Source: Dictyostelium discoideum | Lineage: Eukaryota | Assembly (NCBI GenBank): GCA_000004695.1 | Contig: CM000151.3 | Span: 5,376,001-5,440,000 of the forward strand | Direction of reading: 5' to 3' | Length of the DNA: 64,000 bases | In this document: piece after piece, positions 1 to 64,000 of the stretch | Position numbering within the stretch: the stretch's first letter is position 1 | Layout: each line of letters begins with the position of its first letter | Program-made: the position numbers and the translations under genes | The notes under the pieces: generated by a model | Seen by the model: the letters and a program-made list of their open reading frames with translations, nothing else | Told to the model about the DNA's origin: nothing | The model's database searches: none

Positions 1-1
1 A

Positions 2-3000
2 TCAAATAATAATCATCAAGATGATAGCGTAATTTCAATATTTGATATTTTAAATCCAACTACTAGTTCAACTTTTCAATCAAGATTTAAACAATTCCCT
101 GAAATTAATCAAATTTCAATTTTAAGAGGTTTATGTTTAACTGGTAATATATTTTCATCATTAACAAATTCAATTTATAATAATCAAAAGTAAGAGATAT
201 ATATATATATATATATATTTAATATTTTATAAAATATTTAAATATATATTAATTAATTAATTTATTATTTTTTTAAAATATATATAGTGAAAATATATTT
301 TTAAATTTAATTTATAAAGGTATTTCAGATTATTGTGGTGGTACAGTTGATCAACATAATAGATTTATATCATTAGAATATTTACATTTATGTATTTTAA
401 AGATTAAAGAATGGTTAAATAATTCAGAATCTAAAAATATTGAAAAGAAACAATTAATTAAAAGTGTTTTCCCAAGTTGTGAAAATTATGAAACATTTTT
501 CAATAGTTACTTTTTGATTGGTTTAGATATAGTTTGGAAGAATTGGGAATCATCAGTTCAAAATATTTCTGGTTTATCAAATGATATTTTCGATGAATTA
601 TTAATAATTCATTATAAATGTTGTGATGATATTAATAATAAATCGGGAAATAATCTTAAATCAAATTTATTTATAAATTCAATTACAACAAAATTAATTG
701 ATGAAGATTGGTATCAAAAAGTAATTATATAATATATTTACTTTTAAAATATTTTTATAATATATATATATATATATTAATAATTAATTATTATTTTTTT
801 TTTTAAAAAATTTTAGAATAAATATATTTTATTAAAATATGTTTTAGAAAAAGTTGGACCAATTTATATGATTGAATTAAGAGGTAATTTTTTGAAAAAT
901 ATATTTTCAGCAATGATTGATCATACAATTTGTAATTCTGTTAAAGTATTTTTAGAATTATTTATTGAAGAATTGAAAAAGGATTATTTATTAACAAATA
1001 AAGAAGAAGTGGGACCAACAACAACAACAACAACAACAACTAATCAAGAATTGAATAGAATTGAAAAATATTGGATTTATCCATTATTAGAAGTTTTAAC
1101 AGAAACTGATACAGTTACATCATCAAGAATTATAGTTTATGCATTACCAAGTTTATTAAAAGTTTTCCCAGAATCATTATTTAAAATTTTAAATATTTTA
1201 ATTAATCAAGGAGGTGGTGGTGTTGGTGGTGATGATGATGATCAAGATAATGAATTAAATAAATTTAGAAATATAAATTATAATATTAGAATTAGAATTT
1301 CATTAGCATTATTAAATTCATCGAGACAATTATCATTAATTGATGGTAGAGAATTACAATCTAAATATCATAGTATAATTGAAAAATCATTAGAGAATGA
1401 AGATGAATCTTTAAGATTATTAGGTTTAGAATTAATTTGTGTTAGTCCAAAACAAACAGAGAGAATAACAATTTGTGAATTGAATTTAATAAAGAATTTC
1501 ATTTTATTGAATTTAAAAGGTAATTCACCATTCATTAGAAATCAATCACTTTCAACACTTTATAGATTTTGGATTAGGTTAAGAGAGAGTTGTTGTAAAG
1601 TATTTAGAGCATCAACAAATACAAATATTAATATTGAAAAAGATGATCCAACATCTCAAGATCGTTATATCACCATTGAAGATTTAATTGAATACATTAA
1701 TTGGAGTTGTCAACTATTTGCATATAATCTCTACCCAGATGCACCCTTCTCAAGAAAAATGTTACCATTGGAAGCTTTTAGTGAATTTGTTGATATTTGG
1801 AGTTCAAAAGGTGGTCAAGAAAAGAAATCACTTCAAGAGTTTTTAATATACATTGAAGAGAAATCAGTTTTACTATATAGTAAAAGTTCAACTGATATTT
1901 TAATCAATAATCTTTGGGATAGTTATGATAGATGTAGAGAGTTGTCCACTGATATCTTGATGAAATTCCCATCACCATTGCCTGGTATGGAAAGTGATGA
2001 AAAAATAATTTCATTCCTTTTATGGGCTGTAAAATTAGCATGTTCACCAAAAGCTAGAGAATGTGATACTGGTGCATATGCATTAAAACTTTATTTAAAG
2101 AAATATGTGTTTGGTGCCGATGGATTAGTACCAATTTTCCACTCAAGTACAACAACACCAGTTACATTCACTAAAATTCAAGGTAATAATAGTAAAGCAG
2201 CATTTGAATTTATTACTCAAATCTTACGTATATTAAAATCACAAACTAAATTAGCATCAAAGGATCTTTTAGAAGCTGCTAAATTTGCACCAATGCATGG
2301 TTTAATCTTATCATTACGTTATATTATAAATGAAATTAATTTCCAAGAATTTGATAAAAATAAAGAAGAAAAGAAACAATGGAGAGTTTTATTAGCTGAA
2401 ATTATTGAATTAATGAAATCAATATCTTCAATTGTACTTAGAGTTGTTGCTGATTTAGCACCAGAAGGTAATAATCCAAATCAATTATTAAAAGTAAAAG
2501 ATAGTTTACCATCTTCATTACCATCTGGTGTAATTTATGATGATGATGAAAGATTAGCTTCAAATTTTTCATCAACATTAATGGTTGGTAATGATGATGA
2601 TAATAATAATAATAATATTGAAGAGGAAGATGAGGATGAAGGTAATGATGAAGATGAAAATGAAGATGAAACTGAAGAATTATCAGAAGATATTGGTAAA
2701 TCTGAACAAAATTTAAAAGGTGGTATTGGTCAAATTATTACAGTTTGTTCATGGCAATGTACAAAACAAATTAGTTTAATTTTAGGTACAATTTTAGATA
2801 AAGTTGAAATGCCAACAAGTGATGAAGATGATGAAGTTTGTATGATTACAACCAAACAAATTGAAGAGATTGGTCATCAATTCTTTACAATTTTACTTCA
2901 ATCAAGACATAAAGGTGCAATTGAAAAGACTTATCTTGGTTTTCAAGTACTTTGTGCAACTTTAATGAAATCTACAAATACTAAACTTTCAAGTTTACCA

Positions 3001-3839
3001 TCTACATGGATTGGTTTCCTATTTGAACGTGTTAAAGAACAATCATTACAAATCACAAGAAGATCCGCTGGTTTACCATTTGCTTTCATTGGTATTCTAA
3101 CTGGTGAATCAACTACAAATCAACGTGTTAATCATTTATTAAATCATGTAATGGATAATTTATTAAAATTAGCAAGTGGTTCCGATTTTGATGAAAATAT
3201 TAATAATACCGAAAATCAAGATGATCAATCAAATTTAAATTCTATTGAAAAAAATATTTATTTACCACAAGTTCATTCAATTAATATTTTAAAGAGTATA
3301 TTCCGTGCAAGAGCAATCATTCAAGAATTAGATCAATATCTCGCCGTTACTTTGATTTGTGTTATTAAAGCATTTTCATCAAAATCTTGGTCAGTTAGAA
3401 ATTCTGCGACAATGGCATTCAGTGTATTGGTTGATAGAATCATTGGTACAAAGAAATTGAAAGCAGATTCAACAATTATTAATACTACTACATTTTATCA
3501 TTTCTTTTCAAGAATGCCAATTGTTTATCCATTCCTTTTAGAATACTTTAAAAATTCATTACAATTCATTAAAGAAACTTCACCATTAGTTGAAGAGGGT
3601 AAAATTATTCAATCAACAGTTTACGCTATTTTAGTACTCTTTTCAAGATTACAACCATCAAATATTGATCATCCAAATGATTTATTAGCACCAGCTCAAT
3701 TTGTACCATTAATTTCACAATGTTGTCAATTTTCAAATTATATGGTTCGTCAAATTTCTGCACGTGCTTTAGTTCCATTAATTTCAACAATTGAATTAAT
3801 TCCTTTTATTAGAGATTTAATTAATAAATTAAATGAAAT

Positions 3840-3891
<52 letters not shown>

Positions 3892-4768
3892 GATAATCAA
3901 TCAAAATTAAATTATAATAAGATTCATGGTATTTTATTACAAATCTACCATTTATTAAAAGGTCATTTACCAACAATAAATCAAAAAGAAAGAGAAGTTT
4001 CAATTTCAATTGTTGTATCTGAATTTATTCCACAATTACAATGGATTCAAGATTCAAATTTACCACCATTAGGTTTCATTTATTTCTCAATTTTAAATGA
4101 ATTAGAAAAGAATACTCAAAATGGTCTTCCATTTGATTCAATAATTAATTCAATTATTAATTATTGTAAAAATCAATTATTATTAAATAGTAATAATTCA
4201 AATGCTACTGATAAATTTAATGAAAATTTGAAAAATTTACCAATGTTTTATACTTGGATTGAATCAGTATTACAATTTTATTTATTATCAATAAAGAAAC
4301 AAATTGAATCAACATGTACCTCTTCTTCTTCTTCAATATCATCATCAATGAAAAAACAAATTAATGATGAATTAATGAAATTATTCTCACATTCACTTTA
4401 TGAAATTAAAATAGTTACAATGAAATTCCTTTTAAAGAATCGTTCAATCGTTACAGAGGTTTTAGATCAACAAATACTTCAAACTTCAATTATTAAAGTT
4501 ATTTTAACTGATCCAAATTCAACATGTAGAAAGAAATCATTTAAACTTTTATCTTTCCTTTCATTACCACTTTCAATTGAATCTGTTGAACAACAACAAC
4601 AAACTAATACCTCTTCAAATATTATTGATTCCACAAATATTAATTTATATCAATTATTATGTAAAACCATTTGGGGTATTTCAAACTCAATGAAAAAAGA
4701 ATCAATTGTATTATTTGGTCATTATTTAAAACAATTTTATCAACAAAAAATTGATAATACACATAGTG

Positions 4769-4837
<69 letters not shown>

Positions 4838-5718
4838 TTAACGAACAAAAAGAAAAAGTTTTAAATAATTGGATTAAAATGGTTAAAGAATTATCAAATT
4901 CTGAACAACCATTAGAATTAAGACAAGCAATTTGTAAATCAATTGAAGCATGTAGTGATGTTATATTTAAAACCCAAGAACAAACTAAAAATGATAATTT
5001 ATTATCAATAGTTTCAATTGAATCTTGGCTTGCAGTTTCAACACTTTTAGAGGATGATGATCAATCAATTAGATCACAATGTTCAATTCTCTCTTCAAAG
5101 ATTTTATTCTTATCAAATAATCCAAATCATTCAACAATTGTTAAGGATAGTGAATTTGTTATTAAAGAATGTTCAAAATGTCTTGAACAAGTATTTGATT
5201 ATCTTTTATCACAATTTACAAATAATCATAATTATTTATTATTAAGATTTACTGAAATTTTAAAATTAAATTATGATTCATCATCATCATCAACAACAAC
5301 TATATTTGATCAAGATTTCCAAAATTCAAAAGTTTTATTTGATAAAGAAAAAGATAACTATTTTGAAGAACAATTAGTAAAGATTCAATTAATTAATTTT
5401 GAAATTCAAAAGATTCAATCATCATCTGAAAAGAAACATTTATTATTAAAAGTAATGAATTCTTTAGAGAAGTGTACTGCTTGGTTAAAGAATACTCGTG
5501 AATTAAATCAAACAAGTGTACTTAGTCATTGGTTAACTTTTAATCCAGAGATTTTCACTCTCTTCTATACCTATCTTGTGACTTGTCATTCACTATGTGA
5601 AAAAGGTCATGACTATTCATCATTTATCAATACAATTAAATCAAATTTATCCGAGATTCAACTTCATCCAATCTTATCAATGGCATTAAACACTTTAATT
5701 TCAAAATTAGAAAATTCA

Positions 5719-5756
<38 letters not shown>

Positions 5757-5793
5757 TACACCAAAAAATTATTATTTCTTAACTTCAAAATAA
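2..5793 (+). CDS. THADA / Trm732 family protein (DUF2428), 5'-truncated at the window edge. Exons 2..189, 288..720, 817..5793.
   Basis: The frame is open from base 2. Introns have a GTAAGA donor at 190 and an AG acceptor at 286-287, then a GTAATT donor at 721 and an AG acceptor at 815-816; phases are consistent (2, then 0). The 1641-aa last exon carries the conserved RRSAGLPFAF motif typical of THADA/Trm732, HEAT/ARM-like repeats, and poly-Q, poly-N and acidic inserts. Confidence 0.75.
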
Positions 5794-6118
5794 TTAAATA
5801 AATAAATAAATAAATAAATTACAAATATTCAAAATTTTTTAAATAATTAAATGGTTAATACTTTTTTTTTTTTTTTTATTATTATTATTTTTAATATTTA
5901 AATCAAAAAAAGATATGAGCGGATAGAATAAACAATTTTAAGGAATATAAATATTTCTTTGAATGTTCAAAATTTTTAAAAATTTATAATAAAAAAAAAA
6001 TAAAAAAATGAAAATTATTATTTTTGTTAATATTTTTTTTTTATTTTTTTTTTTTTCAATTTTTATTTCACCTCTTTGTATATAAAACCAAAAAAAAAAA
6101 AAAAAATAATAAAAGAGA

Positions 6119-6466
6119 ATGGCTAGAACAAAATGGAGATCTCCAGGTCATAAATATGCTAAAAAGGCAGAAGCCAGACTAAAAAAACAAGAAGAAGGTG
6201 AAGAAGTTGAAGAAGAAGTTGAAGAAGAAGGTGGTGCAAGTGACGAAAGTGGTGGAGAGAAAAAGAAAGTTGTAGTAAAAAAATCTAAAACACCAATTAC
6301 ATCATCATCATCATCATCATCATCGTCATCCACCAATGATAAATCATTTAATCTTTCAGATAAAAGAAAAATCTCATATAGTAACTTTAAAGGTTTGGAA
6401 CGTATTGATATCCGTGAATTTTTTGAAGATAAATCTGGTGAATTAAAACCAAGTTCAAAAGGTTAA

Positions 6467-6545
<79 letters not shown>

Positions 6546-6551
6546 TATAGA

Positions 6552-6591
<40 letters not shown>

Positions 6592-6860
6592 TTTTTTTTT
6601 TTTTTTTTTTATTGTTTAAATTATAATTTTTTATTTTATTTTTTTTTTTTTAAAAAAAATTTATTATTTTTTATTTCATTATCTTTCCGGATCTTTATTA
6701 TTTATTAATAAACATTTCAGACTATTTTTATATTAACATATTTTCTTTTTTTTTATTTTTTTATTTTTTTTTATTAGGTATTTCATTAACAAGAGAACAA
6801 TTTATGGTTATATTAGAAAATGGTGATACGATTAAAGATTGGATAAAAGAAAGTAAATAA
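6119..6860 (+). CDS. Transcriptional coactivator PC4/Sub1 homolog (p15). Exons 6119..6461, 6778..6860.
   Basis: There is an N-terminal basic/acidic region and a Ser tract. The C-terminal segment ...LERIDIREFFEDKSGELKPSSKG|ISLTREQFMVILENGDTIKDWIKESK matches the PC4 ssDNA-binding domain (human ...VSVRDFKGKVLIDIREYW..GEMKPGRKGISL...). The intron has a GTTAAT donor at 6462 and an AG acceptor at 6776-6777, phase 1, and restores the frame. Confidence 0.7.
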
Positions 6861-6935
6861 ACTATTAAAAATAAAAAAAATTCATTAAAAACCTTAATAT
6901 TAAACAAATAAAAAATACATGCAAAAAGATTTTTG

Positions 6936-6975
<40 letters not shown>

Positions 6976-7222
6976 AAAAATAATAATTTTCATTTTTTTA
7001 TTTTTTGACTTTTTATAATAATCACAAATCGGGTCTGTGTGTATGTTTTGTAAAAATTAATTTTTTTAATTTTTTTAATTTTTTTTTCTTTTTTTTTTTT
7101 TTTTTTTTTTTTTAACCCTGTCATTTTAAAAATTTTTTTTTTTTTTTTTTTATTTTTTTATTTAAAATAAAAAAATAAAAAAATTTTATACCCACAACAT
7201 AAATTTATTATATTTATTTAAA

Positions 7223-8123
7223 ATGAGTGGAATTTCAAAAGAGGGATATTTAGTTAGAAAAGCTACAACAAGTTGGAAAAAACAATATTTCATAATTCAA
7301 TCAAATTTATTATTAAGATATAAAACCAAACCTTCGGTAAGATATTTTTTTTGATTTTATTTTTTTTTTTTTTTTAATTTTTATTTTTTATTTTTTATTT
7401 TATTTTTTTTTTTTTATTATTTTTTTTATTAACACACATTTAAATTTCTAAAGAAAAAAGGTAAATTACCAAAAGAAACATTAGATTTAATTGGTACAGA
7501 TATACAAAGTAGTACAATAGCAAAATTTTGTATATCAATAAGAAATATAAATACAAATAAAACCATTTATTTATGTGGAAGTGATAATGATGACTATGAA
7601 TCTTGGATATTTATATTAAAAAAAGCTTTATCAAATTTTAACCAACAACAACAACAACAAAATGTAAATAAATCAAATTATTCAGCACAACTTTCTCAAC
7701 ATTCCCAACATTCTCAACCTTCTCTACCTTCTCAACCACCACCACCCTCATTACCACAACACCATTCAAATCCAGTTTTTCCAACTTCATATTATCAACC
7801 AACACAACCACAACAACAACAAATTAGCCCAACCTATTTTACACAAGTAAACTCCACCCAAACAAACGTAAATCCAATGGAATTTTATCAATATAAAACT
7901 CCTGCTGCTTTTACATCATCTCCAAACATATATACTATTCAACAATCACAACCTCGACAACCTCAACAATTCCAACCTCAACCACAACCACAACCACAAC
8001 CACAAACACAAACACAAACACAAACACAAACACAAACACAACCACAACCACAACCACAACTACAACTACAACCACAATATCATCAACAACAACAACAATA
8101 TCAACCACAACCACAATATCATC

Positions 8124-8180
<57 letters not shown>

Positions 8181-8380
8181 ATCAACCACCGTCATATAAT
8201 CAATCACAACCACAATATAATCAACAAATAGAACCTTCTTATCAAAATTCACAATACAAAAACTATACACAAATGATAACACCACAACAAGAGTTTCAAC
8301 CAATTTCTAAACCTCAATACTCACAATATTCCCATTATATATCACACTCTTCATCAATATCTTACCCAACACCAATGTAA
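7223..8380 (+). CDS. PH-domain protein with a Q/P-rich C-terminus. Exons 7223..7336, 7454..8380.
   Basis: The sequence MSGISKEGYLVRKATTSWKKQYFIIQSNLLLRYK...GKLPKETLDLIGTDIQ...IYLCGSDNDDYESWIFILKKAL has a pleckstrin-homology-like pattern (G-x-L-x-K, W-K-x-R-Y/F-F-x-L, then a C-terminal W). The intron has GTAAGA at 7337 and an AG acceptor at 7452-7453, phase 0. The downstream frame is continuous into supplied ORF 7877..8380, which has (PQ)n, (TQ)n and Q21 tracts. Confidence 0.65.
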
Positions 8381-9319
8381 TCTTAAAATCTTTTAAAACT
8401 TCAACAGGTAAATTTATTTAATTATGTATAAATAATTATTTTTAAAACCTGGAAAAAAAAAAAAAAAAATCAAAAAAAAAAAAAATAACAAAATAAAAAA
8501 TAATAATAATAGTAATAAAATAAAATAAAACTTGTATATTAAAAAATAAAATAAAAAAATTTTGACATGGGCTACCCAGATTTTTTGAATCCAAACCACA
8601 TATTATCGAATTTTTTTTTTTTTTTCCAATTTTTTTTTTTTTTTTTTTTTTTTTTTGGTGCAAACAAAAAGAGATATTTATTTATGTTGAGTGAGATTCC
8701 CATTGTGATTTGCTTTTTTTATAATAAAAAATTCAAAAAAAAAAAAAAAAAATATTCTAAAAAAAAAAAAAAAAAAAAATCAATTTTGTTGTGTTTTGTT
8801 TTTTTTTTTTTTATTATTGTTTTATTTTTTTATTTTTTTATTTTTTTTATTTTTTTTTTACAATTTAATAAATAATTTATTAATAATTGAATAATAACAT
8901 TGTTTTTTTTTTTTTTCACTTTTTTTTATTTCCATCATTTTATTTTTATTTTTTTTTATTTTTTTTTTTTTGTGGGTTGATAAGTTTTCAACGCGTGGAA
9001 AAAAAATATCAGGAAAAAGAAAAATATTTTCTAGCTTGAAAAAAAAAAAAATAAAAAAAATAAAAATTTGATAAAAAAAAAAAAAACAAAATCAAAATCA
9101 AAAGACAAACATCACTATAAAAATAAAATTATCAAAAAAAAAAAAATTTGATAAAAAATAAAAAAAACAACAAATTAAAAAGATATAAAAATAGATATAA
9201 AATAAAAATAAAATTATCAAAATAGCAAAATAAAACATAACAATAAAAAAAAAAAAAATTATAAAAAAGAATCAAAAATCAAAAATAAATAATATTGGTG
9301 TTTTGACATAAATTTTCCC

Positions 9320-9350
<31 letters not shown>

Positions 9351-9394
9351 TAAAGTTAAAATAAAATAAAATAAAATAAAACAAAACTAGAGAA

Positions 9395-10781
9395 ATGAGT
9401 AGTAATAGTTTTTCATCATCATCATCTTCATCATCATTTAAACATAAAACTCCAATCCGATCAAGAACAGAATCATTTCCAAATCCTTCATCATCATCCT
9501 CAATATTAAAGATTAATTTATTTGATACTGTTACAGGATATCTAGAAGATGATAAATCAATTTTGGATCAAATAGAGAATACTATAAATGGTTGTGATTC
9601 AACAACAACAACCTACCATCACCATAATCATACACTTCCACCTCTAATCATAAAATCACCAGATCTAAATAATAACAATAGTAGTAGTAGTAATAATAAT
9701 AATATAAATGAAAATGATGAAAGTGGTTGTATAAATAAAATTAAAATTAGTGATAATGGTGAACTTTCAAAAAAGAGTACAAAAATTACATTTAAAGAAG
9801 ATAATGATTTCGATTTTAAAACAATTGAAGTTTTAGAGAATTTAATGACAGATTTTGGTAAAACTTCATTAACTAGTAGTAATAATAGTAGTTGTAATAG
9901 TAGTAAACATAATAGTAGTTTAAATTTATCAACACCCAACACAACAACCAATACAACAACCAATACATCAACAGCAACATCAACGGCACTGAAAAAATCA
10001 CAGCAAGCAATAATAAATGATTCAAGTGATATAAATTCATTAATTAATGATATTGATTCTTATTTAGTTGATATTCAAGATGAATTAAAGAAACCTACAA
10101 CTGGAATTGAAAATGAGAAATTATTAATATCACCATTAATATCAGAACAAGAACAAGAAGAACAACAACAACAACAACAACAAGAAATATTATTATCAAC
10201 TATTGATGATTTAGTTTCATCTCATAAAAATGTTGATTTGCCACAAGATATCTTGGATATTATGTCATTTTCACCACCAAAATCAACACCATCTTCATCT
10301 TTTAAAATACCTCAATCAACTTCAATGACTGCTATAGCTACTGACCCCGCTGTTGTATCACCTAAAAAAACAAGTTCTTCTTTCATTTCACCATCTTCTT
10401 CTTCAATCCATAAAGATGACGATGATGATAATAATAATAATAACAATAATAATAATTATATTAACGATATCGATAAAAAATCAGTTGAACTTCCACCTGA
10501 AAAAGTAACACCAGGAGATTTACAACAATCTATTGATTCATTAGAAATATCACTTCAATTATTACAAAAGCCACTTGAAAAATTACAACAACAACCACAA
10601 CAACAACAACCACAACCACAACCACAACCACAACCACAACCACAACCACAACCACAACCACAACCACAACCACAACCACAACCACAACCACAACCACAAC
10701 CACAACCACAACCACAACCACAACCACAACAACAACCACAACAACAACCACAACAACCGCAACAACAACAAGAACAACCGC

Positions 10782-10866
<85 letters not shown>

Positions 10867-12022
10867 GCCACAACAACAACAACAACCACAACAAAATAAT
10901 TATTTGTCAATAAAAATTGTTAATAATCCATCGTTATCATCATTTTCAACTTTTGGTAAACTTACACCAAAACAAACACTTGAGAGAAATGATGTTGGAG
11001 AAAAAAATAATACAAATGAAGTTTTGGATACTAATTTTATTAAAAATTCTTTAAATTCAACACAAACTGGTGTATTGTTGGCACCATCTTTCAAAGCTAC
11101 AATGTCAGATTTTGGAAATAATAGAGTTGTTTCAAAAGATACAGAAACCGATGAAATAAAAGATGTTGTTGAAGCAAATAGTAAAAAGGAAGAATCTACC
11201 TCACAAGTTGTTCAAATTGAATTGGCTGCTAATAATAATAATAATGATAATAACAATAATACTAAAAGTGATAATGAAAATCAAATTGAAGAAAGTCAAA
11301 CAAATTTACAACCATTCAATGACGATAATGATGATAATAAAGGTGGCCATGATAATCAATTAAAATCGTCAAATGGTTCATCTTTTAGTAAAACTGAGCT
11401 TTCAACATTAATTGAAACCATTGAATCATTACCAACAATACCACAAACTGTAACAATACAACACACTAAAACAACATCATCATCACCAAAACAACAACAA
11501 TTAGGTTCACAACTTTCAATTAACACCTTAAAATCAATATCTCCACCAGTTCCCCCAAGAACCTATCTTCAACAACCACAACAACCACAACAACAGCAAA
11601 CTAAACCAATAACAATTTCTCCAATAAACACCAATAGCATTAATAATAATAATAATAATGGTTGTAGTGGTGAGCAACAACAACAACCAAATTCACCAAA
11701 ATGGGTATATGGTAGTTCAAGACATAGATTAAATGGATCAGGTTCATCATCGGTTAATAGTGATACATTAACAGATTCTAGTGATTCTTATTCAAGTGGA
11801 ATTAGTAGTTCACCATCATCATCATCATCATCTTCTTCTTCTACCATTTCAACAACTAATAATGAAAAACCAGTAAATGGTAAAATTAAATTAAGAAATC
11901 ATATTTGGAGAAGATCAAATATGGGTGATAATAATTTAACATCAAGTGGTAATCATCCAAGATCTTCAACTGATCCATCTTCATATATTTTTGGTACAAA
12001 TACTATTGTTTCATTAGATTCA

Positions 12023-12053
<31 letters not shown>

Positions 12054-12804
12054 GTTCAAATAACCAATCACCACCAGATTCAATAACAAATTCATCAAGT
12101 GTAAAACATAGGTCAACCTTTCCAGGTTCCTTACCTGATATTAATTCAATTACAAATACTAGTTGTGGAATAGCACAAAATATATCATCAGCACAACAAC
12201 AACAACAGCAACAACAAAGAAAAAATAGTATTCAAAGACAATTTTCACATATTATATCGGCACCAATTTTAACATCAACCATAGTTTTAGGATCACAACC
12301 AACTCCATCAAATTCAATTTTAATTTTCGATGAAAATGGTATGGAAAAATCAATTTTTAATATTGATAATCCAAAATCATTATTTAGAAGTACAAGTAAT
12401 CATGGTTTTGTTACAAATAATACAAATGCTACATTAAAGGAAAGAATTGATTTAGAAAATCCTGGAAAAGTTAAAAAAGTTAAAGAATTATTAAAAAATT
12501 ATAGAGAGAAAATCATTACTTTAATTAATAAAGTTTATAAAGATACTGAATCAGTATTGGATAGTAGAAAACAATTTTTAAAAAAATATGAAAAAAGAAT
12601 TAAAGAGTATATGGATAATCATCAATTTGAACTTTCAAAATTATATAGAGAATATTATTGTCAAAAAATTTTAACAAAAGAAATGGAAATTCAATTAAGT
12701 AGTGAAAGAATTGAATTTTTAAAATTAAAATTAATTGATATTGGTAATTTAATTAAACTTTTAGAAGATTATTTTTATGATGGTACAACTTCTTCAACTG
12801 TAAA

Positions 12805-12846
<42 letters not shown>

Positions 12847-14751
12847 TTCTTCTTCTTCAACAAATAGTAATAATAATAATAATAATTGTAATATTAATTC
12901 AAGTGGTCATATATCATTAACATTTGGTTCACCACCAATTTCAGGTTTATTAAATAGTTATAATAATAATTCACCAAATTCTTTACCATCATCACAACAA
13001 TTATTAACTCCAACTGCAATTTCAATACAAAAGAAAAACATCATAGTTTATTCTTCTTTCTTTTTAAAAACTGATACATTATTAAACAAAAATAATTATA
13101 TTTTAAATACTCGTAAAAGATTAAAAGTAAGTTTTATAATATATTAAATAATAATAATAACTAATAATTATAATAATAATAATAATAATAATAATTAATA
13201 TTTTTTTTTTTATTTTTTTATTTTTAGTACCTTTATGAAAATATTAAAAAGTTTAAATTGAATTATAAAATTTATTATTTAAATATTTATCAAATGGAGA
13301 ATATGGAAAAGAGAGAATCAAAATTAAAGAGTATGTTATCACGTGTAAAGAGAAGTAAAGAGATAACATTTTTATTACCATGGGATCAAAATCAAGATAT
13401 TCAAAGTGAATTCTCTGTGATGATGTGGGATACTAGATTTATAGAGGGTAGACAAATTAGACAATTAATTAATATCATATCTGAAGATTGTACAAACCAA
13501 AGAAAAATTAAACCAATTGATATTGAAGTATTTGTTGAAAAGTTTTGTGAACATTTAATATCAAATTACCATTTAGTTACAAAACCATCACCACCACCAC
13601 AATCAACTACTTCCACACCAACTCCAATTAATTCATCATCCTCAAATTCATCGTCATCATTATCGTCGTCGTCATCATCGTCGTCGTCCACACCAAATGA
13701 TTTCATTTCAAATCATAATTATAATGCAACTAAAAATGGTTTAACAAAATCACAATCTCAATTAAATATTCAATTACCACCACCACCACCATTAACCTAT
13801 GAAGAATTATTAACAAATTATCAAACTCAGTATACTCAAACTTTTGAAGCTTTATCTCAATTATTTAAAAGAAGTTTTTATTCAGAAATTTATCCATTAT
13901 TAAAGATTATACTAGCAAATGAAGTAGACAATAATGCAATTAAATTTGATCTAGATCTTCAAAGAAAAGTTGAACAATATAAAGGTCAAACATTAAAAGA
14001 ATTGAATATGCTTCCATCCAATTTCCCTGATGATTATGATTGGACATTCCTTTATGCAAATGGTAAAAATCCATTTGAAACTTCAATTTCAATTTTAAAT
14101 GATTTAGCTTTCCTTACTGCTCCAATTGATTTAGTTCATTGTATTCAACAATCTGTTAGCTCAATCTATACAACTTGTAATGAAATTTTAAATAATATCA
14201 CCTTTGGTACAAATTATCAAAAAGTTTTAGAAAATTCTTCTTTATTAAAATGCACAAGAGGTGGTGGTGGTGGTGGAAATGGTAGTAATAGAGATTTATT
14301 AGAAAAATCAGATTCAAATAATAATTCATCTTCTTCATTATCATATTCATCTTCAGAGAATAATTTATCAAATCAAATTAATAATAATAATAATATTAAC
14401 AATGATAATAATAATAATAATAATGACACTAATATTAATGATGGTGGTGGTCATCATGATACAATTTTAATTGGAATTCAATCACATCCTCAATTAATTC
14501 AACAAGTTCAACAAGCTCAAAAAGAACAAGTTAAAAAAGAAATTAATCGTACAATGCCATCACATTCATTAAGTGCTGATGATTTATTCCCAGTTTTTAT
14601 TTATGTTGTAATGAATAGTGATATTATTGGTCATTCTGGTTTACTTTCTGCAATAATTGAACATTTCTCAACTGAAATGGAAACAAGTGGTGAATTTGGT
14701 TGGTGTTCTGTTTCTTTCCAGGCTGCAATATCTCATCTTAAAAATTTGTAA
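9395..14751 (+). CDS. VPS9-domain protein (putative Rab5-family GEF) with a long S/N/Q/PQ-rich N-terminus. Exons 9395..13126, 13228..14751.
   Basis: Supplied ORF 9395..13147 ends just after a GTAAGT donor at 13127. An AG acceptor at 13226-13227 puts 13228 in frame with supplied ORF 13258..14751, whose reported M is a TTG. The C-terminus ...ADDLFPVFIYVVMNSDIIGHSGLLSAIIEHFSTEMETSGEFGWCSVSFQAAISHL matches the VPS9 core (consensus aDDfLPvlIYVvlkanpp.l.SnlqyI...GEegYyft.l.sA..fI). A coiled-coil region precedes it. Confidence 0.7.
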
Positions 14752-14944
14752 ATTATTTTTATTTTTAAAATTATTTTTTTTTTTTTTTTTTTTTTTTTTT
14801 TATTTCTTATAATAATAAATAAATAAATAAATAAATAAATTAAAAAATTATTTTATTGACAAAAAAAAATATAGATTGTTGAGAAAATTCTTAAAAAAAA
14901 TCCAGATATTTTTAAAAAAAATGGAAAAAATTTTTAAAAAAAAA

Positions 14945-14982
<38 letters not shown>

Positions 14983-15056
14983 TTTTGTGGTTTTTTAATA
15001 TTTTTTTTTTGTTTTTTTTTTTTTTTTTTAATTAACTTTACAAAAAGTTATGTGAG

Positions 15057-15088
<32 letters not shown>

Positions 15089-15098
15089 AAGAAATAAA

Positions 15099-16406
15099 AT
15101 GGATTATAAATGGGAAACTGATGAAAAGAATTTATTTGATTATCATTTTAGAGTAGGTGATTATGTATCAATAAGAGGTGGAAATGGTGATTTAAAACTT
15201 GCAAAAGTTGAACAAGTAAAGGATGCAAGACTTTGGGTAAAACTTGTAAATTTTGGAGATAACTCTCACCGTACTAGACATAGAGGTTATAGATGGGGAT
15301 ATCGTATGAGTGAATCTAGTACATTTTTAGTAACAGCTCAAGATTTTATAAAGAAAGGTTATCCATTATATAAAAAAAAAGTTGAAGAAATTAAAGAAAG
15401 ACACAAAAATTTTCATCAAGATTGTGTAAACTATAATGCCGAACATGGAAATCCACAAAAAATAAAGAAACCATCATATACAAAATTAATTAGAAAGAAA
15501 TTAAATGAATCAGAAGCTCCAGTTGAATATCAAAGTATTTATAATTATTTTACACCAAATATACGTAGTGGAAGAGCTATTTCCAATCATATAAACAATG
15601 ATAGTAGTTGGAGTTATAGTAAAAGAAAAGAAGAATCTGAATCAGAGGAAGAAGATGAACAATATGAAATTAAGATATTAACAGAAGAAGAGTACCAACA
15701 AATCGTTGAAAAAATGTCATATAATAAATTTTTAAATCAATTTATTAAACAAGAACAAATTGATAGAGAATTAAAAATTGAAAAATCTACAAATAATTCC
15801 AACAATAAAAACTCTAAAATCAAAACTTTTGAAATTAATGATAAAAGAGTTAAAAGATTTGCTATGAAATATATTAAACCTGAAGATTTAGAACAAAGAT
15901 TAAATCAAAAAATAAATAATAATAATGATTCAAAACAAGAACAAGAAGAATTAGAACAAGAAGAAGTTGAACAAAATCATTTTGAATATAATAATAATTA
16001 TATTGATAATGATAATTATTATTATTATAATGATAATAATCAAGATGGATTGTATAATAATCAAGTTTATCAAGAAGAAGTTTATTATATTGAACCAGAA
16101 GAACTTGTAACATTTGATGATTATAATAATCAATCTTTTGATTATAATTCAGACAAAGTTGGTAGTGGTAGTAGTAGTGGTGATGGAAAAGTGGAAAATG
16201 ATAAAATTATTTTCAAACAAAATGAAATATTTAAAAAACTTGAAAAAGAATTACATGTTTCAACCAATCACTATTATAATGAAGATTATGAAAGATTAAT
16301 AAATACATTTAATTCTGGTTTCATTTTACAAGATGAACTTCATCAAAGAAGAATGGATTTATTACGTGATCATTTTAATATTGATCTTTCTAAATTCCAG
16401 ATTTAA
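15099..16406 (+). CDS. Hypothetical protein, 435 aa: basic/acidic, with an N/Y/D-rich region.
   Basis: It is one uninterrupted ORF with an ATG in a poly-A context. Base composition is coding-like, with GC above the flanks. I recognise no domain. Confidence 0.5.
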   Translation: MDYKWETDEKNLFDYHFRVGDYVSIRGGNGDLKLAKVEQVKDARLWVKLVNFGDNSHRTRHRGYRWGYRMSESSTFLVTAQDFIKKGYPLYKKKVEEIKERHKNFHQDCVNYNAEHGNPQKIKKPSYTKLIRKKLNESEAPVEYQSIYNYFTPNIRSGRAISNHINNDSSWSYSKRKEESESEEEDEQYEIKILTEEEYQQIVEKMSYNKFLNQFIKQEQIDRELKIEKSTNNSNNKNSKIKTFEINDKRVKRFAMKYIKPEDLEQRLNQKINNNNDSKQEQEELEQEEVEQNHFEYNNNYIDNDNYYYYNDNNQDGLYNNQVYQEEVYYIEPEELVTFDDYNNQSFDYNSDKVGSGSSSGDGKVENDKIIFKQNEIFKKLEKELHVSTNHYYNEDYERLINTFNSGFILQDELHQRRMDLLRDHFNIDLSKFQI

Positions 16407-16650
16407 GAAAAATTAATTTCAATAAATAATAAAAATACAAATTATTTTTTTTTTTTCTATTTTAAATTTACAAAATAAAAAGACAATAAATGGTGTGTTT
16501 TTTTTTTTTATTTTTTTTATTTTTTTATAAATATTTTTTTCATTTAATTTTTTAAATCTTGTGTTTAAAAATAAATAAATATATATTTATACATTATTGA
16601 AAACAGTGTTTTGAAATTATATTTTAATTATAAAAAAATATAAAAATAGA

Positions 16651-17822
16651 ATGAATAAATGTAATATATTATTATTATTTTTATTTATATTTTATCAATT
16701 TATAAAAATAATAAAATCAAGTTATGAATGTGAATTATTAAATACAGATTTATGTTTATCAGCATATCCAAATTGTTTACCATTATTTTTAAATAGCTGT
16801 TGCCCTGGTCAAATGGGTATTTGTTCAACAATGGATAGTGCAGTTAAATATGGAGATGAAAAATCAAAAAATGTAACAGGTTGTCTTAGACACATTCAAT
16901 CAGGTGTTGTTTATGAATTATATGGTCCAATAGATAGTATGGTTGGTTTTGAATTTTTTCCAACTCCAAATAGTATGAAATAATTAAAAAATAAATAAAT
17001 AATAATAACAATAAAATTTAATTAATATTAACTATTTTTATTTTACTTTAATAAAAAAATAAAAAAAAATAAGAAACTTGCGAAGATTTAGGATGTAAAA
17101 ATAAAGGATTAGAATGTTTAATTGAACCAATTGAAAAATGTGAAACAATTTTAAAATCACCATGTTGTGTTTCTGAACCAAAGTGTAATCAAAATAGTAA
17201 GCTATTATTAACCAATGTTACCTATGGTAATGGTAATTGTGATTCATCATGTCCACCAGAATTTAATTGTAGATTCATTGGAGATGTACAACAATGTTTA
17301 CCGTCGAGATGTGGTTTAGTTGAATGTCCACAAGGTACAGAGTGTAAACCATTGGATGGATTAGATATTGTATCATGTTTTAAAACAATTTTACCAGTAC
17401 CAAGTAATCAGAGTGTAACATGTGACCAAATCAAATGCCCAGATCAATTCTATTGTGGCAAAGGTATTTTCTCAGATGCAGATTGTATACCATTGAATAT
17501 TGACTTAATAGGTCGTGAATTTGATTGTAATCTTTGTCCCACCGATTGGAAATGTGATAAATTTGGGTGGGGTGGTTTATGTATTGAATGGAAACCATTT
17601 AGTCCTGGTGATGGTGAGCCTTGTTTAGGTGGTGTATGTTTATTCAATCAATATTGTAATACTACAAGTCAACAATGTGAATTTCCAAAATGTGATGACG
17701 CAACTTGCCATAAAGGAATGAGTTGTATTCAATATCAAGTATCTCATCCAAGAGTTTGTGCAACTACAAATGTAATACCTTTTACTTCATTACCTGATTC
17801 ATTAGTACCATATACAAAATAA
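16651..17822 (+). CDS. Secreted cysteine-rich protein with a signal peptide and many Cys. Exons 16651..16972, 17074..17822.
   Basis: The N-terminus MNKCNILLLFLFIFYQFIKIIKS is hydrophobic and signal-like. A GTATGA donor at 16973 and an AG acceptor at 17072-17073 give phase 1: ..PN + K + TCEDLGCKNKGLECLIEP... The downstream frame is open from 17073 to the stop at 17822. It holds about 45 cysteines in EGF-like, Dictyostelium-type spacing (CxxxxC, CPxxxxC). Confidence 0.55.
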
Positions 17823-17904
17823 TAAAAAAAAATAATAAAAAATAAATAAAAAAAAAACTATAATTATTTATTATATTAAAAAAACTCTTTTTATTAATAA
17901 TATT

Positions 17905-19542
17905 TTAATTTAAATTAATAGTTTTTCTAATATCATCAAAACTTGATGAATTTACAATTTCAAATCTTTTATAATTAAATTTTAATAATATTGGTTCTAA
18001 TAATTTTGAAATTTCATTTGATGATAAATAATTTTGAATTTCATTTGAAAAAGATTTTGAATGAGGTGATGATAATTTTGAAACTAGTGGTGGCATTGCT
18101 GAAGGTCCTAAAGTTTTAATTATTTTAATATCATTTTCTAATGAAATTCTATTATTTAATAATTCAGTATCTAAAACTGTTGAATCAATTGAAGCAATTA
18201 ATTTATCATTTACTTGTGAAGATTTAATTGATTCAATTGAATTTAAATGTGAACCTGTAAAAATTGAATTTTTAAAATAATTTTCAATTGATAAAGTTTG
18301 ATGATTGTTTATTAAATGACTATTTAAAATTTGATAACCTGAAAATGAATCTTTACCATTATGAATAAATGTTAAATCTTTTGAAAGTTCATTAATTGTA
18401 CTTTGATTTTTAACAATTAAATTACTGAAATAAATTGGTTTATTTTGATAATGATCTTCAATTCTAACTGGTGAAACCAATGGTGATAATAATTTTGGAC
18501 CTGCATTTACAAATGCTAAACCACACATAAATGCAAAATCAACACCATATTCAACCATTAATTTATGTGGTGGTTCATTAATTAATTCTCCTGCATTTTC
18601 AGATTGATTAATTAATGAATAAATATCAATTAATTTTGTAGAAACTTTTAATTTTTTACCAATTTCATTTACAATCTCTTTAAAGAATTCAAAAGAATTT
18701 GGACTTAGGAAAGATGCAAAGCTCAATTCTTTATATTCTCTTAATGCTCTTAAATTAACTTTACCATCTGGTGTGAATGAATAATACTTTGTTCTTATGA
18801 AATTAATATCTAATTGGTCGTGTTGATAAAGTTGGAAATATTCTGATAAACATTCAGCTGGAATTGAGATTTGAGCATTATGAATTCTAACCATATGATA
18901 ATAAAGTGGTGATAAATATTGATTGGCGTCTCTATGAACAGTATGACGTCTCCATTCATTTACCACTTCAAAATTTTCAATAATTACAATATTTGCATAA
19001 TTATCGTCAATTGTATTTGGAAGATGGGATAAAAGTTCTTGGGATTTTGGTTTTTCTTTTTGAATTGTTACATAACCAATAATTGATGGAAATTCAGGAA
19101 GTATTGAAACCAATGCATCGTCACTTGTAATAATTTCATTTAACTTGGATTTAGCATCAAAACTTTTAGTACCAAAGAATCCTACACAACAATAATTTTT
19201 CATTTCTAATGCTTTTTCATAATTATTGATAATGCATCTTAATTTTTCATTTCCATCTAATTGGACATTAAAATGTGGTCTATCTTTATTTTTTTTGTCA
19301 GATAATGGTTTCATTTTTGAGAGTCTCATAAATTCTACAAAATATGATAACATTAATTTCATTAATCCTTTATCTTCTTTTGTATAATATGGATCTGTCA
19401 ATGGATGTCCTTCAACTTTATCATTATCTGATAATAATAAAACATCTGGTAATTCATATTTTATTGATGTTGGTGTTGTTTCAATTATTTTATTTAAATT
19501 ATTTTTTTTATTATCAGAATAAATATGATAATTTGTTTCCAT
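17905..19542 (-). CDS. Hypothetical protein, 545 aa, single exon.
   Basis: The ORF is continuous from ATG to stop, with coding-like composition. I recognise no domain (METNYHIYSDNKK...NYCCVGFFGTKSFDAKSKLNEIITSDD...). Confidence 0.5.
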   Translation of the reverse strand: METNYHIYSDNKKNNLNKIIETTPTSIKYELPDVLLLSDNDKVEGHPLTDPYYTKEDKGLMKLMLSYFVEFMRLSKMKPLSDKKNKDRPHFNVQLDGNEKLRCIINNYEKALEMKNYCCVGFFGTKSFDAKSKLNEIITSDDALVSILPEFPSIIGYVTIQKEKPKSQELLSHLPNTIDDNYANIVIIENFEVVNEWRRHTVHRDANQYLSPLYYHMVRIHNAQISIPAECLSEYFQLYQHDQLDINFIRTKYYSFTPDGKVNLRALREYKELSFASFLSPNSFEFFKEIVNEIGKKLKVSTKLIDIYSLINQSENAGELINEPPHKLMVEYGVDFAFMCGLAFVNAGPKLLSPLVSPVRIEDHYQNKPIYFSNLIVKNQSTINELSKDLTFIHNGKDSFSGYQILNSHLINNHQTLSIENYFKNSIFTGSHLNSIESIKSSQVNDKLIASIDSTVLDTELLNNRISLENDIKIIKTLGPSAMPPLVSKLSSPHSKSFSNEIQNYLSSNEISKLLEPILLKFNYKRFEIVNSSSFDDIRKTINLN

Positions 19543-19588
19543 TATTTATTTTTAAATTATTGATTTGAAAAAATAAAAAAAACTATTG

Positions 19589-19623
<35 letters not shown>

Positions 19624-19985
19624 ATTGTATTAAAAAAAAAAAAAAAAAAATGCCACTGCGGAGGTGAAAAGATTTTTTTTTTTTTTTTTTTTTTTCATTT
19701 TGATTTTCCTGGTCAAAGATTCCACAAAATGGTCTAACTGCAAATAATGAGTCATTTTTCAATTGAAAAAAAAAAATAGGTCAAAAAAAAATATAAATAA
19801 ATAAATTGTTTTCAGAGTATTATTATAATACTCTAAAAACAATTTTTGATTGAAACTCCTTTAACCTTTACTTAAATAATTTTTATTAGTTTTTTTTTTT
19901 TTTTTTTAAATATGTTTGATTTCAGAGTACACACTTTACACTAAAAAAGATTTAATATTAATTTAAATAAAATATTTATTTAAAA

Positions 19986-20017
<32 letters not shown>

Positions 20018-20095
20018 TTTTTTTTTTTATAAATATAAATATCTATGATGTTGCTTTTCATAATCCATACCCAAATTTAATAACGCCATTCATAG

Positions 20096-20140
<45 letters not shown>

Positions 20141-20433
20141 TTTGGTGGAAAAAGTAAATTATTTTTTATTTTGATTTTTTTTTTTTTTTGATTTTTATTT
20201 TTTTATTTTTTTTATTTTTTTTAAAATATTTTATTTTTTTATTTTTTATTTTTTTTAAAAACAATACATATTTTCATATACAATAACCAGGTTGTTATTG
20301 TTGTTTTTATTTTATTTTATTTTTATTTTTATTTATTTATTTATTTATTTTTGTGTGTTTTTGTGTGTTTTTTCACACATATCTATTATTAGTAATTCTA
20401 TTTTTATTGAAGTGTTCATAAATATCAAAATTA

Positions 20434-20495
<62 letters not shown>

Positions 20496-20882
20496 GTATA
20501 GAAAAATATTTTCACAGAACCCCCAAACACACAGCCAAATTTTTCATATCCATTTTTGTAATTATAAATAAAAAATTTTTTTTTAATTTTTTTTTTATAT
20601 TTTTTTTTTTGTTTTTTTATTTGGACAACCTCACAACAAAACAGAATCTTTTTTACAAAAAAAAAAAAAAAAAAATTAAAAAAATTAAAAAAATTTAAAA
20701 AATAAAAAATAAATAAGGCAAAAGGAAAAAGAAAAAGAAAAATTTTAAACCAATATAAAAAGTAAAGAGATTACGTTGGTTATCAATCTCTGTATCATTC
20801 AGAATTATTAAAAAAAGGATTGTAGTAATAAATTCATATACACCCATTTCCAAAAATAAAAAAAATAAAAATAAAAAAAATT

Positions 20883-20985
<103 letters not shown>

Positions 20986-21155
20986 TATTAAATATTTGTA
21001 ATATAAATATCCTTTTTGTTACTTTTATTTAATACAAAAAAAATTTCCTTTTAAAAAAAAAAAAATATATAATAAATATATAATAATAAAATAAAATAAA
21101 TAAAATTTTTTTTAAAAAAAAAAATAAAATAAAAAAATAAAATAAAATATCAACA

Positions 21156-23539
<2,384 letters not shown>

Positions 23540-23824
23540 TTGTAGTAATAATTAAAAAAATATATAAAAAAATAATAAATAATAATAATAATAATACTAA
23601 TAATAAAATTAAAAATATAACAACACGTAATAAATAAAAATAAAAGCAATGACAATATTTTCTAATAAACACAGAATTCATAAATTTTTTATATCTTTCT
23701 AATTTAAATAATTTTTTAAAACTATTAAATATATATATATATCTAATTTTGATTTTTTCAAAGTGATAATAATATTATCAAATAGGAAATTTAATTTTTA
23801 AAACTTACCTAATTTTACAAATCT

Positions 23825-24112
23825 TTAGTGAATTATTTGAGTTTTATCACATTGACGAGCACCAAAAGTGGAAATAATACAAGATAATGGTGTTGGAGTT
23901 ATCTCTTCAACACAATTATAATAGGAGGTTAAATTTGAATTTGTTGAACAACCAATTGGAAAAGTGGTAGTTGTATTTAGAATTGAACATTCGAAATCGC
24001 CAAAACTACTAACAAATACATTTTGGTTTTCAATATCACAATTGTACATATATCCATCAATACGATAATAATCTATTGAATCTTCATTGGCTAACTTTTG
24101 ATAATTCTAAAC
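23825..24112 (-). CDS. Possible terminal exon or small Cys-rich ORF; orphan.
   Basis: The minus-strand frame is open from just after a TAG at about 24113, preceded by a ...caagtttag acceptor-like site, down to the stop at 23825. It is Cys-rich (…YNCDIENQNVFVSSFGDFECSILNTTTTFPIGCSTNSNLTSYYNCVEE...). I found no upstream exon or start, so this is weakly supported. Confidence 0.25.
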
Positions 24113-24725
24113 TTGTAATTCTAGATTATATTAACATTTTTTTTTGGAAATAAAGATCAAACCGTTTTATTGAATTAAACAACTTTAAAAAAAATCAGTT
24201 TATGGTTAAATAGATGTTTCAAATAATAAAGTCGTAGTTTCTTATATGAATTGGTCGAAGGGATAATATTTGGAAGAAATGATTCTGGAATACAATATAC
24301 TTTACAAGCTAATTTCCTTAATTCAATTATTTATTTATGGAAATCATTATGGTCTATAAAATTGCTACGGTCTTTTGAGAGTGTACATAAAGAAACATAA
24401 TTGCATTAATAATTCATCAATCAATTGTATAGTGACTAACCATCAAAAAATGAAACACTCGTACCCAATTCTAATAAATAAATAGTACAAACTAATTATA
24501 GAATACAGAAAAAAGATTTAAAATTAACACCATAGTTTACACATTTATATTCCCATTTAAAGTATTCGAATGTGGAATCTAAGATTTAAGTGGTCTATAT
24601 TAAATCTCATGATCCATGAGAACAGAGTTTTAAATTTTAGAAAAATTGATCCACAATTACTCTTTTGGGTAAAATTGAGCTCGGAATGGTGGTAATGTGA
24701 AAATCACCCAGACGCGTTTATATAT

Positions 24726-24737
24726 GGGAGTCGAACC
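24726..24737 (-). promoter_or_regulatory. External B box (exB) about 34 nt downstream of tRNA-Lys.
   Basis: Minus-strand GGTTCGACTCCC matches the Pol III B-box consensus GGTTCGAnTCC and sits outside and downstream of the tRNA. This fits the extra downstream B box commonly found at D. discoideum tRNA genes, which is associated with TRE3 targeting. An 8-bp-stem hairpin, cgacgacc-tcgt-ggtcgtcg, lies directly adjacent at 24737-24756. Confidence 0.55.
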
Positions 24738-24771
24738 GACGACCTCGTGGTCGTCGGTTTAAAAATAAATT

Positions 24772-24844
24772 CGCCCAACGGGGGGCTCGAACCCCCGACC
24801 ACCAGATTAAGAGTCTGGCGCTCTACCGACTGAGCTAGCCGGGC
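24772..24844 (-). tRNA. tRNA-Lys (anticodon CTT).
   Basis: The reverse complement is GCCCGGCTAGCTCAGTCGGTAGAGCGCCAGACTCTTAATCTGGTGGTCGGGGGTTCGAGCCCCCCGTTGGGCG. The acceptor stem pairs 7/7, the D- and T-arms are canonical (GGTTCGAGCCC), and the anticodon loop is ACTCTTAATCT. It closely matches the eukaryotic tRNA-Lys(CUU) consensus. Confidence 0.9.
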
Positions 24845-25264
24845 ATTTTATGAAATTTTTATTTTAATTACAAAAATTTGTCGGAAATATTTTTTTTATA
24901 AATAAGATCAACCAAGAGTAAATTAAACTATTAATCCACATTTTGACAGAAATTTTAAAAAAATCCAAAAAACATCAACAATGTTATAAAATTAAAATAA
25001 GAAACCAAAATTTTCATTATTTTTTATTTTTTTGAATTAAATTTATAAAAATTAATTTTTTATTAATTTGAATTAAATTTATTTAAATTAATAAAAATTA
25101 GACAAAAAAAAAAAAAGAAATATTTATGGAAAATTAAAAAAAAAAATTAGACCAAAGAAAAGAAATATTTATGGAAAATAAAAAAATTAACTCTGTAAAT
25201 TTCTGTTTTTAACCACTACCAAATATTTCGTTTTTAAAAGCAATAAAACTCAAAAAAATTACAA

Positions 25265-25301
<37 letters not shown>

Positions 25302-25405
25302 AATTTTTTATTTTTTTTTTTTTTTTTCATTTTTTTAAATTTGGAGGAACAAACACACAAATAATATTTAAATCACCTCAACATATATATATATAACTAG
25401 TAAAA

Positions 25406-25723
25406 ATGGCAAAAGGATTAACAAAGAAACCAACCAAAAAAAATAAATCATTACCAGCAACTACATCTCACGAAACACCAAAACCTTCAGTTGGATTTTT
25501 TAGTAGATTAAGCGCCAACAAAACATTAGGAAATATTATTGTTAGTTCAGCAAATTTGGTTTGTTTCACAACTAGAAAAATTTTAAATATGACATGGGTT
25601 ACAGTTACATTTGCAGCACTTTTCCTTACTCCAGCTTATAAATGTTTATCAGCTGATTTAGAAGAAACTGAAAAAGGTACCGATAATCCAGATGATGCTT
25701 TACCAGAAGGAATGTTGGATTAA
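25406..25723 (+). CDS. Small membrane protein, 105 aa. It has a basic N-terminus, one TM segment near the C-terminus and an acidic tail. A TOM22-like import-receptor architecture is possible but unproven.
   Basis: It is a single ORF. WVTVTFAALFLTPAY is a hydrophobic helix followed by ...LEETEKGTDNPDD. The match to TOM22 (TM followed by ...ETEK) is weak. Confidence 0.45.
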   Translation: MAKGLTKKPTKKNKSLPATTSHETPKPSVGFFSRLSANKTLGNIIVSSANLVCFTTRKILNMTWVTVTFAALFLTPAYKCLSADLEETEKGTDNPDDALPEGMLD

Positions 25724-26356
25724 ATATAATATACTTCAAATTATATAAAAATAAATAATAAATAAATAATAAATAATAACAATAAAAAAACAATAAAAAG
25801 AAATAATCAATTGTAAAATTTTTACATAAAACTGCAAAAACGTCAACAAAACATCAACACACATACACACACACAAATACACCTCAACCTTTTAATACAA
25901 AAACCTCAACCTTTTAATACAAAAACCTCAACAAACACACAGTAAACCAAAACGAAAACCAAGAAAAAAAAAAAAATCTAATCAAGATTAATTTTAATAA
26001 ATTAAGAATCTTTTGTTTTTTTTTAAAATAAAAAAATAAAATAAAAAAAAATAAAAAATAAAAAATAAAAAAAATTTAAAAAAGATAATTAAACTATTTA
26101 TTTATTCTTTATTCTTTATTTTTATTTTTATTTTTTTTATAAATATCAACATACTTTATCCTTTCGTTTTTTTAATAAAAAAAAAAAAAATAAAATAAAA
26201 TAAAATAAAATAAAAAAAAAAAAAATTAAAAAAAACGAAAAGCGAATTTTGAGAATTTTTTCTTTTTTCCTATTTTTTTATTTTTTATTTTTTTTATTTT
26301 TTTTATTTTTTTCTATAAACTGTACATATAAATAAATAAATAAAGATTTAATAATA

Positions 26357-26511
26357 ATGGGTAGATATAGTGGTCATGGTGGTACACACACAAAAAAAAA
26401 ACAATACAAAAGAGCTAGAAGTACAAAAAATAGAGCAAAAGGTAAAAAATAAACACCCCCATCAATAATAATAATAATAATATTAATAATAATAATAATT
26501 ATAATAATAAT

Positions 26512-26551
<40 letters not shown>

Positions 26552-27020
26552 GTTATGACTTATGTATATAAATACATACAACATATATTATATAAAAATA
26601 CTAATATATATTATAATAATTTATTTATTATAATCAAAAAACATATAACAATAACAATAATAATTTTTTAAAAAAAAAGACATTGATCAAATTTTTGATG
26701 AAATCCAACCAGAAACTATAGATAAATTTTCAAAATTTGAAGTAGATCCAGATTTACCTGGTATGGGTCAAAATTATTGTATACATTGTTCTAAACATTT
26801 TGTTACAAATGAAGATTTACAAAGTCATATTAAAGGAAAACCACATAAAATTAGAGTAAAAGAATTAAAAACTAAACCATATTCACTTGCAGAGAGTCAA
26901 ATACCAGTTGATAATGGTGTAAAATTAAATAGAGATGCAAATGGTGTTCCAACTACAACTGATGTTACTGGTACAATTAAAAAATCAACAACTACAACAA
27001 CAACCACCACTACCGTTTAA
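26357..27020 (+). CDS. ZNF593 / Bud20 C2H2 zinc-finger protein (pre-60S ribosome biogenesis). Exons 26357..26441, 26680..27020.
   Basis: Exon 1 encodes MGRYSGHGGTHTKKKQYKRARSTKNRAK|, followed by GTAAAA at 26442. An AG at 26678-26679 and phase 1 give D-IDQIFDEIQPETIDKFSKFEVDPDLPGMGQNYCIHCSKHFVTNEDLQSHIKGKPHKIRVKELK. This matches ZNF593 (MGR..R..H....KKKRYKR...DIDEIH...DPDLPG.G...C..C.RYF.....L..H...K.HK.R.K.L), including the single C2H2 finger. Confidence 0.8.
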
Positions 27021-27179
27021 ATTATATAAAATTATAAAAAATAAAAAAATATTTAAAAAATATTTAAAAAAAAAATATATATATAAAAAGAAATAGAACT
27101 TTTATTTATTTAATTAATTATTTATTTATTTTGTTTTGTTTGGTTTTGTTTTGTTTATTTTTTTTTTTTTTTTTTTTTT

Positions 27180-29487
27180 TTAAAATTTCCAATCAGACAT
27201 GAAATCAGTATCTTGTTCAATTAATTTTGATTTTTGTTGATAAGCTAATGGAACAGTTGAAGATTTCTTTTTAAAAGAATTTTCATACATTACTTGATAA
27301 GTGACAAATGAGAATTCATTTAAATCAATGATATTTTTAAGACCATTATCAAATAATTTTGCCATTTTACTAACTTCTGGAGCGTAATGGTCACGAAGAA
27401 TTTGAATTTCCCAAAGTGAACTTGAGATAGCATTACATTTACTTGGATCTTCTTCAATTGGATCATATGGATCATTTCCATATAAACCTTTAATATTATC
27501 TAATGATTCTTGTTGTTGTGGTTGTAAATCTTGTTTAATTAATAATACAGATTGTCTAGTAATTTGTTGTTGCTGCTGTTGTTGTTGTACTTGATTTTGA
27601 GTATTTGGTAATGGTTTAATTGGATTATTAATTAAACAATGACAATTTACATTTCTTTGTAAAAGATTGTAAATCAATGGTAATAAAATTAATGAACCAT
27701 ATGGTGGAGAAATTAAACAAAGAGTTGCACATCTCTTTATAAATGCAGCAACCATATAATTTGGTAAAGATTTTGATGATAAAAATAAATCTGCTAATTT
27801 AAAAAATCTAGCTCTATATTTTGCATATAAAACACCTGGTTGAAATAATGAATATAATTTTTTAAAAAAGTCTGGATATTCTCTTTAATAATAAATAAAT
27901 TAATAAGTTAATAAACTATTACTTGAATATATATATATATATATAATTATAGTATACTTACAAATTATATTTTGTAATTAAAATGAAAACACCATTTAAA
28001 GCTAAAATTGAAGTTACACCACCTAAATCATAAGAGTTTGTAAAGAAATCTAAAAGTACTTTTGCATCGGTTAAATAAGGGAAAACACGATCAGGTAAAC
28101 CAAGTAAAACATGTTTATAGATTGTTGGTGGTAATGGTAAAGTTAAGAAAGAGATCCAAGATTTACTAAAGATTGATCTATAAGAGGAGATCTTTGTTAA
28201 TGATGACCAATTTGAAGATAATCTCTCCCATTCCTTTTCATTGAAATTCTTTGGTTTCTCCCAATTTGATCTCTTTGATTGTTGTTTTAATTTAGTTTTT
28301 AATGAAGAATTATTCTCAGTGATACAAGAGAAATGTGGTTTACCAACCCAAAATTCCCATTCATCAGGTACAACTTGTAATGGTTCAAAAAATGTTAAGA
28401 AATCAAATAAATTTTCAACAAATTTTGAAATACTTGATACATTTGGATAAATTGATTTAAATTCTTGTTCAGTAGTAGTGGTGGTGGTGCTAGTGGTATT
28501 CTTTTTATTTATTAATGCAATTGTTGATGTTGATATCTCATTAATTGAAACTAAAGAATAGTAGAATAGATCTTGATATTTTGATAAATAATTCTCAGTG
28601 AAATGGTCTAATAGTTTAGTATTGAATGTATTTGAAAACATCATTGTTGAAATCAACTGTTTTAAAGTTTGTTTTGAAATATTATGAAAATGTTGTTTAT
28701 CTTCGTCATCTAAAAGTTGCTTTTCTTCTTGTTCATTTGGTAATGTTGATAATAGAATTGATTCTCTTTTTAAAATATTTAATAAAGTTGTTAATGTTGG
28801 TAATTGAATTGATGGATCTTCATGAATTAATAATTCTTTTAATAATTCTAAATAACCAACATAAATTTTATATAACCAATGAATATAAATTACTAATGGT
28901 TCTTTTGATTTACATTCAACATTTGTTTCTTTATTTTTTAATAATTTAAATTCTCTACAAATTATTGGATTACTTGAATCAAATAAATTTATAAAAATTC
29001 TTTCTAATGATTTAATTGATTCAAATACAATTTCTAATTCTTTAATATTCTATAAGAAAAAAAAAAAAAAAAAGAAAAAATTAATATTAATATTAATATT
29101 AATAAATAAATAAATATTTTTTTTTTTTTTTTTTTTTACTTTTCTACTTACTGATTTACAAATTTTAATAATTTCTAAAATTTTATTTGAATTTTCAGTA
29201 CTTTCAATAACTTGTGATTCAATTTCTTTAATTTTTTCAATTGGTGATTTTTCAATTTGAATTGGTTTTTTATTTAATTTTGTTGATTTTGATGATGGAG
29301 TTGGTGCTGAGAAAACACGATTCTTTTCAAATTTACTTAAAACTTTTTTGGTTGTTGTAACTGGTGTGGTTGTTGATTTAGTTACTTTTTTAATTGCAAC
29401 TTTTGATTCTACTTCTGTTGTTGTTGTTGTTGTTGTTGTTGGTGGTGTTACAACAATTGATTTCTTTGTTGCTTTTGGTACAACCAT
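27180..29487 (-). CDS. NOC4 / Noc4L nucleolar complex protein (CBF/Mak21 domain). Minus-strand exons 29152..29487, 27962..29049, 27180..27882.
   Basis: The C-terminal exon ...NLEYPDFFKKLYSLFQPGVLYAKYRARFFKLADLFLSSKSLPNYMVAAFIKRCATLCLISPPYGSLILLPLIYNLLQRN matches the CBF domain of NOC4L (...LVAAFAKRLARLAL.AP...L..LPFICNLLRRHP). Minus-strand GTAAGT donors fall at 29151 and 27961, and minus-strand AG acceptors end at 29050 and 27883; phases are 0 then 2. Confidence 0.75.
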
Positions 29488-29819
29488 TTTATTTTTTTTC
29501 TCTTTTTTTCTAAGGGGTAAAATGAAATAAAATAAAATAAAAAAAAAAAAAAAAAAAAAAAAAAACGATCGAAAAAAAATTTTTCAAAAATAAAAATAAA
29601 AAAAAAAAAAAAAAAAAATAAATAAAACAAAAAAAAAAAAAAAAAAAAAAAAAATTGTAAAACAGAACCCAAGCCAAGTTATATTAAAAATTGATAAAAA
29701 AAAAAATTAAATAAAAAAAAAAAAAATAAAGAAATTAAATTAAGATATTAAATGGTAATAAAAAAATTTTATCTTATTTTTTAATTTTTATTTTTTTTTA
29801 TTTTTTTATTTTTTTAATT

Positions 29820-29852
<33 letters not shown>

Positions 29853-30027
29853 TTTTTTTTAAATTACCAATTTCCAACACATAAAAAAAAAAAATTCAAC
29901 CATTTGTACATATAATATAATATTAGGTTGTTTTCATTTTATTTTATTTTTTCAAAGCAATCAAAAAAAAAAAAAAAAGCAATCAAAAAAAAAGAAAAGC
30001 ATAATAAAGAAATTTAATTGTACAAAT

Positions 30028-30063
<36 letters not shown>

Positions 30064-30102
30064 ATGGTATACAAATATAAAAAAAAAAAAAAAAAAAAAA
30101 AT

Positions 30103-32018
30103 ATGTTTTCATCACAAAATAATTCATATATGATGATGATGGGTGGTGGTGGTATTGGTAATATAAATAATAATCAATTTTATTCACCAATTATTAGTAC
30201 ATCAGCACAATCATTTAATTCAATAGTAGAATGGAAAAGAGATATTATAAGGCAATTGAATGATAGGAACCAAAATCAAACCAACAATTACTCTGAATTC
30301 ATGAGAATATATACAGATTTATTAAAGAGAGAACGTACATTAAACGATCGTACATTGTTATATGAAAAAGAGATAGTTTCATTAAGAAACGAGAAAAAGA
30401 CACAACAACAACCTCCATCAGGTTCCTCTAAAATGGATTCGTCGTCGTCGTCGTCTTCATCGAATCGTGTTAGTGGTATGGGATCAACGATTGAAGAAAT
30501 GGAGCAAAAACTATTCAAACTTCAAGAAGATTTAACCAATAGTTATAAAAGAAATGCTGATAATGCCTCTAGCATTCTATTATTAAATGATAAGAATAAA
30601 GATTTACAAAATGAATTAATGTCAAAAGAGATTGAAATCGAAAGAATTCGATCAACTATTCAACAAGATTTAGATTCAATAAAAAGATTAGAAATGGTTG
30701 TAATTGAAAAAGAAAATGTTTCACAAATTATTAGAGATGAATTATCATCATTACAAGTAAGTTTTTCAATTTATTTATTGTGGTTTATTATTTAAAATAT
30801 AAAATATTAATTATTATTATTATTATTTATTAGACAGAATTTTTACATAATGAAAGTAAAGTTGTAAAATTAGAACAAGAGAATAGTAGTTTAGTTGAAA
30901 GATGGTTAAGAAAAAAGAATGAAGAAGCAAGTAAAATGAATGAAGCAAATGATTTTTATCAAAAGATGGTAGAACAAAGAGATAGTACACCAGCTAAAGC
31001 TGCTGTACAATTGAGTGAGAGTATTTCGAATTTGGTGGTGAAATTACCAGATGCCAATGATGTACCAATACCTATTGTATTGGAGAGGGGTGTATTTTCA
31101 TCAGAGGCAATGCTACCGAGTAAAGCGAAAAAGAGATGGACAGGTCATAATTCTGAGATCTATTGTATGGCTTTCAATTCAATTGGTAATCTTTTGGCAA
31201 CTGGTGGTGGTGATAAATGTGTAAAGGTTTGGGATGTAATTAGTGGTCAACAGAAATCAACGTTATTGGGTGCCTCACAATCGATTGTATCGGTTAGTTT
31301 CTCACCAAATGATGAATCGATATTGGGCACGAGTAATGATAATTCAGCACGTCTTTGGAATACGGAATTGGGTCGTTCAAGACACACATTGACTGGCCAT
31401 ATTGGTAAGGTGTATACGGGTAAATTCATAAACTCGAATCGTGTGGTCACGGGCAGTCATGATCGTACTATCAAATTGTGGGATCTTCAAAAGGGTTATT
31501 GTACACGTACCATCTTTTGTTTCTCAAGTTGTAATGATTTGGTGATCCTAGGTGGTAGTGGCACTCATTTAGCTAGTGGTCATGTCGATCATAGTGTCAG
31601 ATTTTGGGATTCAAACGCTGGTGAACCAACTCAAGTACTCTCATCGATTCACGAGGGTCAAATCACTTCAATCACAAATTCACCCACAAATACCAATCAA
31701 ATCCTTACAAACTCTCGTGATCATACCCTAAAGATCATCGATATACGTACCTTTGATACAATTAGAACCTTTAAGGATCCAGAATATCGTAATGGTCTAA
31801 ATTGGACTAAAGCTTCTTGGTCTCCAGATGGTCGTTATATTGCATCAGGTTCAATCGATGGTTCAATTTGTATTTGGGATGCTACAAATGGTAAAACCGT
31901 TAAAGTTTTAACAAAAGTTCATAATAATGGTTCTTCAGTTTGTTGTTGTTCTTGGTCACCATTAGCAAATATTTTTATATCTGCTGATAAAGATAAAAAT
32001 ATAATTCAATGGGAATAA
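30103..32018 (+). CDS. atg16: Autophagy protein ATG16 (N-terminal coiled coil plus C-terminal WD40 propeller). Exons 30103..30756, 30834..32018.
   Basis: Exon 2 ...SSLVERWLRKKNEEASKMNEANDFYQ..., ATGGGDKCVKVWDV and GRSRHTLTGHIGKVYTGKFINSNRVVTGSHDRTIKLWDLQKGYCTRTIFCFSSCNDLV align closely to ATG16L1 ([22 protein letters not shown].., [73 protein letters not shown]). The intron has GTAAGT at 30757 and AG at 30832-30833, phase 0. The start could instead be the upstream in-frame ATG at 30064, which would add MVYKYK(K)8N. Confidence 0.85.
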
Positions 32019-33851
32019 AATTTTACAAAGTTTTATAAATAAATAAATAAAAAATAAAAAAAAAAAATATATATATTATTTCTCCCACAAGAATAAACTA
32101 TTTATTATTATTTTTTTTTTTTTTTTTTTAAAAAAAAATCTAAATAAAATCTTTAACTATTTTTAAATTATTACCAAATATATTATTTGCTTTTTTTTAA
32201 AAAAAAAAAAAAAAAAAATCAAAAAAAAGATACAATTAAAAAGATATCTTTTTAATAAAAAATCTTAAAGTTAATCTATTAATTATATTAAAAAAGTTAA
32301 TGTTATTTATTTATAATTTTATAATTTTTTAATTTTATTTTTTTTTTTTTTTATTTTTTTTTTTTTTCATTGTTTGATTAATAATATTTATTTTTTTTTT
32401 AAAAAAAAAAAAAAAAGATTGTTAATGATTATCTTATTGATTATTTGGGTGGTTGATTTCAAGCCTATTCAAAGTGTTTAAATTTTAATATTAAAATATT
32501 TTTATTAATTTTTTTATATTTTTTTTATTTTTCTTTGGAGTGTTTTTAGATTATGTCACTTTTAACTATTTTTGGGTAATCAAAAATAAAAAAATAATAA
32601 AAAGTGAGGCCAATTGAAAATATATAAAAATGGTAAGGGATTTTGTTTTATTATTTGTTATTAAATTTCAGAAACTTGTAAATAATAAATTTTTTAAAAA
32701 AATTCCCTTTTTCAATATTCTCTTTTAGTGGGCCAGGGGCTTTTTTTTTTTTTTTTTATCTCAAATAATATTATTTAAAAAAAATAAAAAACTGACATCG
32801 ACAGTTTGTTTTTCAAAAACTGAATAATTTTTTAATTTCTTTTTTTTTTTATTTTCTTTTTTTTTTTTTCTTTTTTTTTTTTAATTTTTACTTTTTATTC
32901 TTTTTTTTTTTTTTTTTTTTTAACTTACCAATAATATTTAATAAATAATAAATATTAAAAAAAAAAAAAAATCAGAACGAGTGTTATAAATAAAAAAAAA
33001 AGGTAAAAAATAAAAACTAATCAAATAATTGGAACAAAAAAAATAATTGGAAAAAAAAACCACGTTGCGTGCACACCACTCGCATTCTGAAGAATAATTT
33101 ATTTTAAGAAAATAAATATCTAAATTTTTTCTTTTTTTTTTGTTTTTTTTAATTTTTCGTGTCCCCAGGTTTCACCAAAAATAAGACACTTTTTTTTGGT
33201 TTTTTTTTTTTTTTTTTTAGTAAAAATTTCATAAGAATTTTTTTTTTTTAAATTAATATAATAATTTCATCATTTTAAAAACAGTTTGAATAAAATAAAA
33301 ATAATAATACCAAAATCAACGTTTAAACAAATATAGATTGGAAAATAATTTTTAGTAAAAATTTTTAAATAAAAACAAAACAAAATTAAAAATAAAATAA
33401 AAATAATAAAGAAGTGTGAGTGTGTTTCCTTTTATATATTTTTTTTTTTTGTGTTTTGTTTTTTATCTTAATTTTTATTTTTATTTTTATTTTTATTTAA
33501 TTTGTTTTTTTTGTTTTGTTTTTTTTTTTTATTTTTTTTATATTTTTTAATACAACAAAATAATTTTTTAAAATTTCAACAACTTTACTAACACTTTCAA
33601 CACCCACACATAATATTAACAATAACAAAATATAGAATATAGAATATCGCTGTATATACAAATACAACACAAGCATCTATATATATATATATATAAAATA
33701 AATTCATTTTGAAGTTTTGTAACAATAGTATAAAACAGATAAACAGATAAATAGATAATCTTTTTTTTTTTTCCTTAAAATTTTTTTTTTTTTAAAATTA
33801 TAATAATTACACTTATAAAAAATAAAAAAAAAAAAAAAATCAACTTTAAAG

Positions 33852-33888
<37 letters not shown>

Positions 33889-33974
33889 ATACATTAAAAA
33901 AAAAAAAGAAACTTTATAGAAAAAAAAAAAATATATAATAAAAAAAAAAAAACTTGTTTAAACGATCATTAGTA

Positions 33975-35608
<1,634 letters not shown>

Positions 35609-35611
35609 AAT

Positions 35612-35644
<33 letters not shown>

Positions 35645-36016
35645 AGTCTTGAACCAAAAAAAAAAAAAAAAATAAAAAAAAAAATAAAAATAAAAATAAA
35701 AAAATGATATAGTTATTTATTTAATATAATATCATAAAGTACATATATAAATAAAAAAAAAAAATAAAAAAAAAAGTATTCAAAATATAAAATCTTATAT
35801 TTATTAAAAAAAAAAAAAAAAAAAATTATTATTTATTTATTATTTACTTTTAATAATTTCATTTATTATTTCCATTTATTATTTATATTAGTTATTATTA
35901 TTTACAAAGAGTGAGAATCTTATTACTACTATTATTTAATTTTTATTTTTTTTTTCTTTCTTAATTTTTTATATGATTGGCATTATTTTATTTTTAGTAT
36001 TTTTTTTTTTAAAAAA

Positions 36017-36463
36017 TTATTTATTTGGTTTAATAGTTTGCATTACACCAGCTAAACCAGAGAGTAAAGGATTTTCAGCTTTTTCTAATTTATTTTGAAT
36101 TTCATAATTTGAAAATATAATAGTTGGATTGGTCTCTAATACCAAACCACCCATTACCATTTCATCTAAAATATAGTGTACTTTATCAATGTGAAAAATG
36201 AGATCTAATTCACAAACATTTTCAAAACCTATTAATATTTATAAAAATTTCATAATAATAATAATAATAATAATATTTTTGATTAAATTGATTTGTAAAA
36301 ATTATATTGAATTGTTAATTGAATTGAATTATAATTGAATTGCAATTGCAATTGGATTGTAATTGAATTGATTTAATTTAATTTAATTTAATTTTAAAAT
36401 GAAATTAATATGTATGTATGTATGTAAGTATATGAGGGGGGGGGGGGGGGGGTATTAAAATTT

Positions 36464-36494
<31 letters not shown>

Positions 36495-36878
36495 AATAAT
36501 TACATTTATCTAAAGATTCAACAAAAGTTTGGATTAAATCAATTATTGATAATTCACTTTCAGATGAATCAACGCAAAATATAAAAAATAATGTAGCATA
36601 ATGACGATAAATGATTTTTGTATCTTTATCAAATATATTTGAATTATTACCAATTTCTAAAAAATTACATGATCTTTCTGTTCTCTTTGATACTAATAAA
36701 AATAATTCTCTAATAATTTGTTGTTGTTTTTCTTCACTCTATTAAATATTGGTTTTTTTAGTATATATATATCTGACAATTTATGAGAAAATAAAAAAAT
36801 AACACTTACATAATGTTCATAAAATTTAATTAATCTTGGTTTACCATGATTATTTATAATTAATATAGACTTGATCAT
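36017..36878 (-). CDS. ap3s1: AP-3 adaptor complex sigma subunit. Minus-strand exons 36810..36878, 36504..36738, 36017..36228.
   Basis: The spliced product MIKSILIINNHGKPRLIKFYEHY|SEEKQQQIIRELFLLVSKRTERSCNFLEIGNNSNIFDKDTKIIYRHYATLFFIFCVDSSESELSIIDLIQTFVESLDK-C-FENVCELDLIFHIDKVHYILDEMVMGGLVLETN... is near-identical to human AP3S1 (MIKAILIFNNHGKPRLSKFYQPYSEDTQQQIIRETFHLVSKRDENVCNFLEGG...KLIYRHYATLYFVFCVDSSESELGILDLIQVFVETLDKCFENVCELDLIFHVDKVHNILAEMVMGGMVLETN). Donors are GTAAGT at 36809 and GTAATT at 36503; acceptor AGs end at 36739 and 36229; phases are 0 then 1. Confidence 0.85.
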
Positions 36879-37400
36879 TATAAATTATTTTTTTTATTTA
36901 TTTTTAATAGTGCGTCGAATATGTGGTTTGACAATTTTTAAAATAAAAAAAAAAAAAATCCAAAACAAAAAATTTTTTTTTTTATTTTTTTATTTTATTT
37001 TTTTTTTTTTTATTTTTTTTTTGCGATTAATTTGGCGTGGTCATTGGTAGTATTGAAGTGTTTTTATGTTGACAAAAGAAAAAAAATAAAAATAAAAATA
37101 AAAATAGAAATATAATTTTAAAAGTAATAATAAATAAATAAATAAATAATCTGTTTAATCTTTATTTTCAAAAAAAAAAAAAAATTTATATTTTATTGAC
37201 TTTGAAAATCAAAATTTTTTATATTTTATTGACTTTGGAAATCAAATTTTTTTTTTTTTTTTTTTTTATTTTTTTTACATTTTATTTTTTTTTTTTATTT
37301 TTTTTTTTTCACTTTTTTTTTTAAATTTTTTAAATTTCATTTTAACAATTTTATCATCATTTTTTTTTTTTTTTAATATTGATAAATAAATACAAAAAAA

Positions 37401-37571
37401 ATGAACAGATTATTTAAAGTTCAATCTGTAATTTCAAAACCAGTTGGATGGTCAAGCATTAGAAGTTTTCACTCATCTAGTGCAAACTATGTAGGTTTTT
37501 ATTATTAATTATTATTATTATTATTATCATTATTATTTCATCAATTGGTTGTCAGTATTGATGATCAGCTG

Positions 37572-37604
<33 letters not shown>

Positions 37605-39816
37605 AAATAAAATAAAATAAAAAAAAAAAAATTATAAAATAAATTAATAAATTAATTTAAAATAATTATAATTATAATTAATAAATAATAATTTATACAA
37701 ATAATAATAATTTTTATTTATTTTTTTTTTTTTTTATTATTATTATTATTTATAATTATAGATGTTTGAAAAGATTTTAATTGCAAATAGAGGTGAAATT
37801 GCATGTAGAGTTATGGAAACATGTAAAAAGATGGGTATTAAAACAGTAGCAATTCATAGTGATGTTGATAAGAATGCTAAACATGTAAATATGGCAGATG
37901 AAGCAATTTGTGTTGGACCAGCACCAACATCAGAATCATATTTGAATATTGATGCAATTGTAGAGGCAATTAAGATGACAGGTGCACAAGCAGTACATCC
38001 AGGTTATGGATTTTTATCAGAGAATTCAAGATTTGTAAAAGAGTTGGAGAATATTGGTGTAACATTCATTGGACCAGGATCATATGCTATGCATGCATTA
38101 GGAGATAAGATCGAATCAAAACGTATTGCCAAAGAGGCAGGTGTTAGTGTTGTACCAGGTTACATTGGAGAAGTCGATGGTATGGATCATGTTATAAAGA
38201 TTGCCAACGAGATTGGTTATCCAGTTATGGTTAAAGCATCAGCAGGTGGTGGTGGTAAAGGTATGAGAGTTTGTAGAAATGATGAGGACGTTAAAATTGG
38301 TTTCCGTCTCTCAAAACAAGAGGCAAAATCTTCATTTGGTGATGATAGAATGTTGATTGAGAAATACATTGAACACGGAAGACACATTGAGATTCAAGTA
38401 CTCTCTGATGGTGAAAATGCACTTTATTTCCCAGAACGTGATTGTTCAATTCAACGTCGTAATCAAAAGGTTATCGAAGAGGCACCATCACCATTCATGG
38501 ATGAAGAGACACGTACTAAAATGGGTAAAGAAGCTGCCGCCCTCTGCAAAGCCGTAGGTTACAAAAGTGCAGGTACCGTAGAGTTTTTGGTTGATCATGA
38601 CAAGAGTTTCTACTTTTTAGAGATGAATACTCGTCTTCAAGTCGAACATCCAATCACTGAGGAAATCACTAAACAAGATCTCGTCGAACATATGATTCGT
38701 ATTGCCTATGGTGAGAAATTAAAGATTAAACAATCTGATATTAAAATTCACGGTTGGGCAATGGAAAGTCGTGTCTATGCCGAGGATCCATATCGTAATT
38801 TCCTTCCATCAATTGGTCGTGTTAAGAAATACATTCGTCCAAGTGGTCCAGGTATTCGTATCGATGGTGGTATCTTTGAAGGCGCTGAAATCTCAACTTA
38901 CTATGATCCACTCATTAGTAAACTCATTACCTATGGTGAGAACAGAAAGAATGTTATCACCAAAATGAAGAGAGCTCTCGATGAATACTACATCAAAGGT
39001 GTCAATCATAATGTCGCCTTCCTTCGTGATGTCATGGAGAATAAGGATTTCGTCGATGGTAATGTCACTACCGATTTCATTCCAAAGGAGTATCCAGAAG
39101 GTTTCCAAGGTTATAAATTCTCTCCAAAACAAATCGAACAACTCTCAATTTGTGCAGTTTTCTTACGTTTTGTTGAACAACACAAAAATTTGACAAACTC
39201 TTCAAATACAAATCGTACCTCTTCCATTTCACCAGATATTCTTTACATTGCCAAGGTTGAAAATGTTCGTCACTCCATTCATTTCTATCCACTCGATAAT
39301 TCTGAAACTGACGCCGCTGCCAATGGTGCCAATGGTGATGATTCCTCAAGATTCATGGTTCAATTCATCGATCAAGAGAAAGATGGTCAAGTCATTAAGG
39401 AATTTGAATTAAATTTAGTCGATGCAACTCCACAATTTATCAAATTAAACATTGGTGGTATCTCTCATCGTTTCCAAATTCACGATAAAACTTCCACATC
39501 CTACACCCTTCAATTCCATGGTTCAAAGATTCCAGTCACCGTTTTATCTCCAGAAGAAGATTTACTCTGCCAATACATGCCAGTTAAAAAAACTGTTGAC
39601 TCTTCAAACTCTTTAATCTCACCAATGCCTGGTACTATCCTCTCTTTGGCCGTTAATGTAGGTGATAAAGTTGTCCTTGGTCAAGAACTTTGTATCGTTG
39701 AAGCAATGAAAATGCAAAATGTTCTCAGAGCTCCAAAAGATTGTGAAATTAAATCAATCAATGTTAAACCTGGTCAAGTCGTTTCTGTTGATGAAGTTTT
39801 AATTGATTTTAAATAA
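37401..39816 (+). CDS. pccA: Propionyl-CoA carboxylase alpha chain, mitochondrial: biotin carboxylase domain plus biotinyl/lipoyl domain. Exons 37401..37490, 37762..39816.
   Basis: Exon 1 MNRLFKVQSVISKPVGWSSIRSFHSSSANY is a mitochondrial presequence, with a donor GT at 37491 and an AG at 37760-37761. Exon 2 begins [36 protein letters not shown]... and aligns throughout to human PCCA ([32 protein letters not shown]...). The ATP-grasp motifs are present (GYPVMVKASAGGGGKGMR, EMNTRLQVEHPITE), and the C-terminal biotinylation motif is EAMKMQN. Confidence 0.9.
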
Positions 39817-40777
39817 AAATAAAAATAAAATAAAAATAAAAATAAAATAAAATAAAAAAATAAAATAAAAAAAATATTTAATTAAAAAATTATAAAAGAA
39901 ATCTTTAATAATAATTTTTTTATTATACTTTAATAAACTATTATTTGGTATTATAAAAAAATGTTATATATTTTTATTAACATTAGTTAATCATTGTTTA
40001 GTTTATATTTTATTTATCAGGCAATTCAATTATTATTTTTAATTTTAAAATACAGTTTTGTTATAATTAATATTTTTATTTTATTTTTTTTTTTTATAAA
40101 TATCCAGTTATAATTAAAATATCCAATTTTGATTTAAATTTTAAAATTTTTTGGAAGTGGGAGCTATGTTTGGACTGGGACAAAATAAACTTTTCTTTTT
40201 AATTTTATTAGGATAAATTTAAGAGATTTTCAGATTAAATCACATTATATAAACAACCAACAAATTAATAAGACACCGGCTTCAACAACAACAACTCCAT
40301 AGGTTAAGAAAAAGGAAGGTGAAATTGAACAATGAGCTACCGGGGCTCATTTAGAGACCATTTTTTTTGCATTTATTTTTTTATTTTTTATTTTATTCTC
40401 AATTATACAAATTAAGATGGCTGATAATTAAAACCAAAACATCCTGTTTTTTAATATGATGGAGTTTAAAATTAAATAAATTACATATATCAAATATAAA
40501 ATTGTAATTAATTATATGAGTTGTCAAATGAGATTGTTTGGGGCACTGGTTTTGGGTTAAAAAAATTTTGCAAATTAACTTATTATAATTGTTTGATTGG
40601 ATCATTTGAAAGTTAGTTTTATATTTTGCTTTTTTTATTTATTCCAAAATAGATATTCTGTACCATTTACTAAGTAGAGTAGAGCATGAGAGTTTTTCTT
40701 CTCCATTTTAAACGTTCTTGGAGCAATTATTGAAAATAGGAAGTTCTTAAAATGGTGCGTGTGCTTTTAAAAAAAAA

Positions 40778-40850
40778 TGTCAAGTCAGAGGATCGAACTC
40801 TGGACCTTAGGATTATGAGACCTACGCTCTACCAACTGAGCCAACCTGAC
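40778..40850 (-). tRNA. tRNA-Met (anticodon CAT), elongator type.
   Basis: The reverse complement is GTCAGGTTGGCTCAGTTGGTAGAGCGTAGGTCTCATAATCCTAAGGTCCAGAGTTCGATCCTCTGACTTGACA. The 7-bp acceptor stem has one G-U, the D-arm is GCTC/GAGC, the anticodon loop is CTCATAA and the T-arm is CAGAG-TTCGATC-CTCTG. It lacks the A1:U72 and GGG/CCC anticodon-stem features of an initiator tRNA. Confidence 0.85.
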
Positions 40851-41521
40851 ATGTTAATGTTTTTTTGTTTTTTTTGTTTTTTTTTGATCGCCCCACAATT
40901 TTTCATTAAATAACAACAAAAATTTTTTTTAATTAAAATGAAAAAAATAATAAACATTTAATAATTAAACTATTAATTTAACTACACATTAAAAAAACAT
41001 TAAATAATAAAATTGATAGGACTTCACTCAAAAATACAAAAATTTGAAAGGGAACATTCACTCAGCCATTACCATAACAGAATACCTAATCCTTAAATAA
41101 TTTAATTTTACCAAAACTGACTCTAAATATAATGGTTTCTTTTCTTTTTCTTTTATTTGATTTTTAAAATTAAATAATCCTGATATTAAAAAAAAAAAAA
41201 CAAAAAAAAAAAAACAAAAAACCTTTTTTTAAATTTAATATAATATCTACAATGAATTTATTTTGAAAGTTTTTTTTTTTATACAAAGAAAAAGAGTTTT
41301 TTAAAAAAAAAAAAGTTATGAGCACTTCTTTAGTTGATTTTTTTTTTTTTTCCTCTTTTTTTTTTTTTCTTGGTTTTTTTTTTTTTTTTTTACTGATAGG
41401 ATTGGTATATTCTTTAATTATTTGTGTATTATAATAATGATTTCCATATTGTTAAATCGATATATTTTTCTTATAATTTATAAGGAAAAGTAATAATGTC
41501 ATTATTATTAATTATCTTATC

Positions 41522-41568
<47 letters not shown>

Positions 41569-41597
41569 CAAAGAAAAAGGTTTTTACAATTATTATT

Positions 41598-41970
<373 letters not shown>

Positions 41971-42159
41971 TTTTTTTTTTTTTATATATATATATTTATT
42001 TTCTTTTAAAATTAAAAAAAAAAAAAATTATAAATTGATTAATCACAAGTTTTTTTTTTTTTTTTTTTGAGATTTTATTTGTAATTATTTTTGTAATTTT
42101 TACTATAAATGACAACAATGAATGAAATTGAATTTGAAATTGAATATGAGTATATATGT

Positions 42160-42193
<34 letters not shown>

Positions 42194-42549
42194 GGTTATT
42201 ATTTTTGAAATAAATAAATATTTAAATATTTTATAATTCTAACTAAAATATCTTTATTGTTTTAGATTATTTTAATTTTATTTTTAATTTTTATTTTTAT
42301 TTTTAATTTTTTTATTTTTATTTTTATTTTTATTTTTATTTTTAATTTATATATGTTTTAGTTTAATGTTTTTTTTTGCTCTTAGTCTGAAATTTTTTAT
42401 TTTTATTTTTTTTTTTGTTTTTTTTTATTCTAACTGATTTTTTTAAAATTTTTATTAAATTTCGTTATGAATCCAAAAATTATCAGAATTAATTTAAATA
42501 ATGGGATTGATTTATTTTATTTTTGCAGAATGAAGTATTATTTTAAAAA

Positions 42550-42580
<31 letters not shown>

Positions 42581-43074
42581 GGATTTTGATTTATTTTATT
42601 ATTATTTTTATTTTTTTCCATAAAAATTAAAAAAAAAAAAAAAATAGTTATTAAAACAACAATAGCAGTTTTTAAATGAGATTATTTACAATTAAATTAT
42701 AGTTATATAAAATAAATAGTGCAGTTAAAATACTTTACTGTATAAATATATTTGTATAAATAAAAAGTTTGTGTAATATTCTGTGTGTGAATTTTTGTGT
42801 GTAATGTCTTTATGTGTGGTAGGAGTGTGTGTTTGTGTTTATGTTCTTGAATGATTTATTTATATTTAAAAAGAAAAAAATATTATTTGGTAAATTTCAA
42901 AATTTTGATTTTAATTAAATTTTGAAATTGAATTAAAAAATATAAAAAAAAAAAAAAAATAAATAATTATTAAATTTTGTTTTTTTTTAATATTTTTTTT
43001 AAATATTTTTTTTTATTTTTTTTTTTATTCAAGTGGTATGCCACCCATGGTAATAACCCCATTCCTCCCAAAAG

Positions 43075-43113
<39 letters not shown>

Positions 43114-44541
43114 AAATAAAATTTGAAACCAAAACCATTCCCCCTTTGCGTGAGTGTGGGTGTGGTGTTTTTTTTTTTTTTTTTGGTGGATATTCAACAT
43201 TCCCCAATTTAGGAAATTGAAAAAAAAAAAAAAAAAAACAAGATATTAATCAAATTTTTTTTATTGTGTGGTTATCATGGTTGATATAGGAGCGAAATGT
43301 AATTTGTATTTTGTATTTTGTATTTTGTAATTTGTTTTTTTTTTTTTTTTTTTTAATATTACATAAATTTATCATACCAAGTTGGTATGTTGTTATTTTT
43401 GTGGTTTATTATAATAATATTATCAACTCCCAAAAAAAAAAAAATTTAATAATAGAATTTTGTGTGTTTTTTTTTTTTTTTTTTTATTAATGGAATTGTT
43501 ATTATTTTGGGTGCATTGAAAAAAAAAAAAAAAGAAAAAAAAAACAAATCAAGAAAAAACAAATATTGATTATTTACCAATAATACACATTTATCTATTT
43601 TCTAAATTTATATAATTTATACCACACAAAATGATGATTTTTTTTTTTTAATTTTTTTTTTTATGATTATTATAAAAATATTAATTACCTTTTTTTTTTT
43701 TATCTACACAAAGCGACAATCATTAATATTATGACAATAGATTTTACTTTTTATTTTATTATTTGTATTTAATTATAAATATATAGATATATATTTATTG
43801 TATTTTCTAATCTTTAATTTTTTTTTTTTTTTTTTTTAGTAATGTTAATTTTACTAATGAAGGTTTAATATATAAAAAAAAAAAAAAAAAAAAAAAATAA
43901 TAATTTATATTGAAATTTAAAAAATGGGAAATTTGAAAATTTTTTTCAAATTAAAATTATTTTATTTTATTTTTTATTTTATTTTTTATTTTATTTTATT
44001 TTTTTTTTTTTTTATGGTTAACCAAGGGTCCCAATTAAGTTAAAGAACAAGAGAAATCAAATTTGACTTTTGAAAAATTAAAGTGAAAAAAAAATCAAAA
44101 AAAAAATCAAAAAAAAAAAAAAAAAAAACTAATTTGGAAAATGTTTTTAAAAAAAAAATTAAATAAAAAATAAATTTAAATGTTTTAAAAAAAAAAAGAT
44201 ATTTTTTAAGTATCTCATTCTATCTCCAAAATAATTTTTTTTCACTTTACAACTTGGCATAAAATCATAGGAATAGAATATATGTTACTACTGGTGATAT
44301 TAATTACTTCTATGAATTTTTTTTTTTTTTTTTTGGATGAGGGGTTTATTTTAAATATTTTTATATTTTAAAGATTTCAATTTGGAATGATTTGGAATGA
44401 AAAAAAAATAAAATAAAAAAAAAATGTGAAAAAGAAAAATAAAAAAATAGATTATAATAATTCCATTTTTAATTAACCCACTCCAGTAAATTTAAATTTA
44501 AATTGAATTTGAATTTAAAGCCAATGTTTTTTCATATTTTT

Positions 44542-45421
44542 TTAATTATTTTTTATTTTTTTTTTTATTTTTTTAATTTTTTTTTTTTGTTTTTTTTTGT
44601 TTTTTTTTTTTTTTTTTTTTTTTAAAAATTTATATTGGGGTGAAAAATCTCTTGGGGAATTAACAAGACCTTTTCCTTTTCTAGCACCTTTATAAACAGT
44701 CTCAATGATATCAATCATATCTTGTTTATTTGTTAGTGCCCAATTAACTTTTTTTTTAAATTTTTTTTTTTTTTTTTTTTTTTTAATAATATAAAATAAA
44801 AAGTTAGTTACCAATTTTTTTTTTTTTTTTTTGGTTTTTTGGTTTTTTGGTACTTACTTTTATTATTATTACCAGTACCTAAATCGACCATAATATGTTT
44901 ATTTCTATAAAAAAACATAGTTGGGCAATCGTCATATAACTCATACATTGAATTTAAATCTGGGACTTCTGTAATATCAACCTAAAAGTTTTTTTTTTTT
45001 TTTAAAAAAAATATTTTATTTTTTTTTTTTTAAAAATTATTATTAAAGTTTTAATTAAAGTTAGAAAGTCAGTTAAAAATTATAAAAATAATTAAAAACA
45101 AATGAAAAAAATTCACACAGAATACACACCATTCCCATGATAAAGTTTATTTTATTTTTATTATTATTTTTTAATTTATTTTATTTTAATTCATAAAATT
45201 TTTATACATATAATTCAAAAATCATTTTTGAAAATTCTAAAATTAAAAGGTGAAATAATTATACTTACCACATAAATTACAGCCATATTTTTAACTTTCT
45301 CTGCAATTGATGCTAAAATATCATCTTGTTTCATACATTCCGGATTATAATCATGGCCAAAACGTATAACTACAACTCTATCTTCTTCAGTGGACAATTG
45401 CTTGATCAATAGCCCACCCAT
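44542..45421 (-). CDS. DIM1 / thioredoxin-like protein 4A (U5 snRNP 15 kDa). Minus-strand exons 45269..45421, 44858..44981, 44542..44747.
   Basis: The spliced product MGGLLIKQLSTEEDRVVVIRFGHDYNPECMKQDDILASIAEKVKNMAVIYV|VDITEVPDLNSMYELYDDCPTMFFYRNKHIMVDLGTGNNNK-I-NWALTNKQDMIDIIETVYKGARKGKGLVNSPRDFSPQYKF aligns along its length to human TXNL4A/DIM1 (..EEDRVVVIRFGHDWDPTCMKMDEVLYSIAEKVKNFAVIYLVDITEVPDFNKMYELYDPCTVMFFFRNKHIMIDLGTGNNNKINWAMEDKQEMVDIIETVYRGARKGRGLVVSPKDYSTKYRY). Donors are GTAAGT at 45268 and 44857; phases are 0 then 1. As read, the frame continues through an A-run as a lysine-rich tail of about 22 aa before the stop at 44542. The true stop or 3' end is therefore uncertain. Confidence 0.8.
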
Positions 45422-45844
45422 TTGGAAGATGTGTTAATAAATATGACAAAATAATAATAATAATAATAATAATAATATTAAAAAAAAAGAGGTTTAGTTT
45501 AAGTTGGTTGTTTATAAAAATAAAAAAATAAAAAATAAAAAATTAAAAAAATGAAAAAAAAAAAAAAAAAAAAATTAAAAACTTTTTTTATTTTATTTTT
45601 ATTTTTTTTTTTTTTTTTTTTTTTTAATTTTTTTTTTTAAGATTTAATTACAATAAAAATAAATTTTTTTTTTTTTTTTTTTTATTGTCTTTTAATTTTT
45701 TTTTTTTTTTTTTTAAAATCCATTGTGTTAAAAACTTTATTTATTTTTTTTTTTTTAAAAAAAAAAAAATAACTATACAAAATAATCAAGTTGATAATAA
45801 ATAAAATAAAAACTATAACCAAATAAAATAAAAAACATAAAAAA

Positions 45845-48350
<2,506 letters not shown>

Positions 48351-48565
48351 ACTAGTAACAAATAAAAAAGAAAGAATAAATAGTTTAAAATTTCGTTTCT
48401 TATTTTTTTTTTTTTTTTTTTTTTTCTATTTTTATTTTATTTAAATTTTATATCACAGATTTGTAAATTTTTAAATCTTTAGATTTATATAAATATTTTT
48501 TTTTTTTTTTTTATTAAAACATAATTTATTTATTTATTATTTATTATTTATTATTATTTTTTTTT

Positions 48566-49954
48566 TTAAAGTTTAGCAGCATTTGGTTTTGAAGATAAGA
48601 ATCTACCGAGAACAAAAGCACCAGCACGAGCACCTTCAGATAAAGCGATAGCACCAGAAATCATCATTTCAATGGTTGGATCTACAGAACCTTTTGGAAG
48701 AGCTTTGAAGGTATTGATAGTTTTGTTATCGAGGACTTCCCAATTTCTGAGGATATTACCTTCTTGAGTTAAATCCATAGCGATGTGAACGTAGAAACCA
48801 GCACTTTCCATCATACTACGATAGGACATGAGAGAACCCATATGTGGAACAGAGTGATGAGCACAAATTGGTTCAATGAATTGAACGATATCTTTTTCAG
48901 TTGGTTTTTCACATTGTAACCATTCAGAACCAGACATACGACCACCTGGTTTTAAAACTCTGTAACATTCTTTGATGAAAGCTTGTTTATCTGGCATATG
49001 ACAAGTGGATTCAAAGAAAGTGACAACGTCAAAGGTGTTATCTGGGTATGGCATTTTCATGGCATCACCATGATCGAATGAGGCACGGTCAGAGACACCG
49101 AGGTCTTTGGCTCTTTGGGTGGCAATACCGACTTGTTTCTTATTGATGTTAAGACCACGGATTTTGCAACCAGTGTATTGACAGATTTCGAGGGTTGGAC
49201 CACCAACACCACAACCTACATCCAATACTAAACTGTCCTTGGTGATACGAGCGGAATCGGCAACAGAGTGTTCTAAACGTTTGACGGCGGTTTCTAATGG
49301 TTCAGTATCGGTTTTGAATGGAGCGAAATGGAAATGATTACCCCAACCACTTTGGTAGGTTTCAGTGACGATATCATAGTAATCACTGACCATGGTGTTG
49401 TAGTTTTCGACACGTTTCTCTTCCTTTAAACGGACACCTTCGAATTTTTCATCCTTGACAACGTCTTCTTGTGGGGCGATCTTAACGATTGAACCAGTTT
49501 CAACGGTTTTCTTGATTGATTCGAGGAAGGCATTCCAGGTGTGGGTCATTTCACGATTACCCATAGTACGAGCAAAACCAACTAAAAGTTTTGGAATTTC
49601 AATATCGGTTTCAATGTTGGCTTCTGCTGATAATGTGCATTTGTTGGCACCAGTTGATACAATGGTGTATTTACCATAGGATGACATGTTACCTCCTGTC
49701 ATGTTTTCCCATTGAACGGTGGTGGCGTTAACTTTGGTGTATTTGGCAATGTGAGTGGCTTTCATTTGAATTGAACCAACTTTACGTTCTTGCATGGTCC
49801 ATTTGTAGGTATTGGCATTAACCTTTACAACACTATCAACAAATGGATAACATTTGGCAACTGTTGGTACATCTAAAAGGAATGCAATAACTTTTTCTGC
49901 TGATTGATTAATTTCAATTGGTTTTGATTGATGATTAGTTTGAATTAATACCAT
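48566..49954 (-). CDS. SAM-dependent methyltransferase of the sterol 24-C-methyltransferase (SMT/ERG6) family, carrying an additional N-terminal domain of about 175 aa.
   Basis: It is a single 462-aa ORF. The C-terminal 280 aa carry SMT hallmarks: YQSGWGNHFHFAP (region I YEYGWGxSFHF), LDVGCGVGGP (SAM motif I), FDVVTFFESTCHMP (FDxVYxIEATCHAP) and YRVLKPGG. The N-terminal approximately 175 aa (VIAFLLDVPTVAKCYPFVDSVVKVNANTYKWTM...) is not part of canonical SMTs. Third codon positions are strongly C-biased, the Dictyostelium high-expression codon usage. Confidence 0.75.
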   Translation of the reverse strand: MVLIQTNHQSKPIEINQSAEKVIAFLLDVPTVAKCYPFVDSVVKVNANTYKWTMQERKVGSIQMKATHIAKYTKVNATTVQWENMTGGNMSSYGKYTIVSTGANKCTLSAEANIETDIEIPKLLVGFARTMGNREMTHTWNAFLESIKKTVETGSIVKIAPQEDVVKDEKFEGVRLKEEKRVENYNTMVSDYYDIVTETYQSGWGNHFHFAPFKTDTEPLETAVKRLEHSVADSARITKDSLVLDVGCGVGGPTLEICQYTGCKIRGLNINKKQVGIATQRAKDLGVSDRASFDHGDAMKMPYPDNTFDVVTFFESTCHMPDKQAFIKECYRVLKPGGRMSGSEWLQCEKPTEKDIVQFIEPICAHHSVPHMGSLMSYRSMMESAGFYVHIAMDLTQEGNILRNWEVLDNKTINTFKALPKGSVDPTIEMMISGAIALSEGARAGAFVLGRFLSSKPNAAKL

Positions 49955-50167
49955 TTTATTTTTTTTTGTTTTTTTAATTTAAAGGGTTATTGTATTTTGG
50001 TAGGAAAAAAAAAAAATAATAAATTATTTATAAATATAAATTATTTGAAATCCTTAAAAGACTCGGTTTGTTTTTAGATTATATTTATTTAAAAATTATT
50101 GATTTAAATTGAAATTTATTTATTTATAAAAATAAAAAAAACTCGTTTGCCGTTGAACAATGAAAAG

Positions 50168-50199
<32 letters not shown>

Positions 50200-50237
50200 A
50201 AAAAAAATCAGTCGAAAAAAAAAAAAAATAAAAAAAA

Positions 50238-50303
50238 AAAATAAAAATAAAAATAAAAAAAAAATATTTTTAAAATATCTAACAAGCCATCAATCACCAC
50301 CTC

Positions 50304-50344
<41 letters not shown>

Positions 50345-50352
50345 ATTAAAAT
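50238..50352. repeat. Direct repeat copy A; copy B is at about 51563..51676. Each is about 115 bp and imperfect.
   Basis: A: ...aataaaaataaaaaaaaaatatttttaaaatatctaaca-agccatcaatcaccacctcc-(A)37-taattaaaatt. B: ...aataaaaataaaaaaaaatatttttaaaatatctaacacagtgtaagccatcaatcaccacccc-(A)26-taattaaaatt. The shared non-homopolymer core tatttttaaaatatctaaca...agccatcaatcaccacc is unlikely to arise by chance in this background. The two copies bracket the disrupted zinc-finger locus. Confidence 0.7.
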
Positions 50353-50496
50353 TTCAAGTAATCCTTTTAAATTTACTAAATTATCTAATAATCCAAAATT
50401 AAAGCTTTTTTTTTTTTAAAAAAAAAAATAAAAAAAATAAATATTGATAACTTTTTACTTTTTTTTTTTTTATTTGATTAAATTATAAATACATAC

Positions 50497-50668
50497 TTGT
50501 GTTGTTCTACTAAATGTGTTGTTACACTTGATCTATCACCTTTAAATGTTGCTGGACACATTGGACAAATACATGTAAAATTTAGATTTATTCTTTCAGA
50601 ATGTTGTTATTCTAAAATTGAATTCTGTTTTTATTTTGTATTTGGTTAATAAAAACTTTAATTCTAAA

Positions 50669-50700
<32 letters not shown>

Positions 50701-51177
50701 AAACTTACCAATTGACCAGTTTGTAATTTTCTTCTAATGTCACCAAGTAAATAATAGTTTGTAACAGGTTCAGATTTTGAAGTTTGAGTTTGAACGACTG
50801 TTGTAAATTCTGTTAGTGGTTTACCAACAACAATTGCTTTTTCCAATTGGTTCTAAATAACCAACTAAATTTGTAATTTCATTAACATCAGCAATAACAA
50901 ATTTATGTTGATTGAAAATGTGTTCTAATATAGTTCTAGATTAAAATTCAAAATGAGAACATAATAAACATGGATATTTAATACCAGTAGTGTTTGTGTT
51001 GCTTGATACTACCGATGATGTTGATTCTGCATCTGATGCACTTAATCTTCTGCATCTGATGCACTTAATCTTCTGAATCTGATTGATTAATATTTAAATT
51101 ACTAATTGAACCTATTGTTGTTATTGTTATAGTTGTTGAATTTGTTGTTGCTGGGGTTATAATGGTTGGTATTTGTA

Positions 51178-51276
<99 letters not shown>

Positions 51277-51337
51277 AATCAAATGTTAATGATGATTTTA
51301 ATGGTTCAACAGTAGGCCATTTACTCCAATCTTGCAT
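50497..51337 (-). pseudogene. Disrupted REI1/ZNF622-like C2H2 zinc-finger locus, probably a pseudogene or gene fragment.
   Basis: Minus-strand segments encode (a) MQDWSKWPTVEPLKSSLTFDF-N32-...NINQSDSED*; (b) ...DAESTSSVVSSNTNTTGIKYPCLLCSHFEF*SRTILEHIFNQHKFVIADVNEITNLVGYLEPIGK..., a C-x2-C-x12-H-x4-H finger with an in-frame TAA at the x12 position, which aligns to the ZNF622 finger CLFCSHHSSSLMKNVAHMTKDHSFFIPDIEYLSDIKGLIKYLGEK; (c) a second finger ...NFTCICPMCPATFKGDRSSVTTHLVEQH (50497..50592). The three segments are in different frames. None of the candidate GT/AG junctions I examined joins them without creating a stop, though I did not enumerate every possible junction. There is no C-terminal REI1 region downstream. 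A perfect 23-bp tandem duplication (51028..51073) lies between (a) and (b). Confidence 0.5.
51028..51073. repeat. Perfect 23-bp tandem duplication (tgcatctgatgcacttaatcttc, two copies) plus a degenerate partial third copy.
   Basis: A direct read: 51028-51050 equals 51051-51073, and the following bases tgaatctgat repeat the start of the unit with one mismatch. The unit contains an inverted repeat, TGCATC-t-GATGCA. The length is not a multiple of 3, so a copy-number change shifts the frame. Confidence 0.9.
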
Positions 51338-51562
51338 TTTTAATTTATAAATTTATATGTGTGAAAATGAATGTTTACAATAAATGAATAAACAAGGAAC
51401 TGTAATTTTGAGAAAAATAAAAAATTTTAGATTAAACTAGTGTTCGCCAATTTCCGGAAAAAAATTCAAATTATGGTGGAAAATGGAAAATGGAAGATTT
51501 TCCACCATATTTATAAATAATAGAATTAATTGGAAAAAAGATTATAAAAAAAAAAAAAATAG

Positions 51563-51676
51563 AAAAAATAAAAATAAAAAAAAATATTTTTAAAATATCT
51601 AACACAGTGTAAGCCATCAATCACCACCCCAAAAAAAAAAAAAAAAAAAAAAAAAAATAATTAAAATTACTGTAAT
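51563..51676. repeat. Direct repeat copy B, partner of 50238..50352.
   Basis: See copy A. Confidence 0.7.
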
Positions 51677-51802
51677 TTTTGGGATAGCAACACTTTATTT
51701 TTTATTAAAACTTGGCATTACCAAAATAACCAAAAAAAAAAAAAAAAAAAAATTAAGGTGTACTTAATAAGATAATTTTAGGATAAAAAAAATTAAAACA
51801 TT

Positions 51803-51837
<35 letters not shown>

Positions 51838-52575
51838 TAAGTCCTCTTTTTGTATACTTAAATTTGCAACTCCAGTATCTTAATTCCTTTTATGTTTTTG
51901 AAATAAAATTTTTTTGTTAGTTTTGATTTTTTTAAATCTTGAAAAATTATTAAGGTTATATTTTTTACTTTTCAATATTATAATTATTATTATTATTTTT
52001 TACTTTTCAATATTATTATTATTAATATTTTATCACAATTTATTTTTTTCAATTTTTTTTTTTTTTTTTTTTTTTTAAAAAATTTTTATTAAAAAAAAAA
52101 ATTTTTGAAATTATCCAAATCTTTTTTTTTTTTTTCTTTTTTTTTTTTTTTAAAAAATTAACACCACAACAACCACCCAAACCTCACACCTTTTTCTTTT
52201 TTTCTTTTTTTTTCTTTTTTTTTCCACATATCCTTTTTATTTATATTCTTTTTCTTTTGTAATACTTTGGTTATAAGAAAAGATATCACAATAAAAAAAA
52301 AAACACAAAAAAAAAAAAAACACAAAAAAAAACAAAAAAAAAAAAACAACACAACTCATACTCACTGCCACACCACACCTCGCATCTTTCACTCACACCC
52401 TTCAACTGTTTAAACACTACATATATCATCTATATATATATTTTTTTTTTTCATTCACATACAATTGTATATTTTTTCCTTTTTTTTTTTTTTTTTTTTT
52501 TTTGTTTTTTTCCTCTTATAAACAATTATTTAATTTTATTATTTTAAATATTTTTTTTCTTCTTTCAAATAAAAA

Positions 52576-54860
52576 ATGTCGGCAACCAAAATTCACAACA
52601 GTTATAACGATGTGTAAGTAAAATTTTTTTTTTTTTATTTATTTTTTTTTAATAATACATATTTCTTTTTTATTTTTTTATTTTTCTCTTTTTCTTTTTA
52701 TTTTTTTTTATTTTTTTTGTTATTTTTCATAAAAAATAAACAAATATATAAATAAAAAAAAAAAAAAACTAATATTAAATTTTTTTTATTTATTTTTTTT
52801 ATTTAAATAGACCATCAGCAGTTTTACATATTAGATCAATTCCACAAGGTACAACAGAAAATGATTTATTTAAAATTACATTTGATCATAAATTTGGAAA
52901 ATGTGTTTCAGTTAGAATTTTAGAAAGATTTCATCAAGCACTTTTAGAGATGGATTCAGTTGAGAGTGCAACCAGACTTTTGAAATACAGCCAAAAGAAT
53001 TCATTACTTTTACACGGTAAACCAGTTCAAATCTCTTTCTCAAAAAGTCAATCAATCAATCAACCAACACCACAATCACCAACCAATACCACCACCACCA
53101 CTAATACTACCTCATCATCATCATCATCTCACCGTTCATCACCATCATCATCATCTTATAATGGATTACCACAAGCTGGTAGTCGTCAATCAAATTTTTC
53201 ACCAAATACAAATAATAGTGCACCAATTGCAGGTACAGTATTATTAAGTACAATTGAAAATCCAGGTTCAAACAGTATTACAATCGATCACCTTTATCAT
53301 GTATTCTCTTCATGTGGTGAGGTATTGAGAATCGTTATGTTTAACAAGAACAATTTACAAGCCCTCATTGAATTTTCAACTGTTGAAAGTGCACTCCATG
53401 CAAAGAAAACACTTTCAAATCATAGTCTTTTCCATGGTGGTCAATGTACATTGAAATTAGAGGTCTCAAAAACTGATCGTTTAAATATCACTCAAAATAC
53501 AGACAGAGCAAAGGATTTCTCAAAATCATTACCAACAGTTAATCAATCATCATCATCATCATCACAACAACAATCTTATTATCAATCTAATGGTAATAAT
53601 AACAATAATAATCAACAACAACAACATAGTAATAATCATCACCACCAATCATCATCATCACCATCTCAAGGCAGTCATCACCATCATCACAATAATAACA
53701 ACAACAATAATCACCATAGTCATCATCATTCATCACCATCACAACATCCACATCATAGTGGATCAGTTTCAACTAATCAACAAATTGGTAATCATCATAG
53801 TCATCATCATGGACATAACCATCATGGTGGTAGTCATCATCATCATAATCATCAAAATGGTGGCAATATTGGTCATCATAGAACCACAGTGTTATTAGTA
53901 CATGGTCTTGATGAAGCTGTTATGACATGTGATCGTATTTTCAATCTTTTCTGTGTCTATGGTAACGTACAAAGAGTAAAGATTCTTTCATCCAAAAAAG
54001 GTGCAGCATTGGTGCAAATGGAAGATGTTCAACAAGCAGAAGCAGTCATTAGATTCTATCACCAAATGCCACTATTCAAAGATACCCTTCAAATCAATTA
54101 CTCCAAACATCTATCAATCACAGATTCTCACAATCCAGAATCACCAACACTCTCAAAGGATTTTGCTCAATCCAATTTGAATCGTTTCACTCATCCAATC
54201 AATACCTACAAACATTTGTATAAACCATCACAAACTTTATACTTTTCAAATGTTCCAAAGGATTTCACAGAGACAAATTTCAATCAATTATTCCAATCTT
54301 TAAACCTTCAAAAACCAGTTGGTTTCAAAATCTTCTCTGCTCAATTGGCCCCTGGTGCTTCATCAGTACCAACTGTCGCTTCACCAACCACTCCAACTGG
54401 TGTTGTCACTGGTGTCTCTTCACCAAGTGTCAATGGTGGCGGTGCTGGTAGTGGTGCTTCAACTGTTGGTACAAACATTGCCAATAACACTACTACCTCT
54501 GTAAATGGAATTAGTAGTAATAGCTCAACACCTGAACCATCAAAACATGCCGATAAAATCGTTGGTCTTTTAGAGTTCTCTTCACCAGCTAATGCAATCG
54601 ATGCTTTGGTACTTTTAAATAACTCTGTTTTACCAAATTCAAATCATATGGGTTTAAGACTTTCATTTAGTAACTCTACAGTTTTACCAAAATCTTCAAC
54701 AAGTAATAATAATAATAATAATACTAATAACACCACCACCACTTCCACCAACACCAATAATAATAATAGCAACAATATCGCCTCACCACAACAACCACAA
54801 CAATTCCAACAACCACAACAACCACAACAACAATCTCCAACAACTCAAAAACTTTTTTAA
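52576..54860 (+). CDS. Polypyrimidine tract-binding protein / hnRNP-L-like protein with four PTB-type RRMs. Exons 52576..52613, 52811..54860.
   Basis: Exon 1 MSATKIHNSYND ends at GTAAGT at 52614. An AG at 52809-52810 and phase 2 give V-PSAVLHIRSIPQGTTENDLFKI...QALLEMDSVESATRLLKYSQKNSLLLHGKPVQISFSKSQ (compare PTBP1 SRVIHIRKLP...[41 protein letters not shown]). RRM2 is ITIDHLYHVFSSCGEVLRIVMFNKNNLQALIEF; RRM3 is VLLVHGLDEAVMTCDRIFNLFCVYGNVQRVKILSSKKGAALVQMED; RRM4 is TLYFSNVPKDFTETNFNQLF...IVGLLEFSSPANAIDALVLLNN. A His/Gln/Ser-rich low-complexity insert lies between RRM2 and RRM3. Confidence 0.85.
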
Positions 54861-54951
54861 ATTTTCTGTCTCAAATTTTTTTTTTTTAAAAACAAAAAAA
54901 AAAAAAAAAAAATACCTTTTTTCCATAAAAAACAAATATAAAAAAAAAACC

Positions 54952-54983
<32 letters not shown>

Positions 54984-55260
54984 AAAAAATAAATAATCAT
55001 ATATAATAATATCATATATAATCGACTAAAAACAAAATAAAAATAAAAATAAAAATAAAAAAAATAATTAAAAAGAAAAAAAAAAAACTAAATATTTTTT
55101 TTTTAAAACTTTTTTTTCTTTATTTCTTTTTTTTTTTTTTTTTTTTTTCTTTTTTTTTTTATGTTTAATACAAAAAAGATTGGTATTACAAATATAGATA
55201 GTATTCTTTTTATCTTGATTTTTTTTTAATTATTTATCATAATGTTTTTTTTTTTTTCTT

Positions 55261-55501
55261 TTATAAAATTAAAACTAATAAAACTGATAAAATTAAAACC
55301 ATAATACTGATTTGATTTCTAGTGGCACTACCTTCAAAAGTTCCATTAACATTTTTAACCAATTGGAAATCAGTTAAATTGAATGCTCTATGATCCCAAA
55401 GATCACTTTGCATTCCAAATGAAATTTCAAATTTATTTGGATTATCTTCGCAATAACTATAGTTTAAAAATAATAAAATAAAATTAATTGGTTTTAATTT
55501 T

Positions 55502-55535
<34 letters not shown>

Positions 55536-56380
55536 ACTTACTTAATAATATAAAGATAAGAATCAAAAATATCTTGAATTGAAGATAAATCAAATTTCTT
55601 TTCAAAATTTGGATAATAACGAATATAAATACTTTCTCTATTACCATTATAGAATAAACCATCAGTTGGAGTGAAATCTAATTTTTCCATGTAAAAATTT
55701 TTATCGAAACCAATTTCTTCTAATTTACGAACAGATTCACTATTGTTTTGAAGGTTACATGGAGTGATTCTAATATTGAAATCACCGGCTGGGAAGAGAG
55801 CCTTTGCCCAAGCACATTTTGAATGGAGTGCATATTTATCAGGTACACGACGACTAGTTCTAAAACCTGGATTAAAATCACATTTATAACCGGCTTGTGC
55901 TTTAATTCTAGAGTAAACTACTGGTTCATAGACTTTGGTTTCACCAAATCCTTTGGTAGGTTTCATAAATCTACTCCATGATTCAACCATGTCAACTGGT
56001 TTATCAACCATTGTATCAATGTCAAATACTGTTGAGAAATCTACACTACAATAGATTTCCTCTGCGTTATAGGTGATGGTACCATTGGAAAAAACTTGAA
56101 GACAATCAATTTCATAAACAAAACGTGATAATTCCTTTTTAAGTGATGGTTGACAATTGAAATTAACTGGATAATTAAATACTACATCTCCAGAAAAATA
56201 TAATTTAGCACCAAATGGTATTTGTATTATATCTTCACTTGTAAATTTATCTTGAGTAAAATAATATTGTTGTGATGTCTCATTACATGATGTTGCAGTT
56301 AATCCACCAATTGTACAATTATCTGATTTAACTTTATTAAAAATAAATAATAATAATGTTAAATAAAAAATTATTCTCAT
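55261..56380 (-). CDS. Secreted, probably GPI-anchored, glycoprotein. Minus-strand exons 55542..56380, 55261..55456.
   Basis: The N-terminus MRIIFYLTLLLFIFNKVKS is a signal peptide. Exon 1 ends ...YLYII + aa, with GTAAGT at 55541. A minus-strand AG ending at 55457 and phase 2 give N-YCEDNPNKFEISFGMQSDLWDHRAFNLTDFQLVKNVNGTFEGSATRNQISIMVLILSVLLVLIL*. This is a short hydrophilic spacer plus a hydrophobic tail, GPI-signal-like, with several N-x-S/T sites. I recognise no family. Confidence 0.6.
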
Positions 56381-57011
56381 TTTTATTTATTTTTTTTATA
56401 ATTTTTTTATAAAAAATATATATATTATTTTTTTATATTAATTAATAGTTTAATAATTTTTATTAATAATAATAATTGGTTTTATGTTAAAAAAAATTAA
56501 TTTTGGTTTTTTTTTTTTTTTTTTTTTTTTTTTGAATAAAAAAAAATAATTATAATTTTGTATTAAATATTTATTTATATCAAGTGTGTATTAGGTGTGT
56601 TGTGTGCGTGTGTGAGAGTGTGAATTACAATGTAGTAATATAATAAATTATTATTGAGAAAATAAAAAAATAAAGAAAAAAAAAAAGTTTTTTTTTTGTT
56701 TTTTTTTTTCTTTCTTTCTTTTTTTTTTTTTTTTTTATTTGGAATAATTATTTAAAATGATTAAAATTAAAATAAGTAAAACTCTTTTTTTTTTTTTTTT
56801 TCTTTTTTTTTTTTTATATTTTGGGTTTAAAAAAAAAAAATTTTTAAAAAAAAATATTTTTTTTAAAAAAAACAAAATTTTAAATAAATTGAAAATAGAT
56901 GAATTTTTTTTTAATAAAGTTTGAATTTTGTGTGGTTTAAACACTTTAAATGTTTTATTATTATTTGATTTTTTTTTTTACCAGCGAAAGGATGGATTGA
57001 TATTAATTAAA

Positions 57012-57044
<33 letters not shown>

Positions 57045-57242
57045 GTGGTTATTTTTTTTTTTTTTTTTTTTTTTTTTGATTTAACTATATATATATATTA
57101 ATAGTGTGCCATTATTGTTTTAAAATACACACTGAGATATGATAATTTTAAAGAGGTAATTTTTTTGAATTGTTTTATTTTTTTTTGGGTATATCAAATT
57201 GATTTAAAATAATTTACTTAAAACAAAAAAAAAAAAAAAAAT

Positions 57243-57273
<31 letters not shown>

Positions 57274-57529
57274 TTTTGTAAGGAAATATTTAAAAAACAA
57301 ATAAAATATAATATAAATGTTAGTGGTTTAATTTGTGTGTGTTATTAATTTTATAAATTTATTGTAAACAACATCTTATTATTTGAATGATTATAATATG
57401 TTTTATTTTATTAAAAAAAATAATATTGTTAAAAAAAAATATGTTCCTATATGTAATCTAGGGATATAAAAACAAAAAAATATAAAAAAATAAATTTAAA
57501 AAATATTTTAATAAAGGTTCTAGTTTTAG

Positions 57530-57569
<40 letters not shown>

Positions 57570-57700
57570 TTTTTTTTTTTTTTTATCACTATAAACGAAA
57601 AAATATTATAAGGTCTTAAATTCATATATGAATTATTAAAATTATTTTTTTATTATACAATTTTTTTTATTTTAATGGAATATACACAATTTTTGTATTA

Positions 57701-57753
<53 letters not shown>

Positions 57754-58559
57754 ATGGAATCTGTAATCTATTATATTAAAAAGTATTCAATCAAAAATAA
57801 CAACCTTTATTTTAATTTACTTTTTTAATACATAAAATATATTTATTATTTAATTATTTGGAATTCATTGATATTAAATCTTTTAATATATTAAGAGTTT
57901 TGCGAAATATGTAGATTAAGTATAAAACAAGAAGTGATTCAGGCGCATAAAATAACAACCTTAACATTTCAATTTTTTTAAACAAATAATTAAAGATAAG
58001 ATAATGATATTGGTTAGAACACAATCAAAATTTAATAAAAAAAAAAAAAAAAATAATAATAATTATTATTAAAAAATAAATATATAATACAAATAAAAAA
58101 AATAAATTAATAAAAAACCAATAATATTTTTATAAAAAAAAGTTAAATTAAATTTAATAAAAAGAAAATATCATAAAAAGAGTAGAATCAAATATAAAGA
58201 AATTGATTATAATAATTAAAATCTGGATCTTAATTTTTAAGTTCCTTCATTTGACCTAATTTTCTTTATTATTTTTTGTAAAGTGTTTAAATAAATTTGA
58301 TTGCATAATAGTTTTTTTTATTTTATTTAATTTTTTTTATTAACTAATTAATTAAACAATTTTTTCTTTTTTTTTTTTTTCTTTTTTTTTTTATTATTTT
58401 TTTTTTTTTTTCTTCCAAAAATCCTAACAAAAAAAACAATACCAACAAAAAATTTAAAAAAAAGAAACATGAATATAAATTTTTTTTTTTTTTTTTTCTA
58501 TTTTATGTACATTTATTTTCAAACTTGATATTATTATTTAAAAAAGAATTGTGTTTAGG

Positions 58560-58595
<36 letters not shown>

Positions 58596-58709
58596 AAGGT
58601 AAACTAAATACTTTCTTTTTTTAAATTTTATATCTTTCAATTTGTTTTTTTTTTTTTGTTTTTGTTTTTTTTTGAATTGTTTTAAAAAATTATGTTATTA
58701 AAACTCTGT

Positions 58710-59080
58710 TTAAGCAGAGGCCATTGCTGGGAAACACTCTTCAAATTTATTCTTTGGGTGTTTGTTATCAGAGTGGATTCTGAGTTCAGTTTCTTTAGCA
58801 GTACATAAAAAGCTTGCTCTACAAATGTTACAAATTGTAGTTTTAGCAGCTTCGTTGGTTTTTAGTTGACTTTTGGCACTTGAAGCACCTTCGTTTCTCT
58901 TTAAATTTCTTTCTCTCTTTTGTTGAGCTTTGGCACCGTTTCCTATAATTATTTTTTATTTTTTTATTTTTAATTCATGTTAATATATTTTTCTTCTTTT
59001 TATTTTTGTTTATAATTTTAAAAAAAAAAAAAAAAAAAGATAAAAAAAAAATAGATAAAAATATATTTACCTGATGGCAT
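58710..59080 (-). CDS. ZNF706-like small protein (4F5/SERF-type N-terminus plus a single C2H2-like finger). Minus-strand exons 59071..59080 (10 nt), 58710..58942.
   Basis: The spliced product is MPS-G-NGAKAQQKRERNLKRNEGASSAKSQLKTNEAAKTTICNICRASFLCTAKETELRIHSDNKHPKNKFEECFPAMASA*. Compare ZNF706: MARGQQKIQSQQKNAKKQ...YTCTVCRTQMPDPKTFKQHFESKHPK. The donor is GTAAAT at 59070, the minus-strand AG ends at 58943, and phase is 1. The 10-nt first coding exon is unusually short, so the start is uncertain. Confidence 0.55.
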
Positions 59081-59278
59081 TGTTGTATATGTATGAATGT
59101 GTGATAAGTTGGAAAAAAAAAAAAATAAAAAAAAATTTTGAAATTTTTAAAAAAAAAAAAAAAAGAAAAAAAAAAGAATAAAAATAAAATAAAAAAAAAA
59201 TTTAAAATAAAAATAAAAATAAAAAAAAAAAAAATTGAAATTAAGTAATCACCAAATTTTGTTTGTTAATTATCTAAA

Positions 59279-59310
<32 letters not shown>

Positions 59311-59451
59311 TATTTTTTAAACATTTTAATTTAAAATTTTAATCTTTTATTATTAAATTTTAAAAATTGACTTTGTTTTTTTTTTTTTGTTATTTTTTTA
59401 AAATAATATTTTTATTATTACAAGTTTTTTTTTTTTTTTTTTCCAGCTTTT

Positions 59452-63452
<4,001 letters not shown>

Positions 63453-64000
63453 TATTTGTTTTTTTTATGTGTATTTATTTTGTTTTTTTTTTTTTTTTTT
63501 ATTTTATTAAGAGAAAAAAAAAAAAAAAAAAAAAAAAAAGAGAGAGAAAATTTTGATAAATTAATGTGGTTTTGGATTGACTTAAAAATTTAAAAAAATA
63601 AAATTAAAAAAACAAAAAAAAATAAAAAAAAATAAAAAAATAAATTAAAATAATAATAAAAAAAAAAAAAAAAATTATGGGATTTGAAAAAATAAATTAA
63701 AAAAAAGAAATAAAACTTATTTTTTGTTTTTTTTTTTTTTTTTTTTTTTTGAGTTAAAATTGTTAATTGTTAATTTTTTTTTTTTGATTCACTAAATTAA
63801 TTTTGGTCCAAATTTAAATTTAGGAAAATGGATTGGTTTTACCAAATTGACTCAATTATGGAAATAAAATAAAATATAATATATAAAAAAAAATAGAAAA
63901 AAAATAAAAAAATTCTGAGAATTAAAAATAAATAAAAAAAAAATAAAATAAAATAAAAAATAAATAAATTTGAAAAAAAAAAAAAAGAAAAAAAAATCTT

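Follow-up and report, generated by a model that had tools for sequence, protein, structure and literature searches.

A putative sterol/triterpenoid C-methyltransferase of Dictyostelium discoideum with a predicted SRPBCC domain and a C-terminal PTS1

Alkylation of the sterol side chain is used as a biomarker in taxonomy and geology, and it is also a target for drugs in amoebae and other protists; to our knowledge, it is currently credited to one enzyme type, the canonical sterol methyltransferase (SMT). SMTs are defined by the Region I aromatic motif Y-E-x-G-W-G-x-S-F-H-F, and canonical SMTs depend on membrane or lipid-droplet association. Dictyostelium makes 24-ethyl sterols and has, as far as is known, one named canonical enzyme, Smt1. 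Bacterial SMTs from sterol gene clusters, in which they are found with an oxidosqualene cyclase, methylate sterol side chains in vitro (Brown et al. 2023, PMC10070321), which is a precedent for gene context predicting sterol methylation. The phylogeny in that study was built on the methyltransferase and C-terminal domains, and these enzymes appear to be canonical-type SMTs with a C-terminal domain; our classification places them in the canonical clade. A second group of described proteins that is relevant here comprises the stand-alone SRPBCC proteins of the 3p9v (Maqu_3174)/CoxG/Polyketide_cyc2 type, which are single-domain and have mostly unknown ligands.

We report that the D. discoideum gene DDB_G0275359, situated in a window of 64,000 nucleotides (the whole stretch of DNA that was analysed), encodes a protein in which an SMT-like methyltransferase (MT) domain is preceded by a predicted SRPBCC domain and followed by a C-terminal peroxisomal targeting tripeptide (PTS1). 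We propose, with a probability of roughly 0.55, that it is a soluble SMT-type C-methyltransferase with a built-in lipid-presenting SRPBCC domain, which would act on a sterol or triterpenoid substrate and may reside in peroxisomes.

The features of the gene are listed in Table 1. The initial annotation was correct in taking Dictyostelium as the source, and it had the span of the open reading frame exactly right; the frame runs from ATG to TAA according to the ORF list and the sequence, and its translation is identical to XP_643680.1 (DDB_G0275359, Q553T0). In dictyBase the gene is located at chr2:5424566-5425954, likewise 1389 bp, so it consists of a single exon. The existing annotation is hypothetical only, while UniProt names Q553T0 an Erg6/SMT-type domain protein and several orthologues have been auto-annotated as "Sterol 24-C-methyltransferase". 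Main-text literature searches with DDB_G0275359, Q553T0 and XP_643680 returned no paper describing the gene, and searches for SRPBCC combined with sterol methyltransferase, as well as for Dictyostelium peroxisomal sterol enzymes, gave nothing relevant; the sole mention of the gene that we found is in the supplement of PMC6830349. Neighbouring genes in the window encode THADA/Trm732, VPS9, RabGAP, WD40, biotin carboxylase, RRM and DUF726 proteins, and no sterol or peroxisome theme was seen among them.

Table 1. Coordinates of DDB_G0275359 and its parts, given as positions in the 64,000-nucleotide window
Feature	Position	Strand	Basis
Complete single-exon CDS, 462 codons plus TAA stop (48566-48568)	48566..49954	-	sequence; XP_643680.1/Q553T0 match; dictyBase
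Predicted SRPBCC/START-like helix-grip domain, residues 1-153 (strands 2-118, long C-terminal helix 122-153)	49496..49954	-	
Interdomain linker, residues 154-176 (conserved VKD..FE..R, R175 invariant)	49427..49495	-	family alignment
SMT-like class I SAM-dependent methyltransferase domain, residues 177-455	48590..49426	-	
SMT Region I motif YQSGWGNHFHF, residues 200-210	49325..49357	-	alignment with canonical SMTs and MT-only clade
SAM-binding motif LDVGCGVGGP, residues 244-253	49196..49225	-	alignment; identical in canonical SMTs
C-terminal tripeptide -AKL, canonical PTS1, residues 460-462	48569..48577	-	pattern and orthologue conservation

The first approximately 175 residues had been described as absent from canonical SMTs, beta-rich and similar to SRPBCC/polyketide-cyclase-like domains, and each of these points is borne out. 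Homology to canonical SMTs, as detected with hhalign, starts at residue 177, opposite residue 59 of ERG6. The Pfam search that the initial annotation had recommended gave a match to COXG (PF06240; 25.1 bits, cut-off 22.2) and one to Polyketide_cyc2 just under the cut-off (26.3 bits against 27.4), and phmmer against the PDB identified 3p9v (E 2.8e-9). Moreover, the structure models are beta-rich in this part, and the structure prediction and fold search, likewise recommended, indicate an SRPBCC/START-like helix-grip fold, with an antiparallel beta-sheet around a long C-terminal helix. Residues 1-176 are modelled as an independent SRPBCC fold outside the SMT-homologous region. Two outcomes had been named as contrary to the claim, i.e. 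alignment of this region to the ordinary N-terminal SMT extension or lack of a detectable fold, and neither was observed.

In the full-length model, which is of high confidence (pLDDT 90.7, pTM 0.79), the linker is ordered, and its pLDDT rises from 58-66 in the model of the isolated N-terminal domain to 86-90, which suggests that it would pack on the MT domain. No transmembrane segment was predicted anywhere in the protein (maximum 19-residue hydropathy 1.29). The START, StAR and Aster sterol-transfer domains are larger (about 170-240 aa) than the N-terminal domain and far less like it in structure and sequence than the 3p9v group; moreover, they are not fused to enzymes of this type. The nearest stand-alone SRPBCC protein (P0115) is encoded in a lipid A operon (LpxB/KdtA/LpxK), and no methyltransferase lies close to it. 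About half of the matches in an exhaustive search with the N-terminal domain were very large proteins (700-3500 aa) with 5-28 matches each, all of them to residues ~88-125; we discarded them as compositional false positives since one of them (P0108) shows T/S/G-rich "GTYTVTVTG.NGCTATATT" repeats.

The remainder of the protein aligns with canonical SMTs from end to end (hhalign probability 100%, E 1.8e-55, residues 177-457 against ERG6 59-371). The SMT/ERG6 signatures noted previously, YxxGWG-HFHF, LDVGCGVGGP and ESTCHMP, were all recovered, the last at residues 315-321, and they align with canonical SMT Regions I-III. With Region III read as FESTCHMP (314-321) and Region IV as YRVLKPGG (331-338), the domain has all four SMT regions and intact SAM motifs; GWGxxFHF, LDVGCGVGGP, ExxCHxP and YRVLKPGG are shared with ERG6, plant SMT1/SMT2 and Smt1. 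Both the protein and Smt1 belong to PANTHER family PTHR44068, as subfamilies SF6 and SF1, respectively. Conservation among 19 aligned family members, all of which keep both domains (19/19), is high: the G-C-G-x-G-G-P-T core of the SAM loop is invariant, the other positions of LDVGCGVGGP are at least 90% conserved, and little or no variation is seen at the acidic and DAM positions and in the E-x-x-C-H motif. These data argue against an MT-like domain that does not transfer methyl groups and instead binds SAM as an SpnF-like cyclase or isomerase, or senses or carries lipids without catalysis, and we consider such a role very improbable.

The closest relatives of the MT domain are bacterial methyltransferases of ~290 aa (41-44% identity, ~250 bits) that we refer to as MT-only (examples are P0025, P0028 and P0032, and loci L001, L002, L005, L006 and L093-L110, from metagenomic sterol/triterpenoid clusters). 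Their catalytic domain is equal in length to that of DDB_G0275359 and has the same IEPIC and G[DN]ILRNWE motifs, which are not found in canonical SMTs, and the same short W..P segment; unlike DDB_G0275359 they are bacterial and have neither the SRPBCC domain nor a PTS1. The Region I motif is common to the fusion, MT-only and canonical proteins, and it is missing from RebM-like outgroup methyltransferases, which carry DNxHxGYF/W where the DDB_G0275359 protein has GWGNHFHFAPF.

The substrate might instead be a non-sterol hydrophobic metabolite, e.g. a DIF- or MPBD-type polyketide, a prenylquinone, a fatty acyl chain or a small isoprenoid, with the SRPBCC domain as a polyketide-cyclase-like or quinone-binding module. 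The two Pfam families matched by the N-terminal domain would fit this, and the best PDB sequence matches of the protein are a D-glucose O-methyltransferase, MitM, RebM, TleD and SpnF; as no solved SMT structure is among the matches, the PDB comparison cannot favour SMTs. ERG6 (161 bits, 35% identity) outscores all of these natural-product methyltransferases, which reach 107 bits or less. Together with the distribution of the Region I motif and the SMT profile homology, this argues against a non-sterol substrate; the motif and the scores also place the protein outside a RebM/MitM-type group.

The likeness to canonical SMTs has limits. Pfam Sterol_MT_C (PF08498) gave no match in the DDB_G0275359 protein at E ≤ 1, while the canonical matches (P0037-P0054) do carry it. 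The last ~40 residues still align (PKGS...GxF...KP), with 13-23 residues of the domain deleted, and the W..P segment comprises 16 residues compared to 29-39 in canonical SMTs; the deletion is common to the fusion and MT-only clades. Because Sterol_MT_C is undetected and the segment is 13-23 residues shorter, the substrate-binding lid differs from that of proven SMTs.

A phylogeny of the MT domain, which the initial annotation had asked for, was computed as a bootstrapped neighbour-joining (NJ) tree with three SMT-like clades, canonical, fusion and MT-only. Bootstrap support is 99% for the canonical SMT clade, from which the fusion clade (85%) is left out, and canonical and fusion proteins group together in 1% of the replicates. 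The tree separates the fusion proteins from canonical SMTs and gives no supported order among the three clades. A first NJ tree had placed fusion and MT-only as sisters, and on bootstrapping this order was unsupported (29-40% against 35%); the grouping of the two thus rests on pairwise similarity, motifs and the indel. The label of SMT family for the C-terminal half consequently holds at the superfamily level and not in the sense of canonical ERG6/SMT1/SMT2, as the domain belongs to a separate clade without detectable Sterol_MT_C. The SRPBCC-methyltransferase fusion is kept in a small number of protist groups with a scattered distribution: dictyostelids, two protosporangiid amoebae, glaucophytes and the heterolobosean Pharyngomonas. 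Outside the dictyostelids the genera that have it are Ceratiomyxa, Clastostelium, Pharyngomonas, Cyanophora and Cyanoptyche.

These data bear on whether DDB_G0275359 is simply the Dictyostelium orthologue of ERG6/SMT1, with the usual variable SMT extension at its N-terminus. The database names of the protein and its orthologues and the presence of all four SMT motifs are in line with an orthologue, but Dictyostelium has a separate canonical Smt1 (Q54I98, DDB_G0288907, 354 aa), PF08498 is not matched, and the shared deletion lies in the same region. Given the SRPBCC fold, the start of the hhalign homology and the bootstrapped tree, we regard plain orthology as practically ruled out.

Gene context points to triterpenoid substrates for the bacterial relatives. 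Among MT-only loci of at least 10 kb, with membership set at a threshold of at least 200 bits, a triterpene cyclase adjoins the gene in 9/14, and a cyclase or squalene epoxidase in 10/14; neighbours include an FAD monooxygenase or squalene epoxidase along with the cyclase. This resembles the loci of bacterial canonical SMTs (cyclase association in 24/44), and none of 51 generic MT loci used as controls has a cyclase or squalene epoxidase. The ties of the MT-only clade to these genes speak against non-sterol substrates, although in one MT-only locus the neighbours are a PKS and an RND pump and not a cyclase, a point in favour of such a substrate. A scan of species genomes yielded mostly canonical bacterial SMTs and generic methyltransferases, with the MT-only clade represented by a single locus (L006). 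No SRPBCC gene was found in the bacterial MT loci with the N-domain HMM and tblastn; since these loci are without SRPBCC, and the P0115 locus is without a methyltransferase, gene neighbourhoods provide no independent support for a link between the two domains. An N-terminal extension of 118 residues in the L042 ORF was rejected as an SRPBCC counterpart (no Pfam match and no SRPBCC similarity); the genome is high in GC, and the extension probably reflects a start called spuriously far upstream.

With respect to codon usage, third positions had been called overwhelmingly C and unlike those of the neighbouring genes. The former does not hold (T 38.5%, A 29.2%, C 24.9%, G 7.4%); the latter does, as the gene ranks first among real ORFs in the window in C3 (0.249), in GC3 (0.32) and in the C share of Y-ending codon pairs (0.49); in the other ORFs C3 is 0.03-0.17 and the C share does not exceed 0.33. 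Codon choice is also strongly skewed, with GGT (30/31), CCA (18/18), CGT (12/16), ACC (20/36), TAC (10/14) and TTC (13/18), and no other real gene in the window has so strong a bias. Synthesis of DIF-1 and MPBD is developmental and hence opposite in timing to vegetative expression. In agreement with the high expression suggested from the codons, published data, of the kind the initial annotation had called for, include detection of the protein by mass spectrometry (PMC6830349). Its RNA changes by a log2FC of -5.1, -5.8 and -5.6 at 4, 5 and 6 h of development, a drop of about 30-50-fold on starvation that parallels smt1, squalene synthase and lathosterol oxidase (PMC6830349, Table S7); this co-regulation is weak evidence because many growth-phase genes fall on starvation. 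Of the sterol or polyketide methylation step suggested initially, expression during growth and its collapse in early development argue for the sterol and against DIF or another polyketide. Taken together, we find a non-sterol substrate possible but rather unlikely.

The consensus for PTS1 is a C-terminal [SAC][KRH][LM] tripeptide. Nine of the 11 amoebozoan orthologues end in this pattern ([SAC][KRH][LM]$), as -AKL or -SKL, and none of the 8 other family members does; the tail of the DDB_G0275359 protein is of low confidence or disordered in the model (pLDDT 42 for the last block). The SRPBCC domain and, in Amoebozoa, the PTS1 are features of this family beyond canonical SMTs. Judging from its sequence, the protein is probably soluble and peroxisomal. 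The PTS1 does not appear in the initial annotation.

We suggest the following mechanism for DDB_G0275359. The C-terminal domain would be a catalytically intact SMT-type SAM-dependent C-methyltransferase, and its methyl acceptor most likely a sterol or another triterpenoid olefin. The SRPBCC domain would bind this water-insoluble substrate, or pick it up at a lipid droplet or membrane, before presenting it to the active site, thereby standing in for the membrane or lipid-droplet association of canonical SMTs. In Amoebozoa, the PTS1 (-AKL) may direct the folded protein to the peroxisomal matrix. The gene is highly expressed during growth, and starvation turns it off along with genes of sterol synthesis. 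More tentatively, and in our opinion doubtful as it stands, the fusion clade could form, together with the bacterial MT-only proteins, a third branch of sterol/triterpenoid methyltransferases with a function of its own; in Dictyostelium the enzyme would then most plausibly catalyze the second side-chain methylation, from 24-methylene to 24-ethyl(idene) sterols, inside peroxisomes, with the START-like domain extracting and feeding the sterol.

DDB_G0275359 is a candidate for a sterol methylation step without an assigned gene, and it would be a concrete one in a genetically tractable model organism if its clade is a separate sterol/triterpenoid methyltransferase lineage. A separate lineage would mean that there is a second enzyme type for sterol/triterpenoid methylation, found in bacteria beside oxidosqualene cyclases and in fused form in amoebozoans, a heterolobosean and glaucophytes. 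The fused form would be a natural example of substrate delivery by an SRPBCC domain that is permanently joined to the enzyme, and sterol modification would possibly be tied to peroxisomes.

The open reading frame for the fusion protein, 1389 bases from ATG to TAA, encodes a 462-aa product identical to D. discoideum AX4 XP_643680.1 (DDB_G0275359; UniProt Q553T0), which is named "hypothetical protein" by NCBI and [quoted passage not shown] by UniProt. In a published supplement (PMC6830349) its coordinates are chr2:5424566-5425954, likewise 1389 bp, which makes it a one-exon gene and equates the window with chr2 5,376,001-5,440,000. Dictyostelium has a second SMT-type protein, the canonical Smt1 (Q54I98, DDB_G0288907, 354 aa), and PANTHER separates the two (PTHR44068:SF1 for Smt1 vs PTHR44068:SF6 for Q553T0). 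The G+C content of the window is ≈20%, typical of Dictyostelium; the intergenic region upstream of the gene has very long homopolymer A runs (30-40 nt) of the kind usual in promoters of this organism.

Coordinates of features in the window and of FAD-type gene/MT modules in bacterial MT-only loci
Sequence	Feature	Position	Strand	Remark
window	DDB_G0275359	48566-49954	minus	fusion protein
window	Asn/His-rich ORF	47001-48350	+	convergent neighbour
window	spurious alternative frame	47020-47463		very high C3
window	intergenic A runs	50150-50345		upstream of DDB_G0275359
window	biotin carboxylase + PCC_BT + biotinyl domain protein	37762-39816	+	
window	545-aa ORF	17905-19542	-	C-terminal part matches PF12974, 9.7e-11
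L001	FAD-type gene/MT module	8721-10876		
L005	FAD-type gene/MT module	8721-10876		
L002	FAD-type gene/MT module	8508-10816		
L006	FAD-type gene/MT module	9926-13858		

Using Pfam, the C-terminal domain was assigned to generic class I methyltransferase families and CMAS, with no match to Sterol_MT_C (PF08498) even at E ≤ 1. Its best PDB sequence matches are natural-product methyltransferases (at most 107 bits), and these are outscored by a true ERG6 in the large protein database (161 bits, 35% identity, 66% coverage). When the family profile was compared with that of 12 canonical SMTs, the probability was 100% (E 1.8e-55) over Dd 177-457 and ERG6 59-371, including the C-terminal PKGS...GxF...KP, and hence the methyltransferase (MT) domain is an SMT homologue end to end, which bears out the SMT/ERG6 signatures recorded in the initial annotation. 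LDVGCGVGGP and YRVLKPGG are identical to those of canonical SMTs and FESTCHMP is the counterpart of their IEATCHAP. A protein that has the MT fold and does not methylate is an improbable reading. Region I reads GWGNHFHF, compared with GWGxSFHF in SMTs and HxGYF/W in RebM-like MTs; the canonical C-terminal domain is longer (13-23 residues are missing here), and the W..P segment has 16 residues as against 29-39. That the gene is an ordinary ERG6 orthologue, in spite of the common motifs, is effectively refuted. Since SMT homology starts only at residue 177, residues 1-176 fall outside it and do not represent the usual N-terminal extension of SMTs.

For the N-terminal domain (residues 11-150) Pfam reported COXG above its cut-off (25.1 bits; 22.2) and Polyketide_cyc2 just below (26.3 bits; 27.4), and phmmer against PDB sequences matched 3p9v (E 2.8e-9). 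AlphaFold2 with 19 homologues as input predicted a beta-alpha-alpha-beta6-long alpha topology for residues 1-175 (pLDDT 91.1, pTM 0.85). Listed alongside this domain are TTHA0849, MSMEG_0129, ZhuI, WhiE and other polyketide cyclases, CoxG-family proteins, PYR/PYL receptors, StAR, STARD proteins, CERT and Aster. When this domain alone was used in an exhaustive phmmer search, the matches comprised the fusion family, a single SRPBCC-only protein of 227 aa and numerous bacterial SRPBCC proteins of ~150 aa that stand alone (21-30% identity), and none in which it is joined to any other enzyme. Large multi-hit proteins in the same list were rejected as repeat-rich false positives: residues ~88-125 (GKYTIVSTGANKCTLSAEANIETDIEIP) draw E-values down to 6e-37 from P0108 and ~60 others, very large cell-surface proteins of bacteria that contain GTYTVTVTGSNGCTATATT repeats, a compositional or repeat artefact that could mislead automated annotation. 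The closest stand-alone relative, P0115 (29% identity; loci L086-L088), lies in a conserved lipid A biosynthesis operon, LpxB - KdtA (Glycos_transf_N) - LpxK - Trm112p - SRPBCC.

Both domains are kept in all 19 full-length homologues. The hosts are dictyostelids (D. discoideum and close relatives, D. purpureum, Acytostelium with two copies, Tieghemostelium, Heterostelium, Cavenderia and Synstelium), the protosporangiid amoebae Ceratiomyxa and Clastostelium, the heterolobosean Pharyngomonas kirbyi (two copies) and the glaucophytes Cyanophora and Cyanoptyche, together with a few metagenomic sequences. In a neighbour-joining tree (500 bootstraps) canonical SMTs, bacterial ~290-aa MT-only proteins and the fusion family form clades with 99%, 93% and 85% support, respectively, and the three separate from RebM-like outgroups with 84%; no order among the three is supported (fusion + MT-only 29-40%, canonical + MT-only 35%). 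Pairwise identity of fusion and MT-only proteins is higher (41-44%, about 250 bits). The two also have in common the motifs IEPIC and G[DN]ILRNWE as well as a short C-terminal segment, and these features together favour grouping them. One 471-aa family member retrieved with the N-terminal domain, P0125, has both domains, a degenerate SAM-binding loop (VLAILDGGFRTF instead of VLDVGCGVGGPT) and no Region I, and looks like a pseudo-methyltransferase retaining its SRPBCC domain.

Among MT-only genes, P0025 is clustered with a cyclase, squalene epoxidase, P450, Rieske protein, 3beta-HSD and ERG2, P0028 lies between squalene epoxidase and oxidosqualene cyclase, and P0032 is near ERG2, ERG4/24 fragments and a cyclase. 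Counting only loci of at least 10 kb after the metagenome scan, a cyclase is present in 9 of 14 MT-only loci (10 with cyclase or squalene epoxidase), 24 of 44 canonical bacterial SMT loci (26) and none of 51 loci of other MTs by either count. P0023 has a PKS and an RND pump nearby. Methylation of a non-sterol lipid or polyketide is a less likely but appreciable alternative. A particular FAD oxidoreductase adjoins the MT in 16/28 MT-only loci; such FAD monooxygenase/DAO-type genes, often with overlapping stop/start codons, occur together with a triterpene cyclase, and in L006 the MT and the beginning of a cyclase-like gene overlap, with a DAO-type flavoenzyme on hand beside the MT. The MT of this conserved module could act before or after cyclisation. 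No SRPBCC domain was encoded in any bacterial locus examined. Brown et al. (PMC10070321) demonstrated in vitro methylation of sterol side chains by bacterial SMTs from clusters of this kind, but these enzymes appear canonical in type, unlike the MT-only clade.

Third codon positions of DDB_G0275359 are T 38.5%, A 29.2%, C 24.9% and G 7.4%, and hence not "overwhelmingly C" as first described; the contrast with the neighbours does hold, since C3 (0.249; GC3 0.32) and the C share of Y-ending codon pairs (0.49) are the highest among real ORFs in the window (others 0.03-0.17 and ≤0.33). Only a spurious frame, arising from the tandem (D[ST]QRD)n repeats of the convergent neighbour, scores higher; this neighbour is an ORF ending 216 bp from the MT stop codon that also has an RS-like stretch (RSRSHSRGRSRSRSHS) and long poly-Asn runs. 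Favoured codons are GGT (30/31), CCA (18/18), CGT (12/16), ACC (20/36), TAC (10/14) and TTC (13/18), reportedly the set preferred in highly expressed Dictyostelium genes (attributed to Sharp and Devine, 1989). The second-strongest bias in the window (C3 0.167; CGT 18 vs AGA 11) is that of the biotin carboxylase protein, the alpha subunit of a propionyl- or methylcrotonyl-CoA carboxylase. The periplasmic phosphonate-binding PF12974 domain of the 545-aa ORF, a bacterial family, is unusual for a eukaryote and possibly horizontally acquired.

The DDB_G0275359 protein has been quantified by mass spectrometry (Protein.FCmean -0.56), and its mRNA changes by log2 -5.09, -5.79 and -5.60 at 4, 5 and 6 h of development, comparable to smt1 (-4.3, -5.2, -5.1) and similar to squalene synthase and lathosterol oxidase (PMC6830349 Table S7). 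This collapse marks a growth-phase gene, which matches membrane sterol synthesis and fits DIF-type developmental polyketides poorly; many unrelated growth genes behave likewise, and the evidence is therefore weak.

In the full-length model (pLDDT 90.7, pTM 0.79) linker residues 154-176 have higher confidence than in the isolated N-domain model, suggesting a defined domain arrangement, and the C-terminal tail lacks order. The final tripeptide of the protein is -AKL, and a canonical PTS1 is present in 9/11 amoebozoan family members and absent from all eight non-amoebozoan members and the canonical SMT and MT-only sequences checked. Glaucophyte members carry instead a C-terminal extension of 40-90 residues (conserved RWDPPAxYGxFP... 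and a Lys-rich end, e.g. KKRKAAAG...AKQAKK, in P0016, P0017 and P0018), which points to a difference in localisation or interaction. In the Pharyngomonas copies and sequences related to them the last residues are -SRF or -PRF. In Dictyostelium at least farnesyl diphosphate synthase has been reported to be peroxisomal.

Apart from the codon wording, the initial proposal of a lipid-binding domain joined to an SMT-family methyltransferase is supported and sharpened; our literature search found no paper describing this architecture, and its domain content is already implicit in database annotation. The best explanation, to which we give a probability of roughly 55%, is a soluble SMT-type C-methyltransferase whose substrate would be a sterol or triterpenoid and whose SRPBCC module would bind the lipid and present it to the methyltransferase, the protein in Amoebozoa probably being imported into peroxisomes.

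Follow-up and report, generated by a model that had tools for sequence, protein, structure and literature searches.

In Dictyostelium genomes, pseudogenes and partial copies of genes occur commonly, as the tgr family illustrates (PMC12745789). Mechanisms that place DNA from one locus into another include ectopic DNA capture and template switching, MMEJ/TMEJ, SDSA and MMBIR/FoSTeS (cf. PMC5087911, PMC5104497, PMC7165422; for NUMT/NORG insertions, PMC12129026).

We analysed a locus at positions 50238–51676 of the window, i.e. the whole 64-kb stretch of DNA under study, on chromosome 2 of Dictyostelium discoideum, where it adjoins the gene DDB_G0275359. All features described below are on the minus strand. 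The best explanation, to which we assign a probability of about 0.88, is that the locus is a pseudogene formed by partial, non-processed duplication of the ZNF277 ortholog of D. discoideum, which was captured at the DNA level and then decayed neutrally. The preliminary description had considered that a gene fragment had been duplicated or transposed and was decaying where it lies, and this view is borne out. Like other pseudogenes of this class, the locus is a DNA-level copy of part of its parent at an unrelated site, with promoter and introns kept and with unconstrained decay. In contrast to the tgr-type fragments, it stands alone, outside any expanding family cluster, and was copied between chromosomes from a housekeeping-type gene that is single-copy. 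It also differs from usual partial pseudogenes in that both junctions survive along with the empty site, which makes the target duplication and the microhomology directly readable.

The locus resembles products of break capture and template switching in several respects, i.e. a non-homologous site has received about 1.2 kb from another chromosome, an 8-bp microhomology is found at one junction and possibly filler at the other, and the target is duplicated as if the departure point had been re-copied. It differs in that the target duplication of 123–139 bp is longer than typical end-joining footprints. The likeness is one of sequence, and it assigns neither a pathway nor a Dictyostelium repair enzyme to the event.

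The filled site and its empty counterparts

The insertion lies in the spacer between an RRM gene and the methyltransferase gene DDB_G0275359. Direct repeats of ~115 bp had been noted around the block, and they were indeed found as two copies of a sequence termed R. The downstream target copy, R-left (50215–50353, 139 bp), is contiguous with the ancestral downstream flank (CGACTGA...) and the DDB_G0275359 promoter. The upstream target copy, R-right (51546–51668, 123 bp), is contiguous with the ancestral upstream flank, and orthologs of the adjoining positions 51669–51760 are found upstream of the single R in four related loci (L012–L015). The alignment of the two copies contains 111 matches, 5 mismatches and 30 gap columns, with the gaps mainly reflecting homopolymer length plus one 7-bp indel. 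The R core comprises the sequences AGCCATCAATCACCACC and TATTTTTAAAATATCTAACA; the first of these, a 17-mer, occurs exactly twice in 64 kb versus 0.03 occurrences expected. Generic repeat finding and unfiltered blastn mostly returned low-complexity matches in this AT-rich DNA, and the top matches alone were used. A larger tandem duplication extending beyond R was considered and rejected, as similarity outside R is only at the level expected for AT-rich sequence. R was also inspected by eye as a DUSE-like ncRNA promoter motif, and no match to the consensus, CCCAYAA, was seen.

Eight orthologous loci (L007–L010 and L012–L015) are empty sites that contain one R and no fragment. They stem from D. 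citrinum, D. dimigraforme, D. firmibasis, D. cf. discoideum and two divergent isolates labelled D. discoideum. The spacer is 1.15–1.50 kb long at these eight sites, versus 2.6 kb in a second assembly with a filled site and 3.0 kb in the window, the latter value being measured from the printed ORF. On their outer sides, R-right and R-left adjoin sequences that match the two flanks of the single R at the empty sites. The presence of a single R without the fragment at all eight sites indicates that the repeats are a 123/139-bp target-site duplication and not transposon ends. A presence/absence polymorphism within D. discoideum, as the empty loci L014 and L015 might suggest, was rejected, since these isolates are 88–92% identical to the window and thus represent divergent lineages.

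The second assembly (L002, GCA_054883475.1) is independent of the window assembly and 99.0% identical to it over 21.5 kb. It also contains a 23-bp tandem duplication described below, the stop codon in the first zinc finger and both repeats, and homopolymer lengths and one SNP are the sole differences at the locus. The locus is therefore not an assembly artefact, and the concern that the 23-bp duplication might be one is settled by its recurrence.

Two explanations take the repeats to be something other than a product of the insertion, and we regard each of them as very improbable. The first, a repeat-bounded mobile cassette, had been offered in the preliminary description; in a Pack-MULE/Helitron-type capture the 120-bp repeats would be the termini of an element. 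Such captures, like retroposed pseudogenes, likewise leave a gene fragment at a new locus between direct repeats, and an unexplained palindromic segment at one end of the insert would also fit. This proposal falls on the finding that R is a resident, single-copy local target sequence in eight related genomes, with each of the two copies in the window joined to one ancestral flank. In addition, the locus differs from such elements in having neither element termini nor a transposase: no terminal inverted repeats were noticed by eye at the insert ends, no transposase-like ORF of at least 70 aa was listed across the block, and the only further copies of the R core and the palindrome in the window and the 16 fetched loci are those at the corresponding locus of L002. 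A target-site duplication of 123–139 bp far exceeds those of known cut-and-paste transposases.

The second is a local rearrangement. Unequal recombination can both be mediated by direct repeats and produce them, and such repeats would fit a gene that was resident between pre-existing R copies, or that arose by tandem duplication or non-allelic recombination, and that later lost its 3′ half. There is very little room for such a history, because in 8 of 8 related genomes the site contains a single R and is free of ZNF277 sequence, and the full gene lies in a conserved, different context in the three species fetched. Moreover, the sequences beyond the two R copies are not mutually similar. Lastly, the fragment and the parent have D. 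discoideum-clade residues in common (Leu in SDSEDLSASD and Gly in QTGQL), which argues for a recent copy and against an ancient resident.

The parental gene and the copied segment

The intact parent encodes a protein of 519 aa in D. discoideum AX4 (XP_638753.1/EAL65393.1/Q54Q44). It is located on a 5.58-Mb contig, the neighbour gene in the window on an 8.48-Mb contig, and parent and locus are on different contigs in the assemblies in which both were located. In the DNA comparisons, the parent was represented by the loci L011 and L016 of D. cf. discoideum and L001 of D. dimigraforme. In these three fetched loci the full gene lies downstream of a minus-strand gene of ~1,100 aa, which is an Ank-repeat gene in L001. 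When the 519-aa parent was compared with the window by tblastn, matches were restricted to 50493–51337, and residues 236–519 were absent from the whole 64 kb. A missing C-terminal half had been described for a member of the REI1 family; the absence is real, but what is absent is this part of the ZNF277 parent.

Both introns and ~100 bp of upstream sequence are colinear with L011, L016 and L001, which argues for a copy made at the DNA level. The segment begins with the co-copied parental promoter and 5′ leader (51338–51437, ~100 bp above the ATG), which align with all three loci. They are followed by an exon 1 remnant (50709–51337, ATG at 51337–51335) that was also aligned to the parental loci. 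No splice junction restoring an ORF had been found in the preliminary description, and the frame is indeed disrupted; however, two genuine, conserved introns exist (50708–50625 and 50496–50405) that had been missed. Intron 1 (GTAAGT...ACAG) is retained with deletions of 49 bp and 15 bp relative to L011, and intron 2 (GTATGT...AAAAAG) is retained with a collapsed (ATT)n tract. Between them, exon 2 (50497–50624) has the parental length of 128 nt and includes finger 2 (50499–50573). Only the first 59 nt of exon 3 are present (NFNFGLLDNLVNLKGLLEIL, 50346–50404), and the parental homology ends there. The 3′ end of the fragment is 92% identical to positions 11012–11076 of L001 over 65 bp.

The retained introns and promoter exclude an RNA intermediate, so that we give practically no credence to a processed pseudogene retroposed from ZNF277 mRNA by the machinery of a non-LTR retrotransposon (TRE/L1-like). 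A dispersed, interchromosomal dead copy with a target duplication at its flanks and a poly-A/T run at the junctions would be compatible with retroposition, but here the A/T runs at the junctions are part of the ancestral target, the copy keeps the 5′ region of the gene and is truncated at its 3′ end, i.e. the opposite of the usual 5′ truncation, and neither a transcript 3′ UTR nor a poly(A) tail is present. No tRNA is located near the locus, so that insertion of a tRNA-targeted TRE retroelement is not indicated. A search of positions 49900–52950 against Rfam gave no match at E ≤ 0.1.

Decay of the copy and its family of origin

The fragment carries two nonsense codons, four frameshifting indels (−1, +23, +2 and +2), a 21-bp deletion and the truncation in exon 3. 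In exon 1, the (AAT)n tract (51178–51275) is expanded by 72 bp relative to the L011 parent, so that the fragment has 32 Asn versus ~8–12 in the orthologs. The perfect 23-bp tandem duplication that had been described was recovered at 51025–51070 (TRF score 111), where it lies between two CAGAA microrepeats; the 23-bp unit is without one T of the parental GAT-TTA-AGT, resulting in a net gain of 22 bp. Finger 1 (zf-C2H2_2, 50905–50970) contains the in-frame TAA reported earlier (CLLCSHFEF*SRTILEHIFNQH, 50943–50941), at a codon that is GAA in L011, L016 and L001 and Glu in every ortholog protein, including the AX4 parent. Two 2-bp insertions (CA at 50849–50848 and TG at 50832–50831; together 50831–50849) scramble the conserved YLEHWKKQFVGK stretch. 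At 50739–50740, an in-frame deletion of 21 bp has removed the seven codons for ILPQDQD, which are flanked by a GAYATT microrepeat in the parent. In exon 2, a CAA codon has been changed to a second in-frame TAA (50609–50607) that had previously been overlooked. The Met/poly-Asn ORF (51337 to 51065), finger 1 and finger 2 are in three different frames, in agreement with the preliminary description.

Substitutions are also indicative of relaxed constraint. On the fragment branch, which includes the D. discoideum stem, 8 nonsynonymous changes (2 of them nonsense) were counted versus 1 synonymous change, compared with 19:25 on the parental branches (Fisher p = 0.024; the count is small). At least six missense changes are at columns that are invariant in all eight orthologs. 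An intact parent elsewhere, retained introns and promoter, disabling mutations and relaxed constraint were thus all found, as is typical of duplicated pseudogenes. The copy never held the C-terminal fingers, and after the insertion it decayed neutrally, with nonsense codons, frameshifts, a deletion, poly-Asn expansion and an excess of nonsynonymous changes.

The preliminary description had left open a programmed readthrough or a strain-specific nonsense allele. More generally, a live gene would have an ATG-initiated ORF, a co-copied promoter and canonical GT...AG ends in both introns, all of which the locus has, and would be expressed via stop-codon readthrough, programmed frameshifting or unusual splicing, or would carry a recent nonsense mutation. 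This can be set aside almost entirely, because at least eight independent disabling lesions, including two stops, four frameshifts, a seven-codon deletion and the truncation, would have to be bypassed, an intact parent exists, and the lesions are common to two assemblies that are 1% apart. The 8:1 ratio and the missense changes at invariant columns also argue against it. In addition, the product is recorded in no protein source searched, and the 90-aa ORF of the locus is absent from a collection of 15 billion proteins.

The sequence comparisons indicate that the locus derives from the ZNF277 ortholog. A repaired version of the fragment is 93% identical to the D. discoideum AX4 ortholog at the protein level and aligns by BLASTP with residues 24–201 of bird ZNF277 (E = 5e-36), the alignment being colinear over 175 residues and covering both fingers and the linker. 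When used as a query, the 149-aa repaired fragment had one match, a half-gene model from D. dimigraforme. A reconstructed full-length ortholog matched proteins named “zinc finger protein 277” (E ~1e-80), and it also retrieved a cluster of Dictyostelium proteins of 501–519 aa that includes the AX4 parent. Relative to the D. discoideum ortholog, the fragment covers the N-terminal ~235 residues, with finger 1, the linker (HKFVIADV..., NYYLL) and finger 2.

An origin from a paralog of the 60S biogenesis factor REI1/ZNF622, as first proposed, has next to no probability. Finger 1 is a Pfam zf-C2H2_2 finger (PF12756, E = 7.7e-7), which is the only feature that the REI1/ZNF622 and ZNF277 families have in common, and the preliminary description had been guided by this finger and by the F-I-x-D...L..YL spacing that follows it. 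In a sequence search of the PDB, residues 253–303 of ZNF622 matched finger 1 and the next ~25 residues marginally (E = 0.0098), and yeast REI1 matched in the finger region only (E ~1.2). ZNF277 gives the better match, by over 30 orders of magnitude, and the overall architecture and orthology of the fragment belong to ZNF277. The intact paralog that the REI1 assignment predicted does exist elsewhere in the genome, but it is the ZNF277 ortholog.

The fragment is a relic, not a functional member, of the ZNF277 family. A functional ZNF277 would be expected to have about five C2H2 fingers in an open frame, whereas only residues 1 to ~235 are represented here, in a destroyed reading frame, and residues 236–519, including the C-terminal fingers, are lacking. 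In human ZNF277, which is associated with uS5/RPS2, the two C-terminal fingers are reported to be most important for uS5 binding (PMC10216425).

Junctions, route of insertion and implications

At the 3′ junction, the parental exon 3 and the start of R have 8 bp in common (AATTTTAA, 50346–50353), as expected for a templated insertion with microhomology. At the 5′ junction, R-right ends in a poly-T run, and a long poly-T run also directly precedes the start of homology in the D. cf. discoideum parents L011 and L016. Between R-right and the parental promoter lies a segment of ~108 bp (51438–51545) that the window and L002 both have, exclusively at the filled site, and that contains an inverted repeat with 16-nt arms (51469–51484/51497–51512). 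The segment could not be aligned with the sequences upstream of the parental gene in L011, L016 and L001, blastn-short against the window and all fetched loci returned poly-T matches only, and an exact-motif search of the same sequences found it only at the filled site. It may be either filler DNA or parental upstream sequence specific to D. discoideum.

The copied stretch of the parental gene, which is on a different contig or chromosome, measures ~1.1–1.2 kb and runs from the promoter, of which it has ~100 bp or more, through exons 1 and 2 and introns 1 and 2 into exon 3, of which it has 59 nt. The anatomy of the junctions suggests that the insertion most likely arose when a staggered break was repaired, or by a template switch during replication, of the MMBIR/FoSTeS or SDSA kind. 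Once R had been copied, the nascent end would have departed from the target and continued on the ectopic ZNF277 template. Re-annealing via the 8-bp microhomology at the start of R would then have led to a second copying of R, and thereby to the duplication of ~125 bp of target. A target duplication of this length is not diagnostic of any one repair pathway. The event took place in the D. discoideum lineage; it postdates the separation from lineages with ~10% divergence and predates that of two isolates with 1% divergence. Slippage between short direct repeats probably produced the 23-bp duplication and the 21-bp deletion at a later time.

R is a conserved GC-containing upstream element, the second copy of which now stands before the dead 5′ fragment of ZNF277. 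Functional consequences are conceivable, although we consider them improbable. The R copy together with the parental promoter could yield a transcribed pseudogene RNA, acting as a source of small RNAs or as a decoy on ZNF277 mRNA, or the DDB_G0275359 promoter could have been rewired. Separately, and just as speculatively, the combination of a ~125-bp duplication with microhomology could mark a recurrent repair pathway, not yet described in Dictyostelium, that seeds dispersed gene fragments.

Biologically, the locus is an ordinary duplicated pseudogene whose insertion scars are unusually legible. It adds no gene, recoding event or mobile element to D. discoideum, and in annotations it should be labelled as a ZNF277-derived pseudogene and not as REI1-like. 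The filled site, the eight empty sites and the parental gene together provide a clean natural example of the interchromosomal insertion of a gene fragment, and such cases help to calibrate the picture of the origin and decay of dispersed gene fragments in a genome that is extremely AT-rich and prone to repeats.

The locus and its reading frames

The zinc-finger feature lies on the minus strand in the spacer between a methyltransferase-like gene and an RRM gene. The former adjoins it (48566-49954, minus strand), and its 462-aa ORF is identical to DDB_G0275359 of D. discoideum AX4, whose 8.48-Mb contig corresponds to chromosome 2; on the other side is the divergently oriented RRM gene (52950-54860). 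The G+C content of the window is ~22%, with poly-A/T in the spacers and (AAT)n as coding repeats. The spacer upstream of the insertion contains a 35-bp tandem repeat (51959-52029, 2.0 copies, 94% matches). Elsewhere in the window, an RRM-containing ORF (45845-46483) has downstream of it a long ORF (47001-48350) that encodes dozens of (S/T)QRD repeats together with poly-Asn/His tracts, and the two are probably parts of one gene for a low-complexity RNA-binding protein. Two minus-strand tRNA genes are also present, for tRNA-Lys(CTT) (24771-24845) and tRNA-Met(CAT) (40777-40851); the TRE retroelements of Dictyostelium usually target genes of this type.

Minus-strand translation placed the Met/poly-N ORF and the two fingers in three different frames, as the preliminary description had claimed. 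The ATG at 51337 starts a 90-codon ORF (MQDWSKWPTVEPLKSSLTFDF-poly-N-...SDSED*), finger 1 is in a second frame, with the previously noted in-frame TAA at 50943-50941 (YPCLLCSHFEF*SRTILEHIFNQH), and finger 2 (CICPMCPATFKGDRSSVTTHLVEQH) is in the third. The 90-aa ORF has no Pfam domain and no record in the protein collections searched, and Rfam yielded no match in the locus. The perfect 23-bp tandem duplication was located at 51025-51070. An independent assembly (L002, GCA_054883475.1), 99.0% identical to the window over 21.5 kb (92 mismatches), shares this duplication, the stops and both direct repeats, and differs locally only in homopolymer lengths and one SNP. The structure is therefore confirmed, and the suspected assembly artefact can be dismissed.

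A decayed partial copy of ZNF277

The fragment contains a zf-C2H2_2 finger (Pfam PF12756, E=7.7e-7), a type that also occurs in REI1/ZNF622, which explains why the locus had been assigned to that family. This assignment was wrong: the ZNF622 match is confined to one finger (E=0.0098), whereas the frame-repaired fragment is colinear with bird ZNF277 over residues 24-201 (E=5e-36). A database search with the repaired fragment found a D. dimigraforme protein with 73% identity. With this 149-aa query, the word-indexed search returned a single match and missed the 93%-identical AX4 parent; the longer query, i.e. the reconstructed ortholog, recovered the whole ZNF277 family. This D. dimigraforme ortholog (L001, 10001-12777) is annotated as two genes, ACTA71_001926 (231 aa), which reads into intron 2, and ACTA71_001925 (296 aa), although the true gene runs on through a long (AAT)n-rich intron into the second gene model. 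The division into two models is apparently an annotation error brought about by this intron, given that the sequence reconstructed by splicing is colinear with the orthologs of 501-519 aa. The reconstruction matches many proteins named "zinc finger protein 277" (E ~1e-80) as well as the Dictyostelium ortholog cluster of 501-519 aa that includes AX4 XP_638753.1/Q54Q44. The names of the matches, the colinearity and the 93% identity of the repaired fragment to the AX4 protein thus identify the intact D. discoideum ZNF277 ortholog on a different contig as the source. This parent is on a 5.58-Mb contig, and the two loci are on different contigs also in the other assemblies from which both were fetched.

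The copy was aligned to the parental loci of D. cf. discoideum (L011, L016) and D. dimigraforme (L001). On the minus strand, homology begins at 51437, ~100 bp upstream of the ATG, and extends through exon 1 (51337-50709), intron 1 (50708-50625), exon 2 (50624-50497, 128 nt as in the parent) and intron 2 (50496-50405), and it ends 59 nt into exon 3 (50404-50346). When the 519-aa parent served as tblastn query, residues 236-519 were found nowhere in the window, so that the C-terminal half is indeed missing. The retained introns and promoter show that the template was DNA, not mRNA, which rules out a processed pseudogene.

Relative to the parents, the introns are shrunken and the copy has accumulated an (AAT)n expansion of 72 bp (51178-51275), a +3 insertion, the 23-bp duplication between two CAGAA repeats, preceded by the loss of one T from GAT-TTA-AGT (together net +22), a GAA>TAA nonsense mutation (50943), two +2 insertions (CA, 50849-50848; TG, 50832-50831), a 21-bp deletion between GAYATT repeats that removes ILPQDQD (50739), and a CAA>TAA nonsense mutation (50609). 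Ordinary slippage between direct repeats of 5-6 bp accounts for both the 23-bp duplication and the 21-bp deletion. Homopolymeric codon tracts are unstable in the pseudogene and the AX4 parent alike: poly-Asn comprises 32 codons in the pseudogene versus 8-12 in the orthologs, and in the AX4 parent a poly-Thr run has expanded and two residues have changed (N, V), neither of which is seen in the fragment or in D. cf. discoideum.

A parsimony reconstruction with three parental sequences assigned the substitutions in the copied region to branches. On the fragment branch there are eight nonsynonymous changes, two of them nonsense, and one synonymous change, versus ratios of 3:5, 4:6 and 12:14 on the functional branches (Fisher p=0.024 against the pooled functional branches). 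At least six missense changes affect columns invariant across 8/8 orthologs. Lesions and substitution pattern together are the signature of neutral decay. The multiple stops and frameshifts and the intact parent elsewhere speak against programmed readthrough or a strain-specific nonsense allele, and a functional ZNF277 gene is incompatible with the lesions and the absence of residues 236-519.

Direct repeats, empty sites and junctions

The bracketing direct repeats with a GC-containing core were found as described. The left (50215-50353) and right (51546-51668) copies align with 111 matches and 5 mismatches, plus 30 gap columns that chiefly reflect homopolymer length differences and one 7-bp indel. 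The 17-nt GC-containing core occurs exactly twice in the 64 kb (expected: 0.03). For comparison, we analyzed the orthologous spacers of D. dimigraforme (L007), D. firmibasis (L008), D. citrinum (two assemblies: L009, L010), D. cf. discoideum (likewise two: L012, L013) and two divergent isolates labelled D. discoideum (L014, L015). These are 1.15-1.50 kb long; the D. discoideum spacer measures 2.6 kb by the L002 gene model and 3.0 kb in the window from the printed ORF. Each of the eight contains a single repeat-like element and none contains ZNF277 sequence. The flanks of this single element have their orthologs upstream of the right copy on one side and downstream of the left copy (CGACTGA... 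plus the methyltransferase promoter) on the other, and the block is therefore an insertion. The repeat is a resident target sequence that was duplicated, yielding a target-site duplication of 123/139 bp, and not the terminus of a transposon, which removes the basis for a repeat-bounded mobile cassette.

Because the site is filled in the window and L002 and empty in the more distant lineages examined, the insertion can be dated to the D. discoideum lineage proper. Two residues of the fragment agree with this dating, i.e. Leu in SDSEDLSASD, common to the D. discoideum/cf. clade, and Gly in QTGQL, common to AX4 only. L014 (GCA_054859385.1) and L015 (GCA_054859355.1) are as divergent from the window as D. 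cf. discoideum, and their identity of only ~88-92% at the locus suggests cryptic lineages under the D. discoideum species name.

Within the repeat there is also a GC-bearing motif (on the minus strand, GGGGTGG[TGAT]TGATGGC..TTAGATATTTTAAAA; window 50270-50305 and 51590-51632; L012-L015 ~3600-3740; L008-L010 ~9600-9700). It is a candidate promoter element, because its position ~300-350 bp upstream of the DDB_G0275359 ATG is conserved in most discoideum-clade genomes examined; it is only partly kept in D. dimigraforme, and D. discoideum now has two copies.

The 3' junction of the insert joins parental exon 3 (...CTTGAAATTTTAAAAGAG) to the target (...ACAGTAATTTTAATTATTT) and reads ...CTTGAAATTTTAATTATTT; the shared letters thus define an 8-bp microhomology, AATTTTAA (50346-50353). 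At the 5' end, the right repeat terminates in a poly-T run, followed by ~108 bp (51545-51438) that have no alignable counterpart upstream of the relatives' parental genes and occur nowhere else in the window or in 16 loci, except for the L002 equivalent. This segment may be D. discoideum-specific parental upstream sequence or filler. It includes an inverted repeat with 16-nt arms and a 12-nt spacer (51469-51484/51497-51512, AATTATGGTGGAAAAT/ATTTTCCACCATATTT), which overlaps a TGGAAAA x2.7 microrepeat and is seen only at the filled site (window, L002). A poly-T-mediated switch is plausible at this junction, since the D. cf. discoideum parents (L011, L016) have a long poly-T run exactly where homology begins.

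Mechanism and classification

The sequence comparisons show a partial, interchromosomal copy made at the DNA level; its insertion duplicated a long stretch of the target and left microhomology at one junction, and neutral decay followed. The event would have occurred during break repair or replication. A staggered break could have been filled in before capture of the ectopic fragment. Alternatively, in a template switch, the nascent strand would have left the target once the repeat was copied, copied the ZNF277 locus from the promoter into exon 3, and re-annealed at AATTTTAA, the start of the repeat, which would then have been copied twice. Reports on other systems describe comparable captures of ectopic sequences and template switches (PMC5087911, PMC5104497, PMC7165422).

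The intact parent elsewhere, the retained introns and promoter, the disabling mutations and the relaxed constraint characterize a non-processed duplicated pseudogene, and the earlier view of a gene fragment decaying in place was right. Dictyostelium genomes commonly contain partial gene fragments (PMC12745789), and the locus belongs to this known class. In human ZNF277, the C-terminal fingers are most needed for the uS5 interaction (PMC10216425); the copy lacked them even prior to decay, and thus a function of a protein product is not expected. A putative transcript from the co-copied promoter may have a non-coding role. The interest of the locus is confined to its annotation and to the preservation of filled site, empty sites and parent together, an unusually full record of a long target duplication with microhomology at the junction.
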